A stretch of 64,000 bases of DNA, taken from Nitrosopumilus sp. (lineage in GTDB: Archaea > Thermoproteota > Nitrososphaeria > Nitrososphaerales > Nitrosopumilaceae). Shown here piece after piece: positions 1 to 64,000 of the stretch; within the stretch, counting starts at the first letter, position 1, and each line of letters starts with the position of its first letter. The notes under the pieces are model-generated. The model had not been told where the DNA came from and ran no database searches. It worked only from the letters and a program-made list of their open reading frames with translations. Location of the stretch: the NCBI GenBank assembly GCA_965249555.1, contig OZ252243.1, forward strand, positions 1,760,001-1,824,000, read 5' to 3'. The position numbers and the translations under genes were made by a program.

Positions 1-216
1 TTGAACGAAGTGAATATCTTCCTTCAAAACTGGGCATTTTACAAATTCCTGTTTCATTCTTTTGAGCATTTTTGGACTAACTCCTTTCAGTTTTAATTTT
101 CCTTTCTCGTCCATCATTCCTCCTGCTTTCATCTCGTCTTTGACTTTATCTGTGAGTTTGTGCCTTCCTTCTCTTTCTTTAATGTCAACTTCGTATTTGT
201 GTTCTAATTCGCCCAT
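1..216 (-). CDS. Hypothetical protein, 5' part (runs off the left edge)
   Basis: Manual translation from ATG at 216: MGELEHKYEVDIKEREGRHKLTDKVKDEMKAGGMMDEKGKLKLKGVSPKMLKRMKQEFVKCPVLKEDIHFVQ, open to position 1; divergent from serB. Confidence 0.7.
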   Translation of the reverse strand, partial: MGELEHKYEVDIKEREGRHKLTDKVKDEMKAGGMMDEKGKLKLKGVSPKMLKRMKQEFVKCPVLKEDIHFVQ

Positions 217-302
217 ATACTGTACAATAAAAATGGGTGATTTATTACTAGCGTCTTTTAGATCTAAAAAAAGTTTAAACTTTAATATAATTAGATTTTT
301 TT

Positions 303-962
303 TTGGAAATTAGAAACCAATTGCTAGTAATTTTTGATGTTGAAGGTGTTTTATATGATGAAGAATATCTCCCTATTCTTTCAGAAAAACTCGACAAAGA
401 AGATGAGATTTGGGAAATCACTAGACAAGGAATTCAAGGAAAAATCAACTGGGAAGAAGGGCTTAGAACCAGAGTTGCTGCTCTGAAAGGACTTGATGAA
501 AAAACTTGTCAAGAAGTAGCTGATTCATTACCAATCATGACTGGTGCAAAGGAAGCCTGTAGAGTCTTAAAAGCTGCTGGATGGAAACTCATGGCTGTAT
601 CTGGCGGATTTACTCTGATGATGGACAGATTACAAAAAGAATTGGACCTGGACTATGTCTATTCTAATGAATTGATATTCAAAGATGGCAAACTTGATGA
701 TGTAAAAATTAATGTTGATTCTGATAAATCAAAATCTGCAAAAATAAAAATTGCAGAATGGGGTGAGAAAAAAGAAGACATTGTTTGTGTAGTTGATGGT
801 GCAAATGATGTGAAATTATTTGATATTTGTGGGTTAAACATTGCTTATAGGGCGCAAGATATAGTCAAGGATTTAGCTAGTACTATCTTGGAAGAAAAAG
901 ACTTGTCAAAAATTTTGGATATTATTAACAAGCACTTCAAGTTGGAATTAGAAACTACATAA
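303..962 (+). CDS. serB: Phosphoserine phosphatase SerB-like HAD hydrolase
   Basis: HAD motif I (FDVEGVL), motif II (VSGGF), motif IV-like DGANDV; cap motif GKINWEEGLRTRVAALKGL typical of SerB. Confidence 0.85.
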   Translation: MEIRNQLLVIFDVEGVLYDEEYLPILSEKLDKEDEIWEITRQGIQGKINWEEGLRTRVAALKGLDEKTCQEVADSLPIMTGAKEACRVLKAAGWKLMAVSGGFTLMMDRLQKELDLDYVYSNELIFKDGKLDDVKINVDSDKSKSAKIKIAEWGEKKEDIVCVVDGANDVKLFDICGLNIAYRAQDIVKDLASTILEEKDLSKILDIINKHFKLELETT

Positions 963-995
963 CAATTTTTTAGTCCATTTCTTTAGTAATCTTGA

Positions 996-1721
996 TTGCA
1001 AATTATCCCACTTTACATTGAAAAAGAAATTGAACCCTTAGATGATATTCCTGAATTAATTTCAAATTCTTTTGAGATATGTGATGGGGATATTCTTGTT
1101 ATAGCACAAAAAATTGTCTCAAAACAGGAAGGACGAATTGTTGATTTGTCAACCATCGTTCCTTCATTATTATCCGAAGGTATTGCTTCTCAGTATCAAA
1201 AAGATCCTAGGATAATTGAATTAATCTTATCAGAAACAAAAAGAATTGTGAGAATGAAAAATGGAATTATCATTGTTGAGACTAATAGTGGAACTATCTG
1301 TGCAAATGCTGGGGTTGATGAAAGCAATGTCAAAGAAGGACATGCAACTTTACTTCCAATTAACTCTGATGCCTCTGCACAAACAATCCGTAATAAACTC
1401 CAGAAACAAACAAACAAGAATGTGGCAGTAATTATCTCTGATACATTTGGTCGTCCTTTTAGGATGGGTCAAACTAACTGTGCCATTGGAATTTCAGGAT
1501 TGAATCCTATCTTGAATTATGCTGGAACATTAGATTCTTTTCAAAAAATTTTACGCATAACTGAAATTGCAGTTGCAGATGAACTTTCTGCTGCTGCTGA
1601 ACTTGTCATGAGAAAAGCTTTGAAATGTCCTGTAGCAATTATCCGTGATTATTCATTTAAGATAGAAGATCATGTGATTGATGAATTAATTCGCCCAGAA
1701 AATGAAGATCTTTTTAAATGA
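996..1721 (+). CDS. cofE: Coenzyme F420-0:L-glutamate ligase
   Basis: Motifs QKIVSKQEGR, CANAGVDESN, ISDTFGRPFRMG, AVADELSAAAELVM. Confidence 0.92.
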   Translation: MQIIPLYIEKEIEPLDDIPELISNSFEICDGDILVIAQKIVSKQEGRIVDLSTIVPSLLSEGIASQYQKDPRIIELILSETKRIVRMKNGIIIVETNSGTICANAGVDESNVKEGHATLLPINSDASAQTIRNKLQKQTNKNVAVIISDTFGRPFRMGQTNCAIGISGLNPILNYAGTLDSFQKILRITEIAVADELSAAAELVMRKALKCPVAIIRDYSFKIEDHVIDELIRPENEDLFK

Positions 1722-1775
1722 ATTTCATTTTTTTCAATAGGATTATTATCTAATAAGGAGAAATTATTATGAAAA

Positions 1776-2690
1776 ATGTCAATAAAGACTGAATTACATT
1801 GCCATAATTCTTTTTCAAATTTTCATCTTGGTTACAAGGAACCGCCATATGATTGTGATATTTCAATCAGAGAACAACTAGAACAATCATATGAATTAGG
1901 GTTAGATGCAATTTTTGTTACAAACCATAACACTTTGGATGGATATGAGCAGTTACTGGAATACAAAAATGATCATGTCAAATTCAAAAACATTGATGTT
2001 TTTCCAGCTGAGGAGATCACAACTGATACTGGTGCACATGTTCTAGCATATGGAATTCATGACACAATTGCAGGAGGAATTTCTCTTGAAGATGTACTTG
2101 ATGAAGTGAGAAAGCAAGGTGGAGTGTCATCTGCCCCTCACCCATTTAGTCTGATTGATGCATTACGTGCGAGTGCCAAAAAATGTGACATGGTTGAGGT
2201 TTTCAATAGTAATAACGTTGATTTGGTGTCTAATGCACGTGCAGCTCAATTTGCATTGGATAATAATATGATTCAGGTGGCAGGTAGTGATTCACACGTC
2301 ATATCTACACTTGGCAGATGTGTTAATGTTATTGATTCTGAAAATAATCTTGATGATATTTTACATGCAATGAAACATGGGAGAATTAAAATTTCTCAAA
2401 CTGGTTATACGTCAAACAATGAAGTACTTGATCATCTTAGATATCAAATTAATACTTCAAGAGAATACATAGCAGAGTATGTTTCTGAATATTATCCACA
2501 TTCAAAATGGTTCTCTACATTATTGCTCAAAATTTTTGATTCAAATCAATATAGTCCTCTGTGGCCAATATGTTTCAAAATTATACTTTACTTCCTTAAA
2601 CGAATTTCACAAAAAATCAATTTCAAAAATATGGATCCAAGTTTAATGAAAGAAAGAAATCTTGCTACTATGTTTAAAATGGCATTGTAG
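1776..2690 (+). CDS. PHP-domain metal-dependent phosphoesterase
   Basis: ELHCH, VTNHN, EEIT, PHPF, EVFN and GSDSH motifs of the PHP family. Confidence 0.85.
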   Translation: MSIKTELHCHNSFSNFHLGYKEPPYDCDISIREQLEQSYELGLDAIFVTNHNTLDGYEQLLEYKNDHVKFKNIDVFPAEEITTDTGAHVLAYGIHDTIAGGISLEDVLDEVRKQGGVSSAPHPFSLIDALRASAKKCDMVEVFNSNNVDLVSNARAAQFALDNNMIQVAGSDSHVISTLGRCVNVIDSENNLDDILHAMKHGRIKISQTGYTSNNEVLDHLRYQINTSREYIAEYVSEYYPHSKWFSTLLLKIFDSNQYSPLWPICFKIILYFLKRISQKINFKNMDPSLMKERNLATMFKMAL

Positions 2691-2760
2691 ATGATAGTAG
2701 GGCAAGCTAAATTAAAATAGATTTTAATATGACAAAACACTCTTGATGAAACAGATATCA

Positions 2761-2997
2761 ATGTCTGAACCAACTGAAAAAAAATTAGATGCAACTGGAT
2801 TATTTTGTCCTGAACCTGTGTTTAGAACAAAAATTGAAATTGAAAGAATGCAAGTTGGTGAAACTCTAATTGTTTCTGCAGATGATCCAGCAGCAGAGGA
2901 CGATATTTCAAGATGGGTTACAAGAACTGGTCATGAATTAGTCAACATGTCTAAAGATGAAAGTGTAATCACATTTCAAATTAAAAAGGTGAAATAA
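2761..2997 (+). CDS. tusA: TusA/SirA-family sulfur carrier protein
   Basis: LDATGLFCPEP motif and ADDPAAEDDI; ATG at 2761 preferred over the upstream TTG at 2743. Confidence 0.88.
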   Translation: MSEPTEKKLDATGLFCPEPVFRTKIEIERMQVGETLIVSADDPAAEDDISRWVTRTGHELVNMSKDESVITFQIKKVK

Positions 2998-3005
2998 CCC
3001 AAATC

Positions 3006-3998
3006 ATGACTACTGTTACTGATACAGATGTGTTAAGCCGAGTGGGCAACACATCTCTTGTAAAATTGGATTCTCTTTCTCATGATGTCACCAAGTATTT
3101 TGCAAAGTTAGAAGGTAACAATCCATTTGGCTCTGTTAAAGATAGGGCTGCATATTGGATGATTAAAGATGGTGAAGAAAGAGGAATTTTAAAAAAAGGA
3201 AAGAGTATCATTATTGAACCTACTTCTGGAAACACTGGCATTGCATTAACTGGAATTGCTAACGTGTTGGGTTACAAAGTTGAGATAGTTATTCCTGAAA
3301 AAGCTAGCAATGAAACTAAGGAAATAATACGAAATCTTGGTGCCAAAGTATTTGAGACAAGTGATGATTTGTGTCCAAAAGTTGGTGCTGGAACTGATCA
3401 AAGTATTGCACTTGCTACATCTATTGCATCATCCAGACCTGATACATATTATTCTCCAAACCAATATGCTAACGAAGCAAATTTTCGAGGACATTATGAT
3501 GGAACAGGTCCTGAAATCTGGAAACAAACTGAAGGAAAAGTAACACATTTCTTTACTGGTGTTGGCACTGGTGGTACAATTACTGGAATTGGTGCTTTTC
3601 TTAAAGAACAAAATCCTGATGTGAAGATCATTGGATGTCAACCACAACAAAATCACCTGATTCAAGGATGGAGGAACTTTGAAGAATCTGCAAAGCCAGA
3701 TTTATTTTTGAAAAGAGAAAATGTTGTAGATGACTGGATTTCTGTAGATAATAATGAAGCATTTTCAGTGGTAAAAGAAGTCTTTGAAAAAGAAAAACTT
3801 CTAATCAGTCCTTCTTCTGCAGCAGTTTATGCATGTATGAAAAAATATTCTATTCAAGGAGATGCATGTGTAGTGGGAATTTTTGCTGATGATGGAAGAA
3901 AATTTAGGAGTGTTTATGCCACACAAAATGTTATGACTGGGCAAGAATTTGATAATGCTCTCAAAGAAGCAAAACACCTGTCTGAATTGGCATACTGA
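3006..3998 (+). CDS. cysM: Cysteine synthase family PLP enzyme
   Basis: AKLEGNNPFGSVKDRAA (PLP lysine), EPTSGNTG, GVGTGGT; directly downstream of tusA. Confidence 0.85.
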   Translation: MTTVTDTDVLSRVGNTSLVKLDSLSHDVTKYFAKLEGNNPFGSVKDRAAYWMIKDGEERGILKKGKSIIIEPTSGNTGIALTGIANVLGYKVEIVIPEKASNETKEIIRNLGAKVFETSDDLCPKVGAGTDQSIALATSIASSRPDTYYSPNQYANEANFRGHYDGTGPEIWKQTEGKVTHFFTGVGTGGTITGIGAFLKEQNPDVKIIGCQPQQNHLIQGWRNFEESAKPDLFLKRENVVDDWISVDNNEAFSVVKEVFEKEKLLISPSSAAVYACMKKYSIQGDACVVGIFADDGRKFRSVYATQNVMTGQEFDNALKEAKHLSELAY

Positions 3999-4004
3999 TT
4001 ATAG

Positions 4005-4478
4005 TTATTCTAGAACTTTCTTTAGATATTTTTCATAAAATTCTCTAAATGATGTGTTGATATCCATTTCATACCTGAGACATTTGTTACCATGTTCAGT
4101 AATTTGGTCTCTGATTTCTCTACTCCATTGACTCTGCTGTTTGTCTTTAGAGTCCACAATTGATGGGTTTTCTTTTATTTTTTCCATGATTTCTATTAAT
4201 GTCAATCCAAGTTGGTGAAATTTACTAGTACGTAATAGGAATATTTGAGATTCTTCCTTGTTAACTAAATTCATCAAAGAGTATGCCTGATTGTAATATT
4301 TCATGCCCATTTCGTTATATTTTTTGAAATCATCAATTCTTTTTTGCCAATATTCTTTGGAGGGCTTTTCTTCTATCTTGTAACTGAACTGAATTTCACT
4401 CAATTCCATTCCTAATTTTGCCAGTTTTCCACTATGTGCTTTAGCTGATTTTTTTAGATTTTCTTGGTCGTCACTCAT
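4005..4478 (-). CDS. Hypothetical helical protein
   Basis: 157-aa ORF with ATG start and normal composition; no recognised motif. Confidence 0.7.
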   Translation of the reverse strand: MSDDQENLKKSAKAHSGKLAKLGMELSEIQFSYKIEEKPSKEYWQKRIDDFKKYNEMGMKYYNQAYSLMNLVNKEESQIFLLRTSKFHQLGLTLIEIMEKIKENPSIVDSKDKQQSQWSREIRDQITEHGNKCLRYEMDINTSFREFYEKYLKKVLE

Positions 4479-4510
4479 AAAACTCAGTACCCTTGCTTAT
4501 TGTAAAGAGT

Positions 4511-4726
4511 TTAAATCTTTGATTTTTTCCAAGTATCCTCCGATTTTTTAGAATAAATCATCATACACTTCTCACAAAATGAATCCCATTCATCAATTCC
4601 TACTTTTTTAAAAAACTCTATTGTCCATTTGTATGTGGGTTTTTTTCTGTATTGAAATTGTTGAATAGTATAGATATCTTTCTCATGAAATTTATTCAAA
4701 CATTTTTTGCATTGTGTATTTTTCAT
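4511..4726 (-). CDS. Small CxxC...CxxC zinc-binding hypothetical protein
   Basis: CKKC and CEKC pairs; ATGA overlap with the trxB stop suggests an operon. Confidence 0.7.
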   Translation of the reverse strand: MKNTQCKKCLNKFHEKDIYTIQQFQYRKKPTYKWTIEFFKKVGIDEWDSFCEKCMMIYSKKSEDTWKKSKI

Positions 4727-5724
4727 TCTTGTTTGTCAGAACTTTCTGTAAGATACTTGTCAACATCAATTGCTGCCATACAACCATATCCTGCGGCAGT
4801 AACTGCTTGTCTGTAATTTTTATCATGCACATCTCCTGCAGCAAAAACCCCTTCAATGTTTGTGTGAGTTTTGTTCTTTAAAACTACGTATCCTTGATCA
4901 TCTAAATCGATCTGGTTTTCGAATAGTTTTGTATTAGGTACATGTCCAATTGCAACAAAAAGACCTCCTACATCAAGTGTTGTTTCTTCATTTGTTTTTA
5001 GATTTTTCAAAACTGCCTGTTGCATTTTTTGATCTCCTTTGATGTCAATAACTGCCGAATCCCAATGAAAATCAATTTTTTTATTGTTAAATGCTCTTTC
5101 TTGCATTACTTTGCTTGCACGTAATTCACTTCGTCTGTGAACCAAGTGAACCTTTGTAGCAAATTTTGTTAGAAATGTTGCTTCTTCTATTGCTGAATCT
5201 CCGCCACCTGATACAACTAGTTCTAGATTTCTAAAGAATGGACCATCACATGTGGCACAATATGAAACCCCTTTTCCAGCAAATGTCTGTTCTCCCTCTA
5301 GTCCGAGTTTTCTTGGGTTTGCACCTGTTGCAATAATTACTGCGCGTCCTTCGTATTCCTCGGTTCCAGTAAGAACTTTGAAAGGTTTACGTCTAAAATC
5401 AATATCAACTACTTCGTCATCTACAATTGTTGTTCCCATTCTTTGACACTGTTTTCTCATATCAATCATCAAATCTGGACCCATAATCCCGTTTTCAAAT
5501 CCTGGATAGTTTTCAACTTCTGTAGTGTTTACTAGTTGTCCCCCTGGTAGTATTCCTGATAGAATCAAAGTATCATAACCTGCTCTAGAACAATAAATTC
5601 CTGCAGTATATCCTGAAGGGCCTGCTCCTATGATAACGACATCAAACTTTGTTTTCTTGTCTGGGATTTTTGGACCCTCATCTTTTGTTTCAAGTACTGA
5701 TGCACTATCATCTGCTGCCATCAT
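4723..5724 (-). CDS. trxB: Thioredoxin reductase
   Basis: GAGPSG FAD motif, CATCDG redox centre, GGGDSA NADPH motif, FAAGDV. Confidence 0.96.
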   Translation of the reverse strand: MMAADDSASVLETKDEGPKIPDKKTKFDVVIIGAGPSGYTAGIYCSRAGYDTLILSGILPGGQLVNTTEVENYPGFENGIMGPDLMIDMRKQCQRMGTTIVDDEVVDIDFRRKPFKVLTGTEEYEGRAVIIATGANPRKLGLEGEQTFAGKGVSYCATCDGPFFRNLELVVSGGGDSAIEEATFLTKFATKVHLVHRRSELRASKVMQERAFNNKKIDFHWDSAVIDIKGDQKMQQAVLKNLKTNEETTLDVGGLFVAIGHVPNTKLFENQIDLDDQGYVVLKNKTHTNIEGVFAAGDVHDKNYRQAVTAAGYGCMAAIDVDKYLTESSDKQE

Positions 5725-5779
5725 GATAATTCCTCTTTCTATACATCAATAATTTAAGTGAATGTCCTTTTTGGATTAT

Positions 5780-6550
5780 TCAGATTTTATTTAATCCAGA
5801 TATAATTTTTTGATGTTTTTCGCAAAATTTTCTGTTTTCTAATTGTGAGAAAAATAGTTCACTTTGCCAGTGGGCATTAAATAACCTGCAATCTTTATGC
5901 TCACAAAATGCTTCCCCTGTTTCATAATAAATTATAGCTTGTAACAGATACCCTTCTACAATTCCTGATATCCGTAAATCATGATATTCTAAAAATTTTC
6001 CTTTGTATTTTTTCTTGATTTCTTCAATTATATTCTCAGAAAAATTTGTCATTAGATCTAGATAGTACTGTTTTGGTTTTGCTGGTGCTTCTATCATTCC
6101 TGTTGTTGAAATTATTGTAGGATTGGATCCAATTATAGCTCTTGCATGATATCTATAATCATTTTCATCAAATGTACATGTGAGTTTATTTGTAAAAATG
6201 ATGTGTAATGTGTCTATATTATTTTCATTTATTGGAATTAATTCCTTAACTACATTATGAAATTCAAATCCGTCATATAGTGTCATTTCTTCTCTCTCAG
6301 ACATGTCTTTATTTTCTTTCTCTATCTGTATGTCTTCTTCTGAAGGATCATGTTTTTCAAATGGTTTTTTTAAATCAAAAACTCTACAACTAGCAATTTT
6401 TTCAGACATGTCTTTGTTTATGCATTGAAATATACTCTCTCTTATCTCAATCTCAATTGAAAATATTTCTCTAAGAAATTTTTTTAATCTTTCTAATTGG
6501 ATTTCAGGAACTGCAGGCTCATTATATAGAATTATTTTACGAGTTTTCAC
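5780..6550 (-). CDS. Conserved archaeal protein, putative zinc metallopeptidase-like
   Basis: RYHARA and C-terminal FCEHKDCRLFNAHWQ...FCEKH Cys/His cluster resembling archaemetzincin-like proteins. Confidence 0.6.
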   Translation of the reverse strand: MKTRKIILYNEPAVPEIQLERLKKFLREIFSIEIEIRESIFQCINKDMSEKIASCRVFDLKKPFEKHDPSEEDIQIEKENKDMSEREEMTLYDGFEFHNVVKELIPINENNIDTLHIIFTNKLTCTFDENDYRYHARAIIGSNPTIISTTGMIEAPAKPKQYYLDLMTNFSENIIEEIKKKYKGKFLEYHDLRISGIVEGYLLQAIIYYETGEAFCEHKDCRLFNAHWQSELFFSQLENRKFCEKHQKIISGLNKI

Positions 6551-6573
6551 TATGATTCTTTTGTTATAATCGC

Positions 6574-7392
6574 TTATCTTTCCAACTCTTTGATTTTTGC
6601 GGCTGTAATTTCTGCTGCTCTTTTTCCAGAATATAACATTGAACCAAATGTTGGTCCCATTCTTGCTAATCCATGAGTTTCAGTAACTGACATACCTGCT
6701 GCAATTAGTCCTGGATACACTTCTCCTGTTTTGTGAACTACATGTTCTTCTCCATCATTGACACACATTGGTTCCATTCCTTTCCATTTTGCTAGTCCTC
6801 TGTCTACTAGTCTTTTTACTGCTACAGAATCATGACCTGATGCATCGATGATTACTTTGGCTTCTAAAGCAATTGGATCAACACATGTGATATTACGTGG
6901 TAGTGCTGAGACTGGCATCCAATTAACTACAATTCCTGCTACTCTCCCATTCTTCAATACTAAATCGTCAAACTTGGTAAGTTGCAGAAATTTCACTCCT
7001 GCATCACATGCAGCTGCAATTAACTTTGATACAGCATGTGGACCTGGTGTAAGGTATAATCCCTCTGCAACTTTTTTGTATGGAACTCCTAATTCATCCC
7101 AAATTTCTTGTGCAGGTTCTCTAACTGTGACAGGATTCATCATATATCCTCCTAACCAATAACCTCCTCCAAGGTAGTTGTTCTGTTCAATAACTAAAAC
7201 TTTGTAACCCATGTTTGAAAGTTCTCTGCTTGCTGTTAATCCTGCAGGTCCAGCACCAATAATGATGACATCTGATTCAGCCCTGTCGATTAAAACATCA
7301 TGAAATTCATTTGCAATTGCACGTGTAATTTCAACTTCACGTACATCAGTAAATATCTTAGAAGATTGTTCTGCAACTGTTGCTTCTTGCAT
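6574..7392 (-). CDS. thi4: Thiamine thiazole synthase Thi4
   Basis: GAGPAG, GGGYWLGG, TCVDP, DASGHD, RMGPTFGSMLYSG motifs; ATG at 7392 likely, 7404 possible. Confidence 0.93.
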   Translation of the reverse strand: MQEATVAEQSSKIFTDVREVEITRAIANEFHDVLIDRAESDVIIIGAGPAGLTASRELSNMGYKVLVIEQNNYLGGGYWLGGYMMNPVTVREPAQEIWDELGVPYKKVAEGLYLTPGPHAVSKLIAAACDAGVKFLQLTKFDDLVLKNGRVAGIVVNWMPVSALPRNITCVDPIALEAKVIIDASGHDSVAVKRLVDRGLAKWKGMEPMCVNDGEEHVVHKTGEVYPGLIAAGMSVTETHGLARMGPTFGSMLYSGKRAAEITAAKIKELER

Positions 7393-7589
7393 GTGGATTT
7401 TCATTCTATGAACCCATTAATACTTTCTCACAATTTTTTTCAAAAATTAGGTGGCACTAATGATTCCTATCTAATTGAGATTGACCAAAAAGTGAAAAAC
7501 AGGAAAATTATGTACTTTGCTGAAAATTTTTCTCCTAAAACCTCCATATATCATAAATTTATAACTAAATTCAAAGGAATTTTCTTGTA

Positions 7590-9398
7590 ATGACTATATC
7601 TAATCTAAAACAATCTAGACCTGATTCTGCAAAACCCAAAATTGATTGGGCTAGAGTAGAAGAGGCAGATAATTTTGCAAAGACCGTAAAGCTATTCCGT
7701 CAAGGAAGATATGATGCAGATAGTTTTAGACGATTTAGACTTCAACATGGGGCATATGGTACTCGAATGACTGGTGATTATGCCATGGTCAGAATCAAAA
7801 TCCCTGCAGGTGAAATTTATCCACATCAACTTGAAAAAATATCTCAACTAAGTGAGCAGTTTTCAATAGGTAGTGCACACTTTTCAACAAGAGAAAACAT
7901 TCAACTGCACTGGGTCGTCCTTGAAGATGTTTCAGAAATATTTAGAGGTCTTACTGAAGTTGGTCTTACATCAAGAGAAGCATGTGGCAATACAGTCAGA
8001 AATGTTATGTGTAGTCCTTTGTCGGGTGTTTGTCCTGATGAAGAATTTGATTCAACTCCATATGCCCTTGCAACAGCAAGATTCTTTTTGAGAAATCCAA
8101 TGGCTCAAAACCTTCCACGAAAATTCAAATTCAATTTCACTTGTTGTGAGAAACATGGAATGGTAAGAATGGTCGATGTTGGACTAATCCCTCAGATTCG
8201 AGAAATTGACGGAACTTCTCAAAGAGGTTTTAAAATCTTCCTTGGAGGTGGATTGGGAAATAAATCATTTGTTGGACATCAATTAGAAGAATTTACTCCT
8301 GAAGAAGATTTGGTGTATACTTCAATGGCTGTATTGAGAATCTTTGATAGACTTGGTGATAGAAAAAACATGGCACGAAATAGAATGCGTTATCTTGTAA
8401 ATGATATGGGATGGGAAAAATTCCAAAATCTGGTTCTAAAAGAAAGAGCAATTGTAAGGGCTACTCAATCAGTAATTACTCAATTAGAAGTTGATCATAC
8501 TCCAAATGAAATCAAACGACCAATTAGAATTAGTGATGAAAGTGGTGAAGCGGCACCTGAAGGTTATGCAAGATGGCTCAAAACAAATACTGTTAAACAA
8601 AAACAATCTGGCTATAGTTCTATCTTTATCACTCTTGAGGCCGGAGATATTACTGCAAGTCAACTTGATGCATTGGCCGACCTCATTCGTGATTTCTCTT
8701 CTGAAGGTAAAGCGAGATTTGGTTTTGTGCAAAATGTAGCATTACGTTATGTCCATGAAGATGATTTACCACGTTTATATTCCAAACTTCTAGAGGTGGG
8801 ATTGGCAAAATCTGGTGCATTAACTATGACTGCTCCCATTGGTTGTTCAGGAACAACTTCTTGTAATCTTGCATTAACAAATTCACATAGACTGGCAAAA
8901 GAAATTCAAAGAAAACTCCTTGCGCTAAAATTTGATGAAGATGATGATCTGAGTGATTCTTCTATTAAGATAAGTGGCTGTCCAAATTCCTGTGGTCAAC
9001 ATGGAATTGCAACTATTGGTTTCTTTGGAGGTGGAGGACGTGTTGGAAAAGATATGTATGCAAATTATCAGATGTCTTTAGGTGGACGATCTGATGGCGA
9101 TACAATGTTGGGTCAAACCTGTCTCAGGGTTCCTGCAAAAAGAGTAATTCCTGTAATTCTAAAAATCATTGAACTATTCAAACAAAATAAGAAATCTGAT
9201 GATAATCTGCAATCTTGGATTCATAGAGTTGTAAATAACAATGAAGACTCTGAGATAAAATCAATTAATGATATCAAAAAAGTTTTAGAACCACTAGTAG
9301 TTCCTCCAACAAAAGAAGAGGATCCTGACTTTTACCTTGATTATGGTGATGATACTAGTTATCACACAAAAACTGGAAAGGGTGAATGTGCTGCTTGA
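7590..9398 (+). CDS. sir: Ferredoxin-dependent sulfite/nitrite reductase (siroheme, 4Fe-4S)
   Basis: STRENIQLH, CGNTVRN, LPRKFK and cluster ligands CSGTTSC / GCPNSCG; the sulfur-gene context favours sulfite reductase. Confidence 0.88.
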   Translation: MTISNLKQSRPDSAKPKIDWARVEEADNFAKTVKLFRQGRYDADSFRRFRLQHGAYGTRMTGDYAMVRIKIPAGEIYPHQLEKISQLSEQFSIGSAHFSTRENIQLHWVVLEDVSEIFRGLTEVGLTSREACGNTVRNVMCSPLSGVCPDEEFDSTPYALATARFFLRNPMAQNLPRKFKFNFTCCEKHGMVRMVDVGLIPQIREIDGTSQRGFKIFLGGGLGNKSFVGHQLEEFTPEEDLVYTSMAVLRIFDRLGDRKNMARNRMRYLVNDMGWEKFQNLVLKERAIVRATQSVITQLEVDHTPNEIKRPIRISDESGEAAPEGYARWLKTNTVKQKQSGYSSIFITLEAGDITASQLDALADLIRDFSSEGKARFGFVQNVALRYVHEDDLPRLYSKLLEVGLAKSGALTMTAPIGCSGTTSCNLALTNSHRLAKEIQRKLLALKFDEDDDLSDSSIKISGCPNSCGQHGIATIGFFGGGGRVGKDMYANYQMSLGGRSDGDTMLGQTCLRVPAKRVIPVILKIIELFKQNKKSDDNLQSWIHRVVNNNEDSEIKSINDIKKVLEPLVVPPTKEEDPDFYLDYGDDTSYHTKTGKGECAA

Positions 9399-10192
9399 CA
9401 GATTCTGGTAAAATAACAACAGATGTTGACTCTTTACGATCAGAAATAAGAGACAAAAGCATTCGAGTAATTGATGTTAGACGAGAAGATGATTACAAAC
9501 AAGACCATATTCCTACTGCTGTAAATTTACCTCTGGCAAATCTTTTGTCTGATGATAGTCCTGAACGCATTTTGAAACTCATAAACACTATGGGAATTGA
9601 TAATGAGACACCTGTTGTTGTTTATGATGACACTTTTGGTGCTTTGGCATCAAGAGTGGCGTGGACTTTGGAATACATTGGGCATTCAGATGTAACTTTA
9701 CTTGAAACTACTTATGATCATTGGAAATCCCTTGGATTGGAAAGTGATTCTAATATTCCTGACATACAAAGCAAGGAACACTCTATGAATCTGCAACCAA
9801 ATATTTTGGCAACCTCTGACTATTTGGAAAGTGCAAAAGATAGGGATGATGTAATCTTGATTGATAATAGGGAGCGCTTGAATTATCTTGAACAACATAT
9901 TCCGGGAGCAATTAGTCTGCCTTACAGGACACTTGCCAGTAATGATAAAATTTTACGCCCAAAAGAGGACATGAAACGATTACTTGAAAATCGAGGAGTT
10001 ACTGGAAATTCAGAAATCATTACTTATTGTGGTAGTGTGGGCACTCTTTCTGGATTGGCATACTATGCACTAAAATCTGTAGACATGCCTAATGCAAAAT
10101 TATATGTTCGTTCTTTTAAGGAATGGAAAAATCTTCAAAAACCTACAGTAAAGCAAGAAGATGCTACCTATTGGGATTTATCTGCAGAATAA
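9386..10192 (+). CDS. Double-domain rhodanese / thiosulfate sulfurtransferase
   Basis: Two rhodanese domains (HIPTA, HIPGA), active-site YCGSVG, LYVRSFKEW; start may be TTG at 9395. Confidence 0.88.
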   Translation: MCCLTDSGKITTDVDSLRSEIRDKSIRVIDVRREDDYKQDHIPTAVNLPLANLLSDDSPERILKLINTMGIDNETPVVVYDDTFGALASRVAWTLEYIGHSDVTLLETTYDHWKSLGLESDSNIPDIQSKEHSMNLQPNILATSDYLESAKDRDDVILIDNRERLNYLEQHIPGAISLPYRTLASNDKILRPKEDMKRLLENRGVTGNSEIITYCGSVGTLSGLAYYALKSVDMPNAKLYVRSFKEWKNLQKPTVKQEDATYWDLSAE

Positions 10193-11326
10193 TTACGCAA
10201 TCTCATTTCTGAGTTTTTTAGTAATTGTTACTTCTATATTATCAAACAATGTTAGCATCTTGTCTTTGTTATCTATAATGTAATCTTCGCCTCTATCTTT
10301 TAATCTAATCTTCCACAATCTTATCTCTCTGTGTTCGTCCAAGAACATTTCAATCATCTGTTCACCTGATTTTTCAATGTCTGTGAATTCTTCGAAAACA
10401 TTCAAAGTTTTCTCCACGTCTTCTTCTTCAATTGCTTCTCTTACTGATTGAATAGCCTGGCTAAGTTCTTTCAAATTCTTAACTGGTCTTGGTAATGTTT
10501 TTCTTGTAATTCCAAATAATCCCTTTCTTTCTTTACCTATTCTTTCTGCAACATTAGGTGCAAGATCATAAATTGGAATTTTACTTAGACCATCACGCTT
10601 TTCATTTTGTACTAAAAGTCCCTTCTCTAATAATTTTTTTAATCCTGTTTCTGCATCTACTCTATCAAGATATGTTGTCCAGACAATTGCACCAAGTGTG
10701 TGATATCCTTGTCTAACTGATTCTAAAACTACAACTTCTTGAATTCTCTTGAATCCTTCTTCTATTCTTACATTCTTAAAATCAAAGTCTCGAATTGATC
10801 TTCTAGCATTTTTAACATCAATTTCAATCGAACGTTTCAATGCTTCTAATGAGTCCGGTACTTGATTTAGTAATGATAAGAAACAAGCTTTGTTGTACCA
10901 AGCCATTCCATATGTTGGGTCTGATTCAATTGCTTTTTCAACTTCATCTAATGCTTTGGCATATTTTTTTTGTTCATAATGTACCAGTCCTTTAAGATTC
11001 CAAACTTCTGGATTTGTAACATCAATATCTAAAATTTTATCATATACTCTTAATGCTTCATTGTGCTCACCTAAATGAAATCTTGCATAACCTAACTTCA
11101 TCAAAGTCTCTACACTGTTAGGATCAATTCTTAGTGCTTGTTGAAATAACTCACAAGCCTCTTCTAGTTTTTCATCTGCCATGCGATTAATTCCTTTTTT
11201 GAATAATCTCTTACGATTATAGTCTGCATCAACTAGGCTGGTCTCTTTTACCTTGACTTTCTCTACTTTTGATTCCTCTACCTTTGATTTATTCCCGAAT
11301 GGCTTTTTCACTAGCTCAAAGTGCAA
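10193..11326 (-). CDS. Tetratricopeptide-repeat protein
   Basis: Several TPR units (e.g. ALRIDPNSVETLMKLG, EVWNLKGLV, AWYNKAC) followed by a wHTH-like and helical region. Confidence 0.85.
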   Translation of the reverse strand: MHFELVKKPFGNKSKVEESKVEKVKVKETSLVDADYNRKRLFKKGINRMADEKLEEACELFQQALRIDPNSVETLMKLGYARFHLGEHNEALRVYDKILDIDVTNPEVWNLKGLVHYEQKKYAKALDEVEKAIESDPTYGMAWYNKACFLSLLNQVPDSLEALKRSIEIDVKNARRSIRDFDFKNVRIEEGFKRIQEVVVLESVRQGYHTLGAIVWTTYLDRVDAETGLKKLLEKGLLVQNEKRDGLSKIPIYDLAPNVAERIGKERKGLFGITRKTLPRPVKNLKELSQAIQSVREAIEEEDVEKTLNVFEEFTDIEKSGEQMIEMFLDEHREIRLWKIRLKDRGEDYIIDNKDKMLTLFDNIEVTITKKLRNEIA

Positions 11327-11415
11327 TTTTATCTAGATAAATACTATCCTTAATGGGCTTGACTCTGTTTATGCTGTATTTCAAAAAAGCTCATGCGATC
11401 TAAATACAGAAATAC

Positions 11416-12927
<1,512 letters not shown>

Positions 12928-12949
12928 TCAGGTTGAATAGGTAATTACA

Positions 12950-13234
12950 ATGAGTGAAAAACCAACTAAAATTGAATTTGAAATATTAGATTACAAACGA
13001 TTAGAAAATGATTTTGTATCTTTCAAATTAGAAGATGGAACCGTCGTTAAAGTTAAAGTTGATTTGGATCGAGTTGGCAAAGCTACCAACTACAAAAACC
13101 CTGATGGGACTCCTCACTATGCGATTAGTACTGCCATCAAGCTATCAATTGTACCCCCTGATAAAAAATTCTCAGTAGAAAAGAAATCAGTTAAAGGAAC
13201 AAATACTCAACCTCCTGGACAAATGTTTAGTTAA
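12950..13234 (+). CDS. Hypothetical beta-rich protein
   Basis: 94-aa ORF, motif FKLEDGTVVKVK...NPDGTPHY; resembles the repeated domain of the pseudogene at 32832-33265. Confidence 0.75.
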   Translation: MSEKPTKIEFEILDYKRLENDFVSFKLEDGTVVKVKVDLDRVGKATNYKNPDGTPHYAISTAIKLSIVPPDKKFSVEKKSVKGTNTQPPGQMFS

Positions 13235-13302
13235 CACTAGTTTAGGATTTAGAAAAAGGAAAACAATTCGTCGTCTAAATGACGATTGTTAGTTTTACGA
13301 TA

Positions 13303-13578
13303 TTATCGTCTACGTTTAGCTGCTTTTCTTTTTGGAGCTGCTTTTCTTTTTGGAGCTGCTTTACGTTTAGCTGCTTTTCTTTTTGGAGCTGCTTTACGTT
13401 TAGCTGCTTTTCTTTTTGGAGCTGCTTTACGTTTAGCTGCTTTTCTTTTTGGAGCTGCTTTTCTTTTTGGAGCTGCTTTACGTTTAGCTGCTTTTCTTTT
13501 TGGAGCTGCTTTACGTTTAGCTGCTTTTCTTTTTGGAGCTGCTTTTCTTTTTGGAGCTGCTTTTCTTTTTGTAGCCAT
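13303..13578 (-). CDS. Lys/Arg/Ala-rich histone H1/Hc2-like nucleoid protein candidate
   Basis: MAT followed by KRKAAP/KRKAA repeats ending KRRR; this frame has ATG start and coherent basic composition, the overlapping frames are repeat shadows. Confidence 0.75.
   Translation of the reverse strand: MATKRKAAPKRKAAPKRKAAKRKAAPKRKAAKRKAAPKRKAAPKRKAAKRKAAPKRKAAKRKAAPKRKAAKRKAAPKRKAAPKRKAAKRRR
13312..13569. repeat. Coding tandem repeats of 18-bp and 15-bp units
   Basis: Units such as TGGAGCTGCTTTTCTTTT and AGCTGCTTTACGTTT repeated many times. Confidence 0.9.
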
Positions 13579-13693
13579 TGCTGAGTCGACATTTTCATTG
13601 TTTTTCAGTGGTTAAACTAAAAAAAATTACACAAATTGATAACAAATTATCAAGTGATTTTTTTTCATAAATTTTTTTTGATCGTAAAATTTT

Positions 13694-13897
13694 TCAATAA
13701 ACACTTTCCGCAGATGGTCTTCTTCCCTGTAACCAACTAGTTTTACCACAAATTGTGCATTTGTACTTCCTTCTACGCTTGTATGTGGCCATTTTTGGAA
13801 GAAAAATTAATTCTTGTTTTGTTTTTGTCATACAAAATGTGCACCATCTGTGCTCAATTTCCTGATTCATGTTACAATTTTTTGCATCATGTTCCAC
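13694..13897 (-). CDS. Small zinc-ribbon hypothetical protein
   Basis: CTFC and CTICG pairs, basic; follows the GTPase gene in the same orientation. Confidence 0.65.
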   Translation of the reverse strand: MEHDAKNCNMNQEIEHRWCTFCMTKTKQELIFLPKMATYKRRRKYKCTICGKTSWLQGRRPSAESVY

Positions 13898-14996
13898 GTT
13901 TCTTGATTATTGTTAATACGTCTTCATCAAGTAAAATATGACTCAATCCTACTCTTTGTCCTCCAAACTTTACACTTTTACCCCAAACCAAACTGTATCT
14001 GAATTCTCTTCTTAACCTTCGATGGAGTTTATTGCAAATATCTTCAACTGTATCTCCCTCTCTTGCAATTAGTGGCTCTTTAAAATCAGTTTCTCCGCCT
14101 TTTGGCCTCATGTAAATTCTAATGAATTTTAATTTCTCATAGATTTTTTCTTTAAGTAATTCAATGTTGATATCTGAATTTGCAGATACTTCGACTACTT
14201 GTGATTTTATTTTGGTCTTCAACTCTTTTAGAAACGCTTTGTCTACTAGATCTATTTTGTTTAAAACAGTGATAGCTTTTGAATAACTGATATTTCCAGC
14301 AACATGATCTGCTAATTGCTCTGATGTGATATTTTCTCTAATTACAACACGAGCACTAACTATTCCATAAAGATGTAAAATATCTTTAAGATGTTTCTCT
14401 GAAATTTTTGTTAGTCTTACTTGTTGCGCAACTGCAATTCCCCCCATTGGGGCTTTTTCAATTGTAATGTTTGGCGGTAACTGATTAAGTCTAATTCCAA
14501 TATTTCCTAATTCATTTATTAACACATCTTCATGATATGGCTGAAACACATCTAATAGAAGAATTACCAGGTCTGCTGTTCTTGCAACAGATAAAATTCT
14601 TTTTCCTAATCCTTTACCTGTAGATGCACCTTTGATAATTCCTGGAAGGTCTAAGACTTGGATTTTTGCACCTCTATATTCCATCATACCTGGAACAACT
14701 GTAAGTGTTGTAAACTGAAATGCCCCCACAGTAGATTTTGCTCCCGTCATTTTATTTAGTAAAGTAGATTTCCCAACACTTGGCAATCCAATAAACACAA
14801 CTGTAGCATCTCCTGTCCTCCTGACATCAAACCCATCTTGTTTCATGCCTGATTTTTTAATTACATTCTCTTCTTGCTCTCTTTTTAATTTCGCAATCTT
14901 TGCTTTGAGTAAACCAATGTGGTGCTCTGTTGCTTTGTTAATCTGAGTTTTTGCCATTTCGTCTTGAATGGCTTTGATTTTTTCAGGAATTCCCAA
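13887..14996 (-). CDS. drg: DRG/OBG-family GTP-binding protein with TGS domain
   Basis: GLPSVGKST, FTT, DLPG, NKID; N-terminal NKATEHHIGLLKAKIAKL; C-terminal TGS (VWGKSVKF). Confidence 0.93.
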   Translation of the reverse strand: MGIPEKIKAIQDEMAKTQINKATEHHIGLLKAKIAKLKREQEENVIKKSGMKQDGFDVRRTGDATVVFIGLPSVGKSTLLNKMTGAKSTVGAFQFTTLTVVPGMMEYRGAKIQVLDLPGIIKGASTGKGLGKRILSVARTADLVILLLDVFQPYHEDVLINELGNIGIRLNQLPPNITIEKAPMGGIAVAQQVRLTKISEKHLKDILHLYGIVSARVVIRENITSEQLADHVAGNISYSKAITVLNKIDLVDKAFLKELKTKIKSQVVEVSANSDINIELLKEKIYEKLKFIRIYMRPKGGETDFKEPLIAREGDTVEDICNKLHRRLRREFRYSLVWGKSVKFGGQRVGLSHILLDEDVLTIIKKRGT

Positions 14997-15086
14997 TACT
15001 GTTCATCTCCTGCAACATTCTTTTCAAATAAAACCGTACTACTTTACTTACGCAGCAAATATTATTCGGTTTGTAAAACAATTTGT

Positions 15087-15782
15087 ATGAAAAAGAGAAC
15101 GTTTGCAGTGGATATTGATGGCACGATTACTGAAAACGGTGGGGGTAGAATACATCTGGATGCACTTGAAGCGTTAAGGCATCTAACTAAAATGGGGCAT
15201 AACGTGATTTTTGTAACTGGCCGCTCATCTGTTGAAGGATTCTTACTATCTGTGTTTGGTGGAACTACACAGATCTCTGTTGGTGAAAATGGTGGATGTA
15301 TTACCCTTGATACTAATGAGCATATTTTGTTGGGTAATCTTGAAGAATGCAAAAATGCATTTCAAGTTATCAAAAACAATATTGATAATGTTAAAGAAAA
15401 ACCTGTTTTTCCTAGAATGACTGAAGTCGTTTTAGAAAGAACATTTGATCTAGATCTTGCAAGAAAGGTCATATCTGAAAATAATCTTAACATCGAACTA
15501 TCTGATAGTCAGTATGCTTTTCACATCAATTCTTCTGGAATTGACAAAGGCACAGGATTCAGTGAAATCATGAAGAAATTCTCTATTTCACGCGATGATG
15601 TGATAGCCATTGGAGACAGCGCAACTGATATTCCATTGTTTAAGGTAGCAAAAACCAGTATTGCTTTGGGAAATGCATCTGATCAAGTAAAATCTGAAGC
15701 TACAATAGTAGTTTCTGCAAATGCAGGTGATGGTGTTCTTGAGGCACTAGATAAATTAGCACCTAAATTATCTGAGATATAA
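15087..15782 (+). CDS. Archaeal phosphoglycolate phosphatase (HAD IIB)
   Basis: DIDGTIT, VTGR, ENGG, DKG, IGDSATD; true start ATG at 15087, not 14919. Confidence 0.87.
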   Translation: MKKRTFAVDIDGTITENGGGRIHLDALEALRHLTKMGHNVIFVTGRSSVEGFLLSVFGGTTQISVGENGGCITLDTNEHILLGNLEECKNAFQVIKNNIDNVKEKPVFPRMTEVVLERTFDLDLARKVISENNLNIELSDSQYAFHINSSGIDKGTGFSEIMKKFSISRDDVIAIGDSATDIPLFKVAKTSIALGNASDQVKSEATIVVSANAGDGVLEALDKLAPKLSEI

Positions 15783-15783
15783 G

Positions 15784-17670
15784 ATGACATTCAAATCAGT
15801 TATTGATGAAATTGAAAATAACCTTAACAAGATACTCGGAGATCTTTCAATATCTGGTGTAATATTCACTGTCGAGCCTGCAAAACCTGGTTTTGGTGAT
15901 GTTAGCTCAAATGTTTCATTTTTACTTTCAAAACAACTCAAAAAAAGTCCTAAAGATATTGCAGAGATGTTGTCTGAAAAATATCAACAATGTACTAATA
16001 CACTTGTATTAAAAACTGCAGCACATCCATCAGGATATTTGAATTTCTTTGCTAACTGGAAGAAATTAAACCAATTAATTCTCTCTGAATCACATCTTCC
16101 TGAATTTGGTGATGTTGATATTGGAAAGAATTCTACAATTGTAGTTGAACATACGAGTGTAAATCCTAACAAGGCTCTTCACATAGGTCACATTAGAAAT
16201 ATTATCATTGGTGATACTGTCTCTAGAATTCTAAAAAAAGCAAATTACAAAGTTAATGTTTTAAACTATATTGATGATTCTGGACTTCAAGTTGCTGATA
16301 TCATAGTTGGATTCAAGCATCTTGGCTTTGATCAAGAATCTCCTGATGGAAAGAAATTTGATCATTATTGTGGTGATGACGTATATGTCAAAACCACTGA
16401 AAAATACGAGTCAGATTCTGGTCTTGAAGAGATTAGAAAAAATATTCTTAAAGAACTTGAAGATGGTAATTCTGAAACTGCTAAATTTGCAGATAAAATC
16501 ACACGTAGAGTTTTGGCAAATCAACTAGAAACATGTTGGAATCTGTCTGTTTCTTATGATTGTCTTAATTTTGAATCTCAGATAATCCGTTCAGGATTAT
16601 GGGATAAAATCTTTGAAAAGATCAAAGAAATGAACCTAGTAGAATTTGAAGATGAAGGTAAGAATGCAGGATGTTGGGTAATCCGTGGTGAGAATAAAGA
16701 GGAAGATAAGGTAATTGTACGAAGTAATGGAACTGCAACGTACATTGCTAAAGATATTCCATATGCTGCCTGGAAATTAGGATTAGTTGATGACCCTTTC
16801 CATTATCAGAAATATGACAAAGAGCAACCCCGTTCACGAGTTTTGTGGCAAACAACTTTGGACGCTAACAATGAATCTGCCCAAAACTTTACTGGCCAAA
16901 AAGTAATCACTGTAATTGATTCAAGACAAGCAAGATTACAAAAAATTGTCACATCATTAATGGCCAAATTCAAGTCAGTCCCTGATGCATATGTCCATCT
17001 TGGGTATGAATCAGTTACCCTAAGTTCTGAAACTGCAAAAGTTCTTGGTTTGAATACTGATGGAAAACAAGCTCAGATGTCTGGCAGAAAGGGACTGTAT
17101 GTAAATGCTGATTCTGTGTATGATTTACTAAAAGAAAAAACAAAAGATGAAACAAAGAAGCGACATCCTGAAATGGATTCATCTGATGTTGAGAAAATTG
17201 CCCACAATGTTGCAGTTGGAACTTTACGTTATGAAATGATAAAACAAGATTTAGACAAAATAATTGCTTTTGATTTAACAAAATCTCTTAGTTTGGATGG
17301 GGATACTGCACCATACATACAATATACTCACGCAAGGGCTGCAAGAATATTAGAAAAATCTGAACGCACTCCTTCAATTGATGTTGATTTTTCTTTGCTA
17401 AAAGAGCAATCCGAACTTAATTTGATTAAAACAATTGGCATGTTTGATATGCAAGTTCGTGATGCGGTAAACAATCTATCTCCAAAAGTTATTGCAAGAT
17501 ACTGTCATGATTTGGCAGTTGCATTCAATTCATTTTATGAGCATGTCAAGGTTTTGGAATTGGGTGATGAAGCCTTGGAGAATTCTCGTCTTTGTATTGT
17601 AGATTCATTTAAAATCACACTTGAAAAGGCACTAGATCTTCTTGGTATAGTTGCACCTGATAGAATGTAA
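15784..17670 (+). CDS. argS: Arginyl-tRNA synthetase
   Basis: EHTSVNPNKALHIGHIRN (HIGH), MSGRKG, YIQYTHAR, C-terminal PDRM. Confidence 0.96.
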   Translation: MTFKSVIDEIENNLNKILGDLSISGVIFTVEPAKPGFGDVSSNVSFLLSKQLKKSPKDIAEMLSEKYQQCTNTLVLKTAAHPSGYLNFFANWKKLNQLILSESHLPEFGDVDIGKNSTIVVEHTSVNPNKALHIGHIRNIIIGDTVSRILKKANYKVNVLNYIDDSGLQVADIIVGFKHLGFDQESPDGKKFDHYCGDDVYVKTTEKYESDSGLEEIRKNILKELEDGNSETAKFADKITRRVLANQLETCWNLSVSYDCLNFESQIIRSGLWDKIFEKIKEMNLVEFEDEGKNAGCWVIRGENKEEDKVIVRSNGTATYIAKDIPYAAWKLGLVDDPFHYQKYDKEQPRSRVLWQTTLDANNESAQNFTGQKVITVIDSRQARLQKIVTSLMAKFKSVPDAYVHLGYESVTLSSETAKVLGLNTDGKQAQMSGRKGLYVNADSVYDLLKEKTKDETKKRHPEMDSSDVEKIAHNVAVGTLRYEMIKQDLDKIIAFDLTKSLSLDGDTAPYIQYTHARAARILEKSERTPSIDVDFSLLKEQSELNLIKTIGMFDMQVRDAVNNLSPKVIARYCHDLAVAFNSFYEHVKVLELGDEALENSRLCIVDSFKITLEKALDLLGIVAPDRM

Positions 17671-17772
17671 ATCCCAGAGAGTATACAACATGAATGCTGT
17701 TCCTCTCTGGTTTGTTGGCGTGCAAACCAATTACTGTTAAGAGAATTGTTTTAAGCCAATAAACCTTTACCA

Positions 17773-18901
17773 GTGTTGTCTGAGTTAACTGATAAAATCA
17801 CAATATCTGAATCAAATCTGTCAAATGCAACAAAGAAAGACGATGATTTCAGGTTAGGGCAATTCTATAGGATCTCTCCAGTCAAATCAGACGATGAGCT
17901 AATTGATTGTCCAACTGACGAATTCCAAAAAATTCTAGTATCTTACACTAGATACTTGTTAAAGCGTGTCAACAATGATGATTTATCAGCAAATACTGTT
18001 CCCAAGATGTTTCGAGGTATTAGATGGCTGTTAAACTCCAATTATCGTGAAAATGACATCAAATGGAAGGCCTATTGAGGCTTTATTTCCAAAGTCAGTA
18101 AAGCGTACAGGTTACAAAGCATGGACTACAGAGCAGGTAGCCATAATGCTGGAGCACACAGGTAACCTGCGAAATAGGGCATTGATTCGCTTTCTAGCAT
18201 CTACTGGTGCAAGAGTTGGTATCCATGATCATCCCTTATTGGTAAAGCACCTAACCATGATGGATTGGAATGGACATGGTTGCTATGCTGTATTACTATA
18301 TGCTGATTATGATGAAACAGTAGAAGAAAGAGATTTGAGAGATAAACAAGATGATGTACAAAGTGGTGATTCATATTGGTCTTTTCTAACACCTGAAGCC
18401 ACTGAATCCCTTGACAAGTATTTTACAGAACGCAAAAGAGCAGGTGAATTCTTTGATGATAACACTCCAATCTTTCTAAAGGACAAACAAAGAGTGTATC
18501 TTGATTCAAAGCAACTGTCTGATACCAATGTTACTTCTATTCTCTTTAGAATAATCAAAGGTATGCCAGAATTAGACAGAATAAAGAAAGGAAGAGGACA
18601 TGACATTCAGATTAATCATGATTTTAGAAAAAGAATGAATACTATACTAAAGCTAGAATCAAAGATTAATTCCAATGTTGCAGAAAAGATACTAGGACAC
18701 AAGAACGGATTGGATGATGTTTATTTGGCACCTACCAGACAAGAATGTTTTATAGAGTTCTGCAAAGGTATTACACAATTAACGATTTCTGATATACAAA
18801 GACAAAAGATAACAATCAAACAACTAGAAGATGATAAAACACAACTTGATCAACTCAAAGCAGAGATAAAAGAAAATACTTCAAAATCTATCAGAAAATG
18901 A
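17773..18901 (+). pseudogene. Tyrosine recombinase/integrase, frameshifted
   Basis: Catalytic motifs STGAR, HDFRK, LGH and Y (DDVY). Removing one G at about 18069-18070 joins the two ORFs as ...DIKWKPIEALFPK.... Confidence 0.85.
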
Positions 18902-19086
18902 TCATGATGTGATTATTAATTTAGTAAATGACATGCAAGGTCAATCAGATAGGCAAATAGAACTAATTGCGATGATTAATGATTTACGACAAGAAGTTTA
19001 CCAATTAAAGGAATTAGAACACTAGTTTAGATTATTTTTCTAATTTCTCTGCAAAAATCGAACTAAAAATATTATGTCATATTTGT

Positions 19087-19197
19087 GCCTAAATTTGGGT
19101 ATGAAATTGGGTATGATTGGGTATGATTGGGTAAATTTTAGGCGTAAATCATACCATACTTGCTCATTTCCTATACTCCTTTTGGGTATGGTATGAT
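19087..19197. repeat. TTGGGTATGA direct repeats plus nested inverted repeats
   Basis: TTGGGTA(TGA) x4 at 19095-19133 within GCCTAAATTT/AAATTTTAGGC; perfect 12-bp inverted repeat ATCATACCATAC (19148-19159) / GTATGGTATGAT (19186-19197). Confidence 0.8.
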
Positions 19198-19586
19198 GAG
19201 TAAATTATAATTTTAGAAAATATTTTCTTATCATTAAAAACTTGTAAGACATGATCAATACCAATCTCACACATGTGACACATTTCAAATAAAACATTGT
19301 CTTAGACGCCAAAATACGTTTAACAAATTTTGACATGCTAACTGCAAGAGATTTGAACCAATCATGCAATTCCCTATGAGATATTTAGTGACTAAATCTC
19401 AACAGATTTACACACTAAATTTTGAAAATTTCTATGAAAAATGAATTATAAATTGTTGAGGAATATTTCTTAACATGCACTAATCATAATAATTTAGTCT
19501 CAAATTAGTGCAAAACTATATAAATATAAGCAGTATAATAATACTAAATGGATATCACTTCTATAAATCTATTAAATTCATTGGTA

Positions 19587-20678
19587 TAGCGAAGAGTCAA
19601 AGTTCGTGAACTAAAAATCATCAAAACAAAACACTTTTTGATCACCACACACAATGAAACACATGAACAAGTTAGAACAGCTTGAAGCAGCATACAAAAA
19701 GGAAAACTTCAAAGATATAGTCAGGATGCTTGCAGTACTAATGGTTCTCAAAGATGGCAAGGAATTAGAGTACACCGCACAAACACTGCACCGCTGTACA
19801 AACTGGGTACGCAAATGGGTTGATCGTTTTAACGTAGATGGCCTTGATGGCCTCTACGATCACCCAAGGAGTGAAAGACCATGTGTAATCCCAAAGAAGC
19901 AAATGAATTCTATTATGTTCAAAATTATGTTGACACTATTTACACCTGTAATGCTGCAGCAGACAATATTTGATTCTACTGGAATAAAATTTCACATAAC
20001 ACATGTCAGAAAAATAATGCGCCAGTATGGAATGTCTGCTAAAACTGCACAAAAATATCACGTTAATCATGCAAGTGTAACGGCTGTGCGCAGCTGGGCA
20101 GCAACGCATGAAAAAGAGAATTCCACGCCTAAAAAAGAGTGGATTCACCATTGCAATGCTTGATGAGGCATTCTTTGTTAGGGATGTAAAAGCAGGACGA
20201 AAATATTGGTCACCAGTTGCCAAAAGAATATTTCTCCCATATGTGGGAAACCATGAAAGTTTGGCAGTGTATGGAACAATTACAATCAATGGAGACCAAC
20301 TGTTTAGAATTTATAAAAAATTCAACGGTATAACATTTGTAGAATATCTAAAAGAGTTGCACTACAAATATGGTAAAATTGCGTTGATACTTGACAGGGC
20401 ATCAGTGCACAAATCAAAGAAGGTCAAGGACTTTTTGACAGATAATCCAGATGTTAAACTGATTTGGCTACCAAAAGGACCCACCATATCTAAACATGAT
20501 AGAGCAGTGTTGGAAAATAGGCAAGCATGTGTTGTTGGTATCAGAATATTATGCAATGTTTACAATAATGAATAATGCAGTGTCACAATACTTTGGAACA
20601 AAAAAATTCAAACTTGATGTTGTTAATTATATTTTTAGAAATCCTGCAAAGATGTTCACGAACTTTTGATCGTCGCTA
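19587..20678 (+). mobile_element. IS630-family insertion sequence
   Basis: Terminal inverted repeats TATAGCGAAGAGTCAAAGTTCGTGAAC (19585-19611) and 20654-20680 match at 23/27; TA target duplication at 19585-86 and 20679-80. Confidence 0.92.
19654..20668 (+). pseudogene. IS630 transposase (HTH + DDE), two frameshifts
   Basis: HTH (WVRKWVDRFNVDGLDGLYDHPRS), DDE (LDEA, LDRASVH, PYLNMIE in the shifted frame); +1 indels near 20097 (GGG) and 20480 (CCC). The 3' end is approximate. Confidence 0.85.
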
Positions 20679-21268
20679 TATCACAAATTAAAAGAATTAA
20701 AATCAAAGATATTTTTGATCAAGAAAAATTTAACACTCTTGCTAAAAATCAAAAGTTTTTTTCACTATTAACAAATGTCAAAAATCTTTATTCTAGTCCT
20801 GAGTTTAACAAAGCATCCCCAAGAGTTATTGTAACGATTACTAAAAAAATTAGGATGATTGTAAAGAAATCTTTGAAAGAACATGAAAAATATAATCTTA
20901 AAGAAACTGATCTTGAAAAATTAATGTCAATTTCTAAAATTTTGTTAGATTGTTTGAATTACATCAATCAACTTAGTGAAAAGAAGATGACAGATACAAT
21001 ACAATTTGAAGTTGAAAATGAAATTGAAATTATGGAATTAATATTAAAACAATATCCTGAAACGACTTCTATGATAAAGGGATATGAATTCAATCCAAAC
21101 GATTATTTCAAGATTATATACGAAAATGCCTTGCATTCAGCTTATTCTATGTCTCTATTTGTTCTAGGTCGTAAATGGTGGTAATTAATAATAAAATTGA
21201 AAAAAGAAATACTTGATCAGTTTAATTTTTGAAAGATGGCTAGAAAAATGAACCATCAATTGCAGAAT

Positions 21269-21463
21269 TTATTGCTTGGATTTATTCAAATTACGTAAAA
21301 AATTTAGTAATTCAAAAAGTGTTGCTCTTCCATTATGATCAACATTGTCAAAATCATTTAAAAAATCATATGCATATTTATCGTCATAATTCCATATAGC
21401 ACTTAATCCCAATCTAAAATCGTATATATTTAACAATTGATTTGTTGATGATTCTATTGTCAT
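21269..21463 (-). CDS. Short hypothetical ORF or gene fragment
   Basis: 64-aa ORF with ATG start; no motif. Confidence 0.3.
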   Translation of the reverse strand: MTIESSTNQLLNIYDFRLGLSAIWNYDDKYAYDFLNDFDNVDHNGRATLFELLNFLRNLNKSKQ

Positions 21464-21503
21464 TCATTTAAACATATAAGACATTTTTTTCCAGTAAAAG
21501 AAA

Positions 21504-22031
21504 ATGGTTGAGAAACTTAAACCTCTACGTGATATTATTAAAAAAAATTTAAGAATATTATTTGTTGGAACTCGACCCGGAATTCGTTCATCGAAAACGG
21601 GCCATTATTTCCCAGGAAATTCTAATATGTTTTGGAAATTATTGTATCAATCAAAATTAACTGGAGAAATGCTTTCACATAAACAGGACTCAAAATTAAT
21701 TGAGTATAATTATGGTCTTACAGATATAGTGAAAAAACCAAAAATAAGTAACACGATTAATTTTACAGATACTCTTGATAGCACTAATAGATTAAATAGA
21801 TTATTAATCAAATTTCAACCCAAAATAGTATCTTTTGTTGGAAAAAGAGGATATCAGATTTACACTCAAAGACTAACTCAAAAATATGAATATGGATATA
21901 AAGGAAAATATTACAAAACCAGAATATGTCTTATCCCATCATCTAGTGGACAAAGTTATGCAGATACATCATATGATGAGAAATTACATTGGTATAAATC
22001 ACTTAAACGATATCTTGAAACTTTTTCTTAA
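21504..22031 (+). CDS. MUG/TDG-family mismatch-specific DNA glycosylase paralog lacking the catalytic Asn
   Basis: LFVGTRPG (canonical GxNPG), GHYF, NMFWKLL, GLTDIV, IPSSSG. Confidence 0.85.
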   Translation: MVEKLKPLRDIIKKNLRILFVGTRPGIRSSKTGHYFPGNSNMFWKLLYQSKLTGEMLSHKQDSKLIEYNYGLTDIVKKPKISNTINFTDTLDSTNRLNRLLIKFQPKIVSFVGKRGYQIYTQRLTQKYEYGYKGKYYKTRICLIPSSSGQSYADTSYDEKLHWYKSLKRYLETFS

Positions 22032-23028
22032 ATAGATTCAAGTTTAACACAGCTAATCTTTTATAATTTTCATCCAATAACTGTAAAGCTTTTTCTTCAT
22101 TTGTAGAATCTTTCACTTTGAATGCACCATAGCATAACAAAAGATATCCAAATTGTTTCCAATAAGGATCTATAAGGAAATTTTCTACCATAATAAATAA
22201 AGAATCAAAATCAAAACCCACATTATGATCTATTTTTGCAACTACTTTAGTACGGACAATAGATTCAAACTTGTTCATATCACGTAATTTGAAGTGTAAT
22301 TTGGAATGTGGCATGGGTGGCATTTGAAAAGATGATGTTTTCGTATTAGACACAATTTTTTTAGCAACATCTAAATCTGTTTCATAAACGTGAAAACTAC
22401 CGCTAAAATGATTATATTTCCCAAGTTCAAATTGGTCATATTTTGGTTTTAATCTGTTTTGAACATATTCCTGTAACATTGTAAAAATAAACAAGTCATA
22501 CGGAAGTACCTTAAGAGCATCTTGACTCCTCATATAGATGACAGATTGTACTTGATTTTGACGAATAAGATATTGTAAGTTCAAGGTACATGGAATTTCT
22601 TCATGAGGAAGACCATGTTGATCAAATTGAGGTAAATACACTGATGCCACAGCTCTGCGTTTTGATGGATCCTCATCCAAAACACGCAATATATGTTCCA
22701 TTTGATTAAGGTGTTGAATCCCAAAAAGCCTAGGTCCATATGCCCCAATCACTTTTATTCCATCTGAGGAATAATCTTTTGCCCTGGGAACATAATATTC
22801 AATTGCTTCTAAATTAAAATTACCTTGAGTTATCCATAAAAAATGTCCTATGCATTGAAAAATATTCAAAGGACAAGTTTCATCAAACAAAAGTCTATCG
22901 CGAGGATTTCGTAATTCAAATTTGTAGGAGACTAATTCTTTGATATTACGTTTAACATCTTTTCTTGTTACATTTTCACCATGGATGATTATGTCTGATA
23001 ACACATCTCTCCATTGTTTGTCCCACAA
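22003..23028 (-). CDS. Thymidylate-synthase-fold enzyme, predicted dCMP/CMP (hydroxy)methylase
   Basis: GAYGPR, SKRRAV, catalytic IPC, RSQD...LPYD (Asp at the E. coli ThyA Asn177 position), SFHVY. Start codon uncertain. Confidence 0.82.
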   Translation of the reverse strand: MWDKQWRDVLSDIIIHGENVTRKDVKRNIKELVSYKFELRNPRDRLLFDETCPLNIFQCIGHFLWITQGNFNLEAIEYYVPRAKDYSSDGIKVIGAYGPRLFGIQHLNQMEHILRVLDEDPSKRRAVASVYLPQFDQHGLPHEEIPCTLNLQYLIRQNQVQSVIYMRSQDALKVLPYDLFIFTMLQEYVQNRLKPKYDQFELGKYNHFSGSFHVYETDLDVAKKIVSNTKTSSFQMPPMPHSKLHFKLRDMNKFESIVRTKVVAKIDHNVGFDFDSLFIMVENFLIDPYWKQFGYLLLCYGAFKVKDSTNEEKALQLLDENYKRLAVLNLNLFKKKFQDIV

Positions 23029-23067
23029 ATATCATCACCAAATATCTAAATAATCATGAAATTATGA

Positions 23068-23571
23068 CTATTGGATTAGATTTAGTTTTACCAAGTCAAT
23101 TAGTATTTTGCGAACTAAAGATTCACTAAAATTTTTATATCCATAAGAGAGGTCTTGAAATAGATACCCTACAATTTCATCAAATTCTCTATCATGATAA
23201 TGTTCTTTTCGTATATAATATAATGATGCAGCAATTTCTAACCACTCTGTATCGTGTTTATATGGTTCTATTTTTTTTGCAAAATTAGCAATTTTTTCTT
23301 TGTTTAATCCTGTTTGTTCAGATGTAGATTCAACTTGCTGATCAATAATGCTATGGGCATCTTGAGAAACTTGTTTACAATATGGACCTCTAAGATACCA
23401 ATCAAATTCATAACCCAAATCAATACCAGATTCTTGTGCCAAGTAAGCAATTTTTTGAACTTTAAGCTTGTCATCAAATTCAGTCATTGAGATTTGTTTA
23501 TCAATTCCAGAGAAAAGCACTGCCAGTTTTTCCATATTTTCAGCCATTATTTCTGCCATAACCAAATTCAC
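23068..23571 (-). CDS. YwgA/SocA-like winged-helix protein
   Basis: VQKIAYLAQ...LGYEFDWYLRGPYC and LEIAASLYY patterns typical of YwgA/DUF4065-like proteins. Confidence 0.65.
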   Translation of the reverse strand: MNLVMAEIMAENMEKLAVLFSGIDKQISMTEFDDKLKVQKIAYLAQESGIDLGYEFDWYLRGPYCKQVSQDAHSIIDQQVESTSEQTGLNKEKIANFAKKIEPYKHDTEWLEIAASLYYIRKEHYHDREFDEIVGYLFQDLSYGYKNFSESLVRKILIDLVKLNLIQ

Positions 23572-24006
23572 TTAATTAAAGATTCGGTTGGACTAAGATT
23601 CATTATCTGATCGATTTTTGACAAAATTTTTACTTTTAGATCATCAAATGATACGTAATTAATGATGGAAATTCCTGGCATTCCCAATTACTATTTTGGA
23701 TAGTTTTCTTTCAGAATGGATACAAAATATTATTTTCCCTAAAGTATACGCATACATAATCTCAATACCTACACCAATACTAGGATTAGATACATCTGCG
23801 ATCATAATGTCACATGTTGAGATGGCATCAATATCTCTTCGATAGATTTCTTTAGAATCTAAATTAGGGTTAGGATCTTGCCATATGACCCATTTGGAAA
23901 CAATATCTAGATCTATTTCTTTTAACATCCCAACAAGTTTTTTAGCATATTCGATATCTCTATTGTGTATCAAAGGAGTTGATAAGTAAATTTTCACATT
24001 TTTCAT
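23568..24006 (-). CDS. Nucleoside 2-deoxyribosyltransferase / DNPH1(RCL)/MilB-like nucleotide N-glycosidase, C-terminal frameshift
   Basis: IYLS, RRDIDAISTCD, PSIGVGIE motifs. Deleting one C at 23683-85 restores ...IGMPGISIINYVSFDDLKVKI..., ending in a GTGA overlap with the next gene. Confidence 0.8.
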
Positions 24007-24118
24007 AAGAATTCATGAAATAAAAATTTACAAAATTTTGTTAATAACTTCCAACAAGATTGGATGCAAAATTAAACTTGCAGTACGTATATTTTGTAGA
24101 AGAATCAAATAAATTATT

Positions 24119-24661
24119 GTGAGAACGTTACCAGATCATGTTTTTCCAAACATGGATGTCCTATTTGTTGGGACAAATCCAGGTATTAAATCTGCAAGAA
24201 TAGGTCACTATTTTGCAGGAACAAGTAATATGTTTTGGAGACTTTTGTATGAATCAAAATTAACTGAAGAAAGATTGAGAACCGAATTTGATTTCAAAAT
24301 TACAAATTACGGTTACGGATTAACTGACGTAGTAAAACGTCCCACAAGATCTACATCAGAATTAAGAAAAGATGATGGAAGAGGTTCAAGAAAAAGACTT
24401 GATGGTATTGTTGAAGAAAACTCGCCAAAAGTGGTTGCTTTTGTTGGAAAAGCAGGTTTTAGATATTATCTAGGCGATAATACAATAGAACTTCAATATG
24501 GTAAACAAAATTTAGAAATAAACAAATCCAATGTGTATTTACTTCCATCCACTAGTGGTCAGAGTTTTGCAGACACAAAATATCATGAAAAGCTTCATTG
24601 GTATAGAACGTTAAAACGATACGTAAATAGATTTTTGAATTATTCTCAAATAACATCCTAA
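24119..24661 (+). CDS. mug: MUG/TDG-family G:U/T mismatch-specific DNA glycosylase
   Basis: LFVGTNPG with intact catalytic Asn, GHYFAG..NMFWRLL, GLTDVVKRPT, LPSTSG. Confidence 0.9.
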   Translation: MRTLPDHVFPNMDVLFVGTNPGIKSARIGHYFAGTSNMFWRLLYESKLTEERLRTEFDFKITNYGYGLTDVVKRPTRSTSELRKDDGRGSRKRLDGIVEENSPKVVAFVGKAGFRYYLGDNTIELQYGKQNLEINKSNVYLLPSTSGQSFADTKYHEKLHWYRTLKRYVNRFLNYSQITS

Positions 24662-24751
24662 ATTTGTCCATAAGGAGATCTCATCTATTGGTCAATTTCC
24701 TTTAATAATAGATACCTATAGTTAATATGAAATAATAATTGGTGATTGTCA

Positions 24752-24904
24752 ATGTCTGAAATTGTTGAACAAACAAAAATCATAACTGATGAAGAAGCAC
24801 AAAAAGTAAAAGAAAATTTTGCAAAACAAACTGATATAATCAAAGGAGATTGCTTTGAAGGATTACTGGATAACATTGACAAAACTAGAAATAAGCCAAA
24901 ATGA
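24752..24904 (+). CDS. Small hypothetical protein (50 aa, not in ORF track)
   Basis: MSEIVEQTKIITDEEAQKVKENFAKQTDIIKGDCFEGLLDNIDKTRNKPK, preceded by a GGTGA Shine-Dalgarno-like motif. Confidence 0.5.
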   Translation: MSEIVEQTKIITDEEAQKVKENFAKQTDIIKGDCFEGLLDNIDKTRNKPK

Positions 24905-25123
24905 TGATAGATGCCTTTTTGACTTAGATTATTGGTTTAAAGAATTAATTAATTTCGTTGTTAAAAAGTTCAAACTTTCAAAGAATATCATAGATTCAAA
25001 ACTTGATGAAAGACGGGGATTGTGTTTGTTGAAGAGCAACCATTCAATTTTTTCTTATAAAATTTCTATTAAAGACTAAATACTAAATCCCTCTCAATGA
25101 TATGGGTATGGAAGTGTTTGTGA

Positions 25124-25969
25124 ATGGAAATAATTGACAATTCTATAGTGGAACCTATTGAAATTCGAATGATTAGGCAATCTAAATTTCCAGTCAGATA
25201 TAAACTTCCCACAACTTCTCCCGAACTTGCAAATTTGAAATCTAGCATAAAAGAGCATGGATTACTACAACCTATTGTAATTAGGCCCATTGATCATGGA
25301 TTTGAGATAGTTGCAGGACATCGAAGATTCACCGCATGTAGATCACTGCATTGGAGATTCATCCCAAGTAAAATCAGGGATTTGTCTGATAAACAAGCAT
25401 ATGAAATTCAACTAACAGAGAACATTCAAAGAAAATCTATGGCACCTATAGAAGAAGCTGAAGCATATCAAAAATATGTTAATGAATTTGGTTGGGGTGG
25501 AGTAAGTGACCTTAGCCGAAAAATTGGAAAAAGTGAAGAGTATGTGTCTCATAGAATGCAGCTCTTAAAACTTTCAGATGATGTTAAAGAAAAGATAGTT
25601 CACAATGATTTGAGCGTAAGTCAGGCATTAGAACTAACTACTGTTGGCGCTTCACTGAAAAGTGAATTTGTAGATGAAATAGTAGACAACAAACTGACAG
25701 TAAAACAAATTAGAGTAATGAAAAAGAATGCTAAATCTGATCTATACAAACCAGTACCTAACAAAAATTCCAAGTCACTTAATTTGATAAAGAAAAGTAG
25801 TCTGGCACTAAAAATTACTCTCTCAAGAATTGATGACCTTATAGAAGACGCACATGGAATTCAACCAAAACAAAGAGTAGAATTGATAAAATTTTTGATG
25901 AGCCTCAGAATAAAGACTCATTCAATGATAGATGAAACTATCAAATTCAAAAAAGATTATTTAAAATAA
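25124..25969 (+). CDS. parB: ParB/Spo0J-family protein
   Basis: SIKEHGLLQPIVIRP, IVAGHRRF, ENIQRK and an HTH (LSRKIGKSEEYVSHRMQLL). Confidence 0.9.
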   Translation: MEIIDNSIVEPIEIRMIRQSKFPVRYKLPTTSPELANLKSSIKEHGLLQPIVIRPIDHGFEIVAGHRRFTACRSLHWRFIPSKIRDLSDKQAYEIQLTENIQRKSMAPIEEAEAYQKYVNEFGWGGVSDLSRKIGKSEEYVSHRMQLLKLSDDVKEKIVHNDLSVSQALELTTVGASLKSEFVDEIVDNKLTVKQIRVMKKNAKSDLYKPVPNKNSKSLNLIKKSSLALKITLSRIDDLIEDAHGIQPKQRVELIKFLMSLRIKTHSMIDETIKFKKDYLK

Positions 25970-25979
25970 TTTCTTTATC

Positions 25980-26519
25980 TTACAAACCAATAAATGGCGG
26001 TGTCCATTCTTTGAGAAATTTCTTGTATTCCTCTTCAGTATATGTCAGTGCATAAATTGATGCTTCTGTCTGTGGAACAAAGTCATAGATCTCATATACC
26101 TGAATAATATCTCCAAACAGATTTCGATAAATATCGTTTTCCTCATCTGCCATTTCATTTGACAAAAATGACTTGACTGTAATCCAATCGTATCTTCCTC
26201 GTGTTCTACCTGAAAACAAAACAAATGGTGCATCATTGAGATATTTTTTCAACCCATCTAGTCGTTTGGGAAGTGCTTGTGATGTTCTAAATGTAACAAG
26301 GTCTACACGTATGACTCTGTGTGGAATTTTCTTTGCATCTACAGTAATTGTATATCCTTTGATAATACCTTCTTCTTCAAGTTTTGATATTCTGGACTCT
26401 ATTTCTTCTTCTGTTAAATTGTAATTAAATCCCTTCAAAAAATCCCAAATCTCAAATACTTGTTGTTTTGAGTTTTGAGAAAGTGCTGAAATTATTAGCT
26501 CATCCACCTTGTCAATCAA
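25980..26519 (-). CDS. Lrp/AsnC-family transcriptional regulator
   Basis: IDKVDELIISALSQNS...RISKLEEEGIIKGYTI wHTH plus a RAM-like domain; divergent from the urea transporter. Confidence 0.8.
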   Translation of the reverse strand: MIDKVDELIISALSQNSKQQVFEIWDFLKGFNYNLTEEEIESRISKLEEEGIIKGYTITVDAKKIPHRVIRVDLVTFRTSQALPKRLDGLKKYLNDAPFVLFSGRTRGRYDWITVKSFLSNEMADEENDIYRNLFGDIIQVYEIYDFVPQTEASIYALTYTEEEYKKFLKEWTPPFIGL

Positions 26520-26635
26520 TGATAATAACTTTCAGATCAACTATATAACAAATTTACCTATTTGTTTGTTCAATACTGGAAAATATCTCACAATGCTAAT
26601 TCTATTTTAATACCTGTCTTTAGATCTTATCTGAC

Positions 26636-28945
26636 GTGAGTGCTGTTCTATCTGAAAATGTAGGCTATATCGTATTAATTGGAGTTGGATTGATTATGGC
26701 ATTATCAGTCACGCTAATGGTAAAGGCTGAAACAAAATGGCTTGGTACTAGAAAAACATCTGAATGGTTCTATACTGCAGGTCGTACCATCAAAACTGGA
26801 TTAATTGCATCATCTATTGTTTCTGCATGGACATGGGCTGCAACTCTTTTACAATCCTCTACTGTTACCTATGCGTTTGGATTAGGTGGTTCTTTTTGGT
26901 ATGCTGCAGGAGCATGTATTCAGGTAATCTTATTCGCAATTCTTGCAATTGAACTAAAAAGAAAGGCACCAATGACTCACACTTTTCCTGAAATGATCTA
27001 TGTTAGATTTGGAAAACATTCTCACAAAGTTTTCTTATTTTTTGCACTGATGACAAATACCATTGTAACTGCTATGCTTGTGCTAGGTGGAGCGGCAGTA
27101 ATCAATTCTCTTACTGGAGTAGATATTACACTAGCTACATTTCTAATCCCTGTTGGAATAGTTCTTTACACAATTTTTGGTGGTCTAAAGGCAACATTTT
27201 TTGCAGAATATCTTAATGCTGCTTTGATTTTTGTAGTGGTGCTAATCTTTGTAACTGTCATTTATTTTGCCACTCCTGAAATTGGTGGAATCTCTGGTAT
27301 GTATGAAAAATTAACTCAAGCATCCATTCTGAATCCTGTTGAAGGAAATGCATTTGGGACATATTTGACACTAGCGTCTGTGGGTGCTCTAATATTTGGC
27401 ATCATCAATATTGTGGGAAACTTTGGAACAGTATTTGTAGATCAATCTTATTGGCAGAGAGCAATTGCTTCAAGACCAAAGGCTGCAACTGGAGGATTTA
27501 TCTTGGGAGGTTTGGCTTGGTTTGCAATTCCATTCACTCTTGCTACTACACTTGGGTTGGCAGCAATATCTACTGGAGTAACTTTAACAGAAAACGAGAT
27601 TGGATTAGGATTGGTAGCCCCTACTGCAGCATCAAATCTGATGGGTGATTTTGGTGCTATTCTTCTTCTCACAATCATCTTTACAGCAGTGACTGCTGCT
27701 GGATCATCACAACTAGTCAGCGTTTCATCTCTTATTACTTATGATGTATTTCGCACGTATCTAAAACCCTCCTCGACAGGTCGTGAACTGATAAGAATTT
27801 CCAGATTTAGCATTCTTGGATTTGGAATAGGAATGGGATTGTTAGCATCGTTATTGTTTCATTCTGGATTTAGTTTACAGTATGTTTATCTTATGATGGG
27901 AGTTCTGATAGGTTCTGCAGTAGCTCCAATCTCCTTTGCTATTTTATGGAAAAAGACTAACAAGTACGCTGCAACTTCTGCAGCCATTATAGGACTTGTA
28001 TGTGGTGTTTTGTCATGGCTTTGGTCTGCTAATTCAATGTATGGTGAAATAACTCTTTCTTCAACAGGAAATCTTATTCCACTTTTGATTGGAAATGTTG
28101 TTTCAATTACCGTGAGCTTGGGAATTACACTTGTTGGTAGTATGATAAAACCTGCAAACTTTAATTTTGATATCATGAAACAAAAAATCCTTGTTGTAGA
28201 TGACAAGGTTCGCTCTATGTTAGAACGTGATACTGATGAAGAATTCCTTCTACGCTCTCTGAAATTCTGTAAAAGAGCTGGATTTTCAATCTCTGTCTTT
28301 CTTGTAATTGTGTGGCCTGCATCTTTTTACCTAACTGAATTTATCTTTGATGAACAATCATTTCATCTTTGGATTTGGCTTGCAATAGTTTGGGCATTTG
28401 GAGCAGCAGGAATCATAATCTTTTTGCCACTAATTGAGGCAAGAAAAAGTATCAGTGAAATTTTCCACAAAGCAACAATAGATTCTGACATGGTGGAACA
28501 TTCTGATTATTCTCTTTCTTCTAGAGATGATCCTCCTGTGATGAAAATTTTGGTGCCAGTAGATGGTTCTGCAAAATCATTAAAGGCACTTTACCATGCA
28601 AACTATCTTTTCAGAGGTGCTGCCAAAGTAAGGATCTACTTGTTACATGTAATAGAGTGGACTGATGAAAATGAAGAAAATATAGATGAAGAATTATCTG
28701 CCCAGATTCAAGAAGAAGGCAGATTGATTCTTCGAAGTGTTGTTCTGCCAAGACAGATCAATGACTACAAACGCATTGTCAAATTGGGAGATCCTTCTGA
28801 AAAAATTGTAGAACTTGCAGACAAACTCAAAATTGATATGATAATTATGGGCAAAAATGGTATAGGAAAATCCACTTCAGACTTGGGTCATGTTACACAA
28901 AAAGTACTCAAACTTACCTCAAAACCAGTGGTTCTTTTAGAATAG
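26636..28945 (+). CDS. dur3: DUR3-type urea active transporter (SSS family) fused to a C-terminal universal stress protein domain
   Basis: SAWTWAATLLQS, FWYAAGA, GNFGTVFVDQSYWQRAIA; C-terminal KILVPVDGS...IIMGKNG...LGHVTQKVLKLTSKPVVLL (USP). Confidence 0.9.
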   Translation: MSAVLSENVGYIVLIGVGLIMALSVTLMVKAETKWLGTRKTSEWFYTAGRTIKTGLIASSIVSAWTWAATLLQSSTVTYAFGLGGSFWYAAGACIQVILFAILAIELKRKAPMTHTFPEMIYVRFGKHSHKVFLFFALMTNTIVTAMLVLGGAAVINSLTGVDITLATFLIPVGIVLYTIFGGLKATFFAEYLNAALIFVVVLIFVTVIYFATPEIGGISGMYEKLTQASILNPVEGNAFGTYLTLASVGALIFGIINIVGNFGTVFVDQSYWQRAIASRPKAATGGFILGGLAWFAIPFTLATTLGLAAISTGVTLTENEIGLGLVAPTAASNLMGDFGAILLLTIIFTAVTAAGSSQLVSVSSLITYDVFRTYLKPSSTGRELIRISRFSILGFGIGMGLLASLLFHSGFSLQYVYLMMGVLIGSAVAPISFAILWKKTNKYAATSAAIIGLVCGVLSWLWSANSMYGEITLSSTGNLIPLLIGNVVSITVSLGITLVGSMIKPANFNFDIMKQKILVVDDKVRSMLERDTDEEFLLRSLKFCKRAGFSISVFLVIVWPASFYLTEFIFDEQSFHLWIWLAIVWAFGAAGIIIFLPLIEARKSISEIFHKATIDSDMVEHSDYSLSSRDDPPVMKILVPVDGSAKSLKALYHANYLFRGAAKVRIYLLHVIEWTDENEENIDEELSAQIQEEGRLILRSVVLPRQINDYKRIVKLGDPSEKIVELADKLKIDMIIMGKNGIGKSTSDLGHVTQKVLKLTSKPVVLLE

Positions 28946-28975
28946 GCATAAAATTTCTATGTTTTGATAAAAAGT

Positions 28976-29140
28976 TTAGATTTTTTTGGGCAAATTGTCT
29001 ATTATGGCCTCTATTGAAAATTCTTCGTATCTTTGAATAATGCTTTGATGTTTAGATGATTCCTCTAGTAATTCATCTTCAATAATCTCTATGATTGTAT
29101 TTTTTCTAATCTCACTGACAATATGAAAACAACAAATCAT
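28976..29140 (-). CDS. Possible small acidic protein (54 aa)
   Basis: MICCFHIVSEIRKNTIIEIIEDELLEESSKHQSIIQRYEEFSIEAIIDNLPKKI by manual translation; no other support. Confidence 0.3.
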   Translation of the reverse strand: MICCFHIVSEIRKNTIIEIIEDELLEESSKHQSIIQRYEEFSIEAIIDNLPKKI

Positions 29141-29271
29141 TATAATCTGATCAAAATTACTTTTCTCTCAATTGACTCTTTAGCAATTCCATATAATGTG
29201 TCAGGGTTTTTTTCATGTCTTTTACAAAATTATGATTGATTTTTAGCAACTCTGCAAAGTCCTAAGCAGAC

Positions 29272-29345
29272 TCATCATTACCTAATCCACGCCGGGTTTT
29301 TGTATGGTCATAAACAAATCATCATTAACTAATGTCGACGTCGAC
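29272..29345 (+). promoter_or_regulatory. Candidate operator upstream of the second urea transporter
   Basis: TCATCATTA(C/A)CTAAT at 29272-29286 and 29319-29333, followed by the perfect palindrome GTCGACGTCGAC (29334-29345). Confidence 0.4.
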
Positions 29346-29443
29346 TAGAATTTTATGAAATAACAGATCTTTGAATTTTCAATTGAGTACTTAAAGAACC
29401 AAAACTCTTCAATTGATAAGTAAATCTCAAAAGAATCATTTTC

Positions 29444-31447
29444 GTGGACAAGGCAAAATCACTCCCCTTCATTTTAACCATATTTTTTGTTTCCGTTGTA
29501 GCTTTTGCCGGAACCCAACAAACTGTTTTTGCAGCCGGTGCCGTTTCTGAAGGATTTGCAATAGGTGAAGCATTACCTGAATGGATTGGTTGGGCAATTG
29601 TTGTTGGTCTGGGTATGGTTTTTGCCGTAATTATTACAATTGAGGTAAAAATTGAAGAAAAATATCTTGGTCTTAGCCAGACCTCCGAGATGTTTAACAC
29701 CGCAGGTCGTACCATCAAAACGGGTCTTACTGCGGCTGCAATTGTTTCTGCTTGGACTTGGGCTGCGACATTGCTTCAATCCTCAACAGTAGCATACCAG
29801 TATGGAATTAGTGGTCCATTTTGGTATGCCGCAGGAGCATCAATTCAAGTTTTATTGTTTGGAATTTTAGCTATTGAATTAAAACGTAAAGCACCAAATG
29901 CACATACTTTCCTAGAAATAATTCGTGCAAGATATGGTAATGGTTCTCACAAAGTCTTCTTAATATTTGCATTAATGACTAACATGATTGTAACTGCCAT
30001 GCTTCTGCTTGGTGGTTCTGCAGTTGTCAACGGCTTGACTGGAATGGATATTTCCTTAGCTGCCTTTTTGATTCCTATCGGCGTGATGATTTACACCCTA
30101 GTTGGAGGATTAAAGGCAACTTTTGTTGCAGACTATATGCATACTATAATCATATTTATTACAATATTGACATTTGTTGCAGCCGTATACCTCAACACTG
30201 ACATTACTGGTGGTATTGAAGGAATGTACGACAAGCTAGTTGAAGCTGCAAAGTTGACTCCGGTTGAAGGAAATGCTGCAGGTGCATTCCTAACTATGGC
30301 ATCCATTGGTGGCTTGATGTTTGGTATCATCAACATTGTGGGAAACTTTGGTACTGTTTTTGTTGACCAAGCATATTGGCAGAGAGCCATAGCTGCCAAG
30401 CCATCATCTACTGTCAAAGGTTTCTTGCTTGGTGGTGCATGTTGGTTTGCAATTCCATTTACACTTGCTACTACGATGGGGCTGACGGCGGTGGCGCTTG
30501 ATGTAGACTTGACAGCTCAACAGGTTCAAATGGGATTGGTAGTTCCAGCTGCTGCAACTGCACTAATGGGTGAAATAGGAGCTATTATGGTACTTACAAT
30601 GTTATTCATGGCAGTTACTTCTGCAGGATCTGCAGAACTAATTGCAGTCTCATCGATAATCACTTATGATATTTACCGAACGTACAAGAATCCAAACGCC
30701 ACAGGCAAGCAGCTGGTCAAAGTATCCAGAGCGTCAATTGTGGGCTTTGGGATTGGCATGGGTGGTCTAGCTATCGTGCTATTACACATGGGATTGAGTC
30801 TTGGCTTTGTCTATCTAGCAATGGGCATTATTATTGGTGCAGCAGTAATTCCAATTGCACTGACGATACTTTGGAAGAGAACCAACAAAGTTGCCGCTAC
30901 CGCAGGTACCGTGATTGGATTTATTATTGCAGTAACTACTTGGGTAACTGTAGCCGCATCATTACCAGAATTTGGCGGTGAAATTACTCTTGCAAGTCTT
31001 GGTCACAACTACTCTATGCTGTTTGCAAACATTGCAGGAATCGTATCTGGTGGTTTAATCGCAATAATTGGAAGTCTTGCTACAAAGAGTACCTTTGATT
31101 GGAAGGATCTCAAAGACAAAATTACCCTAGTCGAAGTAAGTGCAGCAGAATCTGCTAAAATTACAGAAGATGAGGAGACTCTAAAAAAGGCATTCAAGTT
31201 TAGTGTTAGAGGTGGTGGACTCATGACATTTATACTAATTATTGCATGGCCAATGCCATTGATCGCAGCAAACTATGTCTTTGATATAATGTCTTATAGT
31301 ATTTGGGTTGGAATCTCTATACTTTGGGTGAGTATTGCAGCTGCCATCATTATATTCTTGCCAATCATTGAGGCAAAGAAAGGTATTGCTCAAGTGTTTG
31401 GTGGTAAAAAATCTACTTCGGAACAATTAGGGGAAGATGAGAAATGA
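29444..31447 (+). CDS. dur3: Second DUR3-type urea active transporter (SSS family)
   Basis: Same DUR3 signature motifs (SAWTWAATLLQSS, VFVDQAYWQRAIAA); extra N-terminal signal-like leader; no USP domain. Confidence 0.9.
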   Translation: MDKAKSLPFILTIFFVSVVAFAGTQQTVFAAGAVSEGFAIGEALPEWIGWAIVVGLGMVFAVIITIEVKIEEKYLGLSQTSEMFNTAGRTIKTGLTAAAIVSAWTWAATLLQSSTVAYQYGISGPFWYAAGASIQVLLFGILAIELKRKAPNAHTFLEIIRARYGNGSHKVFLIFALMTNMIVTAMLLLGGSAVVNGLTGMDISLAAFLIPIGVMIYTLVGGLKATFVADYMHTIIIFITILTFVAAVYLNTDITGGIEGMYDKLVEAAKLTPVEGNAAGAFLTMASIGGLMFGIINIVGNFGTVFVDQAYWQRAIAAKPSSTVKGFLLGGACWFAIPFTLATTMGLTAVALDVDLTAQQVQMGLVVPAAATALMGEIGAIMVLTMLFMAVTSAGSAELIAVSSIITYDIYRTYKNPNATGKQLVKVSRASIVGFGIGMGGLAIVLLHMGLSLGFVYLAMGIIIGAAVIPIALTILWKRTNKVAATAGTVIGFIIAVTTWVTVAASLPEFGGEITLASLGHNYSMLFANIAGIVSGGLIAIIGSLATKSTFDWKDLKDKITLVEVSAAESAKITEDEETLKKAFKFSVRGGGLMTFILIIAWPMPLIAANYVFDIMSYSIWVGISILWVSIAAAIIIFLPIIEAKKGIAQVFGGKKSTSEQLGEDEK

Positions 31448-31965
31448 CTTCTTGCACTGGCTGTAACATAACACTTGGTTGGAAAAAATACAACTTCCAA
31501 AAACAGTGGCGTATTCATGGATACTTTTGCAAAGACTGTATGAAGAAAATTGCTCAAGACTTTGATGATCATGCAAAAATCACACTTCCTAAAAGAACAT
31601 GTGATTCATGCAAACAGGAATTCTTTTTCTTAACTACAACTTGGAAAAACAAACAACGCCATCGCTGTTGTCACGTTTGCAAAGATCTTGATTTTACTGA
31701 ATCATCAAGAGATGTTTTTTTGCCTCCAGTTCCTCCCAGAGTGCCCATGATGATGGCAATCTTTGCATCTTTTGGCGTATTGTTGATGATTACAGGATTT
31801 GCATATGTTTTATTGGTAGCACCACAACAAGATTCTAACATACTGCATATTATCATAGGAAGCTCTATGACTGGTGCAGGATTTATGTTAGCAAGAAAGA
31901 TGGTCAAAGTTCGTAATCTTATCCTGGGAAAAACTTCTCAATCTACAACTGCAGAATTAAGATAA
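31444..31965 (+). CDS. Membrane protein with four CxxC pairs and two TM helices
   Basis: CTGC, CKDC, CDSC, CHVC; ATGA overlap with the transporter stop. Confidence 0.75.
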   Translation: MTSCTGCNITLGWKKYNFQKQWRIHGYFCKDCMKKIAQDFDDHAKITLPKRTCDSCKQEFFFLTTTWKNKQRHRCCHVCKDLDFTESSRDVFLPPVPPRVPMMMAIFASFGVLLMITGFAYVLLVAPQQDSNILHIIIGSSMTGAGFMLARKMVKVRNLILGKTSQSTTAELR

Positions 31966-32366
31966 ACTTGGTAAACCCATATGGGCAGATGGGATAATTC
32001 TAAACTAATTTCAAAAAATGAGTTTGTAGTTTCTCAAAAAATCCTTTTGTTATTAATTGGCGGTTCCTTCCCTGCTGGAATGTTTGCCATGCCTCATTTG
32101 CCATCCTGGCTTTTTTTTATTAAAATTCTTTGAGCTTATTGATCAGGATGCTCTTTTATTTTTACATATACACAAAACAAAAAGGTCCGAAATACCTCCA
32201 ATACCCTATTAATTCTTAAATGCTTTTTAGTCTTACATTATGTTATGCGAACAAGTAATCCCAAATATAGAAAGTACATGTATGCTTTAATGGGTGTGTG
32301 TGCTGCAATTATACTATTAGTGAATATGTAATTTTAAACGGTCTTTGAATTTATTTAAAATTCCAT

Positions 32367-32621
32367 TCAACTGTTGTATGCAATTAAGATATTTTCAGGT
32401 CTGTGTGCAGATTTGATTAGTTGGGATGGAATCTCTTTCCAAATACCCCTCTGTTGCAATTCCTGGAATCGCAGATATGCAGTAGATTTTGAGCCGTATT
32501 TCTCTGGCATGTCTGCCCACCTGCAACCCATAGTTAATACAAGCAATATTCCGTTGATTATTGTTCTGTCACTATTCCTTACTCTTCCAGTTTTGGCAGA
32601 TGTGATGCAATTGTGCTCCAT
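32367..32621 (-). pseudogene. IS5-family transposase N-terminal fragment
   Basis: TGR...DRTIINGILLVLTMGCRWADMPEKYG.KSTAYLRF...GIW (DUF4096-like); no DDE domain follows. Confidence 0.85.
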
Positions 32622-32831
32622 TGAGCATCTGACATTTCTTTATGAATCATGAAGACATGTCTGTGTTGTTGGATCCATATTATCATCAAATATTTACAAA
32701 ATGATCAGTTTTAGGATGAGTTGGAAATCATCTAAGAAAATATTTGACAAAACTCCAATTATTATGTAATTACTATTTGTTTAACCAAAAACAATAATGA
32801 CTGTTTAGGCATAAAATATTAGGATTTTAAA

Positions 32832-33265
32832 TTATTTTGTACTTTCCATTTTTTCAATGTTTGTAATAGCTTGCATGATGACATTGTAAATTGATTTTCC
32901 GTAATTACTGTATTTTTGATACTTGAATATTTTTGTTACAACTGGTTTTACCGTAATTTTAAAACCATCAGAAGTTATATATTCTTGAATTTCTATTTTC
33001 TATTCTTCAAATTTTTGTTCTTCTCCTTTGTCTTGAGAAGTCCAAGGTTCGGCAGATGTACGTTTTAAACCATCAGGTACAATTACAGTAACTGCATTCA
33101 GGGTATCTAATACTTGATCTGAATAGCCTTCTGGAGTAAAATTAGGATTAAAAAAGATTTTTTTACTACTATTTCTTTAATCAAAGTTCCATCTCCGTGA
33201 ATGGTAAACCTACTGTAATCTTCTTTGAGTACAACAAAATCAGTTTCTTTAGAAATAACTTGTAT
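32832..33265 (-). pseudogene. Decayed tandem-domain protein downstream of hicA
   Basis: Reconstruction across two frameshifts and a TAG: QVISKETDFVVLKEDYSRFTIHGDGTLIK/IVVKKIFFNPNFTPEGY.../KFEE*KIEIQEYITSDGFKITVKPVVTKIFKYQKYSNYGKSIYNV.... Confidence 0.6.
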
Positions 33266-33276
33266 AATTTATCAAA

Positions 33277-33501
33277 TTAAAAATCCTGTATAAATTGTTC
33301 TCTACTAATTTCGGTTTGACTTAGAATTGCATTTAATGTACCTATATCAAGTTCAGAATGTAACGAAACAGTTGTTCGTCTTACATCGGAATGAATCATT
33401 CTTACATGACTTTCACCACTTTTTCGTCTTTTACCTTCAAAACCTTGTTTTGTTAAAAATTTAATCATCTCCTTACCTGAGACCATAGGCATTTGTGGCA
33501 C
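33277..33501 (-). CDS. hicA: HicA-family toxin (mRNA interferase)
   Basis: SGKEMIKFLTKQGF...GESHVRM...TTVSLH.ELDIGTLNAILSQ pattern. Confidence 0.85.
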   Translation of the reverse strand: MPQMPMVSGKEMIKFLTKQGFEGKRRKSGESHVRMIHSDVRRTTVSLHSELDIGTLNAILSQTEISREQFIQDF

Positions 33502-33779
33502 TAGAAGGATTTTTTTATTGTGACATTAAATTCTTTAGGTTCATCATTACTATCTACTTCTAATGCAGTTTCAATGGCATCAATAATATTTAATTCAAGT
33601 TTTTTCAAAGTTTTACTTTGAGTTACAATACCGATCTCATTATTTTTTGCAACAAAAAATCCATCGTGTCCTTTCTCCACAATTACTATAAAATTATCTC
33701 GTTTTGATACAGCTGTTCGTGAATAAATTCCAGATTTTAATTTATTTGATTCAGACATTGGTGATGACATATTTTTCAC
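33501..33779 (-). CDS. hicB: Short HicB-like antitoxin
   Basis: VIVEKGHDGFFVA...GIVTQSKTLKKLELNIIDAI (partial RNase H fold of HicB); stop overlaps the hicA start. Confidence 0.75.
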   Translation of the reverse strand: MKNMSSPMSESNKLKSGIYSRTAVSKRDNFIVIVEKGHDGFFVAKNNEIGIVTQSKTLKKLELNIIDAIETALEVDSNDEPKEFNVTIKKSF

Positions 33780-33829
33780 TTATTCCTAATAAGGTCAACA
33801 TATGATTACCTAATATGTAAACGGATTCC

Positions 33830-33885
33830 GGCTCTGGCCAGTTCTGACCATTAACTATGCTAGATCACCAAAACTGACCAGAGCC
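33830..33885. mobile_element. 56-bp MITE-like element with 17-bp inverted termini
   Basis: GGCTCTGGCCAGTTCTG...CAAAACTGACCAGAGCC (15/17 match); an inverted, partial second copy at 37054-37102. Confidence 0.6.
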
Positions 33886-33889
33886 AATA

Positions 33890-34425
33890 ATGAAAAATCA
33901 TACATTACAATTTTATTCATTATTACAAGCATCGGAATGTCATTGGCAATAGTCAATGATATGGCAGTATCTGGTGATTTTATCGCATATGCTGCTGAAT
34001 CAAAAAATGTTTTCCCTGATGTTTCCAAGCAAATCATGCCTGATAATATGGGATACAGTCATTATGCCGATTTCAGATACACTGATTTGAATTATTATTC
34101 TGAGCTATGTAAAGATGAAAATAATGATTTGCAGGTTCCAACAATCAATCTGAGGGTCAATCCTACTTGGGACAAGTACACTTTTGGTTCACCGATTTCA
34201 GGTAGTGGTATTATTGCAGATGGTTCTGATTTTGCCATTTTAAAAATAACTGATATTGGTGGTAATAGTGTAGGTTATGAGCTTCGTGTAAACCTTGATG
34301 GAACATTTTGGATATTCATGGAGAGATCAGACATGTTTTATTATGATGCTCTTTATGGGAAATATGTTGTGACTGTCCAATATGGCAACCAATGTGTCAT
34401 GAAGACAATAACTTATCACAGATAA
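33890..34425 (+). pseudogene. Exported hypothetical protein with frameshift in the signal peptide
   Basis: Adding one A to the A5 run after ATG 33890 gives MKKSYITILFIITSIGMSLAIV..., in frame with ORF 33937..34425. Confidence 0.55.
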
Positions 34426-34637
34426 AATATTAGACGATTAGGTACACTACCAAATTCTTAGAGTAAACCCTTATGAAATTTGTGATAATTATTAGCTAAT
34501 CTGCTAACGAGTTGATATGTGTAATTTTACCGTATACATTGTAACGAGGAGCCGTCATTTTACGTCATAACATGATTGGTTTGGAAAACATTATGTCTCG
34601 TTCTAGAATTCAGATGTTTTTTCGTTTTCTTTTATAA

Positions 34638-36125
34638 CTATAATTTTAATTTGAATACTTGATAGTATTGATTTTCATATATTATATTATAGTGATCTTT
34701 TAACACATCAATATTTTCTGACCAAAACTTTGCAGCATTAGCAGAGTCTGAGTTAGGTTCTAATCCTAATATGACCCACTTGTTATGTTCCCACGGTTCT
34801 TTGAAAAATGATTCAGAAAGAAATGATTCTATTCCTTCATTATAATAAACTAAATCCACACCTGATGAAATCATAATTCTATGTGCCTGTGCTTTACCAG
34901 TAATTATCAAAATTTTTCCATCATCATAATTCTGATAAAGAAAATCAGATGTTTGTTTTGAAAATGGAGTTTGTTTGTAATTCCATCCACCATATGCATC
35001 AATATATGTCACTACCCCAAAAGTAGGACTGGTGATCTGAAACACAAACAAAGCAGTAACAATAATGCCTAAAACCAATTTCTTGCGGATTTTTTCTAAT
35101 CGTAACAATGCAATAGAGGCTAAAGCAATTGCAAGTGGCGCTAAAAATGTTGCAAATCGTGAGTTAAACCATGATAAATTCATCTCTCCTATGCCAATTA
35201 ACATGGTAAGCAAAGTAAACAAAACAGGCAGAGACATGAAAAAATAAATAAAAGTTGGAACTGTTTTTATTTTTTCTCGTAAATATGCAAAATATCCCCC
35301 TACTGCAAAAAGTAATAAGATAGGACCAAAAATCATAGTTGCAGCAGCCCCATAAACAAAGAGAACGTTTTGTGGTTGAAGATACAAAAAGGCCCTATGT
35401 GGTCTTTCTACAGCTTGTGATGATGCTGCATAAAACTCTGCATTTGCAAATTCAAGTGGATTATCAAAAGTTAATTGATGCCATCCAACCCAAAATAATA
35501 TTCCCGAAAATGAAATAAGTGAAATTAAAATTACGACAATTACTCTTTTATCTCTACTTTTTTTGATTGCAAAAATAATTGTAAATAATACTAGAACTGG
35601 AGCCAATACCCATGCTTCATACCTGCACAAGGTTGCAAGAGAAATAAAGATAGATGAAAGTAAAATATATTTAAAATTAATATCAAATCGTAATTGTATT
35701 AGAAATTTCTGTAAAAAATACACTGATGCTATAAAGAATAACAAGAATGGCGCTTCAGTCATAGCAGTAACTCCCAAGTACAACAAGTTTGGGTTTGATG
35801 CGTATAGTAACCCTCCAACTATTGCAATCCATGGTCTTTTAGTTTGAGTGAAAATAATTTTATAAATTAAAACAGATGTCAATGCATGTAGTGGTAAATT
35901 TACTAGTCCTGCAAGACCTGAGCTAAACAAGGAATCCACTAGAGAAAATGGTAACATCATAAGATGAGGCAATGGAAGCCAAACTGGTCCTAATTGTATT
36001 ATTTCCGGATTATTAGAGTCAACAAAACTTCTTGCCTTTTGTAAATGCGATACAGCATCTCCGTAGTATAACAAAGAATTCTCATCAATTAGAAATAATA
36101 TTCCAACTGTGGTAGTTTCCATCAA
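34638..36125 (-). CDS. GT-C (PMT/ArnT, GT39-like) membrane glycosyltransferase
   Basis: YGDAVSHL..AR, QLGPVWLPLPH, NPNLLYL...MTE, RYEAW; multiple TM helices. Confidence 0.8.
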   Translation of the reverse strand: MMETTTVGILFLIDENSLLYYGDAVSHLQKARSFVDSNNPEIIQLGPVWLPLPHLMMLPFSLVDSLFSSGLAGLVNLPLHALTSVLIYKIIFTQTKRPWIAIVGGLLYASNPNLLYLGVTAMTEAPFLLFFIASVYFLQKFLIQLRFDINFKYILLSSIFISLATLCRYEAWVLAPVLVLFTIIFAIKKSRDKRVIVVILISLISFSGILFWVGWHQLTFDNPLEFANAEFYAASSQAVERPHRAFLYLQPQNVLFVYGAAATMIFGPILLLFAVGGYFAYLREKIKTVPTFIYFFMSLPVLFTLLTMLIGIGEMNLSWFNSRFATFLAPLAIALASIALLRLEKIRKKLVLGIIVTALFVFQITSPTFGVVTYIDAYGGWNYKQTPFSKQTSDFLYQNYDDGKILIITGKAQAHRIMISSGVDLVYYNEGIESFLSESFFKEPWEHNKWVILGLEPNSDSANAAKFWSENIDVLKDHYNIIYENQYYQVFKLKL

Positions 36126-36279
36126 AATGACAACAATGAAAATTATGCTCGAAACTTTTGCTGTATTTTGAAGAGTGGTTGACAGTTACTAGTTCACAAA
36201 TTTCTAATTTAATAATCTTTCATAGATAGTATGAAATAGGATTATTTTAGAATCCATTTAGATAATAATTGACAGAAAA

Positions 36280-36522
36280 TCATAGTTTCCTTAATAATGT
36301 GGATCTGGGTTTGTCCGGCTCTATGTCTTCATGCATGTCCACGTTGCTGACAACCCTTGCCTTGTAGCTTAGCCATCTGTTTTGCATGTTGCGAAACTTA
36401 TGATTCCCATCAATTGGTTTTTCTGTCTCTTCAAATTTCTCACAATTCATAATGTATTTTCCAGAAACCCTAAACATCTCTGCAACACCTTTTCCTAGTG
36501 TCTCATCATCCAAATAATTCAT
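36280..36522 (-). pseudogene. C-terminal fragment of a class I SAM-methyltransferase-like gene
   Basis: NYLDDETLGKGVAEMFRVSGKYI resembles the post-motif-II region (L..l.e..RV.K); the SAM-binding N-terminus is absent. Confidence 0.5.
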
Positions 36523-37052
36523 CAGCCCACCCTTCCATTTCCAATCTTTACCTTGTCTATCTGAGTCACTGATTTTACCTCTGCAGCTGTTCCTGTCATG
36601 AATATATCATCTGCATTGTAAAGATCATCTCGTTCCAGACTGCTCTCAACAACAAAACCGCCGTTCTTCTCAATAATTTGAATAATACTGTCCTTGGTAA
36701 TTCCTGCCAATCCTCCTGCTGAAAGTGGAGGGGTTTGAATAATGTCATCTTTGACAATGAAAATATTCTCTGCACTGCCTTCTGCAACTTTGCCGTGATA
36801 ATTTAACATGATAGCCTCGTCGTATCCATTTTCTAGCGCTTCCATTCTTGCAAGAGCCGCATTTGCATAGTTTGATGCTGCTTGCACTGTTTTTATAATT
36901 GCATCAGTAATTGTTTCCTTTGAGAATTGCATCTTCATTGAGTATAATTTTGCAGATTTAAAAAATCTGTCAACATGTTCTGGCAGTCTAAAAATCGCCT
37001 ATCCCTTCAAAGTATTATAGCATCTGATCCCTTCAAAAACTGATGTCGAATA
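36522..37052 (-). pseudogene. ilvE: Branched-chain amino acid aminotransferase remnant
   Basis: YSTSVFEGIRCY, in-frame TAG at 36999-37001, FRLPEHVDRF, internal deletion (KTVQA joined to ASNYAN), EGSAENIF, GITKDS, FMTGTAAEV; truncated at both ends. Confidence 0.88.
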
Positions 37053-37053
37053 G

Positions 37054-37102
37054 GGCTCTGGTCAGTTCTGGTGATCTAGCATAGATAGTGGTCAGAAGTG
37101 AC
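37054..37102. mobile_element. Second, partial copy of the GGCTCTGGTCAG mini-element
   Basis: GGCTCTGGTCAGTTCTGGTGATCTAGCATAGATAGTGGTCAGAA closely matches the reverse complement of 33830-33885; abuts the ilvE 5' truncation. Confidence 0.6.
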
Positions 37103-37313
37103 AAATATGGATCTTCTCAAGATTGCCCGACCCCCTTGAAAAAACCCCTGGTCAGAAGTGATATAAAAAATTCTTGAATACTCCCATACGAAATCGTCTC
37201 CAACCCTACTGAGGACACTTACTAGCGTGCTTTGCTGAATCAGGACATCTCAGATATGCCTTGCATCTTATACTTTTGCTGTGTCAGTTCATGATTTTGT
37301 GTACGATACACTT

Positions 37314-38279
37314 TCAGAATTTGTTAGCATGTACCCGGATTATTGCAAGCATCCGGTCTTGCAGCTGCCACCTTTGTTTTCTTCTCTTTGCAATTCTGAA
37401 ATAGAATGATTCCATTCTTTCATCAAATCGTACTGTAGTATTTGCAGCCTCTACCATTGCGTTACGTAACCATGCAGAACCCCTCTTTGTTATTCCGCCT
37501 CCTCGGTGCACATCTGCATTCCTGTGCGATGGCGCAAGTCCTGCATATGAGACTAGTTTTTCTGCTGATGCAAATCTGCTGATGTCAACTATCTCTGAAA
37601 TTATTGTCAATGCCGTGACATAGTTTATTCCAGGAATGGTCATTAGTAGTCTTGTTTTCTCATCCTCATTACTGCAATCTTTATCTCAATTGTGTTGATC
37701 TGTTTTTGCGTCATATCTATGGTATCAAGATATGCATCCATTGCCATTCTATCAGATTAATTTCATGCAACCATCGTACTCCTTTCTGCGAGAATGTCTT
37801 TGTTGTAGGCTGGGTGTAATCATATTTTGCAAGTATTGCATAAATCATGTTTTTGTGTCTTGAGACACTTCGCACGCGATTCAGTCTGGTTCTTACCAGA
37901 CTGTATAGTCTCTATAGTATTTTTCTGGTACGAATGAGCTGTACACCATGTCTGCTCTTAGCAAGTCTGCCAATACGTCTGAATCAAGTTTGTCGTTTTT
38001 GAGCTTTGCCTGTACAATTATCTTGGTCTTTGCAGGATGTGCAAGAATTGTATCAATTCCATGGTCCTCTAGTGTGTCATGTAGTCTGATCCAATAGTTT
38101 GCAGTTGATTCGCACACTGCCTGTATGTCATTGCCATATGTCTTTTTGACGTGTTTGATAAAACCCATTATTCCATTTGTGGTATTATCAAAGCTTGTCT
38201 GCTCTAGCTTCTCTCTGGATTCCCGTTTTATTGTTGCAACACATTTCTTCTTGTGAATATTAATTCCTATGCTGATCAT
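37314..38279 (-). pseudogene. IS110 recombinase pseudogene
   Basis: GINIHK (first Asp changed to Asn), VCEST, KNDKLD; TIPGI...YAGLAP; several frameshifts; the Ser of RDSA is lost by a 3-bp deletion. Confidence 0.9.
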
Positions 38280-38309
38280 ACCATCACCTCCTTTTTGATC
38301 AAATTGCCT

Positions 38310-38465
38310 GATCTAGCGGAATACTCCCATTCACCATCTATGTGGTATTTTGTTTTCCGCTCACTTTGAGTTAGTCTGTCAAACGCCCTTGTACATGGCA
38401 ATATTCATTCAACTCTCAGGCCCAACAGTAGGTATACATCACAAGATATGAAAAAGATTTCGTAT
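38310..38465 (-). ncRNA. Predicted IS110 bridge RNA (copy 1)
   Basis: Two internal-loop hairpins (GAGTT/AACTC with inner GCC/GGC; GCGGAA/TTCCGC with inner ACCA/TGGT) whose loop strands match the target and donor junctions. Ends approximate. Confidence 0.75.
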
Positions 38466-38951
38466 AACGTCTATCAAGTCGAAATTTCCCAAAATATGTA
38501 CTGTATAGTTTTGGTGATCTGTATGGGGAAAGTTCAGCATGAAATTCAATTCAGAGAGAAGATTCACATCTCTATATTGTGCTAGGATCCCTTAACAGCA
38601 GTTGGCAAAGTCTGCATTGAGGGCTTTTTGCCAAAAGGGAGGGGGCATGGCAAAGCATCATGGAGTGAGCCCGGGCAAATTTTTACCATACGCCGAAGGT
38701 GGAATACAGAAACTAATTCATTTGATCCGTTGCAAGTGTATGGGGGTATGATGCCCAATCACCATTTTTAGGCATTGGCATTCCACTGTGAAAAATACGA
38801 TCAAAATTATGAGATCCCTTGAATCTCATTTTACAAAACTTTACACATATGCATATCTGAGCTATGCCCAAATTACTCACGATTGCCAAATTACAAGCTT
38901 AAAAAATCAACCTTTAAACCTTTTATAACTACAAATTATTTTTGATACAAT

Positions 38952-41900
38952 GTGAATAAAATGTTATTTAATGCGTTAGTGGGGGGGGGGGTTGTCCTGT
39001 TTGCCATATCACTTCTTGCAAGTGCTGAGGCTCAAGCCCCAATTGCACCTGTCCCTCCTGTAATTGAAGAAGGAGAAATCTTTTCGACAAACATTGAGAT
39101 TACATGGGGTGTGGTGGATGGTGCCACATCATACACAGTGTACAGAAACGGCGCTAACCGAGGAACTACTACTGATACATCATTCATTGATTATGGTTTA
39201 ACTCCTAATACAGAGTACACTTTTCGTGTCGTAGCACACAATAGTGCAGGCCAGACAGCAAACTCTGCTTTTTTTAAAGTATCTACCACATCTGCACCGA
39301 CCTCTTTTAGTGCCCCAGCACCAACTTATGCAGATACTCAGACGGCAATCGAGGACGGCACTATTAGTATTGAAAAGAATAATTCCAGAGACGATCAAAT
39401 AGATATATCTTTTGTACCGAAACAAGTCGGTGTATATTCTATTGAATATGGTGCTTTCAATACTGAAACTGTTAGTGTTAGTAGTGGTCAGACAGATATA
39501 CGTAAAGTTGTACCCCCAATAACGATAGGTTATGGTTTTGATCAAGATATCATCATTTCCTTTAGAGAAGGAACATCTGATCTAGTTGAAGTTGCAAGGG
39601 CACATGTAACGACTGTACCTACACCAACTCCTACACCTAGAGTAACAGATGTCACTTCGACAAGTATAACGATTGAATGGGATGCAGTGGCTGGTGCCGG
39701 ATACGATATCTTTAGAAATGGCGTGGAACAAATAACTATCACTGGTTCATCATACCATGATGATGAATTAGATCCCGAAACAACTTACACTTATACTATC
39801 AGACCAAATTACATAAACAATACTGTTGGGCCCACTTCTGCTCCATTGGTTGTAACCACCTTGGAATTACCACCTGCTACTCCAGCACTTGTACTGGGAG
39901 AAGTCACTGACACAAGTATAGCACTTTCATGGGGTGCAGTGGATAATGCCGACAGTTACACTTTGACCAGAATTGTTGCAGGCGGTAATATAGTAGTGGT
40001 ATCCAGCAATGTATTGACTGCCATTGATACTGGCCTGGCTCCTGCAACTGATTACAAGTATGTCATTGTGGCAACAAATACTGCCGGGACAAGTACTCCT
40101 TCTGCAGAGTTTGCAGCATCTACAACTGCAGCACCAATTGATACTACACCACCAGTAATCACAGTAACTCCAGAAGAAATCACTCTTGAACTAAACTCAC
40201 CTGCACCAACACTTCTTACTGGAGTCGAAACTGATGATGGCTCTGCAATTACTATATCCGGAACTGTTGATGTTACCACAGTAAACGATTACACTATCAC
40301 TTATTCCTCAACTGATGGTACAAACCCAGCTGTTGATAAAACCAGAATATACAAAGTAACTGATACCATACCACCAGTAATCACAGTAACTCCAGAAGAA
40401 ATAACTCTTGAACTAAACTCACCTGCACCAACACTTCTTACTGGAGTCGAAACTGATGATGGCTCTGCAATTACTATATCCGGAACTGTTGATGTTACCA
40501 CAGTAAACGATTACACTATCACTTATTCCTCAACTGATGGTACAAACCCAGCTGTTGATAAAACCAGAATATACAAAGTAACTGATACCATACCACCAGT
40601 AATCACAGTAACTCCAGAAGAAATAACTCTTGAACTAAACTCACCTGCACCAACACTTCTTACTGGAGTCGAAACTGATGATGGCTCTGCAATTACTATA
40701 TCCGGAACTGTTGATGTTACCACAGTAAACGATTACACTATCACTTATTCCTCAACTGATGGTACAAACCCAGCTGTTGATAAAACCAGAATATACAAAG
40801 TAACTGCAGCACCTGTCCCAATCCAGTTAAATACCATACAAATTAATCAGAATGCTAACGTTATAGATATATCATTTGTACCGCTTCTTGCCGGTACATT
40901 TGATATTTCATATGCTGGTTCAACCCCACAACCACAAACTATCGATTCGGCCCAAACAGGTACCGCTTTAGAGTTTTCGGTAACCCTCGATTCTGGTTTT
41001 GCCGGCAATGTCTGCATTGAATTTGATGGTGATGAGATTTCTTGCAGTACAATTCGGATTGAACCTGACGAACCCACACTTGTTCTCGGAGACGTTACTC
41101 ATGATACCATAGGGTTCACATGGAACTCTGTAAATAATGGCCACAATTATATTCTGACCAGAGTTATTGAGGGTACTGATAAAATAGTGGTAGAAGGCAT
41201 CAATGTACTTGCTGGCACTGATGATAACTTGGAACCTGAAACCGAGTACACATATGTAATTTCAGTGAGCACACCTGATGGTGACTTCAATGATGAATAT
41301 AGTCCGTTTTCTGTAACTACACTTGCAGCACCTGCTACTGAAACGCCGGCAATAGAGGCAAACTCTTTTGAGGTTACCAATCCGATAGATACAAACGCAT
41401 TACTTGTAGAGTTTGTAGCCTTAAAGGCAGGCACATTTACGATTACGGCAGGTGCGTTGACTGACACTGTTGATGTAACAGATACAGATGTAACAGATGC
41501 AGCAGTGAAAAGTAAACAGATAACAGTCAACCCTGAATTTGATGGCGATGTAATCCTCTCATTTGACGATGCGACAGTTGCAAGCACACCTGCATCTCTA
41601 CTTGCAATCAGGGCAGGCTCTTTTAGTTATACTGGAGATGCTGCTGGAGATGTAACTGTATCCTTTGTTCCGTTAAGGGCAGGCACATTTACAGTTGAGG
41701 CAGGTGATGCCAGCGATGACATAGTTGTTGGTACTGGCGATATAGGTAACACTGTATCATCCGATCCGCTATCCCTTGGCAATGGTTTTGATAGTACTAT
41801 TCTCATTTTATTGAATAATCATGTATATCTAAGGCCATCAGTATTGACTCTACCTGGCATCCCGACACTTGAGGTAGAAACCCCTACTCATAACAGTGTA

Positions 41901-43685
41901 ACGCTCTCATGGAATAGAATTGCCAGTGCAACAGGTTACGTACTGAGCAGAACTAGTGGCGGAGCAACAACTGAGATATCAGTCACTGGGATCTCATATG
42001 CTGATACCTTGGAACCTGAAACAACTTACATCTATTCCATAAGGACAGTGGCAGCAGCTGGAGACAGTGCCGCCTCTAATGTCGTGTCTGTAACTACACT
42101 TGCAGCACCAACTGATACAACTCCACCTGCCGCACCCGTACTTTCTGCAGGAACAACTACTGATACAACTATATCACTTTCATGGACTGCAGTGGATAAT
42201 GCCGACAGTTACACTCTGACCAGAATTGTTGATGGCATTAATGATGTTGAAGTGGCAACAGGCGATATATTGACTGCCACTGATACTGGCCTGTCTGCTG
42301 ATACAGATTACAAGTATACCATTACGGCAACAAATACTGCCGGGACAAGTGATCCTTCTGCCGAGTTTGATGCAAGGACTGATGCAGCCAATACAAACCC
42401 ATCACCTGCCGTGTACACTCTCAACGATACACCTCATGCTACTGACGGAGATAAAGTAGTTATAACCTTCACATCGTCACACACCGGTGATTTTACAATT
42501 GAATTTGATGGTGGTCGTACCATTGACTTTACAATTGATGATGCAGCCGTCCCATATATTCACACAGAAACAGTTGGGTATGATTATAATGGCAATATTA
42601 TCATTTCAATTGCCGGCGGTGCCGAGGTTGCAAGGGAATCTGTAACGACTGAACCTGAAAACCCAAAGAAAAAAGGTGGAGATTCTAATGAATGGAAAAC
42701 AAAGCCAACCTTTGGCAAACATTGGAATAATCAAGCAGTACAGCTAGTTGATGACGGCTTTGTCTTTAATGGCATGCCATTAACCATTACAAACAACTGG
42801 CACACTGACTTTAATATGACTAGCAGCATTATTGGTGATAACAATACAGTCCACATCAAAGGCTATGCAACAAATGGCCTAAAGTCCGTATCTCTATCCC
42901 TTGGAGTTCCAGAAGTTGGCCTGAAGACTAATGCAGAGTCCCACATTATAGTGAATGTAAATAGCAACTATACTAGTCCTGCAGGTTATGACATTGCAGA
43001 TATAGTCCATGAGCAAAAAGAGGGACTAGTAAATGAGGACATGACTAGCGCATCCATTGACAAAGTCAAATGTACATCATCAGATACTGCAGAGAGGTGC
43101 TTTGATGTTACCATATCATTTGTAATAATGGCACCATTATCCCATGAAGTATTGGCAATTAATGCAGTTGACAAACAACGTTACTCTACTACCACATATA
43201 TCAACGAAGGTGTAGAGTTTGTGGGAGAAGCATTACTTGCAGCAGCAACTCATGAGTTAAAACAAAAGCATGGCAACCAGAATCCGTTTGAGACCATATC
43301 ACTAACCCAGCAGGACAGACGTTACCAGGTCTGGGAGGACCAATATGGATACATATGGTCACAAAATGACTATGGCACCTGGTTGCAGATTACAAGACCT
43401 GATATGCAACAAAGAGATGATCTGCCAACAAGCGTAATGACTAGAATTCATTCAAACTTTGCAAATCTGGTAATTGATGAGCAGGATAGGGCAACCCTGA
43501 TCTTTGATAGTAAGGCAATTCAGGGAACCTTGGATGAATCATTCTCATATGATATGCCATTAAGACTGGACAGAGTATCAGATCCCGCATTGCTGGAATC
43601 ACTATCCATACAAGAGATGCTGGCCCAGGAGATGCTGTGTGACTGTATGATATATGATGACTCTGATCTTAGCTGGAATGACTAG
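38952..43685 (+). CDS. Giant secreted surface protein with fibronectin type III and Ig-like (DUF5011-like) repeats
   Basis: Signal peptide; several FN3 units (W..V.GA.SY.V...L.P.T.Y...V.A.N.AG); three DTxPPVIT Ig-like repeats; acidic, Thr-rich; non-repetitive C-terminal domain. Confidence 0.88.
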   Translation: MNKMLFNALVGGGVVLFAISLLASAEAQAPIAPVPPVIEEGEIFSTNIEITWGVVDGATSYTVYRNGANRGTTTDTSFIDYGLTPNTEYTFRVVAHNSAGQTANSAFFKVSTTSAPTSFSAPAPTYADTQTAIEDGTISIEKNNSRDDQIDISFVPKQVGVYSIEYGAFNTETVSVSSGQTDIRKVVPPITIGYGFDQDIIISFREGTSDLVEVARAHVTTVPTPTPTPRVTDVTSTSITIEWDAVAGAGYDIFRNGVEQITITGSSYHDDELDPETTYTYTIRPNYINNTVGPTSAPLVVTTLELPPATPALVLGEVTDTSIALSWGAVDNADSYTLTRIVAGGNIVVVSSNVLTAIDTGLAPATDYKYVIVATNTAGTSTPSAEFAASTTAAPIDTTPPVITVTPEEITLELNSPAPTLLTGVETDDGSAITISGTVDVTTVNDYTITYSSTDGTNPAVDKTRIYKVTDTIPPVITVTPEEITLELNSPAPTLLTGVETDDGSAITISGTVDVTTVNDYTITYSSTDGTNPAVDKTRIYKVTDTIPPVITVTPEEITLELNSPAPTLLTGVETDDGSAITISGTVDVTTVNDYTITYSSTDGTNPAVDKTRIYKVTAAPVPIQLNTIQINQNANVIDISFVPLLAGTFDISYAGSTPQPQTIDSAQTGTALEFSVTLDSGFAGNVCIEFDGDEISCSTIRIEPDEPTLVLGDVTHDTIGFTWNSVNNGHNYILTRVIEGTDKIVVEGINVLAGTDDNLEPETEYTYVISVSTPDGDFNDEYSPFSVTTLAAPATETPAIEANSFEVTNPIDTNALLVEFVALKAGTFTITAGALTDTVDVTDTDVTDAAVKSKQITVNPEFDGDVILSFDDATVASTPASLLAIRAGSFSYTGDAAGDVTVSFVPLRAGTFTVEAGDASDDIVVGTGDIGNTVSSDPLSLGNGFDSTILILLNNHVYLRPSVLTLPGIPTLEVETPTHNSVTLSWNRIASATGYVLSRTSGGATTEISVTGISYADTLEPETTYIYSIRTVAAAGDSAASNVVSVTTLAAPTDTTPPAAPVLSAGTTTDTTISLSWTAVDNADSYTLTRIVDGINDVEVATGDILTATDTGLSADTDYKYTITATNTAGTSDPSAEFDARTDAANTNPSPAVYTLNDTPHATDGDKVVITFTSSHTGDFTIEFDGGRTIDFTIDDAAVPYIHTETVGYDYNGNIIISIAGGAEVARESVTTEPENPKKKGGDSNEWKTKPTFGKHWNNQAVQLVDDGFVFNGMPLTITNNWHTDFNMTSSIIGDNNTVHIKGYATNGLKSVSLSLGVPEVGLKTNAESHIIVNVNSNYTSPAGYDIADIVHEQKEGLVNEDMTSASIDKVKCTSSDTAERCFDVTISFVIMAPLSHEVLAINAVDKQRYSTTTYINEGVEFVGEALLAAATHELKQKHGNQNPFETISLTQQDRRYQVWEDQYGYIWSQNDYGTWLQITRPDMQQRDDLPTSVMTRIHSNFANLVIDEQDRATLIFDSKAIQGTLDESFSYDMPLRLDRVSDPALLESLSIQEMLAQEMLCDCMIYDDSDLSWND
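38981..38991 (+). repeat. G11 homopolymer within the signal-peptide codons
   Basis: Eleven consecutive G in an AT-rich genome; the gene is currently in frame. Confidence 0.9.
40149..40806 (+). repeat. Three near-identical 222-bp tandem repeats (74-aa Ig-like domain)
   Basis: Units start at 40149, 40371 and 40593; only one synonymous difference seen (ATC/ATA). Confidence 0.95.
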
Positions 43686-43918
43686 GTTCCATCATATCTT
43701 TTGAGAATTATATGTAATTATGGTGATTGGGTATCTACTACCCCTAAGATTATTATGGAATATTTCACAAAAACAATGGATGGATTTTGTATCATTTGCA
43801 AAAACAATCCCTGATGAATTATTAATACAATTCCTGGAATCAAAATATGACAAGAATCCTTCCCGTACTTTTTGCAAAAATAAAACTCTCTGTACCAAAG
43901 ACAGAGACAAAATGAGAT

Positions 43919-43998
43919 GGCATATCTGAGATGTCCTGATTCAGCAAAGCACGCTAGGAGGTGTCCTCAGTAGGGTTGGAGACGATTTCGTATGGGAG
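43919..43998 (+). mobile_element. Solo IS110 end fragment (inverted relative to the two full copies)
   Basis: 80 bp matching the reverse complement of 37181-37260 and 52956-53035, ending exactly at the AG (CT) core. Confidence 0.85.
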
Positions 43999-44046
43999 AA
44001 CCTTACAATATAACCAGTTTTAATATCATATAGGATAACAAAATGT

Positions 44047-44148
44047 ATGGAAAAATCCAAATTGAAACCTGATGAACCATGGGGAAAAAGAGATGATGAA
44101 GTATTTGAGAGATATGAAAAAAGTCTGAAAAAGAAATCAAAAAAGTAA
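44047..44148 (+). CDS. Possible 33-aa peptide
   Basis: MEKSKLKPDEPWGKRDDEVFERYEKSLKKKSKK; stops 3 nt before the next ATG. Confidence 0.35.
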   Translation: MEKSKLKPDEPWGKRDDEVFERYEKSLKKKSKK

Positions 44149-44151
44149 TAC

Positions 44152-44439
44152 ATGTCTCATGTTCTTCAAGTGCAGTTTAATTCAGAATTCAATGAAGATA
44201 AAATATTACACTCTTTTGAAATTCAATTTGCAATAATTGATGCTGTGGCTAGCTGTTCTGCTGATATCATTCGAGATAAATTTGCCAATGTTAGATGTGC
44301 AGATTTAATCCATGACAAGATAAGAAGAAGGGTAGGAACAGAAAATCTCTATGTTTATGCAATTCTTAAAAAACACGTTTTAATTTTTGTAGGAGTTAGG
44401 GAAATTGGAAAGAAAGTAAAATTGTATGATGAAGCATAA
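44152..44439 (+). CDS. Hypothetical protein
   Basis: 95-aa ORF with ATG start; no confident motif. Confidence 0.5.
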   Translation: MSHVLQVQFNSEFNEDKILHSFEIQFAIIDAVASCSADIIRDKFANVRCADLIHDKIRRRVGTENLYVYAILKKHVLIFVGVREIGKKVKLYDEA

Positions 44440-44737
44440 CTGTTATATGATAACAGTTAAATTTACAAAAAAAGCCCATAGCCAAAAACACATATGATTT
44501 TCCAAACATTACAGAGCCCGAGTATCGTCCTCCAACAAAAGTTGCAAATAACCCCGCAACTGCCATGGCAACAAAATATGAAATATCTGTAATATTGAAT
44601 TTAGATCCATCTATCACAATTAGTGCATATTGATATGCCACAACGAGACCAAAAATAATTCCAATAACTTTGTAATTCAGTTTACTTCTAGATGGGTCTT
44701 TTTTGTCTGAACTACTTTCTAGATGAATATCCTCCAT
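44396..44737 (-). pseudogene. Truncated multi-pass membrane protein
   Basis: Three TM segments (…RYSGSVMFGKSYVFLAMGFF), then the sequence runs into the opposite-strand gene. Confidence 0.5.
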
Positions 44738-44865
44738 TTTACTTAACGTATGAAAAAATTAATTTCATTTAAATTTGTGCCTGTAAAACAATAAAGTTTG
44801 TTCATTTGAACAAACAATCCCAGTCATCTAGGTTGAAAAAATATCTACTAAATTAGAAAAAAAGA

Positions 44866-45003
44866 CTAGTGGCTGTGTCCACAACCACAGGAATCATGGT
44901 CTTCATGTCCTTGAGATTCTTGTCCTGCACATTTAGAACATTTCTCTGAACCTGTTGGTGAGAAAAATCCTATACCGCAAGAGATACATTTTTGATTTGC
45001 CAT
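44866..45003 (-). CDS. 45-aa Cys/His-rich metal-binding microprotein (not in ORF track)
   Basis: MANQKCISCGIGFFSPTGSEKCSKCAGQESQGHEDHDSCGCGHSH. Confidence 0.7.
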   Translation of the reverse strand: MANQKCISCGIGFFSPTGSEKCSKCAGQESQGHEDHDSCGCGHSH

Positions 45004-45097
45004 AAATGAAATCAGTTTGTAGCAGTATTTGATTCTTTTTCCTATGATCCTTGGTTCATTTTAGACCTTAGATCTGTAATGTATGTATTTTCAGCCA

Positions 45098-45616
45098 TCA
45101 ATTGAATATCTCTCCAAGTGTAAATCCAATGTTTGTAGCAGTTTTTTCAATTTCTCCAAGTATATCTTGTGAAATCGTCCTAGTAACATTCATCTCTGTC
45201 CATTCACTGTCATGTATTTTTTCCAACTCTTGATATAATTCTTTTTCTGGCTGTATCACATAACTATACACTTTTTCCCCAATAATGTGTTCTGTAACTT
45301 TCATACCACATTTTTCAAATATTTTGATCTCAGTTTTACAATTAATTTCTGATTGTTCTTCATTTTCATCATGATCTACAATTATACGAATTCCTTTTCT
45401 TCCATCTAGAATCATTACTGAATGACCCTCTTGCATGTATTTTGTTTTCAGTCTTTCTTTTATAATTGCAAAATCAATTTTAGATGAATCTTCTTTAATA
45501 TCTTTTAGGAAATCATACGATATTTTATCCAGATGGGTTTGCATTTCCAACTTCACTTGATTCATCATTCTTTTTGAATACTCTGTATTCTCCAATAATT
45601 GAACTACATTTTTCAC
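45098..45616 (-). CDS. Hypothetical protein
   Basis: Long ORF; the true start is probably downstream of 45616, near the stop of the upstream gene. Confidence 0.65.
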   Translation of the reverse strand: MKNVVQLLENTEYSKRMMNQVKLEMQTHLDKISYDFLKDIKEDSSKIDFAIIKERLKTKYMQEGHSVMILDGRKGIRIIVDHDENEEQSEINCKTEIKIFEKCGMKVTEHIIGEKVYSYVIQPEKELYQELEKIHDSEWTEMNVTRTISQDILGEIEKTATNIGFTLGEIFN

Positions 45617-45875
45617 AAGTGTATTGTCCTCTTTCTACTAGTATCAAATTGTCTGCTACTTCCTCATTGGTACTTTCTTCTAATTTTACCTTTGGTGGAT
45701 TATCAAATTCTGTTTCACAATTTTTACAATAATGTTTGAACATTTTTTCAGTTTCAAGTTTTCCAATTGGTGCCAAAAATAATTTTCCTACTCCTAAATC
45801 TGCCTTTTTTGCCTGCTCTTCAGTTAGTTCTGCTATGATATATCCACCAGAACCTTCAACTTTGAATTCTGCCAA
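45525..45875 (-). CDS. Zinc-ribbon hypothetical protein
   Basis: CKNC and CEKC pairs; GKLFLAP motif. Confidence 0.7.
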   Translation of the reverse strand: MAEFKVEGSGGYIIAELTEEQAKKADLGVGKLFLAPIGKLETEKMFKHYCKNCETEFDNPPKVKLEESTNEEVADNLILVERGQYTCEKCSSIIGEYRVFKKNDESSEVGNANPSG

Positions 45876-45898
45876 TTTACATTGATGTGATATATGCG

Positions 45899-46550
45899 TC
45901 AGATAAGCTTTATGGTCTCAGATAATGATTGCACAGTTTTTTCAATAAGATCCATCCTTTTAGAATGATAAATTTCTAAATGCATTTTTTTAACAAAATT
46001 TTCTACACTTTTCTTTGGAAAACTATCTAATTTGTTAAATGGTATAATCATTAGATGTAATTTTTCAGCAATGTTTCCAGATTGAGGTGGGATATAATAT
46101 TCAACATTTTCAAAAGTTTTTGCACCAAATTTTTTATAAAAACGAATTCTATCTTTTCTTATCTCTCTCATCAGAATCATTTACATCTTCTAGCTGAATT
46201 TCTAACAACAGACCAAGAAAGTTCTTTGATTTCATAACTTTTATACAATATTGAAGTAATTTTGAACCTATTCCTTTTCTCTGGAAGGAATCATTAATTA
46301 CCATATAATCAAGCAGTGAAACTTTCTCATCGGGAAGTTCACATACTAAAGCAAATCCTATTGTTAAATTATTTTCTTTGACTAGATATAGATGATATTT
46401 TTCGTCATTTCTTACCATCGCATTTAATTTCTCGATTGGTCTTCTCTCAACAGCTGGAAAAGAATTCATGTATAGTTCTTTAAGATTAGAATCTACAATT
46501 TCATCTTCTTCAACAATTCCAATTGCCATACAAGCTGGATTTTCTGGCAA
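45899..46550 (-). pseudogene. GNAT-family acetyltransferase, frameshifted
   Basis: LYMNSFPAVERR, LLDYMVI...QRKGIGSKLL, LLLEI in one frame; RIRFYKKFGA in the next; shift in the (GA)n run near 46165. Confidence 0.8.
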
Positions 46551-46664
46551 TGCATAAACTTTTCATGTAATATCTCTGATGAATTTCTTTGATTTCCCAG
46601 GCTAGAACGAATCTATGTTGGAGAAAAACAGTAGATTCTTATCTAAAATTTTTAGGGAAAATCT

Positions 46665-47519
46665 ATGGATAAAATAAAGCAAAATTCTCCAGTATTATTC
46701 TATTTTAATCATTCAAAAAAATGGCTGATGAAAATTTCAAAAAAAGAATCTCTTCATACACATATTGGGGTAATCAAACATTCTGATGCAATTGGAAAAG
46801 AATATGGTTCCAGAGTAATGACTAACAAGGACAAGTATGTCTATGTTCTAAAACCAACAATGTATGATTATGTAATGAAAATCCAACACGGTACACAAAT
46901 TGTTTATCCAAAAGATCTTGGATATATTGTTGCAAGAGCTGGAATTGGAAGTGGCCAAAAGATTTTAGAAATTGGAACTGGTAGTGGTTCATTAACCTCT
47001 TTTGTAGCTAGTATTGTAAAACCTCGTGGTCATGTATACACTTTTGATGTTAATGAAAATTTTATGAAGATAGCTGAAAAAAATATCAAAAAAGCAGGGG
47101 TTTCAAAATATGTCACACAACATAATTTGGATCTAAAAACTGCAAAAAAGATGCCATTAGAAGATATGGATGTGGCGTTAATTGATTTGGGTGATCCTTG
47201 GGTAGTAATTCCCCAAGTGCGCAAGATGCTAAAAAGCAGCGGTTCAATTTTTGCCATTTGTCCTACAATGAATCAATTAGAAAAATTAACTATGGCTCTA
47301 GTTGAAAATGAATTTACTGATATAGAATCAACTGAACATATTTTGCGTACAATAGAAGCTAGAGAAGGAAAAACCAGACACTCTTTTCAAGGAATTGGCC
47401 ATACTACCTATCTCTGTTATGCTAGAAAGGCATTTTTTGGCAGAGCCACAAAAAATACTAAATCAAAAACCGGCAAAAAAACCACGAAAAAAGCTACTAA
47501 AAAAACTAGTAAAAAATAG
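46665..47519 (+). CDS. trmI: tRNA (adenine-N1)-methyltransferase TrmI/Trm61
   Basis: TQIVYPKD, LEIGTGSGSLT, DLGDPW, GHTTYL. Confidence 0.93.
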   Translation: MDKIKQNSPVLFYFNHSKKWLMKISKKESLHTHIGVIKHSDAIGKEYGSRVMTNKDKYVYVLKPTMYDYVMKIQHGTQIVYPKDLGYIVARAGIGSGQKILEIGTGSGSLTSFVASIVKPRGHVYTFDVNENFMKIAEKNIKKAGVSKYVTQHNLDLKTAKKMPLEDMDVALIDLGDPWVVIPQVRKMLKSSGSIFAICPTMNQLEKLTMALVENEFTDIESTEHILRTIEAREGKTRHSFQGIGHTTYLCYARKAFFGRATKNTKSKTGKKTTKKATKKTSKK

Positions 47520-47582
47520 CCTCAATTATTTATTCAAACTCCAAAACAAGATTTATTCCTCTATTTTTTAGAGTATATTGTA

Positions 47583-48446
47583 ATGGTAAGAAGGAATCTT
47601 TCAGCATCTATTGTTAAGAAATTCATTCCTGCACGAAAATCAAAGTCTAGAAAAGGTGATAATGGAATTGTATTGGTAGTTGGTGGAAGCTATATCTATC
47701 ATGGCGCTCCGATTTTATCCTCAATTGCTGCATTTCGATGTGGAACTGATTTAGTTTATACTTCTGTTCCGAAAATTAACGTAGCACCAACACGTGCAAT
47801 TTCCCCAAATCTTATTGTCATTCCTTTAGTTGATCAAAAATTAACTCGTGGTGCTGTAAACAAACTTGTAGGTGCATTACCCAGACATCTAGATTCTGCA
47901 ACCATTGGCATGGGTCTTGCAATACAAGACAAAAATGCATTATTACTTTTAGTTAAATCACTTTTAGATAGAGATGTTAGATTATCATTAGATGCAAGTG
48001 CATTAATTCCTGAAGTTGTCCCTCATTTAGCAAACAAAAATGTTGTAGTGACTCCACATGCTGGAGAATTTAAGCGGTTATTTGGGGAATCACCTTCTAA
48101 CTCAAAAAATGAGCGAATAAAGTTGGTAGAAAAAAATGCAAAGAAACATGGAATTACCGTTTTACTAAAAGGTGCAGTAGATGTTATTTCAAATGGTACG
48201 ACTACATATCTTTATGAGAAAAAAATTCCTGCAATGACTGTTGGTGGTACAGGAGATGTTCTTTCAGGGTTGGTTGCAGGAATGCTATCCAAAAATCGTA
48301 ATGCTTTAGAATCTGCTGCAGCAGCTACCTTCATCAATGGATTGGCAGGAAAAGCAGTTCAAAAAAAATTAGGACTACATATGACATCAATGGATCTTTT
48401 AGATGAGATTCCATCTGTGATGAAACCATTTGATAAGATTGCGTGA
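47583..48446 (+). CDS. nnrD: ADP-dependent NAD(P)H-hydrate dehydratase
   Basis: KGDNG.VLVVGGS..YHGAP, LDASAL, TPHAGEF, LLKG, VGGTGDVLSG. Confidence 0.92.
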   Translation: MVRRNLSASIVKKFIPARKSKSRKGDNGIVLVVGGSYIYHGAPILSSIAAFRCGTDLVYTSVPKINVAPTRAISPNLIVIPLVDQKLTRGAVNKLVGALPRHLDSATIGMGLAIQDKNALLLLVKSLLDRDVRLSLDASALIPEVVPHLANKNVVVTPHAGEFKRLFGESPSNSKNERIKLVEKNAKKHGITVLLKGAVDVISNGTTTYLYEKKIPAMTVGGTGDVLSGLVAGMLSKNRNALESAAAATFINGLAGKAVQKKLGLHMTSMDLLDEIPSVMKPFDKIA

Positions 48447-49804
48447 TTTACATGAATGCACTAAAACACGTAGATTCTAACCTAGATAACCTTATTTCCG
48501 ACCTACAAATTCTCATACGACAACCAAGTGTTTCAGCAAAAAATGAAGGAATTGAGGAATGCGCAAAACTTGTAAAAAAACTATTAAAAAAATCTGGCTT
48601 AAAATCTGAAATCCTACGATTGAAAAAGGGAGTAGCCCCTATTGTTTATGGCGAAATAAAGTCAAGACAAAACCCAACAAAGACTCTGATGTTTTACAAT
48701 CATTATGATGTACAACCAGCTGAACCCTTTGACTTGTGGGATTACCCTCCATTTAGTGGCACAAGAAAAGGAAACAAGATCTTTGGGCGTGGTGCAACTG
48801 ATGATAAAGGTGAATTAATTACAAGAATCAAAGCAGTTGAGGCATATCTAAAAACTACAGACGATGTTCCTTGTAACATAAAATTTGTAATTGAAGGTGA
48901 AGAAGAAACCGGCAGCGCTCACATTGAAGAATATCTAAAAAAATACAAAAAGAAATTTTCATGTGATGGAGTAATTTGGGAATTTGGATACGTTGATGCA
49001 AAAAATAGACCAATAATTGGTCTTGGAATGAAAGGATTATTGTTTGTTGAATTATCCATAAAGGAATCAATTATTGATGCTCATTCAAGTTTGGCAGTAT
49101 TGATAAAAAACCCTGCATGGAGATTAATTGATGCCATCAAGACACTTCGAGATTCAAATGGAAAAATTCTCATAAAAGATTGGTACAAAGAAGTTACACC
49201 ATTCTCAAAAAAAGACTTGGAACTAATTCGAAAAGAACCATTTGATGAAAATGTTTTCAAAAAGGAATTTGGAATCAAATCTTTTGTAGGAGGCAAAAAA
49301 GGAATGGATGCAAAAAAGGCTTTAGTTGGTGGCGCTACGTGTAACATTGCAGGATTTGTTTCTGGGTATACTGGTGATGGGGCAAAAACAGTTCTTCCAG
49401 GTGATGCACTAGTCAAAATTGATTTTAGATTGATACCTAAAATGGATCCAAAAAAACAAGTAATGAGATTAAAAAGACATCTCAAATCTAAAGGATTCAG
49501 TGATGTTAAAATCAAAATATTTCATGGTGAGGCAGCTGCCAGAACCCGTTCTTCAGAACCATTTGTTGCTCAGGTAAAAGCAGCAGCTGACAAATCATTT
49601 GGAAAATCTATACTAAATGTTTCAAATGCTGGAACTGGTCCAATGTATCCATTTGTTGATATTCTAAAGGCTCCCTGTATATCAATAGGAAGTACATACA
49701 TGTTTTCTAGAATTCATTCTCCAAATGAATTTGCCAGAGTTGATTTGTTAAAGAAAACAACAAAGTGTATCTGTTTGATTATGGAAAACTTTGGAAAAAA
49801 CTAG
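48443..49804 (+). CDS. M20-family metallopeptidase / deacylase
   Basis: YNHYDVQP, GRGATDDKG, EGEEETGS, HSPNE. Confidence 0.92.
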   Translation: MIYMNALKHVDSNLDNLISDLQILIRQPSVSAKNEGIEECAKLVKKLLKKSGLKSEILRLKKGVAPIVYGEIKSRQNPTKTLMFYNHYDVQPAEPFDLWDYPPFSGTRKGNKIFGRGATDDKGELITRIKAVEAYLKTTDDVPCNIKFVIEGEEETGSAHIEEYLKKYKKKFSCDGVIWEFGYVDAKNRPIIGLGMKGLLFVELSIKESIIDAHSSLAVLIKNPAWRLIDAIKTLRDSNGKILIKDWYKEVTPFSKKDLELIRKEPFDENVFKKEFGIKSFVGGKKGMDAKKALVGGATCNIAGFVSGYTGDGAKTVLPGDALVKIDFRLIPKMDPKKQVMRLKRHLKSKGFSDVKIKIFHGEAAARTRSSEPFVAQVKAAADKSFGKSILNVSNAGTGPMYPFVDILKAPCISIGSTYMFSRIHSPNEFARVDLLKKTTKCICLIMENFGKN

Positions 49805-50217
49805 TGAAGACATCTAGGTAATTTTTTGATAATGTGTGCAAGTGAAATTCTTCCCGGTCCTGCAATCATAATTACTATAGATGATGCAAGAAGAATCAAA
49901 TCCAACTCTACTCCCATTTCACCTGTTAAGCTTTGAGCTCCTTTGACATGGAAAATAGCACCTAACATAATGATACAAAGTAATGATGCCGATAATCTAC
50001 TGAGAACTCCTATAACTAACAAAATTCCTGGAATTAATTCTGCTAATGCAATTGGAATTTGCATTTCTACTGGAAGTCCCATCATTGGCAAAAAGTCTGC
50101 AAATCCAGAATCAAATTTACCAATTCCATGAACGATAAAGATTACGCCTATGGCTGATCTTAAACCCATAAAGACAACGTCATTGAGGATTTTCTCTTTA
50201 ATCTCACTTGTAGTCAA
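49801..50217 (-). CDS. DoxX-family membrane protein
   Basis: LR..IG.IFI.HG..K, AEL..G.LL..G...R, GPGRISL. Confidence 0.88.
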   Translation of the reverse strand: MTTSEIKEKILNDVVFMGLRSAIGVIFIVHGIGKFDSGFADFLPMMGLPVEMQIPIALAELIPGILLVIGVLSRLSASLLCIIMLGAIFHVKGAQSLTGEMGVELDLILLASSIVIMIAGPGRISLAHIIKKLPRCLH

Positions 50218-50311
50218 TATGACTAACTGAAATCTTTAGTATAATTATTTTACTCATAATTACGCTTGACATGTAGAAAGCCCTTTATTATGCTGCAAAA
50301 TTATTTGAACT

Positions 50312-50908
50312 ATGTCAATGTATATGCCAGGAGCAACTGCTGTTGGAATTACTTTTGATGGCGGTGTTGTTTTTGCCAGCGAGAAAAGGATCGCATTTGG
50401 AAACTTCCTTGTAAGCAAATCAACCAAGAAAACATTTTCTATAACTCCCAAAGTAGGTGCAACTTGTGCCGGCCTTGTGGCAGATATGCAAATCTTAACC
50501 TTACAAATTTCAGCTCTTGCAAAAATCAGAAAAATGGAAATTAAAAGAGATGTACCTCCAAATACTGTTGCTAAAATGATGTCGAATATGATGTATGAAC
50601 GAAGATACTTCCCATTGTTGACCCAAGTGATTGTTGGCGGTGTAGTTGACAAACCAATCATGTATACTCTTGACCCATTAGGTTCTGTACTTCCTGATGA
50701 ATATGCAGCAGTTGGAACTGGTGCTGAAATGGCATTAGGTGTATTGGATCCTCAATTCAAAGCAAACATGACAAAAGATGAAGCAGTTGATTTGGCCAAA
50801 CGTGCAGTTCGTTCAGCAGCTCTTAGAGATTCAGCAAGTGGTGATGGTTTAGATGTTCTTGTTATTACTAAAGATGGTACTGAAGAATTCACAGAAGAAA
50901 TCAAATAA
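50312..50908 (+). CDS. psmB: Proteasome beta subunit (lacks the nucleophilic Thr1)
   Basis: GATAVGI, AGLVAD, YTLDPLGS, GTG, RDSASGDG. Confidence 0.92.
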   Translation: MSMYMPGATAVGITFDGGVVFASEKRIAFGNFLVSKSTKKTFSITPKVGATCAGLVADMQILTLQISALAKIRKMEIKRDVPPNTVAKMMSNMMYERRYFPLLTQVIVGGVVDKPIMYTLDPLGSVLPDEYAAVGTGAEMALGVLDPQFKANMTKDEAVDLAKRAVRSAALRDSASGDGLDVLVITKDGTEEFTEEIK

Positions 50909-50937
50909 GTGTAAATCTTAATTTCACAAATACAATT

Positions 50938-51414
50938 TTAATCGTAAATCGTTTTTCCAGATTCCCAAAATTTATCTGAAATATAATGCAAATTTTCCAC
51001 CACTTCCCCTTTTTCCATATTTTCCAACTCTGAGCTAGAAATCATTGCCTTTCCAACTGCTAAAAACTTGTGTTGAGATTCCTCGACAATGCAAACAATC
51101 TCGTCTTTCTCAAACTCTGTAAATTTTTTAATTCCTGGTCTCATGACATTTGCTCCTTTACACATGAATTTCACAGCCCCCATATCCACCATAACATTTG
51201 GAAATTTTTTAAGAGTATCAGTTTCTGATAAAAATGGTAAATAATCATCATTAATTTTTAAAATCTTTATTCCTTTTCCTGTGATGATTTGTGCCTCATC
51301 TGAAATTTGATGAACTTTGAGATTTTTTAATTTAGGACATTCAATTTCCCATCTCTCTGAAACTGTTTTTAGCAGTGCTGATGTTTCACTTTTTGAAATT
51401 AGATTGGATTTCAA
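50938..51414 (-). CDS. PUA-domain RNA-binding protein (MCT-1/Tma20-like)
   Basis: VDMGAVKFMCKGANVMRPGI, LHYISDKFW. Confidence 0.88.
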   Translation of the reverse strand: MKSNLISKSETSALLKTVSERWEIECPKLKNLKVHQISDEAQIITGKGIKILKINDDYLPFLSETDTLKKFPNVMVDMGAVKFMCKGANVMRPGIKKFTEFEKDEIVCIVEESQHKFLAVGKAMISSSELENMEKGEVVENLHYISDKFWESGKTIYD

Positions 51415-52421
51415 GTTTTTGCAATCTCTTGTCTGATGTCTAACAAATCTCTTAGAATGGAACTGGCAGTTTCTGTTCCACCAGCTCCTTTTCCAATAAT
51501 TGTTTGTGTACCTGAATGCTCTGAAGTAAAAGCAATTGCATTCAGTGTTCCATTAACACATAATGGATCATCATTTGAGACTTCTTTTGGTCCTACGATT
51601 AGTTCTTTGTTACATGATGCAATTAGTTTTACAGCACAATTGTTTTTGGCTGCTTTTTTAATGTCTTCTGTTGTAACCTTTCGAATTCCTGTACAATTGA
51701 TATCCGGCATTGTAACCTTCATTCCCATTACCCAATTTGCAAGAATTACTAATTTGGCTGCAGCATCTAGTCCGTCTAAATCCAAAGATTCATCAGCTTC
51801 TACATACCCCTTACCTTTGGCATCTTTGAGTGATTCATCAAAAGATAATCCTGTAGTCATATTTGATAAAATGTAATTTGTTGTTCCATTTAGGATTCCT
51901 GCAAATGATGTTATTCTTTCACCACTTAGGCTATTTTTAGCATAATCTAGAATTGGAGTTCCTCCTCCCACAGTTCCGCTAAATTTTAACATAACTTGAT
52001 TGTATGTGGCAAGTTCCATAAGAGATGGGAATGCTAATGCCAGAGGACCTTTATTTACTGAAATTACATGCATACCTTTTTTCATGGCAGTTGTAATGTG
52101 TGTCATTCCCGGTTCTGCGTCTTTGTAGTTACTTGCAGTGGTTTCAATTAACACATCTGCCTCAATATTTTTTATCATATCAACACCTGACATTGTATTT
52201 TTTGTGTTTGCATAATTTTTTACTGTTCCAGACTTTTGCTTTACTTCAACAAGCTTTCTAAATTCCAATCCTGATGGATCTACAGCACTGCCTTTACTAT
52301 CGAAGACTCCAACTATTCTCGGTTTTAGTCCATATTTTGCATAGAGATCCTCTGTTCTTGAATCAAATAATTTGACTAGACTTTGACCTACAACTCCAAA
52401 TCCACATAATATTATTCTCAA
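51411..52421 (-). CDS. hom: Homoserine dehydrogenase
   Basis: GFGVVG, NKGPLA, TVGGGTP, GILNGTTNYIL, GYVEAD, DAAAK, GAGGTETAS. Confidence 0.94.
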   Translation of the reverse strand: MRIILCGFGVVGQSLVKLFDSRTEDLYAKYGLKPRIVGVFDSKGSAVDPSGLEFRKLVEVKQKSGTVKNYANTKNTMSGVDMIKNIEADVLIETTASNYKDAEPGMTHITTAMKKGMHVISVNKGPLALAFPSLMELATYNQVMLKFSGTVGGGTPILDYAKNSLSGERITSFAGILNGTTNYILSNMTTGLSFDESLKDAKGKGYVEADESLDLDGLDAAAKLVILANWVMGMKVTMPDINCTGIRKVTTEDIKKAAKNNCAVKLIASCNKELIVGPKEVSNDDPLCVNGTLNAIAFTSEHSGTQTIIGKGAGGTETASSILRDLLDIRQEIAKT

Positions 52422-52516
52422 ACCCCTTCATTCCTTTTTGATGTATAGTTACAGTTCATTTCATTACACTTTTGATTTTAATATAATTAATTGTGTATAA
52501 TACTTAAAACAATTTA

Positions 52517-52900
52517 CTAGTTATTTCTGTGATTTTGGAAACATTCTCTACAATATACTGGTCTGTCGTCTTTTGGCTTGAATGGTATCTGACAATCATT
52601 TCCACAATCGCCACATTTTGCGTCAAACATTTCTCGTGGTCTGTCATCTCGTCTGCCATAGCTGCCACCACCAGATCTTCCACCATAGCTGCCACCACCA
52701 GATCTTCCACCATAGCTGCCACCACCAGATCTTCCACCATAGCTGCCACCACCAGATCTTCTTGGTGCTGGTTTATGATTTTGGAAACATTCTCTACAAT
52801 ATACTGGTCTGTCGTCTTTTGGCTTGAATGGTATCTGACAATCATTTCCACAATCGCCACATTTTGCGTCAAACATTTCTCTATCTCTATCAAATGGCAT
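52517..52900 (-). CDS. Double CxxC-x17-CxxC domain protein with RSGGGSYGG linker
   Basis: Two copies of REMFDAKCGDCGNDCQIPFKPKDDRPVYCRECFQNH around four Gly-rich repeats. Confidence 0.88.
   Translation of the reverse strand: MPFDRDREMFDAKCGDCGNDCQIPFKPKDDRPVYCRECFQNHKPAPRRSGGGSYGGRSGGGSYGGRSGGGSYGGRSGGGSYGRRDDRPREMFDAKCGDCGNDCQIPFKPKDDRPVYCRECFQNHRNN
52530..52881. repeat. Identical 106-bp direct repeats enclosing four 27-bp tandem repeats
   Basis: 52530-52635 equals 52776-52881; unit CCATAGCTGCCACCACCAGATCTTCCA repeated about 4 times between them. Confidence 0.92.
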
Positions 52901-53088
52901 GTCTTTCTAAAAAGTGGTAAAATCGGGTTGTACTTAAACTATTGTAAAATTGATTCTCCCATACGAAATCATCTCCAACCCTACTGAGGACACCTCCTAG
53001 CGTGCTTTGCTGAATCAGGACATCTCAGATATGCCTTGCATCTTATACTTTCGTTGTGTCATTTCATGATTTTGTGTACGATACACTT

Positions 53089-54057
53089 TCAGAATTTGTT
53101 AGCATGTACCCGGATTATTACAAGCATCCGGTCTTGCAGCTGCCACCTTTGTTTTCTTCTCTTTGCAATTCTGAAATAGAATGATTCCATTCTTTCATCA
53201 AATCGTACTGTAGTATTTGCAGCCTCTACCATTGCGTTACGTAACCATGCAGAACCCCTCTTTGTTATTCCGCCTCCCCTGTGCACATCTGCACTATCCC
53301 TGTGCGATGGTGCAAGTCCTGCATATGAGACTAGTTTTTCTGCTGTTGCAAATCTGCTGATGTCAACTATCTCTGAAATTATTGTCAATGCCGTGACATA
53401 GTTTATTCCAGGAATGGTCATTAGTAGTCTTGTTTTCTCATCCTCATTACTGCAATCTTTATCTCAATTGTGTTGATCTGTTTTTGCGTCATATCTATGG
53501 TATCAAGATATGCATCCATTGCCATTCTATCAGATTAATTTCATGCAACCATCGTACTCCTTTCTGCGAGAATGTCTTTGTTGTAGGCTGGGTGTAATCA
53601 TATTTTGCAAGTATTGCATAAATCATGTTTTTGTGTCTTGAGACACTTCGCACGCGATTCAGTCTGGTTCTTACCAGACTGTATAGTCTCTATAGTATTT
53701 TTCTGGTACGAATGAGCTGTACACCATGTCTGCTCTTAGCAAGTCTGCCAATACGTCTGAATCAAGTTTGTCGTTTTTTAGCTTTGCCTGTGCAATTATC
53801 TTGGTCTTTGCAGGATGTGCAAGAATTGTATCAATTCCATGGTCCTCTAGTGTGTCATGTAGTCTGATCCAATAGTTTGCAGTTGACTCGCATACTGCCT
53901 GTATGTCATTGCCATATGTCTTTTTGACGTGTTTGATAAAACCCATTATTCCATTTGTGGTATTATCAAAGCTTGTCTGCTCTAGCTTCTCTCTGGATTC
54001 CCGTTTTATTGTTGCAACACATTTCTTCTTGTGAACATCAATTCCTATGCTGATCAT
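53089..54057 (-). pseudogene. IS110 recombinase pseudogene
   Basis: GIDVHK, VCEST, KNDKLD and RDSA intact, but the same frameshifts as copy 1. Confidence 0.9.
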
Positions 54058-54087
54058 ATTATCACCTCCTTTTTGATCAAATTGCCT

Positions 54088-54243
54088 GATCTAGCGGAAT
54101 GCTCCCATTCACCATCTATGTGGTATTTTGTTTTCCGCTCACTTTGAGTTAGTCTGTTGGACGCCCTTATACATGGCAGTAACCATTCAACTCTCAGGCC
54201 CAACAGTAGGTATACATCACAAGATATGAAAAAGATTTCGTAT
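54088..54243 (-). ncRNA. Predicted IS110 bridge RNA (copy 2, different target guides)
   Basis: Same scaffold as copy 1, with substitutions concentrated in the target-loop strands (54154-54161, 54178-54185). Ends approximate. Confidence 0.7.
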
Positions 54244-54324
54244 AACGTCTGTCAAGTTGACAATGCTTTGTTTCACAATTTTCCCCTGTAGTGCCGAGAC
54301 TTGGAAAATATCTTAGCAATATGA

Positions 54325-55197
54325 TTATGTATTATCTAACTCCTCATTCCCTAACATAACTAAAGAGTGATTATTTGATTGTAGTAGGAGTAATTCTCCT
54401 GTCATTTCAGGCTTGTTACAGTATAATTTCTTATAATAATCTGCATATTTTTCATGTAAATCATAAATTTTATCTTCCAGTACCTCATCATGATCAAACA
54501 AAGCAATATGGTTTTTTACGAGGAAATTACGGTGCATTGGATACCCATGTGATAAGAATTTTTCAGTAAATGTTTTTATCATTTTATCTTTATTTTCTAT
54601 TTTTTTCTCTGTAAGTATTTCATCTAAATATTGTTTACATGATTTTTCTGATGCTCTATATGCACCTATTAACAATGCAGGTATTTTATCTGTTAAATTT
54701 AATTTTACTAAAGGATCCTGAACCCCTTCTATGAAACTTATAGATTCTTTAATAGAATGTGCAGGTACAAATGAATTTGTTTGTGGATCTCTAACCTGAG
54801 GATCAAGAGGTCCTAATTCACCAGCCTTACAAACAATTAATTCATCAGCACCAAGAGCAATCAATGTTGCAGCACTCTTAGCATAGAAAGGCACTATTAC
54901 AGTAATTTTATCTGCATAACTTTTAAACAAATTTAGAATTTTATATGCTGAATTAATGTCTCCACCACATGATTCTAAAAGAATATCCAAATGATCCAAG
55001 TGTTTGAGTTTACGTAGTATTTTGTTTAATGATACGCTAGTTTGAAAACTGATGGATTGGTGACATATGACAACTAAAACTTTTGATTTGCGTATTTCTT
55101 CTATTTCTTTGATAAGTGTTTTAGTTTCATCTAATGTACAACCGTTTGAGTCTTGGTTTTGTGATGGTTTTTGTTCAGGATTTTTTGAGTCGCTCAA
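54325..55197 (-). CDS. SDH-family ClpP-fold serine proteinase
   Basis: LES.GG, VPFYAKSAATLIALGADE, LGPLDPQ, SHGYP (Ser-Asp-His). Confidence 0.85.
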   Translation of the reverse strand: MSDSKNPEQKPSQNQDSNGCTLDETKTLIKEIEEIRKSKVLVVICHQSISFQTSVSLNKILRKLKHLDHLDILLESCGGDINSAYKILNLFKSYADKITVIVPFYAKSAATLIALGADELIVCKAGELGPLDPQVRDPQTNSFVPAHSIKESISFIEGVQDPLVKLNLTDKIPALLIGAYRASEKSCKQYLDEILTEKKIENKDKMIKTFTEKFLSHGYPMHRNFLVKNHIALFDHDEVLEDKIYDLHEKYADYYKKLYCNKPEMTGELLLLQSNNHSLVMLGNEELDNT

Positions 55198-55381
55198 TTT
55201 CTTCTACTAATGATGAGAATCCTTCACCTTGTAAATCTTTCAGTATTCCTTCTTTATCATTAAATTTCCTAATCGGTCTTACCCTTGTTCTAAGTTTTTT
55301 ATATTCTAAATATTCTTTCAATGCTTTCTGTTCTTTATGAGTTAGAGAAATAGATTTGATGATGCCTGTTGAGTTACTCAT
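55175..55381 (-). CDS. Small basic hypothetical protein overlapping the SDH protease start
   Basis: 68-aa ORF with ATG start, co-oriented and overlapping. Confidence 0.5.
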   Translation of the reverse strand: MSNSTGIIKSISLTHKEQKALKEYLEYKKLRTRVRPIRKFNDKEGILKDLQGEGFSSLVEEIERLKKS

Positions 55382-55755
55382 ATTTTGACTTCACCCATTT
55401 CTCTAAAATTCCAAGTATAAAAATCAATTAACCATGTATTATAATTAATTACAGTAAGTTGATCCATATCTGAGATAGTCATGATTGGTATAAAAAAATT
55501 ACGATGAGATAAAGCATTGATCTCAAAATCCATTAATTTTTGAATTCAGATAAGACATGGATTTTATGTATTCTATAACCCAACAGGCATAAAATTCAAT
55601 TCAGATAAGATCTGTATTTCTGTATCCCGATAACTTCACAGTATCGTAAAATTAGCCTTTGAATCAAATTACTGTATCTTCATCAATCATCTCTAATTTT
55701 TTAGTATCTATAAAAACAGGATAAAGTTTTATGATGTATTATACTAAAGCAGTTT

Positions 55756-56085
55756 ATGATAAAAATCGAGGCTATTGTTAGAAATTCAGTTTTACATGAA
55801 ATTCAAGATGAACTAGCTGAAATAAGAATTCCAACTTTTTCAGCATATCAAGTCCAAATTACGGGACTTCATAGAGGTCATGGGGGATTGAAAAGTAAGT
55901 CCAGTGATTTTATCCCTAAAACGAAAATAGAAATTCTTTGTGCAGATAAGGATGAAGAAAAAATTCTTGACACTATACAAAAAGCTGCAAGTACAGGAGA
56001 AAAAGGAGATGGTGTGATGTTTACCTATAATGTTGATAAAATAATAAAGATAAAAGACAAGCAGACAGGCGATAACGCACTATAG
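55756..56085 (+). CDS. P-II family signal protein (non-canonical T-loop)
   Basis: KIEAIVR, PKTKIEI, TGEKGDG B-loop, IKIK...GDNAL; T-loop lacks the usual Tyr. Confidence 0.85.
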   Translation: MIKIEAIVRNSVLHEIQDELAEIRIPTFSAYQVQITGLHRGHGGLKSKSSDFIPKTKIEILCADKDEEKILDTIQKAASTGEKGDGVMFTYNVDKIIKIKDKQTGDNAL

Positions 56086-56119
56086 CAAAGTTTCTAAAAT
56101 AATTTTTTCAATAACATGA

Positions 56120-56524
56120 TTAGACATCATTGTCTTTTTCGTGATGCAATGAAATCGAGTTGATACAATATCTAGAGTTTGTAGGCTTTGGTCCGTCATC
56201 AAATACATGACCTAAATGTGCTCCACATTTCTTACAGTTAACTTCTGTGCGAACCATTCCATGTTCTGTGTCAGAAATGTATTCAATTTTATCTTCTGAG
56301 ATTGGCTTCCAAAAACTTGGCCAACCTGAACCTGAATCGAACTTTGTATCTGATGAAAAAAGTTCTTCCCCACAACATACACACTTGTAATCTCCTTCAA
56401 ATTTACTGTAATTGTATTTTCCAGAAAATGGTGGTTCTGTTCCATGATTGATACAGATCTCATATTGATCCGGATTTAGCTGCGCTTTCCATTCTTCAGG
56501 TGTTTTAATAATTTTTTCTGTCAT
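56120..56524 (-). CDS. msrB: Peptide-methionine (R)-S-oxide reductase
   Basis: [33 protein letters not shown]. Confidence 0.96.
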
Positions 56525-56560
56525 AATCTATTCAATTTCTTTTGATATTAGAATATTCTT

Positions 56561-58201
56561 CTATTTTTTTGACTTCTTTCTTTTGGCTTCTATTCTCTTT
56601 TCTGATTCGAATCTCTCTAAATCATATTCCTTCAAATCCACAAATTTCATAATTTTACTCAAATTAGGATGTACTTTGTTTATTTGTTTGAACATTTGTT
56701 GTGCAACCTGTCTGTAATCTGTATGTCCTTGTGGAATTGTTCTTAATTCAATTAGATGACAAGCTTCCCTAAGATTGAATTTCATAAAATATGGATAGTT
56801 GTATGCAAAATTTACAACATATTGTCCTTGTTCTGGATATTTTTTTCTAATCTTTTCAAATGTTTCTTTGGTTTTATTCATGGAATCCTTAAAGTCTTTT
56901 TCAATTCCAAGAATCTTGATTTCATTTGGAATATTATATCCATGATCCGTTGTCAAAAGTTGTCTTTCTAGAGTTAAAGCTCTATGTCTATGAAGGTCTC
57001 TGAACATTCCAAAGTTATTACACAAATCAAACGTATAGTAGATGTTTTCAAATGCCCTTGATGGCCTATGACGTCTATTTGTTCGAAGTTTTACAAATTC
57101 ACCGATTATTTTGGTTTTCTTTTCTTTTGAAAATTTTCTTACTTGCTGTAAAATATTTTGATATGATGTACTTGGTGACTGTTCATACAATATACTTGTG
57201 ATAATTTTATCCATTGCAGTTTTTTCTGATTCATAATCAACAAGATTTGTTATTACCCCCTTGGTTGATTTTGATTTAATTTCTTTTAGTGTAATTGATT
57301 TTGATTTATTTTTAATATCCTTAAGATACTTTTGAAATGCTTTACCATATTTGTCATCTGCTCGTCTAACAAATGATTTGATGGTTGTATCGAGTTCTTT
57401 TTTGATTTTTGAGGCTAAATCTTGCTCTTCTCTTAGTTCAGATGAGCTTAAAATTGTTAGAAGATATTCAAATGCACGGCCATTACCTGTGATTCCAACA
57501 TTTGTCAAAGTTGATGCAGGTAATAATCCTCTAAGAATATCAAGTGCTTTAGCTTTTGTTGAACCTTTGTAAATCATATTGGCAGATTTTACATCGCCTT
57601 CATTTTTTAATTTAGAAAATAGTTTTTCTTTCCCATCTGCTGAATCTTTAAAACTATATTTTTCTATAGGATATTTTTCTCTGACATAGTTTACCATTGG
57701 TTCTATGTTTTTTGAATAAATATCAAATGAAAAATTACAAGTCTCTTCATACATATCTGCAAACCTTGATTTTCTAATTTCAGGATCTCTGTAAAATCTA
57801 TACTTTCCTTTTTCTTTTTTATTCCATACCACATATCTTGAAGATTTTTCTAAATAAGATAAACCAATTCTTCTGTCCTCAATTTTTTTTACCGCAATGT
57901 TTGACAAACCTTCAATTGCAATTTGTGCTTCACCTAACTCTGCAACTGAATCATCACCGTATTCTAAAAGAACTCTGTTGTAAAATTCCTCACCTCTGTT
58001 TTTATTTTTTAAAAACTCATCAAGAAAAATTCTTCTCATACTTTTATTGGTTCTACTATATCTTGACATCAGTGCTCCACGATCAACTTGTTTAGGAGTA
58101 ATTATTGCAAATACATTGTTGCCAGTATTTGAAAAGTGGTCTGATAGAATCTTTTTTTCTTTAATTGAAAACTCTGACAACACCAGTGTGCAGTTTTTCA
58201 A
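56561..58201 (-). CDS. thyX: FAD-dependent thymidylate synthase (tandem ThyX domains)
   Basis: [39 protein letters not shown]; start may be TTG at about 58180. Confidence 0.9.
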
Positions 58202-58212
58202 TTATTAATAGT

Positions 58213-58506
58213 CTATTTCTTTTTTCCAATTTGAATGAGATCGGGACCTTTGTCTCTGTTTTTGTCATTTCCTTTGCCTTGCCATCTCATCAACACTTCT
58301 TTGAAACCTGCTGCATCAGCTTCATTTTCTGTATACATCAATGTTGTAATCCAATATCCCTTTTTTGCAGTTTTTCCACCAACAGAATTCATCCAAAAGT
58401 CATTTGGTAAATTCTCCAAATTTTTACTGTCAGGATCTTTTGCAAGTTCAACCCATCTGCTTGCGACAAAATTCAAAATTTGCTCAAGTTCTTCTCGCTG
58501 TATCAT
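58213..58506 (-). CDS. Hypothetical protein
   Basis: 97-aa ORF with ATG start, co-oriented upstream of thyX. Confidence 0.65.
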   Translation of the reverse strand: MIQREELEQILNFVASRWVELAKDPDSKNLENLPNDFWMNSVGGKTAKKGYWITTLMYTENEADAAGFKEVLMRWQGKGNDKNRDKGPDLIQIGKKK

Positions 58507-58639
58507 GTATGTGCTATTACGCCTCTAGATTTTAAAATTACTGAAAAGCGACCAATTCTGAGTTTGTGAAAATAATCTTACTAAAACTAATAACATTACT
58601 TACTCTTTATCGGTTATACAAATCCCATAACTATATCAC

Positions 58640-59530
58640 ATGACTAACGACGAAATCGATATTATCGGTAAAAACGTCAAAGACATGTACGGAACATTCA
58701 TGGGCAAAGTCGTAGGAACAATAACTGACATTGATGGTAGTATCCAATCCATTGGTATTGACTGCGGTTCACAAGGATTACAGCAAATCCAATATGAACA
58801 ATTAGTAGTTCAAAACGATGTTGTTATTTTCATACCAAAATGGAGACTTGACTCTCAAAGACTCATTCGTGAAAAACAACTAACTCTACGTCGTCTAAAG
58901 GCATTGATTGATATTGTTTCTGAAAATGATGACATGAAAGCAGATGCAGAAATCATTCATGAAAAATACAAGTCAAAACTTGCAACATTAGATGAAACAG
59001 AAAGAGAAATCAAAGCCAAACTTGATGAAAGATTAACTGAGTTAGAAGAACAAACAAAGTCTGCAAAGATGTTAATGTTTGATGCAAATGTACAATTCAA
59101 GAGCAATGAAATCTCTAATACAACATTTGATACCGTGAAATCATGCACAAATGAGGTAATTGAGCGTGTTACTCACGAAAAAGCAGAAATTGCAAATGTA
59201 AAGAGTAGAATTACAGATCTTGAATTAGAAGTGCAAGAAATATCTGCCCCTCCACAACAAAACATCCAAGAATCAGCCGTTTCATATCTGGAGACACCTG
59301 AATCACAACAAGTAATTCAGTCCATACTTCCAGAAGCACCAACAGAATCAATAGAAGCACCTTCAGAACCAATTAAAGTAGAGGCTCTACCAATACCAGA
59401 ATCTATTCCAGAACCCCCACACGAATCTGAAGTTGCACCAACATTTCCAGAACCACCCAAACAGGTGACACAAGAAACTCCAAAAGAAGATAACGATAAT
59501 GATTGGCTTGCTAGAATGGAAGTACAATAA
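58640..59530 (+). CDS. cdvA: Cell division protein CdvA
   Basis: N-terminal PRC-barrel-like IGKNVKDMYG..GKVV, central coiled coil (RRLKAL), Pro-rich tail. Confidence 0.85.
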   Translation: MTNDEIDIIGKNVKDMYGTFMGKVVGTITDIDGSIQSIGIDCGSQGLQQIQYEQLVVQNDVVIFIPKWRLDSQRLIREKQLTLRRLKALIDIVSENDDMKADAEIIHEKYKSKLATLDETEREIKAKLDERLTELEEQTKSAKMLMFDANVQFKSNEISNTTFDTVKSCTNEVIERVTHEKAEIANVKSRITDLELEVQEISAPPQQNIQESAVSYLETPESQQVIQSILPEAPTESIEAPSEPIKVEALPIPESIPEPPHESEVAPTFPEPPKQVTQETPKEDNDNDWLARMEVQ

Positions 59531-59581
59531 TTTTTTTTTATTTTTCTTTAACATTTAGAAAGAACCACATTCATACACTTT

Positions 59582-61504
59582 TTGATGTCTGAGACTTACA
59601 ATATTGGCCTTGGAAATAATGACTCTGAAATAAGAAAAAAAGCAAACTCTGATTTTGTATCTTTTTGGGATGAGCAGGCAAAGAACCTCTTTTGGTTTTC
59701 ATCTTGGAGAAAGACCTTGGATTGGCAGCCTCCATTTGCCAAATGGTTTGCTGGAGGCACAATTAACGCCTCATATAATGCCCTTGATGTGCATCATGAT
59801 ACGAAGGCTAACAAACCTGCTATATTGTGGGAAGGCGAAAATGGTGAATCCAGAACCATAACATACGGTGATTTGTTAATTCAAGTCAAAAAATTCTCAA
59901 ATGTTCTAAAGTCATTGGGTGTCAAAAAAGGAGACCGAGTTACTATCTATCTTCCAATGGTACCTGAATTACCAATTACCATGTTGGCATGTGCAAGAAT
60001 TGGTGCTATACATACAGTAGTATTTTCTGGCTTTAGTGCGGCATCAATTAGAGATAGAATTGATGATTCTAAATCCAAAATAATCATTACTGCTGATGGC
60101 GGATATAGAAGAGGAAAGATTGTTAAACTCAAAGAAGTAATTGATGAAGCAGTCAAAGACTTTGATTTTGTGGAGAATGTTGTAGTTCTTGAGAGAACAA
60201 AAAACGAAATTTCAATGACATCAAAAGATAAACTTTGGAATGATCTGATGAAAGATGCGTCTGATCATTGTGACGCAGAAAAATTAGATAGCACTCACCC
60301 TCTTTACATATTATACACATCAGGAACTACTGGAAAACCAAAAGGAGTTTTACACGGAACTGGTGGTTATCTGACACACTTGTATTCTACTTTCAAGTGG
60401 GCATTTGACATTAAAGACTCTGATGTATTTTTTTGTACTGCTGATATTGGTTGGGTAACTGGTCACAGTTATGTCGTTTACGCTCCATTGCTTCATGGTG
60501 CAACTGAGATAATGTATGAGGGTGCACCTGATTACCCTGATGTATCAAGAATGTGGGATATTTTACAAAAATATAAAGTTACAATTTTCTATACAACACC
60601 TACTGCTCTTAGAATGTTTATGAAATTTGGAGATGATATTCCAAACTCCTTTGATCTTTCTTCGCTTAGATTACTTGGAACAGTGGGTGAACCAATTAAT
60701 CCAGAAGTTTGGAGATGGTATTTCAAAATCATTGGAAAAGAAAATTGTCCAATTATTGATACTTGGTGGCAAACTGAAACTGGTGGTATGCTAATTTCTC
60801 CATTACCTGGATTAGAGACAATTCCACTAAAGCCTGGTTCAGGAACCCATCCAATTCCAGGCGTAACTATCTCTGTGGTTGATGAAAATGGGGCTGATGT
60901 ATCTCCAAATACAAAGGGATATCTTGTAATCAAGAATCCTTGGCCTGGCATGCTTTTGACATTATGGGGTGATGATGAAAAATACAAGGATGTGTACTGG
61001 TCAAAATATGAAAATTATTACTATTCAGGTGATTATGCACTAAAAGATGATGATGGATATCTTTGGTTACTTGGACGTGCAGACGATGTACTAAAAGTGG
61101 CAGGTCATAGAATTGGAACTGCAGAACTTGAAAGCTGCATTGTATCTCACAATCATGTTGCAGAGTCTGCAGTATGTGGAATCCCTGATGAGATTAAAGG
61201 TGAAGTAATTATTGCATTTGTCGTTCTTAAAGAAGGAGTAATAAAAAATTCTAATGATTTAGAAACAGAACTTTCAGAGAAAATACGTAAAGATATTGGT
61301 GCAATTGCAACACCTACACAAATCTATTTTGTTTCAAAACTTCCAAAGACACGTAGTGGAAAAATTATGCGAAGATTGCTAAAAGCAATTGCAAATAATG
61401 AAAAGATTGGTGATGTCAGTACTTTAGAAGATAGTACTGCTGTAACTGAAGTTCAAAGTGTGTTTGAAGAACTACAAAAATCAATTAAAGAAAAATCAAA
61501 ATAA
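59582..61504 (+). CDS. acs: Acetyl-CoA synthetase (AMP-forming)
   Basis: YTSGTTGKPKG, ADIGWVTGHSY, DTWWQTETGG, LPKTRSGKIMRR. Confidence 0.94.
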   Translation: MMSETYNIGLGNNDSEIRKKANSDFVSFWDEQAKNLFWFSSWRKTLDWQPPFAKWFAGGTINASYNALDVHHDTKANKPAILWEGENGESRTITYGDLLIQVKKFSNVLKSLGVKKGDRVTIYLPMVPELPITMLACARIGAIHTVVFSGFSAASIRDRIDDSKSKIIITADGGYRRGKIVKLKEVIDEAVKDFDFVENVVVLERTKNEISMTSKDKLWNDLMKDASDHCDAEKLDSTHPLYILYTSGTTGKPKGVLHGTGGYLTHLYSTFKWAFDIKDSDVFFCTADIGWVTGHSYVVYAPLLHGATEIMYEGAPDYPDVSRMWDILQKYKVTIFYTTPTALRMFMKFGDDIPNSFDLSSLRLLGTVGEPINPEVWRWYFKIIGKENCPIIDTWWQTETGGMLISPLPGLETIPLKPGSGTHPIPGVTISVVDENGADVSPNTKGYLVIKNPWPGMLLTLWGDDEKYKDVYWSKYENYYYSGDYALKDDDGYLWLLGRADDVLKVAGHRIGTAELESCIVSHNHVAESAVCGIPDEIKGEVIIAFVVLKEGVIKNSNDLETELSEKIRKDIGAIATPTQIYFVSKLPKTRSGKIMRRLLKAIANNEKIGDVSTLEDSTAVTEVQSVFEELQKSIKEKSK

Positions 61505-61505
61505 T

Positions 61506-62036
61506 TTATTGTTTTAATTTTTTCAAATCAACTGTGGAAAGCATTTCAAACATTTCTTCAAGTCCATCATATTCTGATTTTGAATTTTCATCTAGTTGCT
61601 CATAATCTTTTTCTTTGATCTCATCTAGTTTGTTATTTGCTTTTCTAAAAAATTCTTCATATTCTTCAATTTTTTCATCAGTCATTTGTGTTAAATCAAA
61701 AATCACTGTATTACTTCCAAGCAAATTTTTATTTTCATCATAAAGACTTGTTGCTTGTAATAATCCTGAAAAGGTAGTTTCATCTAGTCTCTTGAATGTG
61801 ATCTTTCTGTTGGTTACTTTTCCTGTATCAAACCATGTTTTTAGAGAGTCATTCATAGCCTCCCATGCTTCTTTAGGTACATGCTCAAAGATTGGTCTGC
61901 CTAAAACCTCCGATTTGGCATATCCTAGATTTGCAGCATACGTGGAATTACAGTCAAGAATTATTCCAATTGAATTTATTCTCCTCCACATGACTGGCGC
62001 ATCTTTGAGCGTTTTTCTTGCTTCAGTTTGAGGCAT
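61506..62036 (-). CDS. PAS-domain protein
   Basis: GIILDCNSTYAANLGYAKSEVLGRPIFEHV...FKRLD...LYDENKNLLG PAS/PAC pattern. Confidence 0.85.
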   Translation of the reverse strand: MPQTEARKTLKDAPVMWRRINSIGIILDCNSTYAANLGYAKSEVLGRPIFEHVPKEAWEAMNDSLKTWFDTGKVTNRKITFKRLDETTFSGLLQATSLYDENKNLLGSNTVIFDLTQMTDEKIEEYEEFFRKANNKLDEIKEKDYEQLDENSKSEYDGLEEMFEMLSTVDLKKLKQ

Positions 62037-62077
62037 TTTTTAAAATTAGATTGACTAGTTATTAAATTGAAATCTTT

Positions 62078-63265
62078 TCAAAACCACTGATTGGGTTGTA
62101 AAATTTCTTTTAATTTCATTATCTCATGCGAGATTTCTTTTCTAATCGTGTTGCTTACTGTTTTTTTACTGTAATCTTGTAAATAGTACATAGAGTCTAA
62201 CATGATTCTTATAATTTCAGTTACTGATTCAAAAATTTCTTGATTTTTCTTTTTTCTTACATCTCTCCCTTTCAAATTTTTTTGGAGTATTTTTCGTATT
62301 TTCTTTGTTATTGATACCATAATCTTTGGTGATGATTCATGGAATTTTTTATCTGCATATAGTTTCTTTATTTTATTTTTGAGTCTTCCAAAGTTGTTTC
62401 TATTGGATAGATCTTCAAAGTCAGTCTGTGTGAATATGTCTTCCATTTTAACACGTCGTATTCTTGATAATCGCATTGGTATTTTTTCGAATGTTCTGAA
62501 AATTTGTTGCAGTGATTTTTCATCTTCATCCATAATAAATCGTAATAATTGTTGAATAATATCATCATATTCAGATTTTTTTCTAATTGAAGAACCTACT
62601 TTGACGGGATCAATGACTGTAAAACTTTTAGATAGATTCACTTTGATTTCTTCTGGAATTTGAATTAAATGAAATTTATCTTGTCTGTCTGGCTCTACAA
62701 CTAAGGTTGAAAATGGAATTAATCGTAGAGGTGGGGGTAAAATTGCAAATATGTTGTGCAAAAACATCAATTCATCTGTTTTTACCAAAGCAATTTTTTT
62801 CCTTGAAGAAATTCTATGTAACATTTCTCCAAGTAATTTCACATCTTGTTTTTTAAGGAATTTAAAATCAGGGGAAATTGAATGCGTATCTATGTTTACT
62901 TGTTTTAATTCTCCACGGAGCGATTCATTTTGTATGAAATATTTTTCAAAAACCCTTGAATCAAAATCTAACTGTTCAAATTCATTTTCATTTATTACAA
63001 ACGTGTGATTGTAAAGGGTGCCTCTTCTTCCATCATAACCTATGCCTATATTTTTGATAATACTGTATACAATTTTGTTATTTGGTAGAATTAACAAAGA
63101 TCTTGATTCCTCGAATCCACTTATTTTTACTCCTAACGGATAAAGGTACTTTGTAAGTTTGGATATTATTTCATCAGTGATTCCGGCACTTTTTGCAATA
63201 ATTTGATAGCCCTCGTTATTTCCTATTTTACCTGCAGTGTAAATGAAATGATCACATTTTGGCAT
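62078..63265 (-). CDS. GAP1-N2-like GTPase-associated protein with helical C-terminal domain
   Basis: N-terminal HFIYT...EGYQIIAKSAGI...GYDGRRGTLYNHT resembles the GAP1-N2 domain; directly downstream of a TRAFAC GTPase. Confidence 0.6.
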   Translation of the reverse strand: MPKCDHFIYTAGKIGNNEGYQIIAKSAGITDEIISKLTKYLYPLGVKISGFEESRSLLILPNNKIVYSIIKNIGIGYDGRRGTLYNHTFVINENEFEQLDFDSRVFEKYFIQNESLRGELKQVNIDTHSISPDFKFLKKQDVKLLGEMLHRISSRKKIALVKTDELMFLHNIFAILPPPLRLIPFSTLVVEPDRQDKFHLIQIPEEIKVNLSKSFTVIDPVKVGSSIRKKSEYDDIIQQLLRFIMDEDEKSLQQIFRTFEKIPMRLSRIRRVKMEDIFTQTDFEDLSNRNNFGRLKNKIKKLYADKKFHESSPKIMVSITKKIRKILQKNLKGRDVRKKKNQEIFESVTEIIRIMLDSMYYLQDYSKKTVSNTIRKEISHEIMKLKEILQPNQWF

Positions 63266-63269
63266 AGGA

Positions 63270-64000
63270 TTACTCTAGTAGATTTTCATGTAACCACCAA
63301 AGAAACTCCGTGTATGCCTGATGGCTGTATGATAATGGCTTTGCAACTTTTGGTGCTTTTGTAGAATCGATTTCATTCTCTCTGTTTCTTTGTACATCAA
63401 CATGAACCATAAAATATTCTCTTTCTCCAACATGAATATCTTCAAGAGTGTTATGGAATCTTCTCATCCATTTTTTAACTAATTCTTTAGCAGGCACGTT
63501 TCTATCTTCTAAACTGTCTGCTTTTGTAAGCACTATTGCTATTGGCGTATCAATTCTTCCATTTTTTGAAGTATTTGTTGATTTTTTAAATTCTTGTATG
63601 GTCGTTAATGTTTGGCTATATTGAGTTTGAACATTTTCCCAATCTGTTTTCATTTTTGAGCAATCAAGTAAAATTACATACATTTTTGCATATACTGCAT
63701 ATATCATTTCACTATAGGACTCACCTTTGACTTTTCCCATCTCACAAACTTTTACAACTCGTTCATCCCCTCTTATTTCTTCACCTAAACACATGTTTTT
63801 GTAATCCTCGCCAGAAATGTCTGGAAGTTTAAACTCTATACTGCTTGCAGTAGCTCCTGTTCCACGCATCTCAAAGATGATTTTGTCTCTTGATAGTTGT
63901 GGTGTTCTTTCTGGAAATTCTCCTCCTCTCATACTATTCTCACATAGTTCAAGAAATGGTCTTCCCTTTTTTGGGTGTGCTCGTAATTCTGGATGTTCAT
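63270..64000 (-). CDS. TRAFAC-class GTPase, 3' part (5' end beyond the right edge)
   Basis: FPERT (G2), DISGE (G3), LTKAD (G4); the frame stays open upstream of 63932 to the window edge. Confidence 0.75.
   Translation of the reverse strand, partial: EHPELRAHPKKGRPFLELCENSMRGGEFPERTPQLSRDKIIFEMRGTGATASSIEFKLPDISGEDYKNMCLGEEIRGDERVVKVCEMGKVKGESYSEMIYAVYAKMYVILLDCSKMKTDWENVQTQYSQTLTTIQEFKKSTNTSKNGRIDTPIAIVLTKADSLEDRNVPAKELVKKWMRRFHNTLEDIHVGEREYFMVHVDVQRNRENEIDSTKAPKVAKPLSYSHQAYTEFLWWLHENLLE

What the first reader, a model, noticed from the sequence alone, without database searches (positions are those of the whole stretch)
21504..24661. Candidate undescribed cytosine-modification / nucleotide-sanitation cassette: dCMP-type TS homolog, DNPH1-like hydrolase, YwgA-like protein and two MUG glycosylases
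Seen: a three-gene minus-strand operon (NDT, YwgA-like, TS-fold) bracketed by two paralogous MUG/TDG genes inside the integrase island. The TS-fold protein keeps the catalytic PC, RSxD and HxY, but reads RSQDALKVLPYD, with Asp where E. coli ThyA has Asn177. ThyX is already present at 56561-58201. Known: that Asn-to-Asp change is the cytosine-versus-uracil specificity switch seen in T4 dCMP hydroxymethylase and MilA. DNPH1 hydrolyses hm-dUMP and MilB hydrolyses hm-CMP. TDG/MUG-type enzymes excise U and modified U from G mispairs, which is what deamination of C or 5hmC produces. Inference: the cassette makes (hydroxy)methyl-dCMP and manages its products. It could modify host DNA, or act in antiviral defence by poisoning the nucleotide pool and excising marked DNA.
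Basis: partly seen in the sequence, partly recalled or inferred. Interest (0 to 1): 0.88.

Follow-up and report, generated by a model that had tools for sequence, protein, structure and literature searches.

The report
Mobile cytosine-nucleotide modifying cassette with two glycosylases
A small, mobile gene cassette in marine ammonia-oxidising archaea couples an enzyme predicted to modify the DNA building block dCMP, a tightly bound antitoxin-like partner protein and two DNA-base-removing enzymes, which looks like an undescribed virus-conflict module but has not been tested.

Summary
The five genes are at the stated coordinates, and their grouping is not chance. In 8 of 8 loci that hold the TS-like gene (window, a second diverged copy in the same genome, six other Nitrosopumilaceae loci), a YwgA-like gene lies directly upstream. 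A MUG/TDG-type glycosylase flanks it in 8 of 8, two in 6 of 8. Flanking genes differ between loci. The cassette is rare (1 of 200 family genomes, 1 of 400 phylum genomes).

- The NDT/DNPH1-like gene is frameshifted in this strain and occurs in only 2 of 8 loci.
- MUG1 lacks the catalytic Asn (Arg here, Ser in orthologues); MUG2 keeps it.
- The TS-like protein is MilA-like with deoxy-type and cytosine-type determinants, but has His/Gln at the conserved catalytic Glu.
- "YwgA-like" has the fold of the DarG toxin-binding C-terminal domain (Z 10.6) and is predicted to bind the TS-like protein (0.64; best control 0.00).
- The genomic paralogue carries D169N, the 5-hydroxy-dCMP-synthase signature.

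Best reading: a mobile nucleotide-modification conflict module. The defence role is inferred, not shown.

The parts
21456..24644 (.). Extent of the mobile five-gene module. This is the stretch shared with a roughly 97% identical related strain, whose contigs run on into unlike sequence at both ends.
   Evidence: tables 7 and 8: loose ends at 21456 and 24644 in runs X4 and X7. GC is 26.5-31% here against about 33-35% around it. No terminal inverted repeats were found.
21504..22031 (+). MUG1: family-2 (MUG/TDG) uracil-DNA-glycosylase-superfamily protein, 175 aa, pI 9.9. Its motif is GTRPG, with Arg at the catalytic-Asn position (Ser in orthologues). It is convergent with the TS-like gene, and their 3' ends overlap by 29 nt.
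   Evidence: human TDG E 6e-19, E. coli MUG 5e-17; Ser in 21 of the 24 homologue clusters where the motif was found, out of 28; Arg only in the window lineage.
22003..23028 (-). TS-fold, MilA-like pyrimidine-nucleotide C5-modifying enzyme, 341 aa. Key residues: C147 nucleophile, R124/R125, E144 (L143 site), S168, D170 (D169 site), D178 (N177 site), H213/Y215, and H62 at the catalytic Glu site. Predicted substrate is dCMP; predicted product is 5-hydroxymethyl-dCMP.
   Evidence: phrog_5131 E 7e-42; MilA 5b6d E 5.9e-28; phage enzyme 9iqu 1e-10; T4 dCMP hydroxymethylase 2.8e-5.
23068..23571 (-). YwgA-like protein, 167 aa, acidic (pI 4.9). It has the fold of the DarG C-terminal (DarT-binding) domain and an invariant W58..R61-G62-P63-Y64-C65 motif. 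It is predicted to bind the TS-like protein through that motif. Its GTG start overlaps the stop of the intact form of NDT (GTGA).
   Evidence: DarG models E 1e-6; pLDDT 92.4; 7yk3_D Z 10.6, rmsd 3.5, 141 aligned; next best Z 4.6.
23568..24006 (-). NDT/DNPH1-like nucleotide N-hydrolase gene, broken by a 1-nt insertion near 23688. The annotated ORF 23659-24006 gives 115 aa. The C-terminal part continues in another frame to the stop at 23568-23570.
   Evidence: Rcl/DNPH1 E 2.7e-6; the PS.GVG.E motif aligns; intact 133-aa orthologue in L009; table 4: one base left out at 23688 in X4 and X7; 2 synonymous and 8 non-synonymous differences against the related strain.
24119..24661 (+). MUG2: canonical family-2 (MUG/TDG) glycosylase, 180 aa, pI 9.7, with the catalytic Asn kept (GTNPG). 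It is divergent from the NDT-YwgA-TS operon.
   Evidence: E. coli MUG E 2.8e-22, human TDG 2e-20; Asn in 7 of 7 MUG2-type orthologues.

Best explanation
This is a self-contained, horizontally moving conflict module of Nitrosopumilaceae. Its core is an operon in toxin-antitoxin order. An acidic DarG-C-terminal-domain/Panacea-like protein (YwgA-like) comes first. A TS-fold enzyme follows, which by its residues should convert dCMP into a C5-modified dCMP: 5-hydroxymethyl-dCMP for the window type, 5-hydroxy-dCMP for the D169N type found in the second genomic copy.

The YwgA-like protein binds the enzyme directly and probably controls it. One or two cassette-borne MUG/TDG glycosylases act on DNA. 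One is a canonical Asn enzyme and the other a conserved Ser variant. Their likely substrates are the modified cytosine that gets incorporated, or its deamination products (5hmU:G or 5hoU:G). The DNPH1-like hydrolase is an optional extra that clears modified dNMPs, and it is decaying here.

The most likely biological role is antiviral or inter-element conflict, through poisoning or marking the deoxycytidine pool and processing the resulting DNA.

Shown: gene content, synteny, mobility, residue states, fold. Predicted by a model: the YwgA-TS complex. Inferred: substrate, product, regulation, the glycosylases' targets and the defence role.
For: 1. Linkage and mobility. YwgA-like lies directly upstream of TS-like in 8 of 8 loci. 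A MUG1-type gene lies convergently downstream in 7 of 8, and a MUG2-type gene within about 3 kb in 7 of 8. Flanks differ and transposases are frequent neighbours. A related strain shares only 21456-24644.
2. Rarity. TS-like was found in 1 of 200 other family genomes and 1 of 400 other phylum genomes. The MUG2 query matched 5 of 200 other family genomes, and only 2 of these matches were close. The host has a separate UDG elsewhere and no MUG outside the cassettes.
3. Enzyme. The best solved relative is MilA (E 5.9e-28). The Cys nucleophile, Arg/Ser deoxy-type determinants, Asp at N177, Glu at L143 and the H/Y pair are all present. The D169 site toggles between D and N within the cassette clade; the N forms make essentially one subclade, and the own-genome paralogue is N-type.
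4. Partner. DarG C-terminal domain fold, Z 10.6, with the next best at 4.6. Predicted complex score 0.64 in three runs, best of 3 controls 0.00, runs agree in at least 73% of contacts, partner pLDDT at least 80. That mark was reached by 58 of 80 solved complexes and 2 of 110 mismatched pairs; the counts hold only roughly here, because my own alignments and two copies of the TS-like chain were used. The interface uses the family's invariant motif.
5. Antitoxin-like family. Relatives of YwgA-like occur in 33 of 200 other family genomes, up to 16 per genome. In 19 of 26 loci examined a same-strand ORF of 55-220 aa follows directly, and none of these loci holds a TS-like gene.
6. Precedents read as passages. 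UDG-superfamily glycosylases defend against phages with modified bases (PMC11078745, PMC13160076). A TS-domain transcription unit was validated as defensive in E. coli (PMC13092281). Bacterial plasmid relatives of this TS sit beside aGPT-Pplase3/ADDT and ImmA/IrrE genes.
Against: - No defence phenotype, expression data or biochemistry exists.
- PADLOC finds nothing for the TS-like, NDT or MUG proteins. Of 43 neighbouring proteins it gives three matches, all weak: mad8 at 1.5e-7, and CARF3--CARF_TM and Drt1b at about 5e-4. Guilt by association with defence islands is therefore not established.
- The module holds no dNMP kinase or dCTPase, so a route from modified dCMP into DNA is not encoded.
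- The catalytic Glu (E. coli E58, MilA E68) is His or Gln in the whole cassette clade. RB69 gp48, a verified 5-hydroxy-dCMP synthase, keeps Glu. Activity or cofactor may therefore differ from the prediction.
- None of the catalytic residues appears in the predicted interface, so inhibition by YwgA-like is not implied by the model.
- Several copies are decaying: NDT here, TS split in L015, MUG1 split in L011/L099, and a MUG2 with a stop codon beside a YwgA-like gene but no TS-like gene in G080.
- MUG1 in this strain has Arg at the active site.
Confidence: 0.5

Rival explanations
1. Self-DNA modification. The TS-like enzyme feeds 5hm-dC or 5ho-dC into the host's (or an integrated element's) own DNA as protection. 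The MUGs are bundled repair enzymes that remove the mutagenic deamination products (5hmU:G, 5hoU:G). The YwgA-like protein is a chaperone or regulator.
For: The enzyme has dCMP-type residues. The host lacks any other family-2 UDG, so a modifier would need to bring its own repair. Phage and plasmid relatives of this TS clade belong to DNA hypermodification gene sets.
Against: There is no dNMP kinase, dCTPase, glycosyltransferase or other downstream modification gene in any of the 8 loci. The cassette is rare, patchy and often decaying, which is unlike a genome-wide modification system. The partner belongs to an antitoxin-like family.
Confidence: 0.15
2. Brig-like glycosylase defence. The MUGs are the effectors and excise modified cytosines or uracils from viral DNA. 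The TS-like/YwgA-like pair is a sensor or regulator that binds viral modified dNMPs, rather than a producer of modified nucleotides.
For: Defence by UDG-superfamily glycosylases against 5hmC and glucosyl-5hmC phages is established (PMC11078745, PMC13160076; passages). Replacement of the catalytic Glu by His/Gln could favour trapping over turnover. Recalled, not checked here: Glu60 mutants of TS accumulate a covalent intermediate; only the title of that paper was seen, in a reference list.
Against: All other catalytic and substrate-binding residues are invariant. The product-specificity site (D169) toggles between D and N, as expected for an active enzyme whose product matters. These MUGs are ordinary family-2 proteins by sequence, not Brig relatives.
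Confidence: 0.12
3. A plain toxin-antitoxin (addiction) pair. The TS-like protein is a growth-arresting toxin and the YwgA-like protein its antitoxin. The pair happens to travel with DNA-repair cargo genes, and the two parts have no functional interplay.
For: The operon is in antitoxin-first order, binding is predicted, and the partner has the DarG C-terminal domain fold. The YwgA-like superfamily forms many two-gene pairs with unrelated small ORFs.
Against: MUG genes of this type are found almost only next to this operon: 3 of 3 in the own genome, and the only two close matches among 200 other family genomes lie beside a cassette-type YwgA-like gene (G109 with the whole cassette, G080 a decayed copy). 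They stay linked across 43-70% protein divergence.
Confidence: 0.12
4. Small-molecule pathway like MilA/MilB or BcmA/BcmB. The TS-like enzyme and the NDT-type N-glycosidase together release free 5-hydroxymethylcytosine for a metabolite.
For: MilA is the closest solved relative. An NDT-family gene is in the same operon in 2 of 8 loci. The MilA and MilB roles were read in PMC5175136 (passages) and PMC4081090 (abstract).
Against: Both ribose determinants are in the deoxy state: R124 and S168, against K133 and A176 in MilA. NDT is absent from 6 of 8 loci and is a pseudogene here. No tailoring or export genes are present. Two DNA glycosylases have no place in such a pathway.
Confidence: 0.05
5. The YwgA-like protein is a DNA-mimic inhibitor of the MUG glycosylases (Ugi-like). 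The glycosylases would be the toxic effectors, and the TS-like protein only supplies or senses the trigger.
For: YwgA-like is acidic (pI 4.9) and both MUGs are very basic (pI 9.7-9.9). According to the title of the structure paper, seen only as a reference entry, the DarG C-terminal domain neutralises DarT by ssDNA mimicry.
Against: The only complex tested was with the TS-like protein, and it passed using the invariant motif.
Confidence: 0.06

Closest known systems
MilA (CMP 5-hydroxymethylase, mildiomycin) with MilB; BcmA/BcmB
   Same: MilA is the closest solved relative (E 5.9e-28 over residues 29-260) and is of similar length, with a C-terminal extension. It shares the Cys nucleophile, Asp at the N177 site, an acidic residue at the L143 site and the H/Y pair. 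An NDT-family hydrolase sits in the same operon in some copies.
   Different: The ribose determinants are Arg/Ser (deoxy type), not Lys/Ala. The catalytic Glu68 is His/Gln. There is no antibiotic gene cluster. The NDT gene is optional. The cassette also has a DarG-C-terminal-domain-like partner and MUG glycosylases.
Phage dCMP C5-modifying TS homologues: T4 gp42 (5hm-dCMP) and RB69 gp48-type flavin-dependent 5-hydroxy-dCMP synthases
   Same: They share the superfamily and the dCMP-type residues N177D and L143E. The cassette clade holds both D169 and D169N forms; D169N is the published signature of 5ho-dCMP synthases (PMC13326640).
   Different: Similarity is only distant (T4 dCH E 2.8e-5; 9iqu E 1e-10). 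The gene is cellular and mobile rather than viral: no close relative was found among 80 viral loci, the best at 37% identity. There is no dNMP kinase, dCTPase or glycosyltransferase. The E58 site is His/Gln, while RB69 gp48 keeps Glu.
DarG C-terminal domain (DarTG) / Panacea (PanA) antitoxins
   Same: The fold matches over the whole protein (7yk3_D Z 10.6). A GPY motif resembles the Panacea GPV signature (PMC8832971 passages). The gene comes first in the operon. The family is promiscuous and multi-copy, pairing with diverse downstream ORFs.
   Different: There is no macrodomain and no DarT. No Pfam PF13274 match was found, even at E up to 1 across 28 members. The partner is a TS-fold nucleotide enzyme, a pairing not found in the Panacea paper's main text ('thymidylate': 0 occurrences; its supplements could not be read).
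E. coli MUG / human TDG (family-2 UDG base-excision repair)
   Same: Both cassette proteins align end to end with MUG and TDG (E 1e-17 to 1e-22). They share the GxxPG and PSxSG motifs and a TDG-like GH(Y)F.G..N.FW motif.
   Different: They are carried on a mobile cassette as a pair. MUG1-type has Ser (Arg here) instead of the catalytic Asn. Neither reaches the NCBIfam equivalog cut-off (81 and 97 bits against 144).
Brig1/Brig3 and Dag1/2 defence glycosylases; the TS-containing defence unit of DefensePredictor
   Same: The principle is the same: UDG-superfamily glycosylases and TS-domain enzymes used in virus-host conflict over modified bases.
   Different: No sequence relationship to these proteins was tested. 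The partners differ (BapA; dNMP kinase with 5hmdU kinase and NMAD). No phenotype is known for this cassette.
DNPH1/Rcl (5hm-dUMP N-hydrolase)
   Same: These are the best solved relatives of the NDT gene product. The PS.GVG.E catalytic motif aligns.
   Different: The match is weak (E 2.7e-6). The gene is frameshifted in this strain and is missing from most cassettes.

Membership tests
Thymidylate synthase / pyrimidine hydroxymethylase superfamily (PF00303) | Profile match above the curated cut-off | tested here: met
   54.1 bits against a cut-off of 24.3.
Thymidylate synthase / pyrimidine hydroxymethylase superfamily (PF00303) | Catalytic Cys nucleophile (E. coli C146, MilA C155) | tested here: met
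   C147. Cys is present in 246 of 246 aligned homologues.
Thymidylate synthase / pyrimidine hydroxymethylase superfamily (PF00303) | Catalytic Glu (E. coli E58, MilA E68) | tested here: not met
   H62 in the window protein. The site is His or Gln in 43 of the 44 cassette-clade rows of the tree (a further row outside the tree has Thr) and Glu in the 24 bacterial-clade rows.
Canonical ThyA (dUMP to dTMP) | Asn at position 177 and a hydrophobic residue at 143 | tested here: not met
   D178 and E144. NCBIfam TS equivalogs score far below their cut-offs (74 bits against 174.55).
MilA/BcmA-type CMP hydroxymethylase | Lys133' and Ala176, which give ribonucleotide preference | tested here: not met
   R124 and S168, read against PMC5175136 passages.
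T4-type dCMP hydroxymethylase (function) | Asp at N177, Ser/Arg deoxy determinants, an acidic residue at L143 and Asp at D169 | tested here: met
   D178, S168, R124, E144 and D170. The activity itself cannot be tested with these tools.
Flavin-dependent 5-hydroxy-dCMP synthase | D169N signature | tested here: not met
   The window copy has D170 (RSQD). The signature is met in the own-genome paralogue L002 and in L013 and L014 (RSQN).
Family-2 UDG (MUG/TDG) | UDG-superfamily profile match and end-to-end alignment to MUG and TDG | tested here: met
   for both MUG1 and MUG2.
Family-2 UDG (MUG/TDG) | Catalytic Asn in the GINPG motif | tested here: not met
   This verdict is for MUG1, which reads GTRPG (orthologues GTSPG). 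MUG2 meets the feature (GTNPG; Asn in 7 of 7 orthologues).
NDT / DNPH1 family (PF05014) | Profile match and catalytic Glu in the PS.GVG.E motif | tested here: met
   49.2 bits against a cut-off of 28.8. The motif aligns to Rcl/DNPH1.
NDT / DNPH1 family (PF05014) | Intact reading frame | tested here: not met
   A 1-nt insertion near 23688. The frame is open in a related strain and in L009.
DarG antitoxin (DarTG) | C-terminal toxin-binding domain fold | tested here: met
   7yk3_D Z 10.6, rmsd 3.5 A, 141 residues aligned. Foldseek probability 0.99.
DarG antitoxin (DarTG) | N-terminal macrodomain and an adjacent DarT toxin | tested here: not met
   The protein is 167 aa and consists only of the C-terminal-domain-like fold. 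No DarT model matched any of the 10 cassette or flanking proteins scanned.
Panacea (PF13274) antitoxins | Pfam profile match | tested here: inconclusive
   No match at E up to 1 in 28 members. The nearest Pfam-named Atlas cluster has PF13274 on 13% of its members, at score 0.82. A GPY motif is present where Panacea has GPV.
Anti-phage defence system | Protection phenotype, or consistent placement in defence islands | tested here: inconclusive
   PADLOC gave only three weak matches among 43 neighbouring proteins, the best mad8 at 1.5e-7. The phenotype cannot be tested with these tools.

The most novel reading that the evidence does not exclude
An archaeal 'mark-and-excise' immune module. In uninfected cells the DarG-C-terminal-domain-like protein holds a TS-fold dCMP hydroxymethylase (or, in sister cassettes, a dCMP hydroxylase). 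On infection the enzyme is freed and converts the deoxycytidylate pool. DNA made during infection is starved of C or marked with 5hmC or 5hoC. The cassette's own pair of MUG glycosylases, one catalytic Asn enzyme and one Ser-variant reader or enzyme, then strips the marked bases and destroys the replicating viral genome. The D169/N169 toggle and the repeated His/Gln switches would be arms-race diversification of the mark. Two cassettes of different chemistry coexist in this one genome.
Probability: 0.17. Interest if true: 0.93.

Novelty: new variant of a known kind. Interest (0 to 1): 0.72.

Why it matters
If the reading holds, several things would be new:
- It would be the first system in which a cell, rather than a virus, uses a TS-fold dCMP-modifying enzyme under antitoxin-like control together with dedicated DNA glycosylases.
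- It would extend glycosylase-based immunity (Brig/Dag) and nucleotide-pool immunity to ammonia-oxidising archaea. These are among the most abundant microbes in the ocean, and their antiviral repertoire is poorly known.
- It would give a natural Ser variant of the MUG/TDG active site.
- It would give a TS clade lacking the catalytic Glu.
- It would give a new partner class for DarG-C-terminal-domain/Panacea-like proteins.

The glycosylases and the dCMP modifiers could also be useful reagents for detecting 5hmC and 5hoC.

Tried and rejected
- **Expression.** No RNA holder was listed for the stretch, so nothing can be said on expression.
- **Runs.** Run X1 gave almost no cover when laid.
- **Viral origin.** 80 IMG/VR loci were kept of 208 relatives, the best at 37% identity. 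None of the 83 viral and plasmid loci L016-L098 holds a MUG, YwgA-like or NDT relative within about 6 kb of the TS homologue. GenBank phages match at 30% identity or less over long matches.
- **Defence islands.** PADLOC gave no hit for the TS-like, NDT or MUG proteins. Among 43 neighbouring proteins it gave three weak matches: mad8 at 1.5e-7, and CARF3--CARF_TM and Drt1b at about 5e-4. PADLOC dates from 2023, is centred on bacteria and predates Brig.
- **Module ends.** No terminal inverted or direct repeats beyond the MUG paralogues themselves, and no tRNA gene in the window.
- **Co-variation.** I looked for co-variation between a MUG1 pocket residue (AG[H/K/P/N]SN) and the D/N type of the TS. 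There is no clean pattern in 6 loci, so I dropped it.
- **Fusions.** 17 longer TS homologues show no Pfam domain other than TS.
- **Pfam for YwgA-like.** Nothing meaningful at E up to 1.
- **Glu58 loss as a hydroxylase signature.** Rejected, because RB69 gp48 keeps Glu.
- **Contig-length matching.** The contig lengths listed for metagenomic clusters suggest co-occurrence: 12 of 28 MUG1-type clusters share a longest-contig length with a TS-like cluster.
- **Tree.** The careful tree did not finish. The quick IQ-TREE tree of 80 of about 252 sequences was used instead.
- **Literature.** Searches for this gene combination found no description of it. Supplements (DefensePredictor table S8, Panacea datasets) could not be read and may bear on whether TS-type partners were already listed.

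Full report
**Setting.** The window is G000:C1:1760001-1824000 of a single-contig 2.23-Mb genome. CdvA, a tandem-domain ThyX and arginyl-tRNA synthetase lie nearby. The titles of related contigs place it in Nitrosopumilaceae. GC is about 33-35% in the neighbouring stretches and falls to 26.5-31% between 21 and 25 kb.

- Pfam places MUG1 (21504-22031, +) and MUG2 (24119-24661, +) in the UDG superfamily. It places 22003-23028 (-) in Thymidylat_synt and 23659-24006 (-) in Nuc_deoxyrib_tr, all above the curated cut-offs. The 167-aa protein at 23068-23571 (-) has no Pfam family.
- Both glycosylases align end to end with E. coli MUG and human TDG (E 1e-17 to 1e-22).
- None of the proteins reaches an NCBIfam equivalog cut-off, so they are family members, not orthologues of the named enzymes.
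- ThyX at 56561-58201 is confirmed, so the ThyA-fold protein is surplus to dTMP synthesis.

**It is not a chance grouping.**
- The genome holds a second, diverged cassette at C1:833271-835297: YwgA-like 158 aa, TS-like 334 aa at 53% identity, and a convergent MUG1-type gene of 178 aa. It has no NDT and no MUG2.
- Six further Nitrosopumilaceae loci carry the set: L009/L010, L011/L099, L012, L013, L014 and L015.
- Counting the window, the tallies over 8 loci are:

| Feature | Loci |
|---|---|
| YwgA-like directly upstream of TS-like (diverged in L014) | 8 of 8 |
| Convergent MUG1-type gene downstream (split in L011/L099, absent in L014) | 7 of 8 |
| MUG2-type gene (pushed 3 kb away by IS elements in L014, absent in L002) | 7 of 8 |
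| NDT | 2 of 8 |

- Protein identities run from 43 to 70%. The flanks are unrelated housekeeping genes and transposases.
- Contigs of a roughly 97% identical organism (runs X4 and X7) match the window only from 21456 to 24644 and then run on into unlike sequence. The five genes therefore move as a 3.19-kb unit.
- The cassette is rare. The TS-like gene was found in 1 of 200 other family genomes and 1 of 400 other phylum genomes sampled.
- With MUG2 as query, 5 of 200 other family genomes matched (one of them, G077, is flagged unpublished). Only two matches were close: G109 with the full cassette, and G080, where a stop-containing MUG2 lies beside a YwgA-like gene but no TS-like gene.
- The own genome has one other UDG-superfamily gene, at 260 kb, and no MUG outside the cassettes.

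**The TS-like protein.**
- Its best solved relative is MilA, the CMP 5-hydroxymethylase (E 5.9e-28). Next come a phage enzyme identical in the aligned part to RB69 gp48 (9iqu, 1e-10), then ThyA proteins (1e-7 to 1e-5), then T4 dCMP hydroxymethylase (2.8e-5).
- I mapped residues through the MilA alignment and a MAFFT alignment of 246 homologues. I read them against passages of PMC5175136 and PMC13326640.

| Site (E. coli / MilA) | Window residue | Meaning |
|---|---|---|
| C146 / C155 | C147 | Nucleophile |
| R126' / K133' | R124 | Deoxy type (MilA has Lys) |
| S167 / A176 | S168 | Deoxy type (MilA has Ala) |
| N177 / D186 | D178 | Cytosine type |
| L143 | E144 | Acidic, as in hydroxymethylases and hydroxylases |
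| D169 | D170 | Not the D169N hydroxylase signature |
| H207, Y209 / H216, Y218 | H213, Y215 | Conserved |

- Two things are new. First, the catalytic Glu (E58/E68) is His here. It is His or Gln in 43 of the 44 rows of the cassette clade in the tree, while more distant bacterial relatives keep Glu.
- Second, the D169 site toggles. The own-genome paralogue L002, L013 and L014 read RSQN, the published signature of flavin/O2-dependent 5-hydroxy-dCMP synthases.
- A quick ML tree was built from 80 of about 252 sequences; the careful search did not finish. In it the His/Gln clade is one group (SH-aLRT 98). A tight inner clade of 38 rows (100) holds all the Nitrosopumilaceae-locus sequences in the tree. 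The N-type forms essentially one subclade (96).
- The window copy and its genomic paralogue fall in different subclades, so they are separate acquisitions and not a recent duplication.
- RB69 gp48 keeps Glu, so loss of Glu is not explained by hydroxylase chemistry. It remains unexplained.

**The 'YwgA-like' protein.**
- An AlphaFold model built from 28 homologues is confident (pLDDT 92.4).
- Its only clear structural match is the C-terminal, DarT-binding domain of DarG (7yk3). Foldseek gives probability 0.99. VIA-align gives Z 10.6, rmsd 3.5 A and 141 residues aligned, with the next entry at Z 4.6.
- DarG sequence models also match weakly (E about 1e-6; profile against PDB 0.069).
- The protein is acidic (pI 4.9), whereas the MUGs are very basic.
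- The family's invariant residues include W58, R61, G62, P63, Y64 and C65. The GPY resembles the GPV signature of Panacea antitoxins (PMC8832971 passages).
- A complex prediction used two TS-like chains and one YwgA-like chain, each with an alignment. It scored 0.64, 0.63 and 0.66, against 0.00 for the best of 3 controls. The runs share at least 73% of contacts, and the partner pLDDT is at least 80.
- That mark was reached by 58 of 80 solved complexes and 2 of 110 mismatched pairs. The counts hold only roughly here, because my own alignments and two copies were used.
- The model supports binding; it does not show it. The interface uses YwgA residues 57-60, 64, 66 and 69, which is the invariant motif. 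On the TS-like protein it uses residues 111-119, 192-198 and 242-246. None of the catalytic residues is in the contact list.
- The wider YwgA-like superfamily behaves like a promiscuous antitoxin family. It occurs in 33 of 200 other family genomes (one of them, G092, is flagged unpublished), with up to 16 copies per genome.
- In 19 of 26 loci examined a same-strand ORF of 55-220 aa follows directly. None of these loci has a TS-like, MUG or NDT relative, and 17 of the 19 downstream ORFs have no Pfam match.
- The window's genome has such a pair at C1:171.7 kb.

**The glycosylases.**
- MUG2-type proteins keep the catalytic Asn (GTNPG) in 7 of 7 loci.
- MUG1-type proteins read GTSPG in 5 of 6 loci, and GTRPG in the window.
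- Among 28 metagenomic homologue clusters of MUG1, the motif was found in 24. It reads Ser in 21, Asn in 2 (the two lowest-scoring, probably MUG2-type) and Arg in 1 (the window lineage).
- The rest of the active-site motifs are conserved. MUG1-type is therefore a distinct, maintained Ser variant and not a random wreck. Its chemistry is unknown.

**The NDT gene.**
- The 115-aa ORF stops early. The C-terminal part continues in another frame to a stop at 23568-23570, which overlaps the GTG start of the YwgA-like gene (GTGA).
- A deep run of the same organism agrees with the window. Contigs of the related organism lack one base at 23688, which opens the frame. L009 has an intact 133-aa orthologue.
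- One search lists 40 of the 60 differences between the two strains. Among them, NDT has 2 synonymous and 8 non-synonymous changes, including one in the PS.GVG.E motif. YwgA-like has 9 and 5.
- NDT is thus optional and decaying, which removes 'sanitation' from the core of the system.

**Context in other organisms.**
- More distant TS relatives that keep Glu (33-35% identity) lie on Leptospira and Brucella intermedia plasmids. They sit next to aGPT-Pplase3/ADDT genes and ImmA/IrrE peptidases.
- Viral relatives are distant.
- Papers read as passages show the following:
  - UDG-superfamily glycosylases defend against phages with modified bases: Brig1 (PMC11078745), Brig3 with BapA (PMC13160076) and Dag1/2 (10.1101/2025.10.29.685425).
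  - A transcription unit with a TS domain was validated as defensive in E. coli. The figure legend also lists dNMP-kinase, 5hmdU-kinase and NMAD domains (PMC13092281). Its supplementary table could not be read.
- Four literature searches for this gene combination found no description of it.

**Interpretation.**
- The data fit a mobile conflict module best. Its effector is a dCMP-modifying enzyme held by an antitoxin-like binder. Its glycosylases deal with DNA that carries the product or its deaminated form.
- Against a confident defence call:
  - no known defence genes cluster with it;
  - no kinase or dCTPase is encoded to bring the product into DNA;
  - the catalytic Glu is missing;
  - several copies are decaying.
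- The rivals cannot be excluded without experiments. They are self-DNA modification, a Brig-like defence with the TS-like protein as sensor, a plain addiction module with repair cargo, a MilA/MilB-like base pathway, and YwgA-like as a DNA-mimic inhibitor of the MUGs.
- I rate the module as a new variant of known kinds of system. It has several unusual parts: a TS clade without the catalytic Glu, a Ser-type MUG, a DarG-C-terminal-domain-like partner of a nucleotide enzyme, and two chemistries in one genome.

Noticed in passing
G000:C1:171716-172090 (L008 1453-1917 and 1902-2144); also loci L115-L140: A YwgA-like/DarG-C-terminal-domain-like superfamily is expanded in Nitrosopumilaceae (33 of 200 other genomes, up to 16 copies per genome). 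A small unknown ORF that overlaps or abuts it mostly follows. This looks like an uncharacterised toxin-antitoxin-like family.
   Followed up: partly
G000:C1:833271-835297 (L002): A second, diverged cassette in the same genome (YwgA-like, TS-like, one MUG1-type gene). Its TS-like protein carries RSQN, the D169N signature of 5-hydroxy-dCMP synthases.
   Followed up: partly
window 19654-20575: An IS630-like transposase lies in two overlapping frames (HTH domains, then DDE_3). It is either a programmed frameshift or a broken copy. L014 has a similar HTH ORF next to its cassette.
   Followed up: no
window 17773-18901: Two overlapping ORFs lie directly after arginyl-tRNA synthetase. They give only a weak integrase match (PF00589, 19.5 bits, below the cut-off). 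No tRNA gene and no flanking repeats were found, so the 'integrase island' is not established.
   Followed up: partly
window 25124-26519: A ParB-like protein (ParB_N plus HTH_ParB) sits next to a 179-aa protein with no Pfam family. Both lie just outside the module and are not conserved with it in other loci.
   Followed up: partly
window 11416-12927: A 503-aa protein with collagen triple-helix repeats (Pfam E 8e-55) lies in a local GC peak (45%).
   Followed up: no
window 38952-43685: A 1577-aa protein with fibronectin-III and Ig-like domains lies in a GC-richer stretch (about 40-43%). It is probably a surface protein.
   Followed up: no
window 56561-58201: ThyX is 546 aa with two Thy1 stretches, so it is a tandem or extended form rather than a single-domain ThyX.
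   Followed up: no
L016 4992-7553 and L017 4974-6882 (bacterial plasmids): TS-like genes that keep the catalytic Glu are paired with aGPT-Pplase3/amino-acid:DNA-transferase genes and an ImmA/IrrE peptidase, on Leptospira and Brucella intermedia plasmids. This is a cellular DNA-hypermodification-type module.
   Followed up: partly
L124 74-2253: One YwgA-like relative (289 aa) lies directly after an AAA_21/OLD-like ATPase gene, a defence-type neighbour.
   Followed up: no

Follow-up and report, generated by a model that had tools for sequence, protein, structure and literature searches.

A decayed IS110-family insertion sequence with a predicted bridge RNA in a Nitrosopumilaceae archaeon

The element and its boundaries

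The window analysed here (the whole 64,000-nucleotide stretch of Nitrosopumilus sp. DNA) contains an IS110-family element of 1290 bp on the minus strand (positions 37183–38472), as mapped by blastn against its own genome and by comparison with empty sites. This length includes a single AG core dinucleotide, which lies at the left end of the element, while the second copy of the core (AG, or CT on the plus strand) occurs in the flank at 37181–37182. On the plus strand, CT is found at both 37181–37182 and 38471–38472, exactly where a first-pass annotation made from the sequence had placed the duplicated cores; its coordinates for the guide segments UGAAUAUU, UUUGACAG and AUGGGAG, discussed below, were also correct when checked.

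Searching the genome with the element revealed eight full-length copies, and element copies are 93–98% alike within the genome. All 26 left ends begin with AGA[C/T]GTTATAC, and the right ends finish in TTTCGTATGGG, or a close variant of it, with AG following in 34 of 36. The left-flank pattern occurs six times in the genome, three times with an element and three times without. At the three empty paralogous sites, the target reads uninterrupted as ..CGACTTGAT-AG-TATTCAAGAA.. with one AG only, and the target that had been reconstructed in the first-pass annotation is thereby found in its undisturbed state. AG is single at empty sites and present on both sides at filled ones, i.e., there is a 2-nt core and no other duplication. 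The element's termini and its AG/CT core are established by these 26 left ends, 36 right ends and three empty sites.

Just inside the termini lie subterminal inverted repeats, with the left repeat (ATACGAAATC, 38456–38465, minus strand) read directly from the sequence and the right repeat (GATTTCGTAT, 37186–37195, minus strand) located from the right ends in the genome. The pair is 10 bp long and perfect, and such repeats are kept and covary in orthologues (e.g., CCATGTGT/ACACATGG and ATATCAAAT/ATTTGATAT). The left repeat is preceded by a 7-bp extension, AGACGTT (38466–38472), and the right repeat is followed by a 3-bp extension, GGG (37183–37185), both on the minus strand. The left non-coding end is 193 nt long and contains the predicted RNA described below, and the right end runs for ~130 nt past the stop codon of the last ORF fragment.

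The insertion splits a MITE-like repeat of ~265 bp, here called repeat Z, of which ~17 copies were detected when the genome was searched by blastn with an empty copy. Its right half occupies 37053–37182 and its left half ~38473–38608, with no strand assigned. Insertions of the element also occur in the Transposase_20 coding region of a second IS (ISb) and at the 3′ end of a gene for a DDE transposase. ISb has open frames of 373 aa encoding an IS110-family protein that is ~37% identical to the element's recombinase, and the ends of the two elements differ.

A broken recombinase and its intact relatives

The recombinase gene of the window copy survives as three ORF fragments on the minus strand, its frame having been broken at least twice. 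The first (37893–38279; 128 aa) encodes a DEDD/RuvC-like domain (PF01548, E = 5.8e-15) in which Asn stands in place of the first catalytic Asp (GINIHK). The second (37717–37875; 52 aa) lies in a different frame, and was recognized from the ORF list by comparison with the 291-aa frame of a sister copy, L002. The third (37314–37643; 109 aa) encodes a Transposase_20 domain (PF02371, E = 1.5e-22) that lacks the serine codon aligned to the catalytic Ser of IS621, with HRN-ADV in place of the HRDSADV of L002. The recombinase is likewise broken in all eight full-length copies of the genome. The window copy is a decayed, non-autonomous pseudogene, i.e., a fossil.

Some relatives in other genomes are better preserved. 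Against the model NF033542 ("IS110 family RNA-guided transposase"; cut-off 140), an intact orthologue, L075, scores 243.9 bits and the L002 frame 204.5 bits. Orthologues such as L075 retain GIDVHK and ..HRNSGE.. motifs, and the intact orthologue aligns to IS621 over the catalytic-Ser motif, the IS621 transposase being matched in the PDB at E = 4e-14; likeness to the IS621 protein is mostly limited to the C-terminal domain. An open frame of 341–365 aa follows 13 of 59 RNA matches. Four of these open-frame copies reside in one genome, G152, where they carry three different guide pairs; three of the copies have a clean left junction and show 5/5 agreement with the left flank, and the fourth (L117) matches at only 3/5. 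A tblastn search against plasmids recovered no named IS, only unnamed "IS110 family transposase" matches of at most 38% identity.

Structure and distribution of the predicted bridge RNA

The first-pass annotation had proposed that the non-coding end upstream of the recombinase folds into two hairpins with internal loops, much as in a bridge RNA. A minimum-free-energy fold of the 5′ non-coding end gives these hairpins, and a covariance model, R1, places the predicted RNA core (a closing stem, a target-binding hairpin and a donor-binding hairpin) at 38304–38427 on the minus strand. The window copy scores 145.8 bits (E = 1e-36) with this model and is the genome's best match. Folding energy itself decides nothing, since the z-scores are −1.23 for the sense strand, where 19 of 200 shuffles fold equally well, and −1.51 for the antisense strand. 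That the fold exceeds chance is concluded from comparison across copies and relatives rather than from energy. Over 26 pairs in 22 orthologues, 94.2% of cells are paired, versus 30–44% when the pairing is slid by 1–3 columns, and compensatory changes occur in nine of the pairs. Neither the paired percentage nor the covariation score was reached by any of 500 shuffles, although a further measure, the number of further pair types, runs the opposite way (18 observed versus 21.9 in shuffles). Since G.U pairs are conserved in 20–22 of the 22 sequences, the folded strand is the recombinase-sense strand.

Of 151 genomes of the class, nine contain matches to the covariance model, and these nine come from a single family (Nitrosopumilaceae, judging by named relatives). 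An Rfam scan of 36500–39200 with E-values up to 1 matched no bridge-RNA family; the sole hit was a chance snoRNA match in the flank, at 20.5 bits versus a gathering score of 60. Among 14 copies in the genome, guide positions are variable at 9 of 16 sites versus 19 of 177 sites elsewhere in the non-coding end (Fisher p = 4.7e-5).

A different explanation would make the upstream region no more than a structured leader in the mRNA of the recombinase, controlling translation or stability, with any likeness to the flanks due to chance or to a copied flank. The arrangement of the locus lends this some appeal, in that a Shine-Dalgarno-like motif (GGAGGUGAU, 38283–38291, minus strand), kept in ≥90% of 22 orthologues in an alignment and located 3 nt ahead of the ATG (38279–38277), comes directly after the RNA, with the closing stem adjoining these signals. 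Against this, the stems are conserved and most of the variation falls in the loop sides; among relatives, 29 different 3′ guides follow the left flanks of their elements, and both loop sides and both element ends are tracked independently. We therefore regard a mere leader as exceedingly unlikely and favour a guide RNA.

Guides of the target loop

In the first hairpin, the 5′ side of the predicted target loop (UGAAUAUU, 38400–38407, minus strand) complements the core and right flank, AG-TATTCA, on the recombinase-sense strand. This is the complementarity to TGAATA that had been described with one core mismatch, the mismatch being a U.G pair at the core G. The 3′ side (UUUGAC-AG-AC, 38374–38383, minus strand), within which UUUGACAG occupies 38383–38376, has the same sequence as the left flank and core, and its final 2 nt equal left-end positions 3–4, making them a candidate handshake guide.

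If these loop sides are guides, they should change along with the flanks of the elements that carry them, and this is what is seen in relatives. The 3′ guide agrees with the left flank at a mean of 4.14 of 5 positions versus 1.90 in permuted pairs (43 unique pairs; 0 of 20,000 permutations as high), and the agreement is perfect in 22 of the 43. For this test, 55 of 59 rows were entered, collapsing to the 43 unique pairs; the four excluded were L063, L064 and L096, with no identifiable left end, and L113, with a 9-nt loop. One row, L070, has a tandem second right end, and the first was used, scoring 2/5; the second would score higher, but the count was kept. The 5′ guide agrees with the right flank at 4.08 of 5 positions versus 2.44 when permuted (25 unique pairs; 0 of 20,000 as high). 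Its register is uneven, the distance between the stem and the start of the right flank being 3 nt in 15 of the 25 pairs, 2 nt in seven and 4 nt in three, and all three registers were allowed in the test, permutations included. Both results hold when only other genomes are used and one unpublished locus is excluded (0 of 10,000). These permutation counts overstate independence, because the relatives are kin. Building a covariance model across homologous ends and setting guides against flanks, as the first-pass annotation had suggested, thus bore out an IS110 element with an upstream bridge RNA, as did the ends and the structure in 22 orthologues.

As to the guides predicting this element's own insertion site, guides covary with flanks in relatives, but the window copy fits imperfectly and its own genome gives a null result. 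Here, the guides match the left flank of their own site at 4/5 positions and the core includes the U.G pair noted above, while the guides of the sister copy L002 match the insertion site of the window copy perfectly. Within the genome alone, guides match their own flanks no better than the flanks of other copies (3.4 versus 3.24 for 10 pairs, with 3549 of 10,000 permutations as high; 3.5 versus 3.5 for six pairs). This mismatch may reflect RNAs acting in trans together with rearrangement among old copies.

The window copy's guides do fit one real site exactly, TTGAC-AG-ATTCA, which lies within the transposase gene of ISb. Conceivably, then, its RNA could still be used in trans by another recombinase, such as the intact ISb protein with its open 373-aa frames, and the RNA scaffold is indeed intact, as its model score indicates. 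Yet the cognate recombinase is broken in every full-length copy, the ISb protein is only ~37% identical and ISb has different ends, and the 93–98% likeness among copies implies that the last activity was not recent. Present-day use of this RNA in trans is accordingly judged very unlikely.

Guides of the donor loop

The second hairpin appears to read the ends of the element itself. The 3′ side of its loop (AUGGG-AG-UA, 38322–38330, minus strand) is identical in sequence to the right end and core, with AUGGGAG at 38330–38324 followed by UA. The equivalence of AUGGGAG with the right end and core, as originally proposed, is matched in relatives, where right ends are all ATGGG, or ATGGC where the loop has AUGGC (L071).

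For the left donor guide, the first-pass annotation had reported no match. A guide nevertheless exists on the 5′ side of the loop: AAAACA (38356–38351, minus strand) corresponds to the reverse complement of left-end positions 4–9 (ATAACG), at only 4/6 positions in the window copy. The guide covaries with the left end in relatives, with a mean of 4.43 of 6 positions versus 3.28 when permuted (23 unique pairs; 0 of 20,000 as high; run on the full set). It ends 3 nt before the core, and the AAA(U) that comes next faces the core region unpaired.

For both loops, the first-pass annotation had noted that the 2 nt after the guide are complementary to the partner site, in the target loop like a handshake guide. 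In the donor loop, UA equals the first 2 nt of the window copy's right flank, and among 18 unique cases the first nucleotide after AG equals the first flank base in 8 (150 of 10,000 permutations as high) and the second nucleotide matches in 10 (803 of 10,000 as high). The corresponding pair in the target loop is nearly invariant (AC) and carries no covariation signal. A handshake role is weakly supported.

Relationship to the IS110 and IS1111 groups

Taken broadly, the element belongs to the IS110 family: it encodes DEDD_Tnp_IS110 and Transposase_20 domains, is inserted at a 2-nt core, and carries loops whose sequences predict pairing to both strands of the target and of the donor. In the window copy, neither the catalytic residues nor the reading frame is intact.

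Within the family, two groups invite comparison. With IS621 and ISCro4, the element shares the NF033542 protein family, an RNA upstream of the gene with two internal loops, each side reading one strand, and a CT/AG core. The IS621 RNA is described in PMC11208158 as containing two simple internal loops, in which the 5′ guide ends in CU and the 3′ guide in AG plus 2 nt, and the same arrangement is found here. The first-pass annotation had read this as the IS621 geometry, which is correct for the RNA itself but not for its relation to the element, where it is mirrored. The strands are swapped, the 3′ side here equalling the left flank and core and the 5′ side complementing the right flank. In addition, the left donor guide here ends short of the core, the repeats are 10 bp rather than 2–3 bp, and the host is an archaeon.

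One might suspect that the element is a canonical IS621-type member of the IS110 group, and that the inversion is only apparent and arises from misplaced ends or the wrong strand. The upstream position of the RNA and its simple loops with their CU and AG-plus-2-nt guides would suit such an element. However, the ends are fixed by empty sites, the opposite strand is excluded by the conserved G.U pairs, and the 3′ side equals left flank and core exactly in the 22 pairs mentioned above, with the right flank complemented by the 5′ side. The order observed is the reverse of the published IS621/ISEc21 rule, and the subterminal repeats are 10 bp long, against 2–3 bp given for the IS110 group. A misread IS621-type element is therefore extremely improbable.

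The mirrored order is instead that of the IS1111 group. According to the sections of PMC11187229 that treat guide order, IS1111 elements place the top-strand complement 5′ of the bottom-strand match; given this published order, the donor inversion that had been flagged as anomalous is no anomaly. The same sections give terminal extensions of 7 bp on the left and 3 bp on the right, and subterminal inverted repeats are listed in the relevant part of PMC11208160 as 7–17 bp in the IS1111 group and 2–3 bp in the IS110 group. Here, the extensions are 7 and 3 bp and the repeats 10 bp. Subterminal repeats, extensions, guide order and natural reprogramming are all shared with IS1111 elements that have a seekRNA (ISEc11, ISKpn4 and ISPa11; Siddiquee et al. 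2024). The position of the RNA differs. In IS1111 elements it is found past the transposase gene, in the long right end, with a few exceptions noted in those sections of PMC11187229, whereas here it lies upstream, in the long left end, as in the IS110 group. Many IS1111 RNAs are also said, in the pertinent part of PMC11208160, to bind the donor in a multi-loop, whereas a simple internal loop is found here. A further parallel may be ISMtsp17, named in PMC11187229 as combining an IS1111-cluster transposase with an upstream non-coding region. ISEc21, described in the same paper, targets IS3-family transposase genes and so resembles the present element in inserting at conserved codons in the transposase gene of another IS, but it has the IS110-type guide order and a bacterial host. 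By sequence, then, the element mixes features, with the guide order and ends of the IS1111 type and an IS621-like upstream RNA with two simple loops.

Proposed mechanism

The locus is best interpreted as a decayed copy of an RNA-guided IS110-family insertion sequence in a Nitrosopumilaceae archaeon, whose bridge RNA probably read both target and donor (probability about 0.9, from sequence comparison). In live relatives, the element would exit as a circle joining ..TATGGG to AG-ACGTTAT.., and this junction would serve as the donor site. Transcription of the left non-coding end, running the same way as the recombinase gene, would yield an RNA of ~125–150 nt, and this RNA would fold into two internal-loop hairpins under a common closing stem. 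In the first loop, the 5′ side would pair with the sense strand of the core and right flank, and the 3′ side with the antisense strand of the left flank and core. In the second loop, the 3′ side would correspond to the right end and core and the 5′ side to left-end positions 4–9, with the core region unpaired there. The DEDD/Ser recombinase would then exchange strands at the AG (CT) dinucleotide. Of these steps, the circle, transcription, RNA ends and catalysis are ones that we infer.

It is also conceivable that the Nitrosopumilaceae clade represents a third, undescribed architecture of the IS110 family, in which IS1111-type ends and polarity are combined with a left-end two-loop RNA, a donor guide set back by 3 nt and optional pairing of the target core. 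With the left donor guide set back in this way, the donor core would face a conserved AAA and stay unpaired on that side, and with the 5′ target guide at a fixed place in the loop, core pairing would be optional, as the registers of 2, 3 and 4 nt suggest. We offer this tentatively, and consider it somewhat doubtful.

Significance for archaeal mobile elements

The workings of bridge and seek RNAs were established with bacterial elements. The same RNA logic is directly readable here in a clade of archaea that offers dozens of natural guide–target pairs, and the mix of features bears on the relationship between the IS110 and IS1111 groups. If the third architecture is real, it might represent an intermediate stage of the proposed relocation of the RNA from one end of the element to the other, and the guide variants of one genome would be aimed at the transposase genes of rival ISs (IS110-family and DDE) and at a MITE-like repeat. 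The window copy itself has no functional consequence beyond marking a repeat. Intact relatives, such as the four copies with three guide pairs in G152, are candidate programmable recombinases native to ammonia-oxidising archaea, a group for which no genetic tools are known. Testable rules for guide design would come from the unpaired donor core and from the variable register of the target guide.

Structure and decay of the element

The element belongs to the IS110 family in the broad sense and spans 1290 bp on the minus strand (38472 down to 37183), beginning with a non-coding left end of 193 nt that is followed by three ORF fragments. The fragment nearest the left end (38279–37893, minus strand) carries a DEDD_Tnp_IS110 domain (E = 5.8e-15), the most distal one (37643–37314, minus strand) a Transposase_20 domain (E = 1.5e-22), and the middle piece (37875–37717, minus strand) lies in a different frame from its neighbours. 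Judged against intact orthologues and the best frame in the genome, the 291-aa frame of sister copy L002, the gene has suffered at least two frame breaks, leaving these three fragments. It also has GINIHK in place of the GIDVHK of the others, and lacks the serine codon aligning to the IS621 catalytic serine motif. In all eight full-length copies in this genome the gene is broken, and their longest frames free of stops span 105–309 aa. A promoter, RNA ends, a circle and catalysis are features that we infer for the element.

A blastn search of the 2.23-Mb genome with the element returned 61 pieces, which include the eight full-length copies and provide 26 left and 36 right ends. All 26 left ends start with AGA[C/T]GTTATAC, and AG directly follows 34 of the 36 right ends. 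The left-flank pattern has six matches, three of them element-bearing and three uninterrupted (..CGACTTGAT-AG-TATTCAAGAA..) with a single AG. Since the end motifs are uniform and the uninterrupted target exists, the CT/AG core, element ends and target reconstructed in the first-pass annotation are confirmed. The insertion falls in the middle of a non-coding, MITE-like repeat of ~265 bp (37053–37182 and ~38473–38608) with ~17 copies in the genome.

Other features lie nearby. A second full-length copy at 52958–54250 (minus strand) is 97.6% identical and also frameshifted; it carries other target guides (UGGUUACU / UCCAACAG), both of which fit its own flanks poorly. A solo right-end fragment of 78 bp, 97% identical, occurs at 43919–43996 (plus strand), and there are several such fragments in the genome. 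Beside the element, a large open frame of 1577 aa (38952–43685, plus strand) has an N-terminal hydrophobic segment, numerous linkers rich in Thr and Pro, and an internal repeat of ~70 aa present in three identical copies; its product looks like a large surface protein.

A conserved RNA structure

The sense strand of the left end folds into two internal-loop hairpins within a closing stem, the same fold that had been drawn by eye from the sequence. The fold energy of this copy is unremarkable (−36.5 kcal/mol, z = −1.23); the structure was settled by relatives. Recombinase orthologues occur in a genome of the same genus (52–58% identity) and at 34 loci in named MAGs of Nitrosopumilus, Nitrosopumilaceae, Nitrosotenuis, Nitrososphaera and one Bathyarchaeia, and their upstream regions share the scaffold and diverge in the loops. 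Across 22 such sequences, a 26-pair structure has 94.2% of its cells paired, versus 30–44% when partners are slid by 1–3 columns, and nine pairs show changes on both sides. Neither the paired percentage nor the covariation score was reached in any of 500 shuffles, although one measure ran contrary, with 18 further pair types against 21.9 in shuffles. Three G.U pairs conserved in 20–22 of the 22 sequences assign the predicted transcript to the recombinase-sense strand.

A covariance model across archaeal ends, as the first-pass annotation had proposed, was built from this alignment and does find the RNA in relatives. It marks 25 places in the element's own genome. Of 151 genomes sampled across the class, 9 give matches, and every one belongs to the host's own family (8 of 80 there, 0 of 70 elsewhere). 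The RNA region matched no Rfam family.

Loop sequences track insertion sites in relatives

Guides were compared with sites across 59 aligned covariance-model matches, with element ends placed through conserved terminal motifs, independently of the guides. In 22 of 43 unique pairs, the five nucleotides preceding AG on the 3′ side of the first (target) loop are identical to the last five of the left flank, adjoining the core; ten further pairs agree at four of five positions. The mean of 4.14 compares with 1.90 when permuted (0 of 20000 as high; 29 distinct guides). The 5′ side complements the right flank (25 unique pairs, 4.08/5 versus 2.44, 0 of 20000), with three registers permitted in data and permutations alike; the distance between the stem and the start of the flank is 3 nt for 15 pairs, 2 nt for seven and 4 nt for three. 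Both relationships hold in other genomes only, omitting own-genome copies and the single locus, L103, that comes from an unpublished genome, G164 (33 pairs, 4.36 versus 1.78, for the 3′ side; 19 pairs, 4.26 versus 2.31, for the 5′ side). Thus, the loops and insertion sites do covary in relatives, the absence of which had been named as grounds for abandoning the bridge-RNA reading.

The second (donor) loop behaves similarly. Its 3′ side is AUGGG-AG wherever the right end is ATGGG; only in the lineage of locus L071, with right end ATGGC and core TG, does it become AUGGC-UG. On the 5′ side, the guide consists of the last stem base and five bases of the loop, and matches left-end positions 4–9 in reverse complement (23 unique pairs, 4.43/6 versus 3.28 permuted, 0 of 20000), and the guides AUGGCA, AUAGCA and AUAGUG each fit their own end 6/6. 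The left donor guide, earlier thought not to match its donor, is therefore present and covarying, with the window copy's AAAACA scoring 4/6 against ATAACG. The bases after this 5′ guide, mostly AAA, lie opposite the core region and are unable to pair with the core. The handshake guides also proposed are only faintly suggested.

In one relative's locus, L070, the right end is doubled (~2516–2940, 418 bp apart), and the sequence beyond the first right end resembles the element's own left flank.

Guides and sites within the genome

When the guides of own-genome copies were compared with flanks, as had also been proposed, they fit their own flanks no better than those of other copies (10 pairs, 3.4 versus 3.24, 3549 of 10000 permutations as high; six pairs, 3.5 versus 3.5). 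Variation in the non-coding end is nonetheless concentrated in the guide columns (9 of 16 positions versus 19 of 177 others in 14 copies, p = 4.7e-5), and the guide variants correspond as a set to the occupied site classes, four of five 3′ guides having a 5/5 left flank among the 26 left ends. This set-wise correspondence would fit a situation in which the RNAs act in trans, the donor ends being identical, and copies were later rearranged.

The window copy's guides (UGAAUAUU and UUUGACAG) match the right side of the copy's own site, TTGAT-AG-TATTCA, contiguously and the left side 4/5, with a U.G pair at the core. Sister copy L002, itself within another copy of the ~265-bp repeat, carries guides (UGAAUACU and UUUGAUAG) that are mismatch-free to this very site, and the exact fit of the window copy's pair is TTGAC-AG-ATTCA, where the element forms seven junctions through its right end and one through its left.

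That position lies in the conserved Transposase_20 codons of ISb, a second, intact IS110-family element of 1335 bp (G000:C1:193196–194530, with at least nine more near-full copies, outside the window). ISb has open 373-aa frames with ~37% identity to the element's recombinase, different ends (..ACTATATGTGAAT / ATTCACATGGATA..) and a left non-coding end of only ~140 nt. A further site class, TTACAC-AG-TTA[C/T]AA, falls within the 3′ end of a gene for a DDE transposase (PF01609).

The DDE insertion sequence (~1150 bp; G000:C1:546900–548900 and ~40 further blast hits) in turn interrupts the gene for the bridge RNA at position 138 of the left end, so that the two elements are mutually nested. This cut accounts for seven of eight checked solo left-end fragments of ~138 bp; the eighth, at 2018220, continues into unrelated sequence. 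Elsewhere outside the window, sequence close to G000:1884670 gives blast hits to dozens of ~117–141-nt repeats (74–83% identity) in G000:C1:640090–643540, which may be a long tandem array.

Relationship to known elements and possible current activity

The IS621 geometry had been proposed for this element. In the sections of published work drawn on here, the IS621 donor is described as the RE-LE junction in the element's sense (PMC11208158), and Siddiquee et al. (PMC11187229) describe IS1111-type elements as having the order of the two matches reversed, subterminal inverted repeats with extensions of 7 bp (left) and 3 bp (right), and, with few exceptions, an RNA region downstream of the gene. 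The corresponding sections of Durrant et al. (PMC11208160) give repeats of 7–17 bp in IS1111 versus 2–3 bp in the IS110 group, and locate the RNAs of IS1111 elements at the right end, the donor site often being a multi-loop. Measured against those descriptions, the element resembles IS1111 in its guide order, 10-bp repeat and exact 7-bp (AGACGTT) and 3-bp (GGG) extensions, but differs in having its RNA upstream of the gene with two simple loops. The upstream RNA and simple loops of the IS621 geometry hold, whereas the match order is of the IS1111 type. Two defining IS110-group features and one IS1111-group feature are lacking, and the element is best described as a variant mixing features of both groups. 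A full-text literature search, covering main texts, found no paper on a thaumarchaeal IS110 element with a bridge RNA; a preprint on IS110 and Nop5 covers 662 archaeal recombinases, and its passages retrieved by the search do not treat their RNAs.

Genome G152 holds five orthologue copies (L101, L108, L114, L117 and L122), which between them carry four different guide pairs. Open 358-aa frames are present in four of these copies, and four of the five match their own left flank 5/5; L117 matches only 3/5, behind a 3-nt TAG duplication. This orthologue is the strongest candidate for a family member that is active today. Across the covariance-model set, an open frame of 341–365 aa follows 13 of the 59 RNA matches, and so the element family is alive elsewhere.

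Follow-up and report, generated by a model that had tools for sequence, protein, structure and literature searches.

How did an insertion sequence come to lie at a site that fits only one of the two target guides in its own predicted RNA? The question is raised by one of two sister copies of an IS110-family element in the window, i.e., the whole stretch of 64,000 nucleotides analysed here, which is part of a Nitrosopumilus sp. genome of one contig (2.23 Mb). The two copies and the features needed to place them are as follows (LE stands for the left end of the element and RE for its right end).

52956 to 54248, minus strand: copy 2, IS110-family element of 1293 nt (LE position 1 is 54248; the RE-terminal AG is 52957-52956)
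53089 to 54057, minus strand: broken DEDD transposase gene of copy 2, in three ORF pieces
54249 to 54256, minus strand: LE-side flank of copy 2, CTTGAC, with the core AG (CT on the plus strand)
52951 to 52955, minus strand: RE-side flank of copy 2, AATCA
54234 to 54243, minus strand: sub-terminal inverted repeat of 10 bp, ATACGAAATC, with its partner GATTTCGTAT at 52961-52970, read from the sequence
37181 to 38470, minus strand: copy 1, sister IS110-family element, within a host repeat at the site CTTGAT-AG-TATTCA
38400 to 38407 and 38376 to 38383, minus strand: guides of copy 1, UGAAUAUU and UUUGACAG, respectively
43919 to 44000, plus strand: RE remnant (last ~80 nt of the RE), flank AACCTTAC

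The boundaries of copy 2 were assigned from the alignment with copy 1 and from the genome-wide LE and RE junctions. Both copies are read as flank-AG/ACGTTATACGAAATC ... GATTTCGTATGGG-AG/flank (slashes at the element boundaries), and both have the 10-bp sub-terminal inverted repeat; on the plus strand the flanks of copy 2 are TTGATT-CT and CT-GTCAAG. The 309-aa open frame of the best copy in the genome (P0001) matches Pfam PF01548 (E = 7.7e-19) and PF02371 (E = 7.2e-26), and by these domain matches the element is an IS110-family insertion sequence, with a DEDD RuvC-like N-terminal part (PF01548) and a Transposase_20 C-terminal part (PF02371). The transposase gene is in three pieces in copy 1 as well as in copy 2, and four frameshifting deletions (1, 10, 7, and 10 nt, relative to the best copy) are common to the two. 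Empty paralogous sites of the host repeat of copy 1 read ...CTTGAT-AG-TATTCA... with a single AG, and occupied sites have AG at both junctions; insertion is site-specific, with the core dinucleotide AG common to both junctions and without further target duplication. No empty site for copy 2 was recovered by synteny: of the 30 other genomes of the genus, just one has the neighbouring gene (54328-55197), at 32% identity.

Several observations concern the surroundings of these elements. The host repeat of copy 1 (37050-37180 and 38471-38540 of the window) has five empty copies elsewhere in the genome, two of which have the altered left arm TGATTGGT-AG. The RE remnant closes a repeat of ~1.36 kb (42641-44001, plus strand), which consists of the last ~1.04 kb of a gene for a 1577-aa surface protein (38952-43685), the region downstream, and the ~80-nt remnant. 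Ten further sites in the genome have this repeat, whole or for its greater part; in four cases, as in the window, the homology reaches the RE terminus and ends there, and the right ends are then followed by AACCT-, ATTCA-, or GACTA-type flanks, of which AACCT and ATTCA are typical targets of the family. Rearrangements at a solitary right end may account for this pattern. Next to copy 2, a small gene (52504-52900, minus strand) encodes two CxxC...CxxC zinc-ribbon-like repeats with GGSYGGRS repeats between them, and its DNA contains a direct repeat of 117 nt.

The noncoding left end (~190 nt) lies upstream of the transposase gene, and a two-loop RNA is predicted there. Its parts in copy 2 are the following.

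54084 to 54199, minus strand: predicted bridge-RNA core, outer stem GCCUGA (54199-54194) to UCAGGC (54089-54084), with the target loop and the donor loop inside
54178 to 54185, minus strand: target-loop 5' guide strand UGGUUACU (equivalent of the IS621 LTG), UGGUU to the RE-side flank, A unpaired, CU to the core
54163 to 54177, minus strand: inner hairpin of the target loop, GCC...GGC, with a U private to copy 2 at 54169
54152 to 54161, minus strand: target-loop 3' guide strand UCCAAC-AG (RTG equivalent) followed by the handshake dinucleotide AC (54153-54152), AC being the first two LE bases
54130 to 54134, minus strand: donor-loop 5' strand AAAAC, pairing with LE positions 3-7 (GTTAT)
54100 to 54109, minus strand: donor-loop 3' strand AAUGGGAG, matching the RE end and the core, with the handshake dinucleotide CA (UA in copy 1)

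The predicted fold of copy 1 is likewise an outer stem around two internal loops, with one hairpin in each. Homologous left ends were collected from Nitrosopumilus, Nitrosopumilaceae, and Nitrosotenuis MAGs (with protein identities of up to 85%) and from other genomes of the genus. In an unfitted MAFFT alignment of 17 sequences, 93.9% of the cells of the five helices pair, compared with 28-44% when the partners are slid. Both sides are altered in 9 of 25 pairs, and none of 500 shuffles was as good; in helix 3, the inner hairpin, 100% of the cells are paired, and G-C is replaced by A-U in three sequences. Since one U.G pair is retained in 16 of the 17 sequences, the transposase-sense strand is taken as the RNA strand. 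Such compensatory changes, together with the tracking of guides and flanks in relatives and the variation within the family (both below), bear out the original prediction of a bridge RNA with the guide strands as its hypervariable part, and on this comparative evidence the predicted left-end RNA is a genuine IS110-type bridge RNA. With Rfam, zero matches were obtained in the whole window at gathering scores, and only chance-level matches in 53950-54350 at E values up to 10; a sigma-70 promoter scan is not relevant to an archaeon, and a terminator was not found. Misfolding of the copy-2 RNA was also considered: CCAACAG can pair with CUGUUGG upstream of it, and the target-loop stem is predicted with a probability of 0.03, as compared with 0.98 in copy 1. 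This candidate was dropped because equally low values are predicted for five further copies (6 of 13 are below 0.15) and for relatives with long open frames, e.g., L028 and L030, so that the prediction does not discriminate.

The guide code was read from the relatives. In these, the target-loop 3' strand repeats the six bases that precede the left end, together with AG, as in TGTATG, CGTAAG, and ACCGGC (6/6 each); in two sister copies, GCGAA stands against GCAAA. Over 20 loci (L024 and L026 were excluded because the flank was missing, and L016 as a duplicate of L011), 97 of 120 positions of the 3' guide agree with the LE-side flank, compared with 53.2 +/- 5.6 after shuffling (0 of 20,000 shuffles as good). 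The 5' strand pairs, through its first five bases, with the five next to the right end (GGGUU/AACCC, GUAAC/GTTAC, GUAAA/TTTAC, ACGAA/TTCGT, and CUAUU/AATAG), and over the 14 loci with a recognisable right end 61 of 70 positions agree, compared with 34.7 +/- 5.0 (again 0 of 20,000). Note that the loci in both permutations include paralogues of one genome, and the significance is thus overstated. The 5' strand has two formats, NNNNN-CU-U in sister clades and NNNNN-A-CU in the clade of this genome, the A of the latter being without a partner. In the donor loop, AAUGGGAG corresponds to the right end together with AG; AUGGGAG reads exactly like the RE terminus (...TATGGGAG) and does not vary in relatives. 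Three independent variants show covariation of the donor-loop 5' strand with LE positions 3-7 (AUGGU/GCCAT, ACGGGG/CCCTGT, and AAAGC/GCTAT; here AAAAC/GTTAT), and core pairing was not seen for this strand. For most sequences, the target-loop handshake AC is the same as the first two bases of the left end; the donor-loop handshake agrees with the RE-side flank in some (UU-TT, AA-AA, UA-TA) and not in others (CA-AA, CU-AA).

At the level of the family, the target-loop strands are thus predicted to pair, and in the alignments covary, with the target arms and the core, and the donor-loop strands are predicted to pair with the two ends of the element around the core. In the mechanism that we propose, the target-loop 5' strand (five bases, an unpaired A, and CU) would pair with the core AG and the next five bases outside the right end; the 3' strand, as a copy of AG and the six bases on the left-end side, would pair with the opposite DNA strand; the two handshake bases after the 3' strand would match the start of the left end; and the donor loop would read the element's own ends in like manner. 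In a related genome (L028:1178-1430), an element is inserted exactly in the 3' guide segment of the target loop of a sibling (flank ...GAGAGTTGAACTATTCTTACCCCGCATGAGGGTGACCGGC-AG/), a natural consequence of the 3' guide having the sequence of the target arm. The left end also holds TA-CT-GTTGG, matching the new 3' guide UCCAAC, and a nested insertion at that point was found at none of the 26 LE junctions in this genome.

Pairwise alignment of the two copies gave exactly eight differences within 54088-54256, as originally counted. Three lie in the target-loop 5' strand (UGAAUAUU in copy 1, UGGUUACU in copy 2, 54178-54185), three in the 3' strand (UUUGACAG and UCCAACAG, 54154-54161), one in the loop of the inner hairpin (C in copy 1, U in copy 2, 54169), and one immediately 3' of AAUGGGAG in the donor loop (U in copy 1, C in copy 2, 54101); two more differences, at 54059-54060 beside the start codon, lie outside this interval. 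All RNA stems, the outer ones included, are identical in the two copies, and CU/UU and AG stand at the core-pairing positions, as originally described. The probability of at least six of eight differences falling in 16 of 169 positions is 6.8e-6 (hypergeometric), and 6 of the 16 guide positions differ, compared with 22 of the other 1274 positions of the element (Fisher p = 4e-7). The original prediction was accurate in these respects (six of the eight differences in the two guide strands, unchanged outer stems, a CT core kept in both guides, the flanks of copy 2, and frameshifts common to both copies), and the enrichment of substitutions in guide over scaffold positions that it had asked about is present.

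That the differences are artefacts of assembling collapsed repeats is a natural suspicion, as dozens of near-identical pieces of the family exist and assemblies go wrong in such places. Contigs of three other public runs, which may be from the same or a closely related strain, nevertheless reproduce the copy-2 alleles as follows.

54000 to 54212: X19 record 1, copy-2 alleles with zero differences
54136 to 54199: X20 record 12, copy-2 alleles with zero differences
54160 to 54310: X24 record 24, copy-2 alleles with zero differences, the unique flank being joined to the 5' guide and to the first base that is changed in the 3' guide

Moreover, these alleles are seen again in further copies and further genomes, and an artefact is extremely improbable.

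The genome holds dozens of pieces of the element, with 26 left-end junctions and 36 right-end matches. For the analysis of left ends, 23 copies were aligned over 136 nt (one diverged and two truncated copies were dropped); for the right ends, 30 of the 36 with 22 distinct flanks were used, six with 84% identity or less being dropped. Variation in the left ends clusters at positions 64-67 plus 70 and at 89-93; 9 of 16 guide positions are polymorphic, compared with 9 of 84 in the scaffold (p = 1.5e-4), and pi is 0.205 in the guides and 0.013 in the scaffold. It is at the guide positions that the family is hypervariable, the scaffold being almost constant. Six 5' guide alleles (UGAAUAUU, UGAAUACU, UGGAUACU, UGGUUACU, AGGUUACU, and UUAUUACU) and six 3' guide alleles (UUACAC, UUUGAC, UUUGAU, UUUAAC, UUUCAC, and UCCAAC) are found in 11 combinations among the 23 copies; most are one substitution from a neighbour, and UCCAAC and UUAUUACU are two steps from the nearest. 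The UUACAC guide stands at TTACAC-AG in six copies with three distinct upstream flanks (14 nt), the UUUGAU guide at TTGAT-AG, and the UUUGAC guide at TTGAC-AG; these three alleles are better cases of guide and target changing together than copy 2 is. Right-end flanks are mostly AACC(T), fitting A/UGGUU, or ATTCA, fitting UGAAU, both in the unpaired-A register. As the site of copy 1, AG-TATTCA, fits UGAAUA contiguously without an unpaired A, the register is not strict and both forms occur.

Taken over this genome, resident guides do not fit their own flanks better than shuffled ones: the 3' guides agree at 65 of 96 positions, compared with 61.6 +/- 3.9 (p = 0.23), and the score of the 5' guides is 16, compared with 18.0 +/- 1.3. 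Relatives, a number of them with long open transposase frames, do show guide-flank agreement, and this genome does not; a fit at a single copy therefore says little, and guidance in trans has to be considered. Four related genomes, with only 1-5 matches each to the element, added little. Short derivatives were also observed, in which LE positions 1-136 (the target loop, without the full donor loop) are joined to unrelated sequence, at genome C1 positions 373195, 547111, 1498340, 1867481, and 2109975 (also 92149 and 1913914); five of them agree with one another in flank and in guide pair (UGGAUACU/UUUAAC).

All eight full-length copies in the genome have a broken transposase. The best copy has a stop at codon 18, and its C-terminus is probably frameshifted as well, judging from the comparison with relatives. 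The deletions are spread among the copies as a mosaic and show microhomology of 2-6 nt, and some of the shared ones may be recurrent events at these microhomologies. When the four-gamete test was applied to the informative SNP sites of the seven full-length copies that are not identical, 650 of 1225 site pairs failed it; since this occurs at 2-5% divergence, exchange between copies is pervasive, in agreement with the gene conversion between siblings that had been proposed. A PHI-type test, in which the incompatibility of neighbouring sites (0.532) was not lower than the permuted value (0.531), did not map the exchange tracts. Two further observations on these copies may be added. One full-length copy (C1:1239168-1239851) lies inside the transposase gene of a different IS110-type family (about 30% identical; the point of insertion is in the sequence ...AEIADID); elsewhere in the genome, that other family has copies with long open frames, the longest being 373 aa. 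In addition, the transposase gene of the best copy (L001) contains at element positions ~715-740 the sequence GTTGAC-AG-AATGG, which is like a target of the family, and a 10-nt deletion common to most copies ends just before it.

Against this background, the guides of copy 2 were compared with its insertion site. Its 5' guide UGGUU forms four Watson-Crick pairs and one G.T pair with the flank AATCA (TGATT-CT on the plus strand), the best 5'-guide fit (4.5/5) among the eight full-length copies; the same G.T wobble is found at the same position in the relative L024, and the chance probability of a 5/5 fit with wobble allowed is about 0.03-0.06. The target originally predicted for copy 2, TGGTTA-CT-GTTGG, needs correction in its 5' guide, which is one base off register because contiguous pairing was assumed, whereas in relatives the five bases are followed by an unpaired A and CU. 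It is by the unpaired-A register that copy 2's own 5' guide fits the flank and only its 3' guide is discordant: UCCAAC agrees with the flank CTTGAC at two of six positions, i.e., there is no fit. The allele UUUGAC agrees with this flank at five of six positions with a U.G wobble at the remaining one, and the original remark that the LE-side flank fits a copy-1-type guide was right in this sense. The combination of UUUGAC with GGGUU is the loop of the relatives L024, L027, L041, and L044, of which L027 has an open frame of 358 aa; UGGUU together with UUUGAC is present in no extant copy among the 23 LE copies of this genome. The only other carrier of UCCAAC in this genome is a 5'-truncated sister fragment near genome position 86100, the closest backbone to copy 2 (10 differences in 984 nt). 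A search for the copy-2 loop at matching sites, suggested at the outset, found CCAAC-AG at none of the 26 LE junctions in this genome.

The explanation toward which we lean, at somewhat better than even probability, is that copy 2 was inserted under a UGGUU/UUUGAC loop and that its 3' guide was changed afterwards. Copies 1 and 2 are decayed, and they belong to an IS110-family insertion sequence that has expanded in a Nitrosopumilaceae-type archaeon. Copy 2 would have been inserted at CTTGAC-AG-AATCA with a loop carrying UGGUU and UUUGAC, a pair close to the GGGUU and UUUGAC of related elements, one of which has a long open transposase frame; a later change of the 3' guide to UCCAAC, by three transitions or by short-tract exchange with a sibling, would fall in the lineage common to copy 2 and the fragment near 86100. 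This order of events is our inference; the left-end RNA with its guide code, the series of alleles, the mosaic make-up of the copies, and the decay of all of them are shown by the data. A different history is that a defective UCCAAC element was excised and inserted by the transposase and bridge RNA of a sibling (UUUGAC with a GGUU-type 5' guide), so that the guides of copy 2 never selected its site. The frameshifting deletions common to copy 2, the sister fragment, and copy 1 would then mean that the lineage went on spreading in a defective state; across this genome, guides and flanks are uncoupled, and yet they agree in relatives, several with long open frames; and bridge RNA or seekRNA with transposase is described as acting in trans in the experiments reported in PMC11208160 and PMC11187229. 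Such guidance in trans would, however, leave the fit of copy 2's own 5' guide a coincidence, GGUU-type guides being present in only 5 of 23 LE copies; the required guide pair is in no extant copy of this genome; and the shared deletions could also have spread by exchange or have recurred at microhomologies. Because its own 5' guide fits and GGUU-type guides are in such a minority, we favour insertion followed by change, by about four to one, over guidance in trans, which is unlikely but is kept alive by the genome-wide uncoupling and the shared lesions. The original proposal, a defective element mobilised in trans and/or a guide loop swapped between siblings, thus stands as to defective copies and pervasive exchange, and its mobilisation in trans is less probable than insertion before the change.

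Two readings leave UCCAAC as the guide in use. Copy 2's own RNA might have accepted a site at which the core and the arm of the matching 5' guide were enough, the UCCAAC arm being mismatched; for IS621, the preprint 10.64898/2026.08.31.748434 describes a match to the core and one arm as sufficient in vitro and as accounting for many off-target events. The flank CTTGAC-AG, however, fully matches the common 3' guide UUUGAC, for an arbitrary flank a coincidence of ~1 in 1000, so that the site is a regular target of the family, and we regard a half-match as very improbable. Alternatively, UCCAAC may be a working new specificity for CCAAC-AG sites whose products have since been lost or truncated, which is the snapshot of a bridge RNA acquiring a new target in the original prediction. 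The neighbouring allele UCCGAC exists in another genome, with one carrier (L049) at CCCAAC-AG; the left junction of the sister fragment, where its target would be read, is deleted; and CCAACAGAACC and CCAACAGAATC, with three occurrences each in the genome, are unoccupied. On the other side, the absence of CCAAC-AG from the LE junctions means that nothing here points to an insertion directed by UCCAAC, both carriers are defective, and L048, also with UCCGAC, is at the non-matching flank GTTAAC. This reading we consider improbable, although less so than a half-match.

The pair was also compared with described systems. The bridge RNA of IS621 (IS110 group) was reported by Durrant et al. 2024 (PMC11208160) and Hiraizumi et al. 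2024 (PMC11208158), and such RNAs were discovered through the covariation of natural guides with targets. As far as these texts describe it, IS621 is alike in its DEDD transposase with PF01548 and PF02371; in an RNA encoded in a long left end upstream of the gene, with two internal loops and an inner hairpin in each; in that, per loop, the 5' strand reads like one arm together with the core, and the 3' strand is the complement of the core and the other arm, with two bases in the handshake position after it; and in a CT/AG core at both junctions, with CT on the strand mimicked by the LTG, an LTG-like 5' strand, and an RTG-like 3' strand. The differences from the same descriptions are that the RNA-making strand of IS621 reads LT-CT-LE...RE-CT-RT, whereas here the core on that strand is AG and the LTG-like strand reads the RE-side flank (inverted polarity); that here an unpaired A lies between the five 5'-guide bases and CU (sister clades having NNNNN-CU-U); that the donor-loop 5' strand is without visible core pairing; that a 10-bp sub-terminal inverted repeat is present; and that the host is an archaeon. 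A cassette inverted relative to the recombination site can be compatible with the same mechanism. The inverted polarity and the unpaired A set the element apart from IS621 as its text descriptions have it, and other described subgroups may already share them. IS1111-group elements are described as having sub-terminal inverted repeats of 7-17 bp and a guide RNA downstream of the transposase gene; the present element has a 10-bp repeat but an upstream RNA, i.e., mixed features.

For the seekRNA of IS1111/IS110 elements, the text of Siddiquee et al. 2024 (PMC11187229) describes, similarly to the present case, an RNA from the noncoding region that selects the target, a site proper to each group of close relatives, action of RNA and transposase in trans, and natural re-direction by replacement of the target-detecting part (ISEc11 and ISXne4, transposases 72% identical). 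In contrast to that account, redirection here is at a finer scale, with copies 95-99% identical in one genome, a single-step allele series, and a family that is wholly defective. Half-match recombination of IS621, in the account of Xie et al. (bioRxiv 10.64898/2026.08.31.748434), offers a way to occupy a site matching one target-loop arm, as copy 2 now does; unlike in that account, the non-matching arm of copy 2 matches a sibling allele perfectly, which argues for a full-match insertion followed by change, or for the RNA of a sibling, and not for a half-match. Archaeal IS110 recombinases have already been catalogued; a literature search found no paper joining IS110, bridge RNA, and Nitrosopumilus-type archaea. 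The pair is a clear natural example of a known mechanism and does not reveal a new one; its useful contribution is in new details of a known kind of system, namely, a series of alleles within one genome, a defective swarm whose guides and flanks have come uncoupled, an inverted polarity, and an unpaired A.

A bolder and rather doubtful reading is that the family is a combinatorial library of target-loop cassettes, in which guides evolve ~15-fold faster than the rest of the element, are reshuffled, and are used communally in trans in two registers given by the unpaired A. If this were true, guides 17 nt apart would be reshuffled by very short-tract exchange or some directed process, a swarm of mostly defective elements would jointly explore new sites, the unpaired A by the core would let one guide use both AG-ATTCA and AG-TATTCA, and the UCCAAC of copy 2 would be a cassette in transit. 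Returning to insertion followed by a change of the 3' guide, the reading preferred for copy 2, the family provides bridge-RNA guide alleles as a natural series within one genome, and several of these (UUACAC, UUUGAU, and UUUGAC) stand at targets that they match. For engineers, it offers a compact archaeal subgroup with a core polarity inverted relative to the RNA strand, a five-base 5' guide, and an unpaired base tolerated by the core. In nature, guide positions turn over while the scaffold stays, and in a large family resident guides and sites uncouple.
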